This document shows, piece after piece, positions 1 through 64,000 of a DNA stretch of 64,000 bases. The stretch is from Paraspadella gotoi (Eukaryota; Animalia; Chaetognatha). The position numbers and the translations under genes were made by a program. The DNA lies in assembly GCA_051294375.1 (NCBI GenBank), contig CM119270.1, forward strand, positions 2,356,388 to 2,420,387, in the 5' to 3' direction. Positions within the stretch are counted from its first letter, which is position 1, and each line of letters opens with the position of its first letter. Under the pieces are notes generated by a model, which saw nothing but the letters and a program-made list of their open reading frames with translations, made no database searches and was not told where the DNA came from.

Positions 1-980
1 TCTCATTTCTTCCTTGTTCTTTTTTTTTTTTCTTAATCATTCTCGTTTTTCCTCTTCTTCTCATATAATTTTTTTTTCCACTTGTTCTCCCTCTCCCTGC
101 CCCTTTTTTTACCCATACTCTGGGCTTCTTCTTATCTTTTTCTCCTCTCAATAATTTTCAAATCTTTCGAAATAGTATTGTAAGAAAAAAAATTAGCGGT
201 AGTGCAGATTTAACAGAAGATGGTTGCCTAGCAGAATTTAAAAAATTGACCAGATTTTTTGTTGGAAATTTTTTCCGCAAAAAATTAAGCTTCCCTTACA
301 TTAAAACTTGAACATCTAGTGTGTTTTCATCTGATGAACTATAAAAATTAGTTAAAAAACGAGTTTTAGTTTTAAAAAAATGCACCTCAACAAAATTAAG
401 AGTCGGCTTAAAATTTTTTTTACAGCCAAAGTATTGAATTATTTTGCCAATAATTTTTAGGGGTTGGAAGCCTCAGTTAATAGAATATTTTGCTTAGAAT
501 GTAAGTAAATCAAACTATTTTTGTTTAAACAAATTGGTAATTAAAACTAAAAACTGAGTTTTGACTAGTCAATTTTAAAATTAATTCAAGGCAAAACAAT
601 AGATTTTCAATTGGAATATGAACTGACTCAGAGGTAGGGAGATAAAAAGGACCCAAAACCGAAATAAAAAATTTTTTCTTAAACCATCTTGTCATGCAAA
701 TCTCAAGACAAAAGTCAAAATGGACAAAAATGGACATATAATTTTTTATTAAAGTAGAAAAAATGATATTGATTCTTGATTAGAAAATGCTGCAGATGAT
801 TTCAATTAATCCTTAGTCTAGCCCACTTTGTCTTCGGGTTCTAATTTAATTAATTTTTTAGGAAATATTCTAGCAAAATATTGCAAAAAGTGTTTTTTTT
901 TACTGAATTCCTCGATAGAAATCACTGCCTCTTCTTCTCTCTCCAAAGTCAATGTAAGAAATAAAGTTGTGATTAATTTA

Positions 981-1025
981 ATTGCTGATGAAGACTCATA
1001 ATCATAGAGTTCGAAACTTGTCAAT
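981..1025 (+). ncRNA. Minimal type I hammerhead ribozyme (Penelope-like repeat)
   Basis: CTGATGA-AGACTC..GAGTTC-GAAAC-TT-GTC with short stem I ATT/AAT. Confidence 0.6.
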
Positions 1026-1895
1026 CTCACGAATTAAAAAAAAACTATGTTAACTAGGGATAAGCATCGTTCTAAACTATGGAGTATTTTTAAAATAAAT
1101 TTAGGTATTTGGTACCGATCGATAGGAAATTTAAAATACTATATGCGCTTCAAACCGATCAACTTTCGCTTAAAATCAAACTCGTTTTGATCCAATAAGG
1201 ATTTGAACTATGCGTAGTATTAAGCTTTAAACCGATAAAAGCGATTATGCGCGAACCGGGCCTCATAAAAGAAAATTGAATAAGCAAAGCCCGGAAAAAA
1301 AGGAATTTTTACAAAATTAATCACAAAAATAACATTATTATAACAGAATATGATAGCAATAAAACTATAATTAAAAGATAATGATTGATTATGATAAATT
1401 GATGCAATGAGTAAAATTAATTAAACTAATGACGATGACGATGGTTTAATAATATCCCAAATTTATCATATCTGAATCTTGCTTATTTTATTATAAACAA
1501 GTTTGTTATATCTGCCTACGATAATTTAGCAGTAATCAGCTAAAAAGTATGCTAGTTAGAAAAAAGTATGCAAGTTGGTAAAAAGTATGCAAGTTGGAAA
1601 AAAATATGCATACTTTGAAAAGAGGGTGCATACTTTAAAAAAGTATGCATACTTTAAAAATGTATGCATACTTGAAAAAAGGATGCATAGTTAGAAAAAA
1701 TAGTATGAAAGTTGCAAAAAAGTATGCAAGTTGGAAAAAAGTATGCATACTTGAAAAAGTATGCATACTTGAAACAAGTATACATACTTTGAAAAAATAG
1801 TATGCAAGTTGGAAAAAAAGTATGCATACTTTGAAAAAAGTATGCATACTTTAAAAAAAGTATATATACTTTTTTTAAACTTGCANNNNNNNNNN

Positions 1896-3480
1896 AATTC
1901 TTTTTTTCGATCGAAGTCCTCATTAGATAACCTCTATAATCAGTTTTAAATACGGCCCGGATTGCGCTTAAAAACGGCTTTACCGTGCGATAAACGGACT
2001 TCATTCGAATTTGCATGAAATTTTATATAAATAGATAATTTAAATACCATTTTTGGGCATGATAAAATGCGAATTTAGATCGCGCTCTACCTCCGTTGGC
2101 TTCCCAAGACGCCACACTTTCAAAATCTGCCCATATTGATATAATTTGTTGGGGCCTTGACTATGCAGTTTTAAATAGAAATGAAATATAAAGGAATCTT
2201 AATCGGAGCTTCAATTCGAACGATGCGCATCTCTATGTTAACTTATCAAAAAATTTTGTTTCTGCTTCTCTAATCTCAAACAAAAACCAACAAACGAAAG
2301 GATTTACATGTCTAAAAAAAATTATTAGATAGTAAGTTGATTGATGTAATAGTAATTGATTGATGCAATAGTAATTGATTGATTATTGATGTAATAGTAA
2401 TTGATTATTGATGCAATAGTAATTGATTATTGAACTTGAAACAAGTATACATACTTTTGAAAAAATAGTATGCAAGTTGGAAAAAAGTATGCATACTTTG
2501 AAAAAAGTATGCATACTTTAAAAAAAGTATATATACTTTTTTTAAACTTGCATACTATTTTTTCAACTTGTATACTACTTTTTTCAACTTGCATATTACT
2601 TTTTTTCAACTTGCATACTATTTTTTCCACTTGCTCTTCCTTGTCCAATAAGCCCTGGAAAGCTTAATATTATTAAAATTTAACTATAAATCCAACAAAA
2701 ACAGACCGCATACTGTTTCATTTTCCCATAGACCTCTAGAACATATTACTCTCCAAAATGCCATGTATATTTATTTGTAACTATGATAACTATAATTAAT
2801 GATAATGATTGTATGATTATGAAAAATTTAACCCTGGTTCAAGGAATATCCACTAAAAACAGTTCGCCAACCGTTGGGAACCGTTGCAAAATGTGAAAAT
2901 ACGGTAAGCCAAGTTTAAATTTCGTTTTTATCTGGCCCGGATCGCGCAGATCAATTCTTTTTTTCGATCGAAGTCCTCATTAGATAACCTCTATAATCAG
3001 TTTTAAATACGGCCCGGATTGCGCTTAAAAACGGCTTTACCGTCGCATAAACGGACTTCATTCGAATTTTCATGAAATTTTATATAAATAGATAATTTAA
3101 ATACCATTTTTGGGCATGATAAATGCGAATTTAATCGCGCTCTACCTCCGTTGGCTTCCCAAGACGCCACACTTTCAAAATCTGCCCATATTGATATAAT
3201 TTGTTGGGGCCTTGACTATGCAGTTTAAATAGAAATGAAATATAAAGGAATCTTAATCGGAGCTTCAATTCGAACGATGCGCATCTCTATGTTAACTTAT
3301 CAAAAAATTTTTGTTCTGCTTCTCTAATCTCAAACAAAACAACAAACGAAAGGATTTACAATGTCTAAAAAAATTATTAGATAGTAATTGATTGATGTAA
3401 TAGTAATTGATTGATGCAATAGTAATTGATTGATTATTGATGTAATAGTAATGATATTATGCAATAGTAATTGATTATTG
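1896..3480 (+). repeat. ~530-bp near-identical direct repeat (1896-2430 / 2953-3480) beside N gaps
   Basis: Copies differ mainly by single-base indels; each adjoins a gap. Confidence 0.8.
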
Positions 3481-3962
3481 ATGCCATGATAACCAATTAT
3501 TGATGCGAGTNNNNNNNNNNNNNNNNNNNNNNNNNGATAGTCATTCACTGATGCGATGATAGTCATTCATTGACGAGATGATAGTCATTCATCATAAATA
3601 AAACCAAAAAATGCGTGTATGAGAGAGAGAGAGAGAGAGAGACTGATAGTGTACAAACACTTGCGGGTTCGTGCGACCTCGAAATCACGATATTTCAAAA
3701 GTAAAGCTTGTCTAAAGTCAAGGAAGAGATACCATAGCGGGTTTATGATAGAACCATTTTTCAATTTGTCTTACTTGATTGAAGGTTCTAACTTGATTGG
3801 AGATTCTAACGTGTAACTTCATCCATTTGTCCGAAATAAAAAAAAAATTTAAAAAAAATTTAAAAAAAAAAAGGGAAAAAAATTGAGGTACAGAGAACCG
3901 AGACTGTAAGCAACTTTTCTATCTAAGTTTGTTGTCGGATCTGCTTATCAGCAGATCCCGAC

Positions 3963-5117
3963 TAGAGTTCTGATAACCGTTAATTTTTTAGGAAATTCGC
4001 TTAACCGTTAAAACTAACATTTTTAACGGTTAACCGTTAAGATCGGTTAATTTTATAATTTAACTTTAAATTTAAAATATTAAGATTTAAAACAAACTAA
4101 AGTATTTAATGGTATTTTCGCTTTAACTCTGGCTCCTGAATGTGCTGAAGAAGACTCGAAACAGAGTCGAAACATGTCTGTTTTTTATGTCAAATAAAAT
4201 TATGTTGTAACAAAACAAATATTTTTGCTAATCTCATAATAATACCATCGAATACTAATTCTAGTATATTTTGTTTTCTCTTCTTCCTTTTGCTTTCTAT
4301 TTTTCTTTCACTACTTCTCTTCCTCATTTTTGTAGTTGTTAGTTTCTTGAACGCTTGTTTTCTGTTGTTAGTCTTTCATAAACCATGACCAATGGTCATT
4401 GACCATTAATATAAATATGAATTTTAATTTATTGATAGACTGGTTGATTTATCGATTGATCAAAATATTTATTGATTAATAAATATATTTTTCAGTTAAT
4501 TAAAAAGTAGTTTTAGTTTTTAGTTAGCCTTAATGTCTTTTTTAAGATTCGTTCCTTCTATTATCAATTTTTAAATTTTTTATAATAATTTTTTTTTGGT
4601 TTTTTATTAATATTTTTCATTCATTCGGTTTTATTTCATTTGCTTCTTTGTTCATTTTAAAGAGGGGAAAAAAGTAAAATAAGAAGGATTATTTATTTTT
4701 AACTAAATTGAATATATATTATTGCATGGAAGGGAGAAAAAGAGAGAAAAAAGGAGAGAAAAAAAAGGGGGGAAGAAAAAGGGGAAAGTGAGAAAGAAAA
4801 AGAAAGAAACAGGAGGAGATAAATAAAGGGGAAGAAAGAATAAGAGGGATATTAGGATAGAAAAAAAACAAGAAAATAACAAAGGAAAAAAGCAGGGAAA
4901 AAGTGGAGAAGAGAGAGAGGGATAAAAATATGGTGAGAAGGGGAGAGGAGAATAAGAGAGAACAGGAAAAAAATATATTTTTTTTAATTTAAAGATTTCA
5001 TACCAAAAAATGGAAAAAATCACATTTGAAAATTAACCGAATTAAAATAAATATATTAACGGTTAAGTTAAAATTATTTTTAACCGTTAATAACCGTTAA
5101 CGGTTATCGGAACACTA
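3963..5117. mobile_element. hAT-type MITE
   Basis: TIR TAGAGTTCTGATAACCG / CGGTTATCGGAACACTA, 8-bp TSD ATCCCGAC, subterminal AACCGTTAA repeats. Confidence 0.82.
4145..4178 (+). ncRNA. Minimal hammerhead
   Basis: CTGAAGA-AGACTC-GAAACA-GAGTC-GAAACATGTC; palindromic stem III ACATGT; followed by AATAAAATTATGTTGT. Confidence 0.65.
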
Positions 5118-5772
5118 ATCCCGACTATATAATTCACTTTGTCGGTCCGTCGGTCCGCCCCCTCAATATTGTTGGGCACACACTTATATCATGTCAGAAC
5201 ATCAAATTATCTGTCTGTCCCTCCGTCCCCCATAGCAAAAAACTCCAATTACTAGTGATTGGATGGATGGATTGGAATGAGATTTTGTGTGTGGTTAGGA
5301 AAGTGTTTGATTGAGCTTGATATAAAGTTTCGATGGAATCGTACGAGTGAAAATGAGTTTAAATGTAAAAAACATAAGTTTTATTTACTTAAATTTTTTA
5401 AATAATTTTAACCTATAATTAATCATAATTGGATGGATAAATTGATATGAAATTTTGTGTGGTTAGGAAAGTGTATGATGAAGCTGAATATCAAGTTTCG
5501 AAGGAATCATGCAAGTGGAAATGAGTTTCAATGGAAAAAACATGTGTCACATTTACTTGAATCTTTTTACTAATTTTAACCCATAATTACTCGAAATAAT
5601 AATAATTGGATGGATAGATTGAGATAAAAATATGTGTGTGGCTAGGAAAGTGTGATACTGTGATTGAGCAGGATATAAAATGTCGATGGAATTTGGGAGT
5701 GGAAATGAGTTTGCTTGGCAAAAACCAGTCAAGTTTACTTGAATTTTTATTTTTTATGCTTACTCACGAATA

Positions 5773-6367
5773 TGTAGATATGGCGAAAAGTAATGCACTT
5801 TGACGCCAGATCCTAAGGACGCGTTTCGACGAGCAACTGGAGGTGTTAGAGGCGCTGCCGAAGGTCGCAGTGAAGCGGGAGACTCTGGGGGACGTTGACC
5901 GGAAGTTACGCCAAATTTGGCGCGTGTGGCGTAAAGGAATCGGGAGGCGAAGCTTCGACCGAGTTTAAAAAGGGAGTAGTCTCCAGAGTTGATTATAAAA
6001 GTTTCAGTAACCAACTTATTTGGTTATTAGCATAAAAGAAAGAACCTTAATAAAATAATCAAAGCATAAAGATATTCCATCTGCTTTTGCCATCAAGCAA
6101 TTAGAATATCTATATGAAATAATAATAATGCAATTAATTATTCGATTAATCATAACAATCAATAATAATGAAAATAGTGAAACAATTGTTGAGACTACTC
6201 ATAGGTAAAACATTGCTGAGTAGTTCTGGCAAGTTCTTTAGTTTGTAAATAAGATTTAGAGGCTAGATGGAATGGATATCAACTAGAAGAATCAGCTGAT
6301 AAATCGAATTGAATCGGGTTGCTCATTTGTTTATGAAAACAAAAGATAAAAGAATTCAAATCCCACA
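5773..6367. mobile_element. Solo LTR (Ty3/gypsy-like)
   Basis: TGT...ACA ends, 4-bp TSD AATA, absent from the duplicate segment (~16277); contains TATAAAA and AATAAA on the + strand. Confidence 0.75.
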
Positions 6368-9300
6368 AATATTTTAATTAATTAGTTAATTAATAAATTA
6401 ATTAAAGTGAAAAATGATGTAATTTGAAAAAATGATGCAAGTTAAAAAAATGATGCAAGTTAAAAAATTAATTATTAACCTATATATTTCGTCAAAACAC
6501 AAATTCTCAACTTTTCCCCAAGGCTCTTTTGTTCTTTTTTGCGGACACAGAAAAGGCCTCTGTTCTAGCGATCACAGCGACATATTTAGTTGTAGAAAAT
6601 GTTTATCATTTTCTATGCCTCGAGGGTCGCGCGTTTTATTCATCGGCCATAGGTTGAACTGGCTTTATCATGGAGCAAGGTTTTCTAAATCTTGAATGTC
6701 GTAAATGTCGAATAAATGACGAATAAATCTCGAATAAATTGTGCATAAGTTTATTTGTTGTAGAAGTAAATAAATAGCGAAATTAATGTCGTACAATAAA
6801 TTGGTGTAGAAAATCCTTAGATTCCGTAAAAACTATGGTTCCATACAGCCGATCTTTTCCAGAGAAACGATTTTGATTGAATGACAAGTGACGATGTTTT
6901 CGGCCGAAAGAAAGCCACAAGAAAGCGACAAGAAAGCAACAAGAACGGTGAAAAGACTGGTCTGAAAAGGTCAACTTAATGACCAGGGAAAAATGACCGG
7001 ACGCGAGGTCACAAAATCTTTCATTAGTTACTATTACGTACTAAGGACCTTAGTAAGGTTTATACCAAGGTTCAGTATTTCGAGGCTGATTCTGATTGGT
7101 TCCCATGATTTCGATGGATTCTAATCGAATTCTGTCCACGTGGAATCTTCAAGTCTTTTAGCTTTTAACTGCGTTTTTTATTGCTTTCTCTAGCAATTAA
7201 AACCTTGAGATATCTCGGACTTCACTTATTTTTAGTAAGATTTGTGATCGCTGGATTGGTGGACTTATCTGAGAGAAGCAACTCTTTATTTGCATTACAT
7301 TGACTTCAGAAACAAGTAAGAAAATACACTTTAAACTTATATATATATTTGCTGAGTTTTGTATTAAATATTTTCTTCCTTTGACCCAGGGCTTCTAACA
7401 CAACAACATTCAAGCACTTGCTTTCGTCAAGCCCTGGGCTTCGCAGATCGTGGTTCCTCGGCCTTAGCCGACGTCATTTTGCCGAGACTTTGACGTCATC
7501 ATCTCTAGGGCGTTTTCAGCGGCGCCATCGTCTCTTCTGCGCCATTTATTGTCGAATTCCTTTTGTCTTGAATGCGTAGAATAAGCTCAGACTGTTAGAA
7601 CTCTAGGACAGCCACTTCTCAGAACTAAGTTCGAAACAATGCGAGTTAAAACAAGTTTGAGCAAACAATATCGGATCTGCCTACGATAAATAAGCGGTAA
7701 TCAGATAATCAGATGATAAATCACGATAATTCTTTCAATTTGTGATCCTAACTGATCATAACATACCAAACCAACTTGCATAATTTTTTAACTCGCATCA
7801 TCTTTTCAATTTGTATCCTTTTTTCAACTTCCATCATTTTTTTCAAATTGCATCATTTTTAATTTAATTAATTAATTAATTAATGTTTTAATTAATGTTT
7901 TAATTAATTAAATAATTAAAACATTAATTAAAACCCTTTTATAAAATTTTTTGATGAAAATACAAAACATTGATTTTTAAAAATCACCATTTAATAGAAA
8001 ATGCACTTATTCATCAAGTAAGGTGTCCAACATGTACAGTTTTTTTCGCTTTAATGATTAAAACTGGTTTAGTTTAAGTATACTTAATGCCCTTTGAGAT
8101 ATTGAAGAAATGCCATAATTTTTCAGTTTTTAAGCATTTTTTGAAAAGTTGGCAGCATTTCCCATAATTTAAAAAAAAAAAGAAATATTGTAAAACATCC
8201 GCGCATGTATGAAGCTCGTTTTGAGCCCTACTACTAAGCTGGATCACAAACTTCCAATTTTCTGGCAAGGTCTATTGTCCATGTGGTAGCGTAAAGACAA
8301 TACTTCGCGAAAATATTGAGAAAAGTCGACGCAATCATAAAAAGAAGCGAAAGAAAAAGAAGAAACAATTGGCATATTTGACATAATGCAAATTCTGTCT
8401 TCATCATTCAAATCGAAGCGAGCTGAATATTTTGTTCTTGAAATCAATGAAGGAGCGACTCTTCTCTTTGACTACGTAGTGTCACCTCGTATCTTATTTT
8501 CCATCAATTTGCCGGAGGAGATTAGGACATTGAGGTCTTTACCAGATCATATTTATGACAGCCAAAGAAACACACTTATCATTTTTTTTTGTGGAATTAG
8601 AAACAATAGAAAATGGGGAAATAAAATGAACTTTTTCGAGGTCGCCCCATTTCGGTTGCTTTATTTATTATAACGCAATCCCTAATTTTTAACCCTAACT
8701 CCTGACCCTTAACTAATCCTTAACCTACAAAAATCAGAAAATTTTTGGTTTTAGCTGACTGCATATGTATGCACATTAACAGTCTTACTAACTACCTAAC
8801 TACCAGATATGAACGCAATATTACCCGACATATGAGCATTTAAAACTTACGTCGGATAGACCATCCAACTAACCAACCAACCGAATGACCAAAAAGTGAC
8901 TTATAGGGTTTTACCGCAAATATTTGCGGCGCAACTAAAAACTTAATCCCTAATTTAATCCTTAATTCTTACATCTACCCTAATATTTTAACCTAAAAAT
9001 TAATTCAATTATAAATTTGAGGGGAAATGGGGTGTTCTGGGAAAATAAGGTCGATCTTGAATTAACATTTTATTTCAAGAATAATATTACTCATAATATT
9101 ACTCATCATGACTTATCATCTGGTTACCTGCTTACTGCTAAATTATCATAGGCAGATCCGACATTGTTTGTTCAAACTTGTTTTATGATTACACAATTGA
9201 AGCATGAATTGCAAGATTAAAAAGCCAAAAATACCTATAGAGAAGGGCAGTTATGATAGATCATAAGAGCCCTTCTCAATTGTCTGTCCCGATTCTTGAA

Positions 9301-9368
9301 CCCGTTTGATATTTCTGGTTTAAGCCCTCATCACTGTCGGTGTTGATAGCACCGCAAAAGTGGGACTG

Positions 9369-9400
<32 letters not shown>

Positions 9401-10332
9401 CTGCTTCGGATGCGCTGGGTGATGAGAATAAGTGAAAAGAATCCCCTAAGGACCCATGAAGCAGCAAACAAGACAAAGCGAGGAAAGAAAAGGGCAAAGA
9501 AGAGAGAATGGAGGAAAGGATGAAAGGAAAAAGGAAAAGAGCAAAAAAAAGAAAGAAAAAAGAAAAAAAATTAAGAAAAAAAGAAAAAGTAAGAAAATTG
9601 AGATTAAGGAGGAGAGAGAGAGAGAGAGAGAGATTCTTGAAAAAAATAAAACAACGTAAGAAAAATTTGCAATAGATGTGTTTGCAACAAGAGATGTTTT
9701 AGAAACAAATTAGATGAATTGGAGAATAAGGCGTATTGGAATTTACATACGAAAATTCTTAAAGTCAATTATGAACAACATACCATCAGTGAATATTAAT
9801 TTGTAAAAAAACTTAATTTATGTTTTTTTAATTTTCGCAGTAGGCTATATTTATATATAGTACTATCCTTATAAAATCGAAAAATTTAAAAATAAGCTTT
9901 TCTTGATTTTAATTGCAGATTTGAATTCCTCGTCAAAAGTTGATAAAAGAAAATATTAATCATTTTTAAAAATTCTTTCATTAAGTGGGTTAAAAATTAA
10001 AAAAACTATATTTAATATATAAAAAGTTAATTTTCAGATTAAAATACAGCTTTTACTAATTTTTGACCCACTTAATGAAGGAATTTTTCAAAAAGAGTTA
10101 TATTTCTTTTTATCAACTTTTTATGACGAATCCAAATCTGCAAAAAAATCTTAGAAAAAACTGTTTTGAAATTTTAACATTTATTGGTTTAGTACTAGTA
10201 TAAATATGGCCTACTGCATAAATTGTAAAATTTATTATAAATTGTTTTATTACATAAATGTTCATTAGTAAAATATTGTTCGTTCCTGACTTTTAGAATT
10301 TTAATTAAAGTTAAATTTAGAAATTTGACTAC

Positions 10333-10589
10333 TGTGGCAGCAAGACTTAAAGCTGCCTCACTGCTGTCCGTCCGCAGCCTCGTCTCAATGGCTGAGCAGG
10401 CTAAATCATCTCATTTCATCCGTGCGTCCCGGGTTCAATCCCTGGGTATCCCGGTTCTGGCCTAAATGTGACGGTGACGGTATAAACATGCCAGTGACAG
10501 GAGGCGGTCACTGAGGGTCCGCAGCCCCTACGCCAGTTGGTGAGATACCCCGCGCCCCGGGTATCACAGGCTATCCTCCCGTTGCCATA
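10333..10589 (+). mobile_element. Family B LTR-like element (tRNA-like + twister), nested in a hAT MITE
   Basis: TGTGGCA...TGCCATA termini, TSD CTAC; near-identical copy at 59582-59829. Confidence 0.88.
10457..10536 (+). ncRNA. Twister ribozyme (family B)
   Basis: Same elements as 59697-59776; P1 is TGACGGTA (one mismatch). Confidence 0.82.
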
Positions 10590-11322
10590 CTACGCCCTTT
10601 TGGAGAATTCATATTTAAAACTCGGCTGTTATTTCGGTTTTAACCACATTATTTTCGTTGTCAATGTCACCATTTTCCAATGTGTTCTTATTGTGATAAT
10701 TTTTATCGTTTTTTCGTCATAGAATTTTCGTCAAAGACGTCGCCAACGACATCGACCACGTCGTCGTTATCGTCGACATCATCATTGACGTCATCGTCGT
10801 CCTCTTCATCATCATCGTCGTCGTCGTCAACGTCGTCCTTGTCATCGTCGTCGAAGTCGTCGTCAACGTCGTCCTTGTCATCGTCGTCGAAGTCGTCGTC
10901 GTCGTCATCGTCGTCCCCAACTTCGGACATAATCGAATTCTCGAAGTTCTCGAAGTTCAAAGGCTTTTCCTCCACGGGGCATCGGGGAATGGGGGGGGCG
11001 GAGGGGGGCAGAGATGAAGAGGGTTGAGAGAGAAGTTTGGAGGAGGGTAAGGATTGATGATGACGATGATGACGATGATGACAACGATGATGATGATAGA
11101 ATCAGTGTTAAAGGAGGGAATGAGGCGTTGCTATGGTGATTTCTGTTGTGAATTAGATGGAATCGAGATTATTTTTTTTAAATCGAGTGGGAGTGGAACG
11201 TCATCTCTCTTTCTCTTTCTCTTTCTCTCTCTCTCTCTCTTTCTCTCTCTCTCACTCTCTTTTTCTCTCTTTCGCTTTACTCAGAATATCCAACCCTTAT
11301 TACCTCCTTCTCTCCAAAAATA

Positions 11323-13403
11323 CAGTATCGGTTTTGAAGAACCTGGAAAAGTCAGGGAGGCTGTAACTTTTTTGTAATATGCTGGAAATCAGCTGAAAAT
11401 CGAATACGGGTTAGACCTGAGGGAGGTTTATTCCCCATAAGAGTTTGAGCCACTTTAAAAAAAAATAGTGAATGGGCATTTTTTGGGACAAAAAATTAAT
11501 TTGCATACTGTAAAAAAAGTATGGTAGTAAATACTCTAATATTATGGTGATATAACCGGAGGGGTTGCCTAAACCAGTGGTAAAACAAAATGCTCAAATA
11601 CAGCTTTGTTAAAACTCATTTGCATACAGTAGCAATATATTTTTTTTATAATATTTGTATTTTCAGTCTTATGATAATTTAAAAAAAATTTATTTCAAAT
11701 AATAGCTAACTGATACACACAATAACATACAATGAATAAAATAGAATATTTTGTTATTCTTTAATCCAAAATTAATTTTCAACAAAATATCAAAATATGC
11801 ATTTTTTTTAACAATGTTTTTTTAAAAATAGTAATTATGCCAACCAACTGTCCTGGTGCACTGATTACAAATATATAAATTTTTTTTTAAATACGACTAC
11901 TATATTATGAAATATAACCCTTCAAAACCTTAAAAAATACAGAAAAACACCCTTAATTCAAACTTTAATAAAAACCGTTCCAATGATATTACATCTCTCA
12001 TACTTTAATACATATCAAGGAGAACCATCAGGTTTATTGTGTGAAAGTTATAGATAATTTTCGATAAGGAATGACTGCACAGGAAGGCGAAAAATAGATG
12101 GATGAAATATATTAGCTTGTAATTGAATAATGTACTCTTGCTTAATAAGGCGGAACAAAGTAAAATTTTTATTTTTTAAGAACGATTCAGATAGCCCATA
12201 AAAAGTTTCTACACAAAGTATAATGCGTTTTTCAATATTTTGATGATAAGTGGGTCAAATAACGAAAAAACTCTTTAAAATCATCATCATAATCGTCGTA
12301 CCATAATTTTTATAGTTTTTGTTAAATTAAGCAATAAAACAATAAAATTTAAAAATCTTGTAGTAATATTTTTTATTCATTTTTCAATCTCTACCCGAAT
12401 TCGCTTTTAAAAATTCTGATTTTGAAAAAAAAAATTTCATGATTTCTAGTAATACGATAAACTTTAAATGCTTCTATATTATTTACTATATATAAAATTT
12501 TAATTTTTTTTTTCAATTTGTCATCCCACAGGGATGCTCTAACGTTATTTATATTACAGAACTTTTAGTTTTTACTTTGTTCCGCCTTATTAAGCAAGAG
12601 TATATTATTCAATTACAAGCTGATATAGTTCATCCATCTATTTTTTGCCTTCCTGTGCAGTCATTCCTTATCGAAGTTATATATAACTTTCACACACATA
12701 AACCTGATGGTTCTCCTTGATATGTATTAAAGTATTGAGATGTAATATCATTGGAACGGTTTTTATTAAAGTTTGAATTAAGGGAGTTTTTCTGTATTTT
12801 TTAAGGTTTTGAAGGGTTATATTTCATAATATAGTAGTCGTATTTAAAAAAAAAATTATATATTTGTAATCAGTGCACCAAGGACAGTTGGTTGGCATAA
12901 TTATTGTTTTTAAAAAAAACATTTGTTCAAAAAAATGCATATTTTGATATTTTGTTGAAAATTAATTTTGGATTAAAGATAACAAATATTCTATTTATCA
13001 TTGTATGTTATTGGTGTATCAGTTAGCTATTATTTGAAATAATTTTTTTTTAAATTATCATAAGACTGAAAATACAATATTATAAAAAAATATATTGCTA
13101 CTGTATGCAAATGAGTTTTAACAAAGCTGTATTTGATCATTTTGTTTCACTGGTTTAGGCAACCCCTCCCGGTTATATCACCATAATATAAGAGTATTTA
13201 CTACCATATTTTTTTACAGTATGCAAATTAATTTTTTGTCCCAAAAAATGCCCATTCACTATTTTTTTTAAAGTGGCTCAAACTCTTATGGGGAATAAAC
13301 CACCCTCAGGTCTAACCCGTATTCGATTTTCAGCTGATTTCCAGCATTTACAAAAAAGTTACAGCCTCCCTGGACTTTTCCAGGTTCTTCAAAACCGATA
13401 CTG
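11323..13403. mobile_element. Long-TIR (foldback) non-autonomous Tc1/mariner-type element
   Basis: ~840-bp inverted arms (11323-~12165 and ~12571-13403) starting CAGTATCGGTTTTGAAG; TA TSD; empty site AAAAA-TA-CATCAG at ~20101. Confidence 0.9.
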
Positions 13404-13917
13404 TACATCAGATCCGCAGCAGTGAAGCAGCGATGCAAGTAAGGAAAATCCGCTGCTGACTTTCGACTTCACCATCTGACGATACTCTCAACGATTATGC
13501 TTCAACTGACGGCACTGAAAAAATTATGGCGCCTCCGGTTGATGGCACTGCAAACGGATTATGCTTTAAACTGACGGCACTGCAAACAGTGCCTCTAAAT
13601 CATGGCACTGCAGACTTTCCAAACTCATTTTTTTAGTCGGATCTGCTTATCAGCAGATCCCGACNNNNNNNNNNNNNNNNNNNNNNNNNNNNNNNNNNNN
13701 NNNNNNNNNNNNNNNNNNNNNNNNNNNNNNNNNNNNNNNNNNNNNNNNNNNNNNNNNNNNNNNNACAACAAACGGATCAAGTGCACTGGTAAAATTTACG
13801 CGTGCTTTCGATCAGGTCCGATCGCAAAAATATTTAAGCGTTTGTAATTGTTATTATCGTCGCTCGTAATTATCAAATGATAATAAACTTTACTTATGCC
13901 AAAAAGTGCCCCTTTAA

Positions 13918-14100
13918 ACTGACATAATTTGATCAATTAAGATAATTTGGTCAACCGGCATAATTTGATCAACTGGCATAATTTTATCAAACTGGCCTAA
14001 TTTGGTCAACTGGCATAAATTTGGTCAACAGGCATAATTTGGTCAACTTGCAGACTTGATCAACTTGCATAATTTTGTCATTTTGCATAAATTTGGTTAA
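13918..14100. repeat. ~19-20-bp minisatellite GGCATAATTTGGTCAACT
   Basis: About 9 degenerate tandem units. Confidence 0.8.
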
Positions 14101-15295
14101 TCAATCAATCAATCAATCAGAGAGAGATAGAGAGAGAAAAACTTTTAAAAATTCAAATAAATGTGTCTTTGGTTTTCTAATTTGAACTCTTTTTCCACTC
14201 CTACGATTCCATCAAAAAGTTTTATATCCAAGCTTTATCACATACTTTCCTACCAACACACAAAATTCAATTTCGATTTATCTATCCAATTTTTAATAAA
14301 CATAATAATTATGAGTAAATTTAAGTAAAAAATACTTCAAGTAAATATGACTTTTGTTTTTTTTCCATTTTAACTCATTTCCCACTCGCCGATTCCATAA
14401 AAACTTTATATCCAGCTCAATCACACACACTTCCTACCATCATACAAAATTTCAAGTCAATTGCCCTAATCCACTCATGAGCAATTGGCGTTCAAATAGT
14501 GAAATATATTTTTTTGTTTTTTCCATTTAAACCAATTTCCACTCGCATGATTCCCTCGAAACTTCATATCCATCTCAATCACACAGTTTCCTACCCACAC
14601 ACAAAATTTCATACCAAAATCCATTCCATCCAATCACCGAGTAATTGGAGTTTTTTGCTAAGGTGGGACGGACGGACGGACGGACGGACGGACGGACGGA
14701 CGGACGGAACGGACGGACGGACATCGTTTTTGCATAAATTTATCATAATTCGATGTTCTGACATGATATAAGTGTGTGCCTGACAATATTGAGGGGGCTG
14801 ACCGACGGACCGACAACAGTGAATTAGAGAGTCGGGATCTGCTGATAAGCAGATCCGACTAAAAATGCGTGTATGAGTGAGAGAGAGAGAGAGAGTGTAC
14901 TAACACTTGCGGGTTCGTGCGACTTCGAAATCACGATATTTCAAAAGTAAAGCTTGTCTAAAGTCAGGGAAGAGATACCATAGCGGGTTTATGATAGAAC
15001 CATTTTTCAATTTGTCTTACTTGATTGAAGGTTCTATCTTGATTGGAGATTCTAACGTGTAACTTCATCCATTTGTCCGAAATAAAAAAAACTTACAAAA
15101 AAATTTAAAAAAAAAACAAGGGAAAAAATTGAGGTACAAAGAACCGAGACTGTAAGCAACTTTTCTATCTAAGTTTTTAGTCGGATCTGCTGATAAGCAC
15201 ACACTTATATCATGTCAGAACATCGAATTATGATAAATTATGCAGAGAAAACAAAGTTTGTTTGTTTCTAAACAACGATTTTTATTCACAATTGG

Positions 15296-15331
15296 GACAT
15301 GTTTCGGCTCTTGCCTTTAAGCCTTCATCAG
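15296..15331 (-). ncRNA. Minimal hammerhead within an inverted Penelope-like repeat
   Basis: CTGATGA-AGGCTT..GAGCC-GAAACATGTC; inverted partial copy at 15611-15692. Confidence 0.7.
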
Positions 15332-15371
15332 CGTTTGTTTCATTAACAAGTTTTCTCTCTAACATTGAGTT

Positions 15372-15419
<48 letters not shown>

Positions 15420-16944
15420 AGAGAAAAAATATATAAAGCTTCCAACACAAAGTGAAAAGGACAGTGGTCAGATTGAGGACAGGTGAAGGTAAGGGGAGAG
15501 AAGAAGAGGAAAGTGGTTGAAAAATGAATGGTGAAATATTGATTCATTTTTCAACCACTTTCCTCTTCTTCTCTCCCCTTACCTTCACCTGTCCTCAATC
15601 TGACCACTGTAAGGCTTAAAGGCAAGAGCCGAAACATGTCCCAATTGTGAATAAAAATCGTTGTTTACAAACAAACAAACTTTGTTTTCTCTAAATAATT
15701 AAATACAACGAAAAAGAAAGGAAATAATATAAAGATAAATTATGCAAAAAGAAAGATGTCCGTCCGTCCGTCTGTCTGTCCCTCCGTCCCCCATAGCAAA
15801 AAACTCCAATTATTAGTGATTGGATGGATGGCTTAGAATGAAATTTTGTGTGTGGTTAGGAAAGTGTTTGATTGATGGAATCGTGCGAGTGGAAATGAGT
15901 TTAAATGTAAAAAACAAGTTTTATTTACTTAAATTTTTTAAATAATTTTAACCTAATTTTAAATAATCATAATTGGATGGATAGATTGATATGAAATTTT
16001 GTGTGGTTAGGAAAGTGTATGATGAAGCTGGATATCAAGTTTCGAAGGAATCATGCAAGTGGAATTGAATCTTTTTACTAATTTTAACCCATAATTACTC
16101 GAATTAATAATAATTGGATGGATAGATTGAGATGAAAATATTTGTGTGGCTAGGAAAGTGTGATACTGTGATTGAGCAGGATATAAAATTTCGATGGAAT
16201 TTGGGAGTAGAAATGAGTTTGCTTGGCAAAAACCAGTCAAGTTTACTTGAATTTTTATTACTTATGCTTATTCACAAATATTTTAATTAATTAGTTAATT
16301 AATAAATTAAATTAAAAGTGAAAAATTGAGATGTTATTTGGAAAAAAATGATGCAAGTTAAAAAATTAATTATTAACTAAGCTATATATTTCGTCAAAAC
16401 ACAAATTCTCAACTTTTCCCCGATGCTCTTTTGTTCTTTTTTGCGGACACGGAAAAGTCCTCCGTTCTAGCGATCACAGCGACATATTTACGTTGCGTTA
16501 GGAAAATGTTATCATTTTCTATGCCTCGAGGGTCGCGCGTTTATTCGTCGGCCATAGGTTGAACTGGCTTTATCATGGAGCAAGGTTTTCTAAATCTTGA
16601 ATGTCGTAAATGACGAATAAATCTCGAATAAATTGTGCATAAGTTTATTTGTTGTAGGTAATAAATATGCGAAATTAATGTCGTACAATAAATTGGTGTA
16701 GAAAATCCTTGTTTCCGTATAACTACGGTTCCATACAGCCGATCTTTTCCAGAGAAACGATTATGATTGAATGACAAGTGACGATGTTTTCGGCCGAAAG
16801 AAAGCCACAAGAAAGCGACAAGAACGGTGAAAAGACTGGTCTGAAAAATTCAACTTATTGACCAGGGAAAAATGACCGGACGCGAGGTCACAAAATCTTT
16901 CATTAGTTACTATTACGTACTAAGGACCTTAGTAAGGTTTATAC

Positions 16945-17178
16945 TAAAGAGACAGTAATTATTGTTATGTGTTAGTGACAGAACCGTTCAATATAAGCAG
17001 TCCCTGAGCTTCGGATCAGGCTGTAACACCATGTTACAGGCGGGTTAAGCGCCCCGTCCCTCTTAACTGCCAGACGACCACCGGGCTAGAACCCCGGACG
17101 TTTGGGTTGGTAGGCGAATGACTTGCCTCTGGCACCAATGGCCGCTGATGAACGGTTGGTGGATTTTAGTCCACCATA
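16945..17178 (-). mobile_element. Family A solo LTR (tRNA-like + twister)
   Basis: Homologous to the 21471-22141 LTRs; TSD ATAC; empty site visible in the paralogous duplicated segment at ~7062. Confidence 0.9.
16997..17070 (-). ncRNA. Twister ribozyme (family A); further copies at 19530-19603(+), 21532-21606(-), 21958-22031(-), ~26253-26326(-), ~56404-56477(+)
   Basis: GCAGT-TAA-GAGG-GA-CGG-GGCGCT-TAA-CCC-GCC-TGTAAC..GTTACA-G-CCTGA-TCCG-AAGC-TCAGG-G-ACTGC. Confidence 0.82.
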
Positions 17179-17471
17179 ATACCAAGGTTCAGAATTTCGA
17201 GGCAGTGTTCGGCTGATTCTGATTGGTTCCCATGATTTCGATGGATTCTAATCGAATTGTGTCTACGTGGAATCTTCAAGTCTTTTAGCTTTTCACTGCG
17301 TTTTTTAGTGCTTTCTCTAGCAATAAAAACCTTTAGATATCTCTGAATTCACTTATTTTTAGTAAGATTTGTGATCGCTAAATTGGTGGACTTATCTGAG
17401 AGAAGCAACTCTTTATTTGCATTACATTGACTTCAGAAACAAGTAAGAAAATACACTTTAAACTTATATAT

Positions 17472-18083
17472 TAAGGCGTAGTAAATTTTCTAAATTTAAC
17501 TTTAATTAAAATTCTTAAAGTGAGGAACGAATAACATTATATTAATGAACATTTATGTAATAAAACAATTTATAATAAATTTTACAATTTACGCAGTAGG
17601 CCATATTTATACTAGTACTAAACCAATAAATGTTAAAATTTCAAAACAGTTTTTTGTAAGATTTTTTTGCAGATTTGGATTCGTCATAAAAAGTTGATAA
17701 AAAGAAATATAACTCTTTTTGAAAAATTCCTTCATTAAGTGGGTCAAAAATGAGAAAAAGCTATATTTTAAGCTGAAAATTAATTTTTTATATATTAAAT
17801 ATAGTTTTTTTAATTTTTAACCCACTTAATGAAAGAATTTTTAAAAATGACTTATATTTTCTTTTATCAACTTTTTACGAGGAATTCAAATCTGCAATCA
17901 AAATTAAGAAAAGCCTATTTTGAAATTTTTCGATTTTATAAGGATAGTACTATATATAAATATAGCCTACTGCGAAAATTAAAAAACATAAAATTAATTT
18001 TTTTTACAAATTAATGTTCACTGATGGTATGTTGTTCATAATTGACTTTTAGAATTTTCGTATGTAACTTTCACTACGCCCTA
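17472..18083. mobile_element. hAT-type MITE, copy 2
   Basis: TAAGGCGTAGT...ACTACGCCCTA, 8-bp TSD TTATATAT; empty site at ~7337. Confidence 0.85.
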
Positions 18084-19442
18084 TTATATATATATTTGTT
18101 GAGTTTTGTATTAAATGTTTTCTTCCTTTGACCCAGGGCTTCTAACACAACAACATTCAAGCACTTGCTTTCGTCAAGCCCTAGGCTTCACAGATCGTGG
18201 TTCCTCGGCCTAAGCCGACGTCGTTTTGCCGAGACTTTGTCGTCATCATCTCCAGGGCGTTTTCAGCGGCGCCATCGTCTCTTCTGCGCCATTTATTGTC
18301 GAATTCCTTTTGTCTTGAATGAGTAGAATAAGCTCAGACTTTTAGAACTCTAGGACAGCCACTTCTCAGAACTAAGTTCGAAACAATGCGAGTTAAAACA
18401 AGTTTGAGCAAACAATATCGGATCTGCCTACGATAAATAAGCGGTAATCAGATAATCAGATGATAAATCACGATAAGTCTTTCAATTTGTGATCCTAACT
18501 GATCATAACATACCATACCAACTTGCATAATTTTTTAACTCACATCATCTTTTTAATTTGTATCCTTTTTTCAACTTCCATCATTTTTTTCAAATTGCAT
18601 CATTTTTAATTGCAAGCAGTATTACAAATCAGAAACAGTTACAGTGTAAAAGACTGGAAAACGATAAAAAAGTAAAAACTAAACTATTAAAAAAAGAGTA
18701 AAAAACCCGTTCTTGATTCGGCGACCACTTTATCAGCTGGTCAAGCTGAGATAAACTCTTTCACCAGAGCCACGACTTCGCTCCACATTCTGGTCAATCG
18801 ATCCACAGTCTTCTTAACCATGAATGAATTAACATCCAATTTTTTTTTATTAAAAAAAAATACTTTAATAAGTTTCAATATATTGATTGCTGCAGCTTAT
18901 ATTATCTTCAGAAAAAACAACTTTTTTGAATATTTTTTTTGATTAAAAAAAATAATAATTCATAAACCGATAAGAATTTTTAAAAAATATTGCTACCAAG
19001 AATTAGCCAATTATCTGTTTATAAAGAGTTACCTAAATTTATAAAGCAAGCTTTTTAAGAAATATTAAAAAATAACCCTTTTATAAAAATTTTTTGATGA
19101 AAATACAAAACATCGATTATTAAAAAATCACCATTTAATAGAAAATTCGCTTAATTCATCAAGTAAGGTGTCCAACATGTACAGTTTTTTACGCTTTAAT
19201 GATTAAAACTGGTTTCGTTTGAGTATACTTAATGCCCTTTGAGATATTGAAGAAATGCCCTAATTTTTCAGTTTTTCAGCATTTTTTGAAAAGTTGGCAG
19301 CATTTCCCATAATTTAAAAAAAAAATGAATATTGTAAAACATCCGCGCATGTATGAAGCTCGTTTTGAGCCCTACTCCTAAGCTGGATCACAAACTTCCA
19401 ATTTTCTGGAAAGGTCTATTGTCCATGTGGTAGCGTGAAGAC

Positions 19443-19690
19443 TATGGTGGACTAAAATCCATTGGTGCCGGAGGCAAGTCATTCGCCTCCCCACCCAAAG
19501 GTCCCGGGTTCTAGCCCGGTGGTCGCCTAGCGGTTAAGAGAGACGGGGCACTTAACCCGCCTGTAACATGGTGTTACAGCTTGATCCAAAGCTCAGGGAC
19601 TGCTTATATTGAACGGTTCTATCACTAACACATAACAATAATTACTGTCTCTTCATTGGTGAGCCTGACTTCCGAACACAACAGCAACAA
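19443..19690 (+). mobile_element. Family A 5' LTR plus PBS and truncated interior
   Basis: LTR 19443-19655 followed by TTGGTGAGCCTGAC and CAA-rich interior; 3' part lost at a deletion relative to the other duplicate copy. Confidence 0.85.
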
Positions 19691-19989
19691 CAACACTGAT
19701 GATAATGACAACGACGACAATGATGAAGATGATAATACTGATGACTATGATGATGATAGAATCAGTGTTAAAGGAGGGAATGAGGCGTTGCTATGGTGAT
19801 TTCTGTTGTGAATGAGATGGAATCGAGAAAAGATGCGAGATTATTTTTTTAAAATCAAGTGGGAGTGGAACGTCATCTCTCTCTCTCACTCTCTCTTTCT
19901 CTCTCTCTCTTTCTCTTTCTCTCTTCCCTATTAGTTTCGAGAGTTCTCATCCGCTCGTTCCCAAAGGGGAATACCGATTTCTTTTTGAT

Positions 19990-20033
<44 letters not shown>

Positions 20034-21470
20034 ACTCTCTTTTTCTCTCTTTCTCTTTACTCAGAATAACCAACCCTTATTACCTCCTTCTCTCCAAAAA
20101 TACATCAGATCCGCAGCAGTGAAGCAGCGACGCAAGTAAAGGAATATCCGCTGCTGACTTTCGACTTCACCAGCTGACGATACTCTCAACGATTATGCTT
20201 CAACAGACGGCACTGAAAAAATTATGGCGCCTCCGGTTGATGGCACTGCAAACGGATGATGCTTTAAACTGACGGCACTGCAAACATTGCCTCTAAATCG
20301 TGGCACTTCAGACTACCGGCGCCTTCAACTGGCCCTGAAAACTAACAGCGCCTCCAACCGACGAAGCTTCGATCTCATCGGCACAAGCAATCGGCCACAC
20401 TGGATAACCACGTCACATCAAGCCGTTAAATCGTTGCTTAGCAACGACTTGCTGCATACTCAAGGAACCGCAATTTCATTGTGATTGATTTTGTTTACTA
20501 ACAACGCAGGGGAATTAGCCTCACCAAAAACCAAACCGGATCATAGGATCGGGGTGTATGAAATGCTAACATAGATGTAATATTATTTTTACTATATGTA
20601 GTTTAAACTAGTATATTTAATTATCATTTCCAAATGAAATATGTTTAGCTATATACATTATACAAAAAAAAAGAATATATATTATAAAAAATCTTTTTTT
20701 GGCACATAAACAAAGTAGTTGATAAAAATTAACTAAAATAGCTTCCACTACATACGATTTAAACACTTTGAAACATTGATAAATTAGACAGATAATAAAA
20801 AACAAATAGATCTATAAACAGAAAAAAACAGACAAACTGACAAACCGACCGACCGACCGACTTATAGAGTCTTTCCACATGCGCGCGACCGAAAAATAAA
20901 AAAAACTAAACCGGGCGTCGGTTGGAAACTTGATTGAAATTGGCGCTTTTGTTTCCCGACTTCAATTAAGCGCGCGTTTTATCGTCATTCGTCATTTTCG
21001 TTTTTCCTTCGTTGATGTGGAAGGCGAGGGGGGAGGGAGGGGGGAATGATAGGGGGGGGAGAAATGATTAGAGATGTGTGTGTGTGTGTGTGTGGCGAGA
21101 TGAGACGTGGGTTTTTGTGTTGGCTGAGAGGTGGATAGGAAGGATGTTCCGATGAAGGAAGGATGTTGTTGAAAGCGTTGGAAATATTACCACGCCTATT
21201 AAGGTATTTAAAAATAACAAAATGTAACAAATCGAATAAGGTACATAGCTATTTTTGTATAGTTTCTTCTTCTTTGTCGGAAATGTCGATTTTTGCAGCA
21301 TATAAGGTACTATTCAAATGGAACAAACGTTGGTGAGTATAAAAAACTCAAATTATTAGAATTTTATAAAAGCCATATTTAGTTTACATAATATAAAAAT
21401 AAAATTCCATATAAATATTTTGGTAAGTTTATTTACAAATTTTATATTTTATTAACTGTTTGTTAACTAT

Positions 21471-22141
21471 TGAAGAGATAGTAATTATTGATAAGTGTGA
21501 ATGACAGAACCGTTCAATATAAGCACTTTAAGCAGTCCCTGAGCTTCGGATCAGGCTGTAACATCCGGTGTTACAGGCGGGTTAAGCGCCCGTCCCTCTT
21601 AACTGCCTGACGACCACCGGGCTAGAACCCCTGGACTTTGGGTTGGGGAGGCGAATGTCTTGCCTCCAGCACCAAGGGCCGCTGATGAAGGTTTTGGTGG
21701 ATTTTAGTCCACCATACATCCCCCATCCCGTAGGAAGAAGTCTGTTGCGTCTCTTCAGTGAATTGTTGTTGTTTGGTGGAAAGTTCGTCACCAAGTTGAG
21801 GGCATGTTGCCTGATGTGTTGGGGGTGGAAAGTGCATCGCCAGGTTGAGGCATGTTGCTTAAAAGTGTTGTTTTTGCTGTTGTGTTTGGAAGTCGGGCTC
21901 ACCAATGAAGAGATAGTAATTATTGATAAGTGTTACTGACAGAACCCTTCAATATAAGCAGTCCCTGAGCTTCGGATCAGGCTGTAACACCGTGTTAGCA
22001 GCGGGTTAAGCGCCGCCGTCCTCTTAACTGCCAGACGACCACCGGGCTAGAACCCCTGGACCTTTGGGTTCGGAGGCAAATGTCTTGCCTCCGGCACCAA
22101 TGGCCGCTGATGAAGCGGTTGGTGGATTTTAGTCCACCATA
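21471..22141 (-). mobile_element. Complete non-autonomous miniature LTR retroelement (TRIM/retrozyme-like), family A
   Basis: Direct repeats 21471-21716 and 21906-22141 (TATGGTGG...TCTCTTCA on minus). PBS TGGTGAGCCCGAC lies just inside the 5' LTR (21892-21904). Purine tract GGGATGGGGGATG abuts the 3' LTR. Non-coding interior is 189 bp. TSD CTAT on both sides. Confidence 0.92.
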
Positions 22142-23044
22142 CTATTATTTATTTATTATTAAATAATAATAAAAAATAAGCTAAAGTAAAAAAATTAAAA
22201 TTTGTTTATTAGGGTGGAGTGATGAAAATATTGAGTGATTGAACATTTACTCCCTATGGATATATAATCAATGAATTTTAAATCCTTTTAAAAATATTTT
22301 TAGCATAACAGTATAGTAAATTCAATTATTTATGTAGTAATATCCTTATAAATTTGTTAAATTTCAAAATATTTTTATTTTATTTTTAAGAACAGATTTG
22401 GATTCGCAATAAAAAACTAAGAAACTTTTATAAAATATGTTATATGATATTTTAATGTTTAAACCGCAAAAAATTACTAAAACGTTTTAATATATATAAG
22501 TTTATACTACAGAGAGTAAAAAATTGATGAATTTTTATGAAAATTTGCAAATTACTTGTTTCACTATTTTCTATTTTTATATTTTATGAAGGATTTATTA
22601 TTTAATCTATATTATTTAAACAAATATATATTGCTTTCTTTTTTAAAAATATCTTATTTATCTAATAATTTAATTTGGGAAGGGGAAGTCAGTGTTGTTT
22701 TCTGGAAATAGAGGGAGCATCTATATTTTTTCTCGTTTTAAATGCTGAAGATGACATAATTTTTGATAATATGTTTTATATTTTTGATTCAATAATCTGA
22801 ATTTTTAATAAAGTTAATTTACTATTTTATAAGAATATTACTACAAATATATTATATTTTACTATTCTGTTCCCAAGACAATAAGAACATAATATTTTTT
22901 GTTCTAGTTAACCATACTATATCACATCTAAATATCCTTGTTCGATCATTCAAATAATTTTTTTGTTCTTGAGTGCTCCACTCTATTGTTTATACTAAAA
23001 TAGCTATGTACCTTATTCGATTTTTTATTTTTTGTTATTTTTAA

Positions 23045-23202
23045 ACGCCCTAACTCCTATAAGCATAACAACTTCAGTTGTGACTTGGTGGCTCTTCGAG
23101 CAAAGCCATTGGCTCATGACCTTTAGGTACCCGGATCGATCCCAAATGGTATCTACCTTAGGCGAAGCGGGAAACCGGCCTGGTTGCAAGCCAAGGACCC
23201 GT
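23045..23202 (+). mobile_element. Degenerate family C fragment
   Basis: CCTATAAGCAT..TTCAGTTGTGAC..GGTGGCTC..TAGGTACC..GCCTGGTTGCAAGCCAAGGACCCGTT matches 58950-59142. Confidence 0.65.
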
Positions 23203-25008
23203 TTTATTACTGGTAAGGGGGAGAAGGAGCGACAAATTGTAGTTTTCATTATTCAGCCCACTTTGCGCCTTTTCAACAAGAAAGAGAAATAGAGGGAGTG
23301 AGAGAGAGAGAGAAAAAAAAGTGTAGAGAGTGTTTAAATTGACAACCAAGAGAGAGAGAGAGAGATGATTTAAAGGAAAGAAGCTCTGTTGAGTATATGG
23401 GGATCGAGGCTGACTATAGAGTTAGGAGTAAAAACTATGGAGTTTATTTAATGAATCGGAAAACATTGGATTCTTGGATTTTTAGTTAAAACTCTATTAG
23501 TCACTTTTTGGTCGGTCGGTCTATTAGTCACTTTTTGGTCGGTCGGTCTTTCCATCGATCTGTCCCACTTACGATAAATTGCATATAATTTGCCTAAAGT
23601 TGGTTGCTCATTTGTTAAGACAGGAAAAAACCACAAATCTAAGTGACTGCAAGCGCCGCCATTAGGAAATCCTAAAACTAAAAGGAATAAAAGACGGAAT
23701 TTCGATGCAGTACATGTCATAAATACATATATGCATATTATATATAAATACATATTTTGCTTGTACCAATTTCATACAAAGGCTAAGAAAGTTTTTTAGT
23801 CATGCTTCGAAATTCGAATAAATGCCAAAAAAAAATTTCATTATTAGAAATTAATTTTTTAACAAAAAAGATTGCCTACAGCTGTTAAAATATCATTTGG
23901 AATATTGAAAAAAAAAACTTGACTTGCGTCAGTCGCGTATTTCATACCGAATAGTTATTTAATTTTTTTTCGCGATATAAACACAAAAATTTGGCAGCGT
24001 TGTCAGATTCACCAACCTCAATAGCGGTTCCCTATTAAACTCCTTTTGTACTAAATTATGATTTGATTTAATTCAACAGCTCACATTTTACTATAGTAGA
24101 TTGTATTTTGTAATTGTTAAATGTTAGAATTATTTTCTTAAATACTAAACGTAACTACAAGACTTTATTAATATCTTATAATGTGCGCTAAAGAGAGGTC
24201 CAGGAGCAATGGGAGATTCTATACAACAAAATGTTTAAAGACTTATTTCTCTGGATTATAAATCGTTTTTATTCGCGTTTGTTTTGTGTTTTATGTATAA
24301 ACAAATAAACAAACAAATAATGGAATCTTTTTACGTGAAAATCCAAGACTCAAATCGGAAGCGAAGACGACGTAATGTGAATCGACATCGCGGAAACCGA
24401 ACGCTGGGAACCACGGGAAATATCACTACGAAAAGAGGAAGAAAGAAAAATCAACAAAAGAAAGAAGAACCAATAATTTATTTTGATTAAAGTCGGAAAA
24501 AAATGAAAAGTAATATCGATCAAAAAAAAAAAGAATTACTCCATTGTTCGTAGTGAATTCATACAACAGAAGTACGGTATGAGAGAGAGAGAGCGAGAGC
24601 GAGAGTGAGAGTGAGAGAGAGAAGTGAGATGAGAAGAGAGAGATGGTGGGTAAGGGTGACGGCTCGGCAGAAAATTCAATTATGGTCTGAATTGAGAGAA
24701 AATCCTTTTGAGCGAAAAAAAATAGAAAAAAGTGAGAGAGAGAGAAAAATTTTTTTTTTTCAAAGGAGGAAGATTAAAAGTAGTAACAAGATGATTTAGG
24801 CAAAAAAAAAGCAAAAACAAAAAAATAAAACAAACAAAACAAAAACAAAGGCAACGCAACTTTTTCCTTTAACTTTTTTTTTCTTTCTCACTTTTCACTT
24901 TTTTCGTTCGGATGAATTCTTTAGTTAATTAACGAAAAAATGATACATTGCATTTAACTTTTTCATGTATTGAATAGAAAAAGTGGCATTCTTCGTTTTT
25001 AATTCTCT

Positions 25009-25067
<59 letters not shown>

Positions 25068-26192
25068 ATCTTCCCCACCTATCATTCCCACTTATCTATC
25101 CCTCTTTCCTCTCTCCCCTCTTCCCATTTTTTCAATCGGCATTGTTATGCGAGAATTCTCCCTCAGTCGTAACAACAGACAGAAAAATAGGGACAAGCAG
25201 AAAAAAAAATTATGGAACCGAAAAGAAAGACAAACAAAAATAATAATAAATAAATAAAAACGAAGAAATAAAAAAAAAGATCTCAAAAACTTCTTCCAAT
25301 GTGCTGTCTTTTTCGCCCTCGTCTGAACGCCATCATTGTGCAGTTGCTTGGTGAAATCTGAACCTAAGGATGTTGTGGAACGGAATTTCAAGTGTCCCGT
25401 CTTTTCGTGAAGGGGTTTCTGACCCGGATGTTGAAACTGCGACCCGGATGTTGAACTTTGATCCACTAGAGAGGAACCTCTTCATAATTTGGCCAACGGT
25501 GACAAAGTAAATGGAACGTGAGAACTTATTGAGGAATAATGAACTACAGTGTGAGACATTTTTACGTTTTTGGCAGTTTGAATGTTTACGCAAAATAATG
25601 TTTACGTATAAAAAAGTTCATTGTGTACCATAAGATTAAGGAAATCATAGTAAATAAATAAAATAAATATAAAATATCCTAAATAAACAAATTAAAAAAA
25701 AGAAAGATAAGAAAATTTAAGAAAAATAACGAGAATCAAAATTAAAATTAAACAAATATAATAAAAACAAAACGCAAAACGAAAACAAAAAAAGAGAAAT
25801 GTGAGAGGCTATGGCTGAGGCCAAACACAACAACGTCAAGAAAGAAAAACAAAAAGAAAAAGAAAAGAGAAATGAAGGGCCAAGAGCTGAGGCCAAAACG
25901 CCAACAACAACGTCAAGAAGGAAAAACAAAAACAAAAGACATATAATCATCGTTTCATCTGATTCTTTGGCAAAGAAATCATCAAATTTTAATTTTACAT
26001 TTTTTTACAATTTGTTAGGCGAAAAGAGCGAAAAGAAGGTGTTAGCTTAATCGACCTATGGTTATTCTGGCTGCGTAGTCAGGGCCGGGATAGAAAAATT
26101 TTTATTCAAATAAAATCATTGTAGTAACAAAAACAAATTTCTTCTTTGCTTAAGAAAGAAAAAAAATATTATTTTTCTTTTAATTATCCTAT

Positions 26193-26442
26193 TGAAGAGA
26201 CAGTACTTATTTAATATAATGTCTGTTTTAATGACAGAACCGTTCATTATAAGCAGTCCCTGAGCTTCGGATCAGGCTGTAACACCATGTTACAGGCGGG
26301 TTAAGCGCCCCGTCCCTCTTAACTGCCAGACGACCACCGGGCTAGAACCCCGGACCTTTGGGTTGGGAGGCGAATGACTTGCCTCGGCACCAATGGCCGC
26401 TTCGATGAAAGCGGTTGTGTGGGATTTTTTAGGCTCCACATA
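26193..26442 (-). mobile_element. Family A solo LTR
   Basis: Homology to family A; TSD CTAT. Confidence 0.88.
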
Positions 26443-27010
26443 CTATATTTAGTCTTATCCTAACTACAAAATATTATTTTGCATTCATTTTTTTTCATGT
26501 ATGAAGAAAACCATGATGTTTCATATAACCTATTCAGAGATAACGATTTCAATCACCAATTTTTTTTATGGCTGCATACACTACGCCACGCTAACTTTCA
26601 TTGTGACTTAAGTGGTTGTTCGAATTGTGGTTCATGTTAGTTTTTTTATTTCGATGCGACAAAAATAATAACAATGAATATCCAACAATCCATCACACAA
26701 AGAATGTTTTGAAGAATTTATCCTGCTTTCACCTTTATTTACAAAACATTAGATACACTATGGAGACCATCAAAAACTGTTGGTTCTGTTGTATGATTGA
26801 TAAATGCATGTTAATGTTAATGTTAATGCATGCATACATAAATATCACCCTTTTCATTGATCTCCTACGCCTAATTTTATACAAATTAATAACGATGAAG
26901 GTAGCTACTTATTTGAAGTTGGCCTTTTCAATCTTGTTTACAGTTTAAAGTTTTAACATTAAAGGAAAAACGAAATTTTTTCGCGCTTTAACAACATTTA
27001 TTTTTATGTA

Positions 27011-27052
27011 ATGGACAAGTTTCGACTCTAGTTTTCGAGTCTTCATCAGCAT
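27011..27052 (-). ncRNA. Minimal hammerhead
   Basis: ATG-CTGATGA-AGACTC-GAAAACTA-GAGTC-GAAACTTGTC-CAT. Confidence 0.68.
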
Positions 27053-27113
27053 TGAAAAAGATACTTTCACAAACTTTTTATATTGGTAGAGAGAGAGAGA
27101 GAAGGAGGGAGAT

Positions 27114-27211
<98 letters not shown>

Positions 27212-28509
27212 CAACAAAGAAATTGAGTAAAGGACAGTGGTCAGATGTTAGGACTCTCTCTCTCTCTCTCTCTCTTTCTTTTTCACCAATCTCAAATTCA
27301 CTCACTCTCCTTCCCTTCCCTCACTTTCTCCTGTCCTGTCTTTAAGCGCGAAAAAATTTCGTTTTTCCTTTACTCTATTTTAAACAACAAACGAAAGGAT
27401 TATCACAAAAGTTTTAACATAAAATTCAGTTCATATTTGGATACAAGTGCAGATTTAAATGATATAATGGTAAAGTTTGCAACAATTGATTATTTTTCCC
27501 TCTAAATTAAACACTTTTTATTTCTACATACTTTACTAAAGATTTTCTCGAATATTGAACACAAATATGTAAAAAATTTGTTAAAAAAATTTGCTTAAGG
27601 GGACAGGTCATTCAACTTAACAATATGTAATTTTTGATGTATTAGAGCTAATACATCGAGAAATACATTGTAATCACCAGTAATCACCAGAAAAAAGTTT
27701 TTGTTTATATGTAAACATTCTTGTTTTAAATATTTTTTTTAAATCAGTAAATAAAAAAATTGTTAAATTAAATCGGTAAGCACATTTTTAAAGATCTGGT
27801 TTTTAAAAAATTCTAGGTAAGAAGTTAAAACACGGTAAAGGCAAATTTAGAAGGGGAGAGTTAAACAATTAATCTTGTTACTCTGTTGGTTTTCCAGTTT
27901 TGAACAAAGTCTTTAGTTAAATAAATGGTAAAGAAATTCAATCTACACTGAATCTACACTGAATTTAAAGAGTTGCAGCCTAAACGATTGCTATAATATT
28001 GATTTAAAAATTTGATTAGCAATCGTAGAAACATTTGTAAAAATGTAATAGAGAGACATTTCGATAAACGTGTTCCAGTTAGAATTCAGGGTTAAAGTTT
28101 AAAAAGTTTCATTTTCAAGGATACAAGTTAAAATTTAAAAATGTCTCTCTATTACATTTTCTAATTCACTAATAAAAAAATCATAAAAAATATCAGATGG
28201 ATTGGCCTTTTCGTTTTACCTGCAACTCTTCTTTTATATTATATTATATTATATTATAATTAAAACCGATATAAAATGGCGTAGAATGCATTAAATGTTT
28301 AAAGTGAATACATTTTTGGAATCGCCAGGAGCTTAGTTTTTTGAATCTGTACTTCATTTTTGCCTTTTTTCAAGTTGATTTGAATGACCCTTTTTCTTAA
28401 AGAATCCACTTTTTCTAAGAGAAATTAACAGATTAAAAATGACGGCTGCTTATTAAAAAAAAAAACTAAAGAAAGAAAAATCCTGCTATTCGACGAGATT
28501 TTAAAAAAA

Positions 28510-31500
28510 TCAATCCTTTTTAATACAACCAAATGTACCACCGACAGAGCGATAACCAGCTGGACATTTCTCACAGTAGTTTCCATTGAGTCTTGCAACA
28601 GATCCTTCTGGGCATTCTCTACAAGGGGACTCGTTATTGAGTTCTTTTGCTCGATCAAAGTAGTGATTAGCTTTGTTGGTACAACATTCCGAGGGTTCAT
28701 TTTTTATTGTGGCTAAATTTGGAAAACCTTTTTTCTCTGTCTGGCAGATTTTAATTTGTGCTTTGAGGGAAAGTGGAGTTACTGGAAACATTTCTGGGAT
28801 TTCAGGAATCTCTTGATAGTCAAAGTCGAGCCTCCACCTGGACATTAGATTTGGAAATATTGGTCCAGGGAAACTTCCTGGCTTGATCACACACAGTTTG
28901 GCCAATTTTGCTGGACAAAAGAGTAAATTATATGGATTTTCACGTCGGTCGGGACAAGTGACATCATTTAATACCAATCGAGTTTCTAGGTTGACAGGTT
29001 CTTCAAAGGTGTACGAAATTCCATTTAGGCGAGTTTGTAACATTGTCATAGAAGTGGAAATCTCTGCGTGCTTATTTATAGTTAATGGAAATGGATAAAC
29101 TGACATTTCTGTAATGAAGAAAGGCCAGTTTTTATTGATTTGATCTAGAGAGAGCCATCCATTTTGAACTAACCAATTTTTATCAGGTACTTGAAAAAAA
29201 AGTGAGCTTTTTTTACTCTTCTTGGATACAGCCATTACTGAAAAAAGGTCTAAAGTGCCATTTGGTAGTCTTTTATTTTCTCTTGATATTCCTACAGGTA
29301 TATCAACTATTTTATTAATTATATGACTTTTGGGACACATACTGTATTCTGTTCCAGATTCAAAACCACTATAATCAACTAGTCCAAGCATACTCTCATC
29401 TGGGTTTTTCTTTAATTTTGTGCAGACTGGCTTTTCAATTCCATGCTCCATGTATGTTTGCATATAACAAGCACCATAAATGAGTGTAAGTTTATGATTT
29501 CGTATTAGAGCAAATGCATTAAATTTAGCTATTTCCAAGTCGACTTCTTCTGATAAACCAAACTTAAATCGTTCCCCTAATTTTTTAGCAGAGTCCTGAG
29601 CCAATTTTGCAGCAGCTATTGCTTTCAGAACTTTATCATAATCTTCTTCAGTTTCTGCAAATTTTTCATAATAATGAGTGAAAGCTGCCAACTCTTCTTT
29701 GGCCCTTGGACAGTCTCCGTCTCTTACTTTTGCTGCCTGCACAGTTCCACTTATGAGACTACCTCCCTCAGAGAATAATTCACAAGCTTTGTCAATTATA
29801 TAATCAAATTTAGCTAGCATTCGTGCAAAATCTGCAGATTGGAAAGAAGAAGTAACGCCTGTTCCTACAGCCACAACTCTTTTTGCGTCTTCTAAATTTA
29901 TGCTAACATCTGCTCCTGCTTTTGCAATGTTGGCCATAGACTGGTATAACTCTTTGTTTTTGTCAAAATTTTCTTTTATCTTATCACTTAACTTTTTTAT
30001 CTCTGGAAGCTCACTATTTAAAAAGGCCAAATGACCAAAATTGACAGCCGCATGCATCGCTCGACCCAATTCAGCATTAAGCTGAATTGCTGAATCAGCA
30101 TAGTCGCCTGGTGCTATCTCAGTCTTATAGAAGGAAAGCGCAGCCAGAACAATCATTGCCAAGGCGTCCGCCAACTCTCCTGCAACACTTCCAGTTGCTG
30201 CAGAGAACAAGTCATTGACTCGCGAGCTTAAAGCAGTGGATGTAATAGAAAGCTGCTTATCAAAAAATGCCCAGTTAGCTTCTAAATCATTGTATTCAGC
30301 ATTGAGCTTTTCTGTATCAAATTCTGCTATTTGGGAGAAGTATTTCGATAACTCTTGCTGAAACTTTCCTATTGTCAGCTTAAGATCTCCCAGTTTTGTT
30401 TTCAGTTGGTTATAGTTGTCTTTCATATATTGATGCTTGAGTCTCTCAGCATAGTTGATTTTCATGGATAGTATAGGTCTGGGATTCGGCTTTTTCAGCA
30501 TCATTATTGCATCCTCAAAGAAAGCTTTGATGCTACAGTATTCTTTATAATCGGGAAGCCCTTTACTGCAGTCCCAGTGATAACAAGTCTTCATCAAACT
30601 AGCTTTCGCTTCTTTTACGGAAGCTAAGATATCATCAATGGACGGCGACATTCGAACCATTTTAAGGATTTTCATGAGCATTTCAGGTGTGCATTTAGCA
30701 CATTCAACTCCAACAACTTTACTGCAAGTAGGACCAACAGTCATTGAACATTTTTTTATAGAATTTTCTCTCCCATCATAGCATTGCATGTTTTTTATGT
30801 TAAATTTCCCATTATGACTCTTTGTATGAGTTTTGTAAACGGGAACTATTCCATCTCGCTTTAAAAATTGTTCCCCTTTTAAAGAGTTACAAAGAACAGC
30901 ACTCTCTTTTGGTCCCCAGTTTTCATGACAAAAGTAATAATAATTAATATGTACTACCCAATTATTTTTCTGAGCTAAAAGATTAGTGTCGAGGCAAGCA
31001 ACACCAGCTTGATGATTTGACCCACAATTGTTACTGGTTTTAAACTTACATAATAACAATTTTGAAGCATACTTGTTACATTTCACATCAGACATTATGA
31101 AATTGTCCTTAACAATTCCATAGTAGCCTCCAGTGAAGGGAATGGCCTTTGTTTTTTCACTAAATCCTACAGATTTACAGGCGACATATGCATCACTTTC
31201 TTCCCAATTCTTATCACAGATTGGACGCCCACCGACAATAACATTTCCTTCCATTTTTTTTCCATCTTTTGCCACTGATTCAAATATTTATTAATAATTA
31301 ATAAATTCACTTGTTGTTATAACGAAATTTTCGTTTTCTCTCTAAACTTCTTTATAAACAACAAAAAAGAAAGATCAAATACAATGTCTACTAAATAATT
31401 AACGTACTTTAATTATACATAAAAGAGCAAAACTAAGTTTTAGTATGGTATTTAAGCACAATATAAACTGGTGGTCTAAAAAAAATTTACAATCTACCTA

Positions 31501-31838
31501 TACTAGCCATAACCGATAAAATTTAAATGCTAATGTATACAGCGTTAAAATAATCTATCATAACCATAGATTATGGTATTCAAATATTTTTTGTCAAAAA
31601 TGCTTTCTTCTGAATGTACTAGCCTAATTAAAAATGTTATATTACTATATAGAGCAAAAAATTGTTTTAAAAATCTTAAAATTTTTGGGTGGATTCTAAT
31701 TATATATATAATTACAGCTTTTAACAAGTTTGAGCAAACAATGTCGGATCTGCCTACAATAATTAATTAATTAATTAATTAATTAATCGATTAATTAATT
31801 AATTAATTTTAATAATTATAATTTATATTCAGCTTGTC

Positions 31839-31874
<36 letters not shown>

Positions 31875-34519
31875 AGAAATTACTAAAAATCGATTTCGGT
31901 ACTGATATTTTTTTTTCACTTTGACTTCATAATACTTATTTTTTATGATATTTTAAAGTATGATAGCTCGTTAGAAACAGAAATAGCCATATTTTTTTAT
32001 TATATCATTTTTCAGTAAGAATTCTAATATTAAAAGCTTAAAATATTAGCAAAAAATAGACAAATCACAATTTTATTTTGTATATTTTTGGAGAAAAAAG
32101 GCGATCACAAGTAATGTTTGATTAAAAAATCTTTAAATATGAAATTTAATTTATTATTGGCATATTTTTCCTATCAATTAAAACCTTTTATGATAAAATA
32201 TATCGAAAATTGACTCAAATATTAATATTTTTGTCAATATCTCAAAAACGAATTATCACAGAGAACTGAGATTAAACTCAAAAGAAAGATCATAAAATAA
32301 GGATTCTTTTGGATGTATAATATTACTAATTATGCTCTTACTTGATGTTAAATTATTTAAAAATATATATATAAAATTTAACAATTTTATACATAGCATT
32401 TCATAGTAGTTATTGGTTGAAGAAAAATTTTAAATTAGGTTAATTTGAAGCTAAGCAATTGTATGTTACATTTCTATAGTTTTTTTATTAAATAAGAATT
32501 GATTAAGTCTTTCATGTAGTAATTACAAAATGGTTACTATTTTTGTAATAAATTGAGTTATTTTTTAATAATAACTTGAGAACGAATAATCGTAGGCTTA
32601 TGAGAGTGAGTTTAAATTAAAGCTCTCTTTCAGTAGATAATGATTGATATAAAGAAAGTAAAATTTGACAAAGAATGACAAAGTCGTTGATTAGTTTCTC
32701 ATTATTTTGTATGAAAAATTATAACAAAACTTTAAAATTCAATTAAAAAAAAACTTGCTTGGATCAGAATTTTTCGACTTCACTACGATGTAGTAAAAAC
32801 ATTATATTTTTCATTTTTTGTGTTTCAAAAATGGGCTATTTCTATTTTCTTTTTCGGGGTGTCTAGGGAACCGTGATAAAATATAAATTCATAAATCTAT
32901 CTTACCTGTGCAAGAATTCCGGATTTGACAATAAGCTTTGTTTTTATCTGTAATGCATAAGAAAAATTTTTTAGCCTCAAAATCACGCGTTACTTTTTAA
33001 GTCTATTAATTCATAAAAGGTTCATAAAGAATTTTAACAAATAATATTCGAAAATATTTATTTTGATATTCCAATTTGACTGTCAATATCTAATAGTTTA
33101 ATTTGTTACTTTTCTTTTGCTTTCTACTTGAGGGTTGGGATAAAGTCCGTCCAGTCAGTCGGTGGGTTTGACATGATTACGATAAATTGGAGCTAAAAAC
33201 AGTCTTCAGGGTCAAAAATTGATTTGAAAATTTTTTTAAAAATTTTATGCCTCATCTTCCTATTTATAAAATTTTTAAAATTACTTGTTTTACTAAATAC
33301 GCATTAAGAATTTTAAGCATTATATGGAAACATGTTAATATTAAGCTTAATAAATAGTCTTATTAAAAAATTTGTATTTTACAGCTCTGGCGATTTGATC
33401 GTAGTACTAGTGATGTCGCATTTTGGCAACCAACCACACCTCGCCTTCTTGTTATGGCTATTTTACCAAAACTTAAATTTCGGTTTAGGGTTGAGGAAGT
33501 TGTAGGGATAGGGATATGGATAGGAATAGGGTTGGGGTTTAGGCAATTTGGGTTAAGGTTAGGTTAAGGGTTGGGGAGGGACACTCGACGGAATTAGAGT
33601 TCTGGCTTGGTGAGATACGAGAGGCCGGGATATTTTTGTCATTAATTTTCAAGAAAACTGTTCTCCTAATATTCAGCACGGTACTTACCATCACACTTTG
33701 CTTCTGTAACTTCGCATTTTGCGCTTTGATCTGAATAGAACATGAAAAAGTTTGTAAACTATGAATTCAACTTCATTCGTTTTTAGAAAGTGAGTACCTG
33801 AAAGCGTTTCACCGGTGCATCTTCCAGATTTCATTCCAGGCATCGGTCGCAAACGTATAATTTTGATGTTTCGAAACAAACTACAACTTTTTTTTGTTCC
33901 AAAATAAGTATATCCTGATAAGTAAAAAGATTTTGTGAAACCAATTACACAGGTATCCAAAAGACTATAATTTAAAAAAAATATTAATCCCATATTTAAT
34001 TAAAACAAGATCTAGCAAAAAATCATTTAGCAGTAAGCAGCTAATCAGATTATTAATTAATTAATTAAGTTAATTAAATAAGTAAATAAATATTTAATAA
34101 ATTCATTAATAATTTGATTATCTAATCATGAAGGTTGTATTCGTTTTTATAGTAGTTATGATAATTATGGTCGTTGTGGTGGTTGTGATTGTAGATGTGT
34201 TTATGGAGATATTTGTAATCGTTGTTACTATTGTTTTAACTGCTTACATTTATGGGGGAAAACCATGATCAAATAGTGAAGTCTTTTTTTTTTTTATTTA
34301 AACTCCTTTTCATCAAAACTTAATTTCCTGCTAAATCGGCTGGACAGTTTTCCCGGCAACGAAACGCATAATTAGGTCTCTCTCGTTTAAATAAAGAATA
34401 ATCAGAATTTTTAGGAAAAAATCCACGAAAATCTCGGATGTAAATTTGGATTTTGTATTGAGAAAAAAGCGCGGAATAAATGGCGATAATATTAATAAAA
34501 GTTTTTAGAAGGAAAAAAA

Positions 34520-34565
<46 letters not shown>

Positions 34566-37500
34566 GAAAGAGAGAGAAAAAGATAGAGAGAAGCTGGACA
34601 GCCGCTGGACCGCCGCTGGACCGCCTCTGCAGAGCTGAACTCGTTATTTGACGAATATGAGTAGGGACGAACTCTTTTGCTTTCTATAAAAAAATATTAC
34701 AAAATAAATATTTGGGTAAAGAGTACATTGAAAGTAAACTTAAAAATGCATAAATTTTCGTTTGAGCATGTTCCCATACTAAATTTTTGATTCACCCCAT
34801 TGAGAGGGGCTACCCCTATTCAGAAGAAAAAAAACTTGTCGCGATAAAGCTAAATTATTTTCAATAATAACGATCCAAAAATTATAATCCCTATTAACAA
34901 AATATATAGTCGAAAATACTCAGCTAACGACTATGATATTTTTGACTTCCAAATATTCTTTTTACTTATCAAAAAAAATTTTATTTCTTCATTTTAAAAA
35001 ATTTTAATCTTGAATGAAATTTTAAGTTTGTTCTTTTTTTAGGAAGAAACCAGACCGAAGTCAAATTTTATATTTGCATATTTAATTAATTTATAAATAG
35101 TTAACACAACTCAAATAATTATAATTTTAAAAAATGATTTAATATATACACTAAAAATATTTATACATTTAATAATAGTAAAAATTATCAGAATAACAAA
35201 AAAGTAATGTTAATTTGACTATATCTCTCTTCTCGACTCCTATTTTAAGTATAATTTGCTAAAAGTGGGCCGACCGGTTAAAAGTTACAGTAATAAATAA
35301 AAATCAAAAAAAATTACATTTTTAGAAAATGATACATGCAATTAAATTATTCCGCACAATTGCTGGATATATAGCAGGTATCGCCTACCTGTCACATTAG
35401 CTGATGCACATGTGACATTTAATAGTTATTTACTGCCTATTTTTGCCGGTTTATGGTTTAACTACCAAACAATGTATCTAGTTATCAAGTTTCATTAGTG
35501 AGGCAGTTAGGAAGTTGAAATGTGTGTTCATTTTCTTTGTTTTATATCGTTTCAAGTATTTTTTGGTAGAATTTCCACTTCATTATAATTTACTGGAATA
35601 TGCAAATTAGATTATAGTACTTTTTTATTAATACTATTCTTTGGCGAGATTCTTATACTTTTAAGATTTTTTAAAAAGTTTTTTAAAACTGTCTAGATAA
35701 TGGGTACTTTAGACAAAAGTTAAAATTTAGTCATTTATATAGTCATACCTTCGCACTGAAAGTGCCGTCCACAAAGTTTTTCACAATGTTTTCCTGATGA
35801 ACTGCTTTGTATTAAAATGGTATCTCCTGCTACGTAAGATGCAATGCCGCGTGCCGGCCTAAGTTCTTCACATCCTGGAAAAGTTTATTAAAAGTTGAAA
35901 GGGATAATTTTAGGTTTAGTTAGAAATATTCCACTCCTGAAATACACTGAAGTTGTGAATTTTTTAATTTTTATTCTTTTCCTTAAATCCTAACTTTTAC
36001 TTTTTTAGTCGGATCTGCATATCGCAGATTTCGACTCTATAATTGACTTTGTCGGTCTGTTTGTCTAACCCCCAATCTTGTTGGTCATTCACTTAAATCA
36101 TGTCAGAACATCAAATTATAATTAATTATGCAAAAAAAAGGTGTCTGGCTATCCGTCCTTCCTTCCCCCTTCTGTTCGTCTGTCTGTTCCCCCTTAGCAT
36201 TATACTCCAATTAATTATACTTGTGATTGGATGGATGGATTAGAATGAAATTTTGTGTGTGATTGATCTGGATATGAAGTTTTGATGGAATCGTGCTAGT
36301 GGAAATTAGTTTAAATGGAAATAACAAAAAAAATGTTTCACTATTTGAATGCCAATTACCCATGAGTGGGTGGGACGATTGACTTAAAATTTTGTATGTG
36401 AGTAGGAAAGTATGTGATAAAGCTGGAAATCAAGTTTTACTGGAATCGTCCGAGTGGAAATGAGTTTAAATGGAAGAAATAAAAAACCTGTTTCTCTAAT
36501 TGATTATGCTTCTTTTTATTTTTATATTAAATGTAAATGCAAGATATATTAAATAATCAAATAATCAGTTAATTAGTCAATTAGTCATTTAATCAGTCAA
36601 TTAATAAATCAAATAATTATTCAATCAATCAATTTATTTATCTGCTAATTAAATATTCAATCAATCAATGCTAAATTATCGTGGGCACATCCGACATCGT
36701 GAGCTCAAACTTTTTTTTTTTTTGCATAAGGATACTCACGAAAATTGACCCTCGTTTCCTTGCAAATTGTTTGGGCCTTCTTGATGAGAGTTGGATGCAT
36801 TTTCAAAAGGTCACCTGTCTTTGACCTAGGCAAAATAGTACGAGGATCAAGAGGTTCTCTTCCTCTCATGGGGATGATTACTGATGACTTATATTTTTTT
36901 AACAAAGCCCAAGCGTCCTCCAATTTTTTTTTTTTGCCAATGACTGTTTGTCCAATTGTAACGCAGAACCTGTAGTTATTAAAGTCTATCCCCCCCAAAA
37001 AAGAGGGAGTAACGGAAACCATTGCATTAATTAAAAATTATTGATTCAATCAAGCTTCTCAAGATATTCAAAATTTCAGTCCAAACCTCGGGTTCCATCC
37101 ACGGTTATCAACGCTGTGTCCTGATCTTCAGGATTTAGTGTTTTGCAATTTTTTTCATCTTCCCAATTTCCACAATCATTGATGCCATTGCAGCCATGAA
37201 CTTTTGGATCATAGCACATTCTTGATTGATGTCCGCTTCAAAATTTTATTCATATGGAAATTTTAAATGTGCATTTGATTAAATTGAGAAGAAATGTTTT
37301 AGAATAGTTTAACTTAGCTTTTGTTAATCGTTAATTTTTTAGAAACTTTGGTTAACCATTCAAAATTCATTAAAATCAGTTAATTTTATAACTTAAGGTA
37401 TTTAAAGATGTTTTCTCTTTTACTTAATTTTAATCTTTTATATCAGATACATGATGTAAATATTAAAATTGGTAAATAAATCATTAAAAAAATATAAAAA

Positions 37501-38695
37501 TATTACAATCAAAAATTACCTTGAATTAATTATTAAAATAAGTATATTAATGGTTAACAGTTTAAGGTTATCAAACCCCTAGGTTTGGCTTATAGAAATC
37601 TTTTAAGTTGCGCCGCGAGTTCTCGCGGAGCAACTCTATAAGTCACTTTTCGGTCCGTCAGAATGTCTGTCCGTTGGTCTGTCCTACTTATATTAAAATG
37701 CATATAATTTGCCTATAGTTGGTTTCACATTTGTAAAGACAGAAAAAACTAGGTGTCTTAACCGATTAAAGATAATTTTAACTGATCGGTTAATTTGGTA
37801 AAATTAACCGGTTAATTTTCAAATTTACTAATTTAAATTTTTATTTGTTTTATGTATTATAGTTTTCCTTTGCAAAGCTGTCAACTATTTCTCAAAACTT
37901 TTTCCCCTATTCTCTTTCTTCTTCTTATAATTTTACCATATTAAAAAAAATAAACTATCAACTTTATATTTTCACCTTCACTTTCATTTATTTCAATGTT
38001 TATTTTAACAATGTAGTTATTTATTACTTTCGTAGTTTCAATTTTTAATCATGTTACTGCTTACTTATTTACATTGGCTAAATGTATTTTACTGTACTAA
38101 CTGAATTTTAATTTCCTTTAATTTCCCTTTCTCAATCTAACTGTCCTTAACATGTACACATTGTACAGATCTGCTCAAAAAAAGTTTAAACTTTGAACCC
38201 GATACTATCTCACTTGTTTGTCGTCCTATTAAATAAAACTTGGATTCATTTGAAAGCCAAGACAAATATCTTTCATTCAAAATTTTAGCATTTTAACCGT
38301 TAATTAAAATTTTAAAAATTAACCATTTTATTGACGCCTAGAAAAACCCTCAATTTCAAGGGACTGCTAGCGCCGGCTTCAGGAATTCCTAAAACTATAA
38401 AGAATAAAAGACAAAATTTTGATGTAGCGCATGTTATAAATACACGGGCAAAGACAGTTTTTAGTCATGTTATATGTAATGTCATATCATGTGATCAAAA
38501 GGAAATACACATGAATATAAAGTCACTGCGGCGCAACACATTGGAATTACCGTTCTTGTTTTTCTTATTTTTAGTCGGATCTGGTTATCAGCAGATCCTG
38601 ACTCATAATTCACTTTGTCGGTCCGACGGTCCGCCCCCTCAATATTGTCGGGCACTAACTTATATCATGTCAGAACATCGAATTATGATAAATTA

Positions 38696-38738
<43 letters not shown>

Positions 38739-41700
38739 CCGTCCGTCCGTCCCACCTTAGCAAAAAACACCAATTACTCGTGATTGGATGGATGGATTGG
38801 AATGAAATTTTGTGTGTGGGTAGGGAAGTGTGTGATTGAGCTGTATATGAAGTATATATGATGTTTCGATGGAATCGTCCGAGTGGAAATGAGTTTATGG
38901 AAAAAATAAAAAAATAATTTCACTATTTGAATACCAATTACTCAAGAGTGATGGGGCGATTGACTTGAAATTTTGTATTTGGGTAGGAAAGTGTGTGATT
39001 GAGCTGGAAATCAAGTTTCGATGGAATCGTTAGAGTGGAAATGAGTTTAAATGGAAAAAAACAAAAAACCTGTTTCACTAATTGATTATGCTTCTTTTTC
39101 CTATTATATTAAATGTAAATGAAGGATGTATTAATAAATCAAATAATTAATCAGTAAATTAATGAATTAGTCAATTAATTAATCAATAATTAATTAATTA
39201 GTCAATCAATCCGTCCATCCGTCCCATCTTAAGAAAAAGCTCCAATAACTCGTGATTGGCTGGTTGGATTGGAATGAAATTTTGTGTCTGGGTAGGACAG
39301 TGTGAGATGAAGCTGGATATAAAGTTTCGATGGAATCGTGCAAGTGGAAATGAGTTTAAATGGAAAAAACATAAGTTGCATTTACTAAAATATTTTTATT
39401 TATTTTAACCAATAAATACTCTATTTAATCATAATTAGATGGATAGATTGAGTTGAAATTTTGTGTGTGGGTAGGAAAGCGTGTGACGAAGCTTGATACA
39501 AAGTTTCGATGGAAACGTACGAATGGAAATGAGTTTAAATAAAAAAAATATGAGTCACATTTACTTGAATCTTTTTGCTTTCACGATCTTGTTAGTCCTG
39601 CAATGTTACTTATTTTAACCCATAATTACTCGAATAATCATAATTGAATTAATAGATTGAAAAGAAAGTGTGTGAAGAAGCTTGATATAAAGTTTTGATG
39701 GAATTGTGCCAGTGGAAATGAGTTTAAATGGAAAAAACATTAGTCACATCTACTTGATCTTTTTTATTTATGATTACTAATAAATGTTTTAATTAATTAA
39801 TGAATTAATTTTAAAAAATGATACAATTTAAAAAATTATGCAAGTTGAAAAAATTATGCAAGTTGAAAAAAATATGCAAGTTGAAAAAAATATGCAAGTT
39901 GAAAAAAATATGCAAGTTGAAAAAATTATGCAAGTTGAAAAAATTATGCAAGTTGAAAAAAATTATGCAGGTTGAAAAAATTATGCAAGTTGAAAAAATT
40001 ATGCAAGTTGAAAAAATTATGCAAGTTGAAAAATTATGCAAGTTGAAAAAATTATGCAAGTTGAAAAATTATGCAAGTTGAAGAAATTATGCAAGTTGAA
40101 AAAATGATGCAAGTTAAAAAAAAATAATGCAAATTGTAAAAATGATGTAAATTGAAAAAATGATGAGTTGAAAAATTATGTGCATGGAAAAAATTATGCG
40201 AGTTAAAAAATGATGCGAGTTAAAAAAAAATTTAAAAAAATATTGTGATATACGATTAGCAGATTACCGCTTAATTATTGTAGGCAGATCCGACATTGTT
40301 TGCTCAAACTTGTTAAACTAACATTGACTCATAAGGATTAAAAATTTGCTTACTTGCTCATTCGAACATTGCAAGATCGCCATTTTTCTGGACAAAAGCA
40401 TCGGTCAACGTTTTTGTCGACCACATTCTCCGCGCACTCATACTCCGATCCTTGAACAAGTGACATCAAAGAATTATTTGTTATTCCTCATTTGAGAGTT
40501 GTATTCCCTTTTTTATTTCAATTTTATTTTAATTTCAATTTTTTTCTTTACTGTTTTATCTTTTTTACTACCAATTTATTTAAATTTTCTGTTTGATTAA
40601 TTCAAAAACTATTGAATTATTATAAAATTCTTAGATTTTATAGATATTTAATATTAAATATGTTTTGACATATTAGATTATTGAAACATTTTGAAAACAA
40701 TTTTATATCTTTCAAATTTTAGTGTTGAGTCTCCTGTTAACAGATTTAACTGTGACGATTTAACTCCGAGGTTAATTAAAATTCTTTGGTGTCACTCGTA
40801 TAGAGATACTAAGTAAGTATTACCATCTTTTCTTCTGCAGCGACAAACTTTATTTTTCCTGTTTAAAAATAGAAAATTTAGAATTATTACACGATAGAGA
40901 TGTGGTTTTTGCTCATAAACTAACTTAGTATCTTTCTAGAAGAGCTGTTGATGGGAATCAGTGGACGAAAACACGAGATTCCAGACATTTTTTAAAGAAA
41001 GAAAAACATTTCTAACTCGTTTGCATTTGCTGTTGTCATTGTACAAAAATGGATTCATCGCATTTTGTTACTCGACCATCAACTCTCAACTGGAAAGACT
41101 CTACGTTTATGTAGATAAGGCGCTTCGTGGGCTGAAGATGACAGTCCGTAACTTCAATAAGCCCCTCTAGCAGCCATGGAACGGGACCCTGGGCTTGGAA
41201 CAAAGCTTGAGGGTTTGCCACGCCCCCAAGGCGGCTTACGGCCATCCCCACGCTTTCTGCAAGGGAGGTACCGGGTTGGGATTGAACCCGGTACCTATGA
41301 TGGCTTCACTCAATGAACTACCGGGTCACGACTGAAAGTGTCATGCTTTTAGGCGAGGTGAACTGATGCAATGCCCGACTACACATATAAAAAAAGCTTC
41401 GAGATAAAGCAACAGACGGAAAAATGCTACAAATTGAGAGTTACTTGATGGAGAGCTCGCATAAAGCGGAGTCGATGCTGTCCCAGGAACAGGGTACCTC
41501 TTTTCTCTCTTCCCAATAACACGTTTCTGAGCAACATTCATTTTTTAATTGCTCTTTATGATCCTCGTTGCAAGATTTCGTCTGTCCCCTCACCTTTCTG
41601 TCAAAAACAAAAATAAAATTATTTTGTTACAAAACACGAACGGTTGAAGACTGGCGGCCTCGGAGCAGCACCCTCGCTTAACTTCCCCCCAGCCTTAGAC

Positions 41701-42605
41701 TTAGACTTTGTCGTTGACCAATGGGAAGAAGGGAAAGGGAAAATGACAATATGGGTGATATAAGATAGACTAAATGTTTGGTTAATGGTTAAGACTCAAT
41801 TCCGTCCATTTCCGTCGATCTTTTTTGAACATCATCATTAGATGAAACAGAGAATTTTGATTTTCACAACGAATTTATTTAGATTAAAAACAGACATGTT
41901 TCGAACGTGTTTTCGTTCTTCATCAGTGTTTGAGTTTTGAAAATGTTATTCAAAATATATTTCAATTTTAATAAATATCAACATCAATATCTAAATATGA
42001 ATATCATGAACGAAATGGACTTATAGACAAACTTAGTTGATCTAGTGACGTGATTGCTCTTCCCACGGGCGGTTAGAGGGGGGACACCCTCGCCTTAAGG
42101 GGAGAAAAAAAAAAGAAGAAAAATAAGAATAAAGTATACAGAGACATAAAATGAGAAGCAATATAATATCAAGAAACAGGACACAGGATATCGAACATAA
42201 ACAATAATATAATGAAGAGACAGACAGAGAAAGAAAGAGAGAAAGACAGAAGGACAAGAAAGAAGAGAGCACAGATGAGAGACCGAACAACATAAATTAC
42301 ATCATACAGACCGCACAATATGGACTCATCCTACATTAACACATCTTATCAGAATTACATATGACTAGTAAACTACACCGGCAATTTGTTTTTTTACCTC
42401 TGGAGAAAAAAACTTGTGGCACGCTTTTTGTTTAGGGTAAATATTTTGGGAAGACTTCGTATTGAAACATTTTTTTTACCTGTTAAAAATTGGGATATTA
42501 TTTGTAGAACAGTTAAATATTTTTACAGTGTAAGGTTTTTATCTCACCATCTGATGGATTTTCGAGTGCAAGAAAGCACAAAAGGGTAAAATACCAAAGT
42601 TGCAT
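28510..42605 (-). CDS. Paralogue 1: secreted mosaic protein (SP, Gla-like propeptide/motif, LDLa, PAN/apple, 2x SRCR, helical putative toxin-like region, Cys-rich tail), ~1303 aa, 12 exons
   Basis: Exons 42548-42605 (MQLWYFTLLCFLALENPSD), 42398-42479, 41445-41597 (RKVR/GQTKSCNEDHKEQLKNECCSETCYWEERKEV), 40824-40858, 40354-40450, 37087-37235 (CNGINDCGNWEDEKNC, LDLa), 36740-36985, 35749-35874 and 33798-33914 (PAN-like), 33689-33730, 32906-32947, 28510-31274 (the 921-aa ORF; SRCR motif EGNVIVGGRPICDKNWEESDAYVACKSVGF). All introns are GT-AG, phases are compatible, total is 3912 nt, and exons match paralogue 2. Confidence 0.9.
37603..38560 (+). mobile_element. Second HINE-like family; fragments at ~8760-8940(-) and ~23490-23800
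   Basis: GTTGCGCCGC..GCGGAGCAAC 5' stem, GTCCGTC/GTCTGTCC repeats, 3' subterminal GCGGCGCAAC. Confidence 0.55.
38572..40314 (+). mobile_element. DINE-1/HINE (Helentron-associated)-like element; related copies at ~3933/5118-5770, ~14170-14860(-), ~15180-16270, ~36006-36700
   Basis: 5' GTCGGATCTG..CAGATCC stem-loop, (GTCY)n microsatellite, ~150-bp central tandem repeats plus a 20-bp minisatellite, 3' subterminal GCAGATCCGAC and terminal GTTTGCTCAAAC hairpin, T-rich flanks. Confidence 0.7.
39825..40230. repeat. ~20-bp minisatellite AAAAAATTATGCAAGTTG; related arrays at 1540-1885 and 2440-2630
   Basis: Visible tandem units. Confidence 0.9.
41110..41383 (-). mobile_element. Family C element in intron 3 of paralogue 1
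   Basis: Reverse-complement homologue of 58927-59211; TSD not intact. Confidence 0.78.
41888..41931 (-). ncRNA. Minimal hammerhead in intron 2 of paralogue 1, sense orientation
   Basis: AAACA-CTGATGA-AGAACG-AAAACA-CGTTC-GAAACATGTC-TGTTT; all three stems present. Confidence 0.75.
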
Positions 42606-44446
42606 TTTAAATTTGGTCCATACCTAAATTAAATTTTAAAAAAGATTGGTATTTTTGTTTGAAACGAAAATTAATTTTAAAAGTTTTATAAACACTCAGA
42701 TTTTCTTACATGAACAAGAGCAAGTTGAATATATCTAAGTGCAGGTACTTAAGGAGAACCGTTTTTATACCTACTCAACTAAAAAACATACGATTTTTTT
42801 CTAAACTGGATATCTGAGGAGCACCAAAACTAGATATTCCAGTTTTTATTTGCACCGTCAGAAATCGCCAGATCTGCAATCATCTACGATTTTTCCACCA
42901 TTTTTCTTTGATTCTTGGTTTTTGCCAGGCAGAGAGAAAGAGACCAGAAACAAGAGTCAAAAAAGTTTTTATTGCTTGGTACTTAAAACTAAAGTTACCA
43001 TTCAGAATCACAAGCAAGGTAAAACTACATCAAGCAACATTTTTTGGACCTTTTATGACCTTGACCTCGGAAATTGGGTCGTGAATCTCAAAGTTTTTTC
43101 TCCAAAGCCTCTTTTCAAATTAATTGGATAGAATCGGATTCGCTTCGGTGATTTTTGACTTAAAATCATTTATAATTAAAAAAAAAAAACCGTCTAATCT
43201 TCGTCAACTAATAATACCCGGTTATCCAAAAAAACTATGCTTTGATGCCGAATTTTTTTGGGGGATTTTTTCCTTTGACCAAAAGTGTTTGATTGGGCAT
43301 TTCTTGGCAAGTATCGAGCTTGTCTTTCTGATATTGAGAAAATGTACTATAGCCTTGTCCAGTTATCGTGAAATTCGGTAAAATTCATTTTCTATTGCCT
43401 CGTAGTAATGTTCAATTTATTTTCTACTTAACGACGTAATAACATCTATTATTATCTAATAATATCATCATTTTTTATACAAACCATCGAAATGTTAAAA
43501 AAAATTATGTTTTTTTTTCTTCGTATAATATTTTGATTAAACAAAATCGTTTGTTCAATGAATGGTACACTTTTGTTAGACATCTGGGTAAAGCAACTCG
43601 TATCGATTGCCGTGGCATTTGACACGACCGTGGCCGGAAGACTCGACGATCAGTCAAAATCTGGGTCTGGGTATAATTAATGTGGACGGTAAAAGAAAAA
43701 AAAAAAACACCGATCGGCTTCGATAAATTTTGAAATATTCGGCAACCAAAAAAGACATCGCTAAAATAACAAAAAAAGTATAAATATTTTAAAGTTAGAT
43801 TGATTAGGTTGGTTGAAACGTAGTAAGTACTTAAAAAGTTAATTTTTTAATCATTAGAAATTTGCCTTTAGAAAGGGTCAGAGATTTAGGATGCAGGAAC
43901 ACATATTAAGACAAAAGAGAATCAAAAATACTTTTTTGCCGCAAAAATTAATAGATTGGCTCTTTAAGTATTTTTCACAGCAGGATTAGTTGTTTTCGCC
44001 AACACAGCTGAATTTATTTATCATTAGGTAAGCTCTTTTGATGTACGTGGCGCGGGTTTGCGTCTTTATTGTCGTCTNNNNNNNNNNNNNNNNNNNNNNN
44101 NNNNNNNNNNNNNNNNNNNNNNNNNNNNNNNNNNNNNNNNNNNNNNNNNNNNNNNNNNNNNNNNNNNNNNNNNNNNNNNNNNNNNNNNNNNNNNNNNNNN
44201 NNNNNNNNNNNNNNNNNNNNNNNNNNNNNNNNNNNNNNNNNNNNNNNNNNNNNNNNNNNNNNNNNNNNNNNNNNNNNNNNNNNNNNNNNNNNNNNNNNNN
44301 NNNNNNNNNNNNNNNNNNNNNNNNNNNNNNNNNNNNNNNNNNNNNNNNNNNNNNNNNNNNNNNNNNNNNNNNNNNNNNNNNNNNNNNNNNNNNNNNNNNN
44401 NNNNNNNNNNNNNNNNNNNNNNNNNNNNNNNGGAGAGAAGAAGAGA

Positions 44447-44521
<75 letters not shown>

Positions 44522-44567
44522 AAGAGTGGATTCCTTTCCGTACTCATCAACTTTTCAGGTTGACACT

Positions 44568-44674
<107 letters not shown>

Positions 44675-44731
44675 CTCTCTCTCTGTTTCGATTTTTGTTT
44701 GGATGGGATAAAGAATGCAGCGGAGTCGTCA

Positions 44732-44762
<31 letters not shown>

Positions 44763-44795
44763 AGGAGACCACGATGATGAGGACGATTAAAACGA

Positions 44796-44835
<40 letters not shown>

Positions 44836-47260
44836 AACTTTATTTTTTCTCTAATTGGTCGAACTAAATTTTACGTCAAACAGTGTTTGTAGTTTTTCAA
44901 GACACCAATGGCACCAAAGCGGTTTACGTCCATCCTCACGTTTCCCTTTGGTTAAAGACCGGTTTGGCTTTACTCGATGAGACACCGGGACAGGAATAAG
45001 GGCGTGATATGTAAATTGCGAAATGAACCCGGTCAATTCCCGCTACACATTTGGTGAATAACTAACAACTATGTTTTTAATTTCTCTTTCAATAAATCAA
45101 TTTTTAAACAAAGAAAGCACGTCTTAAACAGGAAATAAATTGTTTTTCACCTCATTATCCGTTCTTGCCCAACAAGCATCTTACCTTTCCTTCTTTCCTC
45201 ACCCTATTGGCCCTTCCCAACTCAATTCCTCCCCACTTCACCAACCACCACCCCTCCACATCCCAACCTTTTTCCCCCTAGGGATGGCGTCACAGTTGGT
45301 CGTCAAGGTGTTTTGTATTGTCCCCCTGGGAGCAGTGAAAAGAAAATCCGCGATGGGAGAAAAATAAAAAGAAACGCTGCTTTTTCAACCTTTTTTCCCC
45401 TTTTTCTCTCTCTCTTTTATATTTCTTTCCTTTTCTCCCTTTTTTTCTTTCCACCACTTTTTTTCTTCTTCTTCCTACTTTTTTCCCTTTCTTTCATTTC
45501 CTCCTTTTTTTCCTTTCCTCCTTTTTTCGCTCACATTTCTTTCTTTTTATTCCCTTTTTTCTTTCCTCCTTTTTTCCCTCTTTTTTTCTATTTTCCCTTT
45601 TTTTCCTTTCTTCCCTTTCCTTTCTTTCCTTTTTTCTTTTCTTCTCTCTTTTTTTCCTTTTTTCCCTTTTTTCTTTCTTTTTTTTATTCTTTTTCTTTCC
45701 TTTCCTTCCTTCTTTAAATTTTTTTTCCTTTCCTCTTTTTGTCTCTCACATTTCTTTTTCTTCCCTCTTTTGTCTATCTTTCATTTTTCCTTCCTTTTTT
45801 TTTTCTTTCTTCCCTTTCCTTCTTTTCCTCTCTTCCTTTCCTTCTTTCCTCCCTTTTCTCCATTATCTCTCCGCTAATTTCGTAGGCCGGGATTTTTTCC
45901 TGTGGCTCCTCAGCTTCTCTTTCGTCTGTTTTTTTTCTCTTTTCTTTTCCTTTTCCTCTCTTCTCTTCTCTAGTCTTTCAACCAATATAAAAATTATTCA
46001 TTCATTTACTCAATTTTATTAAAATAAAAAAATAAAATATCACACACCTAATAATAATATATAAAATATATATTTTATTTTCATTATTTTTCGTCTTTTA
46101 TCTTTCAATATTTCTTCTTTTCCTCTCTTGTTTTCTTTTTTGTTCTTTCTTCCTTTCTTTTTCTCCTTCTCTTTCTTTCCCCTACTTTCTTTTTTTCCTT
46201 TCTTTTTCTCCTTCTCTTTATTTCCCCCACTTTCTTTTTTTCCTTTCTTTTTCTCCTTCTCTTTCTTTCCCCCACTTTCTTTTTTTTTGTTTCTTTTTCT
46301 CCTTCTCTTTCTTTCCGCCACTTTATTTTTTTCCTTTCTTTTCCCCCTGCCTTTTTTCCCCTCTTCTCTCTCTTCCTCATCTCATTCTCACGCGATTCCT
46401 CTCGCTCTCTCGATTTCTCGCCTTTCCTCTCGCTCTCTCGATTTCTCTTTCGACGAAATTCCCTAGAGATTGTTCCCCACCATTTAGAGGAAATAATTAT
46501 ATAATGAACGCCTTAATATAACCAAATAGGAAATGTTTGTACATATAAACAGACTGTGGCATTTCTGATTAATAGGAGTTTTATCTGTTTCATCTCTGAG
46601 TGAAATCAAAGAGAAAAGATTCAGAATTGCATTATTTAATATATATGAGGAGATGCAAAGTAAATGCAAAAAACCGAAAATTAGGAAACTGGTAATAAAG
46701 GATCATAAATAAATAATAAATGATAAATGATAATAATTCGTCTTTTCACTTTGGACTTTGGACAGGCTTTGGTGGGTTAAAGGCCCCATTGTTGTCACAA
46801 GTTAAAACATCGCAATACTCTGCAATGTGTTATACATCACTGAATTAAAATTTAAACTCCCTAATATTATTAGTAATAAGGCTAAAAAACAGGTGCAATT
46901 AGAATAAACTGAGCAAATCAATGTGCAATTCCTAGATATAAAGTGTAAAAAAGTGTAAAAACTCAATGCACAAAAGCGACGGTACGAACAGCCGCAGCTT
47001 TTTTAAACTCACCCAGCAGCGAAGCGGCCGATAACTGGGTAAGTGCCTCTCTTGTCCGGAGTAGGTCTCCTTCAAGAGGGTAAGTAAGAAACCTTTGAAG
47101 AGGTTCACCTCTAAAGGCTTTTTAATGATGGCTCGTCAAAAAATAGCTGAGCTCTGCGTATTCCTTTCTCCCGGGTGGAACTGAAGGTCCGAGAAACTTT
47201 TCCGCAAAACTCTCCACTTTTTCGTCCATGCACTCTCTCTCACTTTCTCTCTGTCTCCCT

Positions 47261-47345
<85 letters not shown>

Positions 47346-48265
47346 AATGTTGTCTCGCTCTCCCCATGTTTATGAGCCAGACGTAAGGAGCGGAGCTTAT
47401 ATTCCTTTGTTTTTTTTTCCATGGTGGCGATGGAATTGGTCCCATAAAGCAAGAGGTTGTCCTGCGTTTCGGTCCTGATTAATTTTCATTATTTTATTCC
47501 ACTTCTCTTCTCTTATTTTGTTTTTCGTAAAAGTGGACCAATTAAGTTTATATTCCAAACTACTCAAACGGGTTTTTTTTTCTTCGTTTTACGTAGTATG
47601 TTAGTTTTATACATTTATTATCTTTTCATAAATTATCTATGGACTTTCATGATAACGCTATTCGAAAGAGTCAAGTAATTGATTCGCCAAAATCTTTTTC
47701 GTCTAACAATTAAAACAATTAAAAACAAATTAGTTTTGAGAATTTTGTTTTATATATACTTCGTATGTATATTATAAATCATGATACAAAAAGGCGTAAC
47801 TTGTCTAATCACTAAATGTTTAAATTTCGCCTATTTATAGGAAGATTTCGCTTATATATATACACCGATCGAAAATAGGGGGCGGGGACCGGGGGGCGGG
47901 GGGGGTGGTAATTACGGGTGGAAAGATGACAGAGAAAAATATTTAATATGAAAGAAAAAACAGTGAAATATGGCAGAGTTATAAGACACATGCAACGGTT
48001 ATAATGTTTGTAGTTTCGAAAACAATTTAAAAACTTGAAGCATCGTAAAATGTCATTTCATGAGTATTAAAAAAACTTTTGCACAAAACAATTGGCAAAA
48101 AAAAGGAATATTAAATGCGCCCCGTCCTATTACAACTTGTTAACAGGTCGTTCAACAACATAATATAACCATAGACCAACCTACAACATTATGTATTCAT
48201 AAAACTATTGACAAGTTTTGTTAACTTTGTTAAATTTGAAACAGTTTCTTAAAATAAAACGACTA

Positions 48266-48609
48266 CAGAAGGTTTCATATTATAAAATAAGGTACCCCTT
48301 TTTTGTGACCAGAGCACGTTCCTAGAAAACTACTGGACAAAATTTATTGAAATTAAGTATGAATGATCCCTATTTAAATACGAATAGAACTATCGCGTCG
48401 AATTTCAATATTTTACCCCTGAGCCGAGATATGGGGCCCCAGAGGGGTCACCCTTAGGGGCAAAAAATTGTTTTCATTATTTTTGTTTTTAACAGTTGCA
48501 TAGAATTTTACTTTAAATGTAAAATTTCATGAAATTCGATCAGATAGTTTGGTAGGAACAGATTCTGGTCACAAAAATGGGGTACCTCTTTTTAATATGA
48601 AGCCTTCTG
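48266..48609. mobile_element. Tc1/mariner-type MITE immediately 3' of the paralogue 2 stop codon
   Basis: ~60-bp imperfect TIRs CAGAAGG..TCATATT..GGTACCCC..TTTTGTGACCAGA; TA TSD. Confidence 0.82.
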
Positions 48610-48657
48610 TAGATAAGTAATGAATGATACTATTTATACTACCATACTAACAACAAA

Positions 48658-51600
48658 TCATTCTTCGACGCAACCAAATGTACCAGGAGCTGATTTATAA
48701 CCAGCTGGACATTTTTCACAATAATTTCCATGAAGTCTCGGAACGGATCCTTGTGGACACTTCGTGCATGGCGAAAGGTGAGAAAGTTCTTTGGCTCGAT
48801 CGTAGTAATGTTTCTTTTTGTTGACGCAACATTCCGCGGCTTTTTTCTCCATTGGTTCCTCCGATCTTTTCAAAAGTTTTCTGTCCGTTTGACACATTTT
48901 GATCTGCGCTTTGAGATAAAGCGGAGTTTCTGGAAACATTTGCGGAATTACGCGAATCTGGTGGAAATCAAATTCTATTTTCCACTTGGACATTAGATTT
49001 GGAAATATGGGACCGTCGAAACTTCCCGGTTTAATCACGCAGAGTTTGTCGAATTTCTCTGGGCAGAAGGGCAAATCGTAGGGACTCTCTCGTAAATCCG
49101 GACAAGTAACGTCATTCAACGTCATGCGGGTTTGCAAGTTGACCGGTTCCTCGATCGTGTATGGAATTCCGTTCAGCCGAGTTTCTAACATTGTCATGGT
49201 AGTGGAAATCTCTGCTCTCTTATCGATGGTAAACGGGAAAGGATAAATTGACATTTCTGTGATGAAGAAAGGCCAGTTTTTATTGATTTGATCCTGAGTA
49301 AGCCATCCGTTATCAACCAACCATTTTTTGTTGGGCACTTGGAAGAACAATGAGCTCTTTTTATCCTTATTCAACACTGCCATAACTGAAAAAAGATTCA
49401 GGGTACCATTAGGTAACTTTTTGTTGTCTTTCGATACTCCCACGGGTATATCGACTGTTTTATGAATGATTTGGCTCTTGGGACATGCCACATCCGCTCC
49501 TGGCTGAAAACCGGTATAATCAATTAATCCTAGCATACTCTCGTCTGGATTTTTCTTCAATTTTTTACAGACTGGCCTTTCGATGCCATGCTCCATGTAT
49601 GTTTGCATGTGACAAGCGTCGTGGATGAGAGTAAGTTTATGATTACGCATGAGAGCGAAGGCATTAAACTTAGCTATTTCCAAGTCGACTTCTTCCGATA
49701 AACTGAACTTAAATCTTTCCCCTAATTTTTTAGCAGAGTCCTGAGCCAATTTTGCGGCAGCTATCGCTTTTATTACTCCATCATAGTCCTCTTCAGTTTC
49801 CGCTAATTTCTCGTAATAATGGGTTAAAACGGCAAACTCTTCTTTAGCTTTGGGACAGACTCCTTCTCTAACGCCTTTGGATTGAGCCATTCCGCTCAGC
49901 ATGCTTCCTCCCTCGGAGAATAACTCGCAGGTTTTATCGACGACAAATTCTAATTTCGCGAGCATTCTCGCGGAATCAGCCGATTGGAAAGAAAGCGTCA
50001 CGTCGTTGCCAACGGTGACGACTCTCTTGGCGTCTTCCAAATTGATGCGTCCGCCAGCTCCCGCCTTTGCGATATTGGCCATTGATTGGTATAAAGCTTC
50101 ATTTTTGTCCACGTTTTCTCTAATATTGTTGCCCAACTTTTTAATCTTTGGAAGCTCATCTTTCAAAAATTTTAACCATTCGATGTTGACGGCCGCCCTG
50201 GTTGCCCGACCGAGTTCGGCATTGAGCTGAATTGCCGAATCGGCGTAGTCGCCCGGCCCCATCTCAACTTTTTTGAAGGATAACATAGCTAAAACCACCA
50301 TGGCTAATGCATCAGCCAGCTCTGTTTCGACGCTGACAGTCGCTGCCTTGAACAACTCATTGACGCGCAGGCTTACTGCAGTGCCTGTGATGTCGAGCTG
50401 TTTTTCATAAAAAGCCCAGTTAGTTTTTAAAACTATGTAATCAGCGTTGAGCTTTTCCGTGTCAAACTCGGCAATTTTGGAGAAATATTTGGATAACTCT
50501 CGCTGAAACTTTCCAATTGTCAGCTTCAGATCTCCTAATTTTAATCTCAACTGGTTAAAGTTGTCTTTCATGTATTCGTGCTTGAGTCTTTCAGCATAGT
50601 TGATTTTCATAGATAGAATTGGTCTGGGACTCGGTTGTTTCAGCATCAGAATCGCATCCTCAAAGAAAGCTTTGATACTACAGTATTCTTTATAATCGGG
50701 AAGCCCTTTACTGCAATCCCAGCGATAGCAGGTCTTCAATAAACTAGCCTTTGCTTCTTTTACCGAAGCTAAGATATCATCAACCGAGGGCGACATTCGA
50801 ACCATTTTAAGTATTTTCATCAGCATCGGTGGGGTGCATTTAGCGCATTCAACTCCTACAGCGCGACTGCAGCTTGGGCCGACACTCATTGAACATTTCG
50901 CGATGGAATCTTCTCTTCCATCGTAACAACGAGTGTTTTTAATGTTAAATTTACCATAATGACTCTTTGTATGAGTTTTATAAACGGGAACTATGCCGTC
51001 TCGCTTTTCAAATTCCTTTCCTTTTATAGTGTTACACAGAACGGCACTTTCTTTTGGCCCCCAGTTCTCATTACAAAAGTAATAATAGCCAACCCTAACT
51101 ATCCAATCGCTCTGGTGAACCAATAGCTTTGGATCTATGCAAGTGGCACCGGCTTGGCCATTAGGCCCGCAATAGTTACTTGTTTTAAAATCGCAAAGAG
51201 GCAACTTGGAATCGAATCTGTCGCAAACAACATCTGACATGATAAAATCGTCCCTTACAAATCCGTAATAACCTCCACTATGGGGGATGGCCTTTGTCTT
51301 ATCGCTAAATCCCGCCGATCTGCAGGCGACATATGCATCAGTTTCTCCCCAGCGAGTATCACAGATTGGGCGTCCACCAACGATCACGGTTCCTTCCATC
51401 TTGGTTCCTTTGTTTTTTACTGAATTTAAAAAAAAAGAAAAAATGATGAGATAATTTGGAATTTTACGATTAATTTAATTTTAATTTTCTTATACAAAAT
51501 TAGGCTAAATGATAAAAAAATTAAAAATTAAACAAAATTTGTTTATGGCTACCACGAGTGGATCAAACTACACAACTGAATACAAGGACGTGATAGGCTT

Positions 51601-54486
51601 GGGGGATATTCCCTATTGGCAAACTGTTTGCAGTTTATTTCGAAATATATATTTTTATAGTTGCTGAAATATATTCTAACTGACTTCTTACCTGTGCAAG
51701 CTTTCGAGATCCGGCAATAGGCTCCATTGTCACCTATAATGCATTTAAAAATACATTTTTAATTTATATACATGTAGGTTTTATATATAAATGTATTGAT
51801 AATTGCTCTTTTTTAATATGCTTACCATCACATTTTGCTTTTGTTACTTCGCATTTTGCGTTGGAAGCTAAAAAAAAAAACGAGTTGTTAAATATTTACA
51901 TATGCTGTGCATAAGTATAACTATAACTATAAAGAATTGATAGCAATATTGATTTGATAATCAAGAGAATTACCTGAAGCCTGATTCGAGCATCTTCCTG
52001 AAGTCATACTGAACCACGTATAAGGGAAAGGATTTTTGGCAGTGATTGACTTCTTCAAATAACAGATCGTGAATGCTCCATAATATGAATATCCTTTTTT
52101 AATAAAAATATTATCAAAATATTTGTTAGAATACTTTAAAACGAGTGAAATAATTTCATCTCTGATTTGTTTACCTACGCAACGAGAATCACTTCCACAT
52201 TGTTGTTTACATTGATTCAAGGAGATTCCAACCCTTGCAGCAACATCTCCCCCGGCAAAGACAACATTTGCCTCCTCGTCATAGCATCCTTCGGTCAAAT
52301 ATATGTATAGAAATGTACATATATGTATAATTAACAGAAACTCATCAGTACATTTGAGTTTTTTTTAAAGTAAATATTATTGACAACATTTGAGCTGTTT
52401 CAGACAGAAAAGTCATAATTGCCATTTGGATTTTGAAATTTAAATTTTAAAATTTAAAATTTTGTATTTAGAATTTAAAATTTAGAAATAATTATTTAAA
52501 TTTAAAAATTTAAAATTTAAAAATTATAAATTAGTATCAAATTATAATATTTTGAATTTTAAATTTTGTAAATATTTTAAAACCAAGGAACTCACGATAA
52601 GACGTTCGGAATCGGACTTTCTTGCAATGATTCTGGAATTTCCGGATGCCGGTCGAACTTCCCCACCAATTTGCTCCCGTCTTCCATTTGGGCAGAATGA
52701 TGTGGGGGTCAAGAGGTGTGGTCCCTCTCATAGGAATAATGGAATGACGTTGACTCCAAGTCCCAAAGGAAAGAAACTTCTGCGCATCAACCAATTTCCG
52801 AGTAATGCCAATAATTCCGTCATTGTTTGCAGCGCAGTACCAGTAGTGATTAAAATCTGGGAATGAGAGATACGGAAAAAAAAACGTTGTAATGATGAAT
52901 GATATTCTTTTTCGAGGTTTTTTTTTTATCAGTCCAAACCTCGAGATCCATCCACGGTGATCAACGCCGTGTCCTGATCTTCAGGATTGAGCTTTTTGCA
53001 ATTTTTTTCATCTTCCCAATTTCCACAATCGTTGATGCCATTGCATCCGTGAACTTTGGGATTGAAGCACATTCTCGACGGCCACCCGCTGCAAAGTTAA
53101 TTATCTAAGTGATGCACTTACTTGTGTCTGGGAGCTACGACCAGTGAAATAAAAAATTTTAAAGTAGACAAAAATAAAGTATAAAGTACGCTAAATTGTC
53201 CTACTTGCTCATTCGCACGTTGCACACTTTCCAACCAGAAGGACAGATGCATCTTTGAACGTTGCGATAGAGTTCATCTCCTCCGCACTCGTAAACTGCA
53301 CCATGGCTTCTCTTGCAGCGGCATTTTTGATTTTCTCTGTTTTAATGTTGAGACAAAAAAAGGGATGTGTTTATTTTGTAATATTGTGTAGCCTAAATGC
53401 AGCAGACTTGAATATGCTGTACATATGTTTACTAACCAATCGAGAAGCGCCAATAATTGTGAAAAAAATCAGCTTTCACTATCTATAAAATATAACAAAT
53501 TAAACAAACACTTTTACTTGGACTAACCTTGTATAAATTTAAACTATTTTTGATTGGTTGATTTATAAACGGACAAATTAAAAAAAATTTAAGAAAGGAC
53601 CTTGCTAAAAATGGCTCTCAAAATAAGGATGAATAAAAAAGCAGTTTTTATCACGTCTGCACACCATATATAGTTTTATACAGTTCTATTGTATTCGATA
53701 GTAAAATCCATAAAAAAATTCATAAGGTCCCTATTTTAACTGTTTCCCAGGACGGGTCTTCACAACTTAAAAAATGATTGTTGACCTGATTGAGAACTCG
53801 CAAAGCGCATCGTTGATGCTCGCCCATGAGCAAGAGACCTCGGCCCTCTCTTCCCAAGAGCAAGTGTTCGTGCAGCACAATTCTTCCAATTCTTCTTTGT
53901 CTTCGCTGCTGCAACTTCCTCGCTTTTTTCTGCGGAATTAAAAAGTCAGAAAGAAAAATGTTTGTTGTGAGAGAGACAGACAGACAGACAGTCAGACTGT
54001 TGGTGATTGTACGAGGGCCTTGTTTCATCAATGCACCATTTAAATAAAAAAGATCGGAATTAAGGTTAGTTTTTTTAGGTTTAAAAATTAGGTTATACTT
54101 ATAGATTTGCTTAAAATTTGTTTTAGGATTAGGGTTAGTGATTGGGGTTTAGGATTATAAGATAAGGTTAGGGAGGTGAGGGATTAAGGATTAGCTTAGG
54201 GATTAGGGTTAGGAATTAAGGATTAGCTTAGTTATTTGGATTAGTAATTAAGGATTAGCTTAGGGATTAGGGTTAGGGATTGGGTTAAGTATTTGACAAG
54301 AGATTTGTGTTGGATATTGAGGTTAACATCAAGTTTAGAAATTATGAACACAAATAGGAGGCTTTTAGAAAATAGTGCCCCATGATAGAACCATGATCCT
54401 ATTACCAACAATTTTTTTTAACTAAGCCATAATTTTAAACTTTAATTAATATGTCGATTGTGTTACTGTATTGTTACTAGAAAGGA

Positions 54487-54531
<45 letters not shown>

Positions 54532-54748
54532 TTTATCACCTGTCGAGGAAACTTGTCGCTTGTTTTTTGTTCAGGGTGAACATCCCGGGAAGACCGCGTT
54601 TTGTTCCATTTCTTTTGCCTATGATTTATACATTATACCCGGATGTTATTGAAATGCAATGGAATGGGTCGTAATACAAAACAATATTACCTGCTGCAGG
54701 ATTTTGTAGTGCAAGGAAGCACAAAAGCGCGTAAAACCAAACTCGCAT
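48658..54748 (-). CDS. Paralogue 2: same architecture, ~1300 aa, 11 exons
   Basis: Exons 54691-54748 (MRVWFYALLCFLALQNPAA), 54540-54618 (GMFTLNKKQATSFLDR), 53786-53929 (KKR/GSCSSEDKEELEELCCTNTCSWEERAEV), 53205-53336, 52940-53088 (LDLa), 52596-52856, 52175-52288 and 51974-52093 (PAN: CKQQCGSDSRCVGYSY..ICYLK), 51826-51867, 51692-51733, 48658-51419 (contains the 913-aa ORF). GT-AG, phase-consistent, 3903 nt. Confidence 0.9.
54060..54290. repeat. Degenerate TTAGG/TTAGGG-rich tract; similar tracts at ~33480-33580, ~58843-58926, ~8680-8725
   Basis: Repeated TTAGG(G)/ATTAGG units. Confidence 0.65.

Positions 54749-64000: not shown

Follow-up and report, generated by a model that had tools for sequence, protein, structure and literature searches.

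The 671-bp sequence at positions 21471-22141 of the 64-kb stretch of DNA that was analysed (hereafter, the window) is a real LTR element and belongs to a mobile, high-copy family. Each LTR contains a tRNA-like segment followed by a motif resembling a P5-permuted twister ribozyme, and we estimate a probability of about one in two that the element is a twister-bearing, LTR retrozyme-like TRIM that moves via a 424-base RNA circle.

The element has CTAT on either side within the window and reads on the minus strand in the order 5′ LTR (22141-21906), PBS (21904-21892), internal region, PPT (21729-21717), and 3′ LTR (21716-21471), with features as follows:

21467-21470, plus strand: left TSD, CTAT
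22142-22145, plus strand: right TSD, CTAT
21906-22141, minus strand: 5′ LTR, 236 nt, with ends TA...CA
21471-21716, minus strand: 3′ LTR, 246 nt, with a 9-nt insertion relative to other copies
21892-21904, minus strand: PBS, complementary at 12 of 13 positions to the tRNA-Trp 3′ end
21717-21905, minus strand: internal region, non-coding, 189 nt, sense strand 64% A+C
21717-21729, minus strand: PPT
22035-22107, minus strand: tRNA-like segment of the 5′ LTR, with acceptor helix, T-arm, box B, and a weak box A; putative Pol III promoter
21610-21682, minus strand: tRNA-like segment of the 3′ LTR
21958-22031, minus strand: twister-like motif of the 5′ LTR, with damaged P2/P3, misfolding; predicted cut at 22008/22007
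21532-21606, minus strand: twister-like motif of the 3′ LTR, with intact core; predicted cut at 21584/21583
21584-22007, minus strand: predicted 424-nt monomer between the two cut sites

The longest ATG ORF of the element is a 94-codon frame on the antisense strand, and the PBS agrees at 12 of 13 nt with the tRNA-Trp 3′ end given in the supplement of Kojima. A first-pass annotation of this DNA had described a 671-bp non-coding LTR element with TSD CTAT, a PBS matching tRNA-Trp at 12 of 13 nt, and a PPT, and had placed U/A positions at 22008/22007 and 21584/21583, 424 nt apart. The element, the PBS, and the PPT are borne out, as are the coordinates and spacing of the U/A positions, at which cleavage itself is predicted. 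The element has the features of a TRIM (two LTRs, a length below 1 kb, non-coding sequence, a PBS and a PPT bounding the internal region, and a TSD), and it has the 4-bp TSD, PBS, PPT, and non-coding sequence of an LTR retrozyme. The LTR termini are TA...CA in the complete copies of the window, with one exception that ends in TA, and canonical TG...CA termini are absent. Alignment of the two LTRs gives 233 paired columns, of which 15 are mismatched, and 16 gap columns, indicating that this copy either is not a recent insertion or contains sequencing errors.

BLAST identifies four further LTR copies in the 64-kb window: three solo LTRs and one truncated LTR-PBS copy. A 4-bp TSD flanks all four complete insertions in the window. 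In addition, in a segmental duplication of ~1 kb (6364-7344 and 16273-17471), one copy contains a solo LTR and the other is an empty site:

16945-17178, minus strand: solo LTR with 4-bp TSD; intact motif at 17070-16997
26193-26442, minus strand: solo LTR with 4-bp TSD; intact motif at 26326-26253
56299-56529, plus strand: solo LTR with 4-bp TSD; one T1 mismatch
19443-19697, plus strand: truncated copy comprising a 5′ LTR with an internal deletion, the PBS, and ~42 nt of internal region; one T1 mismatch
7062-7065, plus strand: empty site with one ATAC, in the paralog of the segment that carries the 16945-17178 insertion

Contigs matching the solo LTR at 16945-17178 number 15,728 (run X1), 8,347, 2,625, and 989 in four public runs, in which contig depth is not equivalent to copy number. 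The flanks past the end of this LTR are unrelated among the public-run contigs, and, in run X1, 266 loose ends at one terminus of the LTR agree at only 0.45. Diverged public-run contigs bridge the LTR-PBS junction and the PPT-LTR junction, and no public-run contig spans the full 671-bp element. Many of the variants among the public-run copies are CpG transitions.

Comparison of nine further ORFs of the window with Pfam reveals no retroelement domain; a match of a capsid model to one poly-Arg stretch in a window ORF is below the cut-off and of low complexity and was rejected. Elsewhere in the window, two paralogous long open frames (28510-31287, minus strand, 925 codons, and 48658-51474, minus strand, 938 codons; 76.5% DNA identity) each encode an SRCR domain at the N terminus, followed by an uncharacterised body. 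Full-length homologs of this SRCR gene have ~30% identity, and the named ones, in two of the ten clusters examined, are hydrozoan; these homologs make an animal host probable but give no finer placement. A word-index search and the Atlas returned no match for the gene.

Read from the sequence, the tRNA-like segment has an acceptor helix of 7 bp and a T-arm of 5 bp, together with the box B GGTTC, and the acceptor helix reappears in the minimum-free-energy fold (z −2.4 and −4.8). For box A (TRGCY...YGG in Helenus), only a degenerate box is present at tRNA-like spacing, and neither ARAGORN nor Rfam calls the segment. In the segment at 22035-22107 (minus strand), the acceptor helix and T-arm still pair, and the D and anticodon arms are unpaired. 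The acceptor/T-arm half of a tRNA is the part recognised by RNase P and RNase Z, so that retention of this half makes processing at the RNA level possible besides promoter use. The window contains further tRNA-like heads whose box B reads GGTTC, at ~10377-10445, 59626-59695, 58979-59045, 41288 (minus strand), and 55907; these heads belong to at least two repeat families and are probably SINEs.

The element contains a single sense-strand T4 run, at 21864-21861, which had been raised as a caveat to Pol III transcription. The run is present, but it is private to the copy at 21471-22141: one of its A residues is G in ~99.9% of the depth of other copies in run X1, and the caveat weakens. Apart from this private run, the element has no sense-strand T4 terminator.

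The twister-like motif is P5-permuted and comprises a UAA cut loop, a GA strand, T1 (CCG with CGG), T2 (GC/GC), a 5-bp P4, an 8-bp P3, and a 7-bp P5. The motif is located at the same place in six of six window LTRs. In particular, the UAA cut loop and the GA general-base strand are kept in all six copies; T2 is kept in five of five distinct copies; and T1, by direct reading, is intact in four of six, a lower figure from the comparison of distinct copies being due in part to the placement of gaps. Comparison with the Rfam twister-P1 consensus and with the Schistosoma twister table reveals that both strands of T1 are changed relative to the consensus CCC/GGG, with pairing retained, and that the base of P3 is the same as in Rfam and Schistosoma twisters. 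The base of P3 is not used by the descriptor with which the motif was searched. The descriptor yields 4 matches in 1.415e9 random bases with the composition of the LTR and 6 matches in 1.56e9 uniform bases, corresponding to a chance rate of ~1-2 per million LTR lengths, a figure that is optimistic because P2 of the descriptor was relaxed after the sequence was known and because the controls were sequences of independent bases. Within the LTR, the descriptor matches the PBS-sense strand only.

Other features of the motif are non-canonical. The first-pass annotation had named the lack of a twister covariance-model hit as a result that would count against it, and Rfam indeed returns no twister match in four scans, including those of the element and of two solo copies at E≤10, in a search with a positive control for the P1 model only; two natural P1 twisters in the same Rfam mode score 41.6 and 37.4 bits (E 1e-7 and 1.7e-6). 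The 5′ strand of P2 has 3 nt, versus 4 in the consensus, and pairs at two positions with a mismatch, or at three with a bulge; the pair of P4 that closes L4 is A-U, versus G-C in the consensus; and P1 is nearly absent, with 1-2 pairs at most. According to review literature, changes in P2 length may disrupt the twister active site, and the G-C pair closing L4 is "essentially invariant". Type-P1 twisters tested in bulk are reported to tolerate imperfections in, and different lengths of, P1 and P2 well, and P1 is reported to be dispensable. In folding without pseudoknots, a competing helix occupies the T1 and P2 strands with a pair probability of 0.99, and opening this helix costs 7.5 kcal/mol, versus 1.5 and 2.4 kcal/mol in two natural twisters. 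The competing helix could be a misfold, an off-switch, or a real structure.

Variation among copies bears on the same question. Double-sided changes number zero among five distinct copies, so that there is no covariation. Among 40 of 72 variant rows, with three rows private to the reference copy dropped, non-CpG variants affect 1 of 35 core positions versus 18 of 159 other positions, a depletion that is not significant (p=0.11). A T1-breaking change at 17012 accounts for 13.3, 5.6, 2.2, and 4.2% of depth in four runs, and change at the site compensating it for 7.0, 1.5, 1.1, and 0.35%, the latter being rarer in four of four runs; both are CpG sites. The P5-permuted twister of the first-pass annotation is thus present as a motif, beyond chance by the descriptor, but is non-canonical and not recognised by Rfam. 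Its further caveat, that the ribozymes carry small indels, applies to the damaged 5′ motif but weakens in that other window copies retain an intact motif; the 3′ motif is intact as well. On these sequence features, the motif should be named twister-like, rather than twister, pending an assay of cleavage. No type III hammerhead match was obtained from Rfam for the LTRs, and a CUGAUGA on the plus strand, close to where the LTR ends, was rejected as a hammerhead by eye, with no GAAA after a stem II.

Searches of other collections yielded no natural P5 twister. In the metagenome scan, a tight pattern gave no matches and a loose pattern gave 77, one of which passed P4≥4 and P2≥2; none of 437 metagenome loci matched the element by BLAST. 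In the viral scan, the stem filter left 3 of 360 loci, and two of these three were compared with Rfam, one having two P1 twisters and the other having none. One contig of the viral collection (L323:129-228, minus strand) contains two tandem type-P1 twisters, 52 nt apart, both under the Rfam gathering score.

The closest published relatives in anatomy are Helenus elements (TRIMp3; Kojima 2024, PMC10886601), animal TRIMs described there as having tRNA-like LTRs, 4-bp TSDs, and Gypsy-type PBSs. Like Helenus, the element is short and non-coding, has a tRNA-like LTR sequence with a GGTTC box B, a PBS, and a PPT, and combines a 4-bp TSD with a Gypsy-type PBS in an animal, the primer being tRNA-Trp in some wasp families. 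Most published Helenus LTRs, judged by eye, stop soon after the tRNA part, often with a T-run, whereas the LTR of the element continues for ~130 nt containing the twister-like motif. The element also differs in its weaker box A and its TA...CA ends, yet some published Helenus LTRs start with TA. By eye, no published Helenus family in the compared portions of the supplement matches the element in sequence, and the portions of the article text at hand refer to ribozymes in one reference title only. Helenus LTRs of bivalves, nemerteans, and the coelacanth in the same supplement present, in many cases and by eye, a recurring CTAG-type hairpin and a GGGAA..TTCCC-type palindrome just upstream of box A.

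Two Helenus families of Synergus gall wasps provide a parallel. The LTRs of Helenus-2_SyJa and Helenus-2_SyUm (PMC10886601 supplement, DataS1) contain, by eye, a complete type III hammerhead after the tRNA-like part, with a GUC triplet, a 7-bp stem I, CUGAUGA, a 4-bp stem II, GAAA, and a 6-bp stem III. Loop I and loop II of this hammerhead share 12 complementary nt, and the motif is identical in both families. A text search of the supplement at hand with four CUGANGAG variants, in which line breaks can hide matches, found five places: the two wasp LTRs and three fungal places, not parsed as hammerheads. As in the element, the wasp families have a tRNA-Trp PBS and an LTR comprising a tRNA-like segment, a ribozyme-like motif, and a tail, and the 5′ ends of the LTRs look similar. 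Specifically, the supplement gives tRNA-Trp as the primer of Helenus-2_SyJa and of Gypsy-32_NVi. The wasp families differ in that their motif is, by eye, a type III hammerhead and not a twister, and in that their internal regions contain T4 runs. The presence of another ribozyme class in the same slot of an element with the same primer makes a function of the slot more likely. One review mentions forthcoming work on insect elements that carry type III hammerheads, and the wasp part may therefore be known to specialists.

In the preferred reading, that of a TRIM moving via a 424-base RNA circle, we infer all steps beyond the DNA anatomy. Pol III would likely start at the tRNA-like segment and, the T4 terminator being absent, would read through. 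Cuts at 22008/22007 and 21584/21583 would then release a 424-nt unit containing the PBS, the PPT, and one permuted LTR, and a host RtcB-type ligase would ligate this monomer; RtcB is reported to circularise monomers of animal retrozymes in vitro. Because the 424-nt unit would have no terminal redundancy, two LTRs could be rebuilt only from a circular or multimeric template, and rebuilding of this kind has been modelled for plant retrozymes. Reverse transcription would be performed by a CsRn1-like Gypsy partner: a Trp PBS and a 4-bp TSD are reported for the CsRn1 clade of Ty3/Gypsy, and the same combination in the element makes a CsRn1-type element the likely partner. The promoter would travel within the circle into every new copy, and the junction of the circle would have the same sequence as the genomic DNA. 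The circular fold of the monomer is not unusually stable (z −1.1, with 6 of 60 shuffles equally good).

An unlikely but serious alternative is that the element is a Helenus-type TRIM of the ordinary kind whose twister is a dead relic, derived from a tRNA-headed SINE or an RTE 5′ end, and that it moves through linear RNA and normal strand transfer. The short P2, the competing helix, the lack of an Rfam match, and the non-significant selection on the core all favour a relic, and such an origin would accord with the proposal in PMC10886601 that Helenus arose by SINE insertion into a TRIM LTR and with the reported location of twisters at the 5′ ends of RTE-type and Perere-3 elements, whose P3 resembles that of the motif. 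However, the motif is P5-permuted and the twisters of the Schistosoma table are P1-type; the motif retains its two pseudoknots and every catalytic nucleotide, and each strand of T1 departs from the consensus; and a hammerhead, by eye, occupies the same LTR slot in the wasp families.

We consider it improbable that the ribozyme is active but serves as a 3′-end former, the first copy often being left uncut via the competing helix and the cut in the 3′ LTR yielding a linear RNA with ~100 nt of terminal redundancy, from the tRNA start to the cut site, for conventional reverse transcription. The strength of the alternative helix and the absence of a family-wide sense-strand T4 terminator fit such a role, in which 22107-22008 would be a normal R region; but the two ribozymes are identical at the outset, so that selective cutting would require a context effect, and the plant LTR retrozyme RNA of inter-ribozyme size described in PMC4918200 consists of circles and linear monomers. 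Least credible is a non-twister four-way junction, with two 8-nt loops able to kiss (GCUU/AAGC), used by the Gypsy partner as a packaging or dimerisation signal, since this structure, although it has the lowest energy among the folds of intact copies (z about −2) and its loop complementarity is visible in the sequence, leaves the T1 complement, the UAA/GA spacing, and the match to the twister P3 base unexplained.

Returning to the preferred reading, the analogy with retrozymes drawn by the first-pass annotation holds, with the LTR, PBS, PPT, and TSD anatomy confirmed. The plant LTR retrozymes described by Cervera (2016, PMC4918200) likewise have a PBS, a PPT, a 4-bp TSD, and solo LTRs, with a ribozyme in each LTR, and share with the element a presumed Ty3/Gypsy partner. 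The plant elements have a type III hammerhead and a tRNA-Met PBS, whereas the element has a twister-like motif and a tRNA-Trp PBS; the passages on the plant elements at hand mention no tRNA-derived promoter. RNA of inter-ribozyme size is reported to accumulate as circles and linear monomers in the plant case, and circles of 600-1000 nt are demonstrated there, whereas the 424-nt circle of the element is predicted from DNA. The literature at hand describes LTR retrozymes mainly from plants, with hammerheads, and animal retrozymes as non-LTR repeats.

The twister-like motif shares with twisters of Rfam clan CL00120 and the T-variants of Schistosoma Perere-3 (PMC8501958) the catalytic nucleotides and the two pseudoknots, and has a similar base of P3 and joining strand. 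Unlike those twisters, it has a short P2 and an A-U closing pair, and, whereas the Perere-3 twisters are reported as P1-type and located at the 5′ end of a non-LTR element, it is P5-permuted and inside an LTR. The hammerhead repeats of Schistosoma described as SINE-like combine a Pol III/tRNA-derived promoter with a self-cleaving ribozyme, and their cut monomer has the promoter at its 3′ end, both as predicted for the element; unlike the element, they are non-LTR tandem repeats without a PBS or PPT. Further literature for comparison, as far as its contents were at hand, comprises PMC11662667, PMC5408937, PMC7761336, PMC5680766, PMC6765202, PMC7229834, PMC2582038, and bioRxiv 10.64898/2026.07.22.740005. 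The literature searched, with subscription journals mostly and Repbase wholly outside the search, yielded no description of a twister in an LTR or of a ribozyme in Helenus.

The "new system" of the first-pass annotation is therefore overstated: an LTR with a tRNA promoter is that of the published Helenus, and a tRNA/Pol III promoter with a ribozyme is known in the Schistosoma SINE-like repeats. The tRNA-in-LTR part is already known in kind, and the unreported part is the ribozyme motif. More broadly, we tentatively propose, at somewhat worse than even odds, that animals have LTR retrozymes of their own: tRNA-Trp-primed, Pol III-driven TRIMs with a swappable ribozyme slot, occupied here by a short-P2 twister variant and in gall wasps by a type III hammerhead, that form small circular RNAs and hijack a CsRn1-like Gypsy element. 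A cleaving twister in an animal LTR would, if true, mean that circular-RNA retrotransposition also occurs in animals and with a second ribozyme class; it would provide another concrete genomic role for twisters, with ribozyme classes swappable in one slot, and a natural P5-type variant with which to probe the tolerance of the twister core for a short P2. In relation to known systems, the element bridges Helenus and the plant LTR retrozymes: it fits Helenus by definition, and it functions as an LTR retrozyme if cleavage holds.
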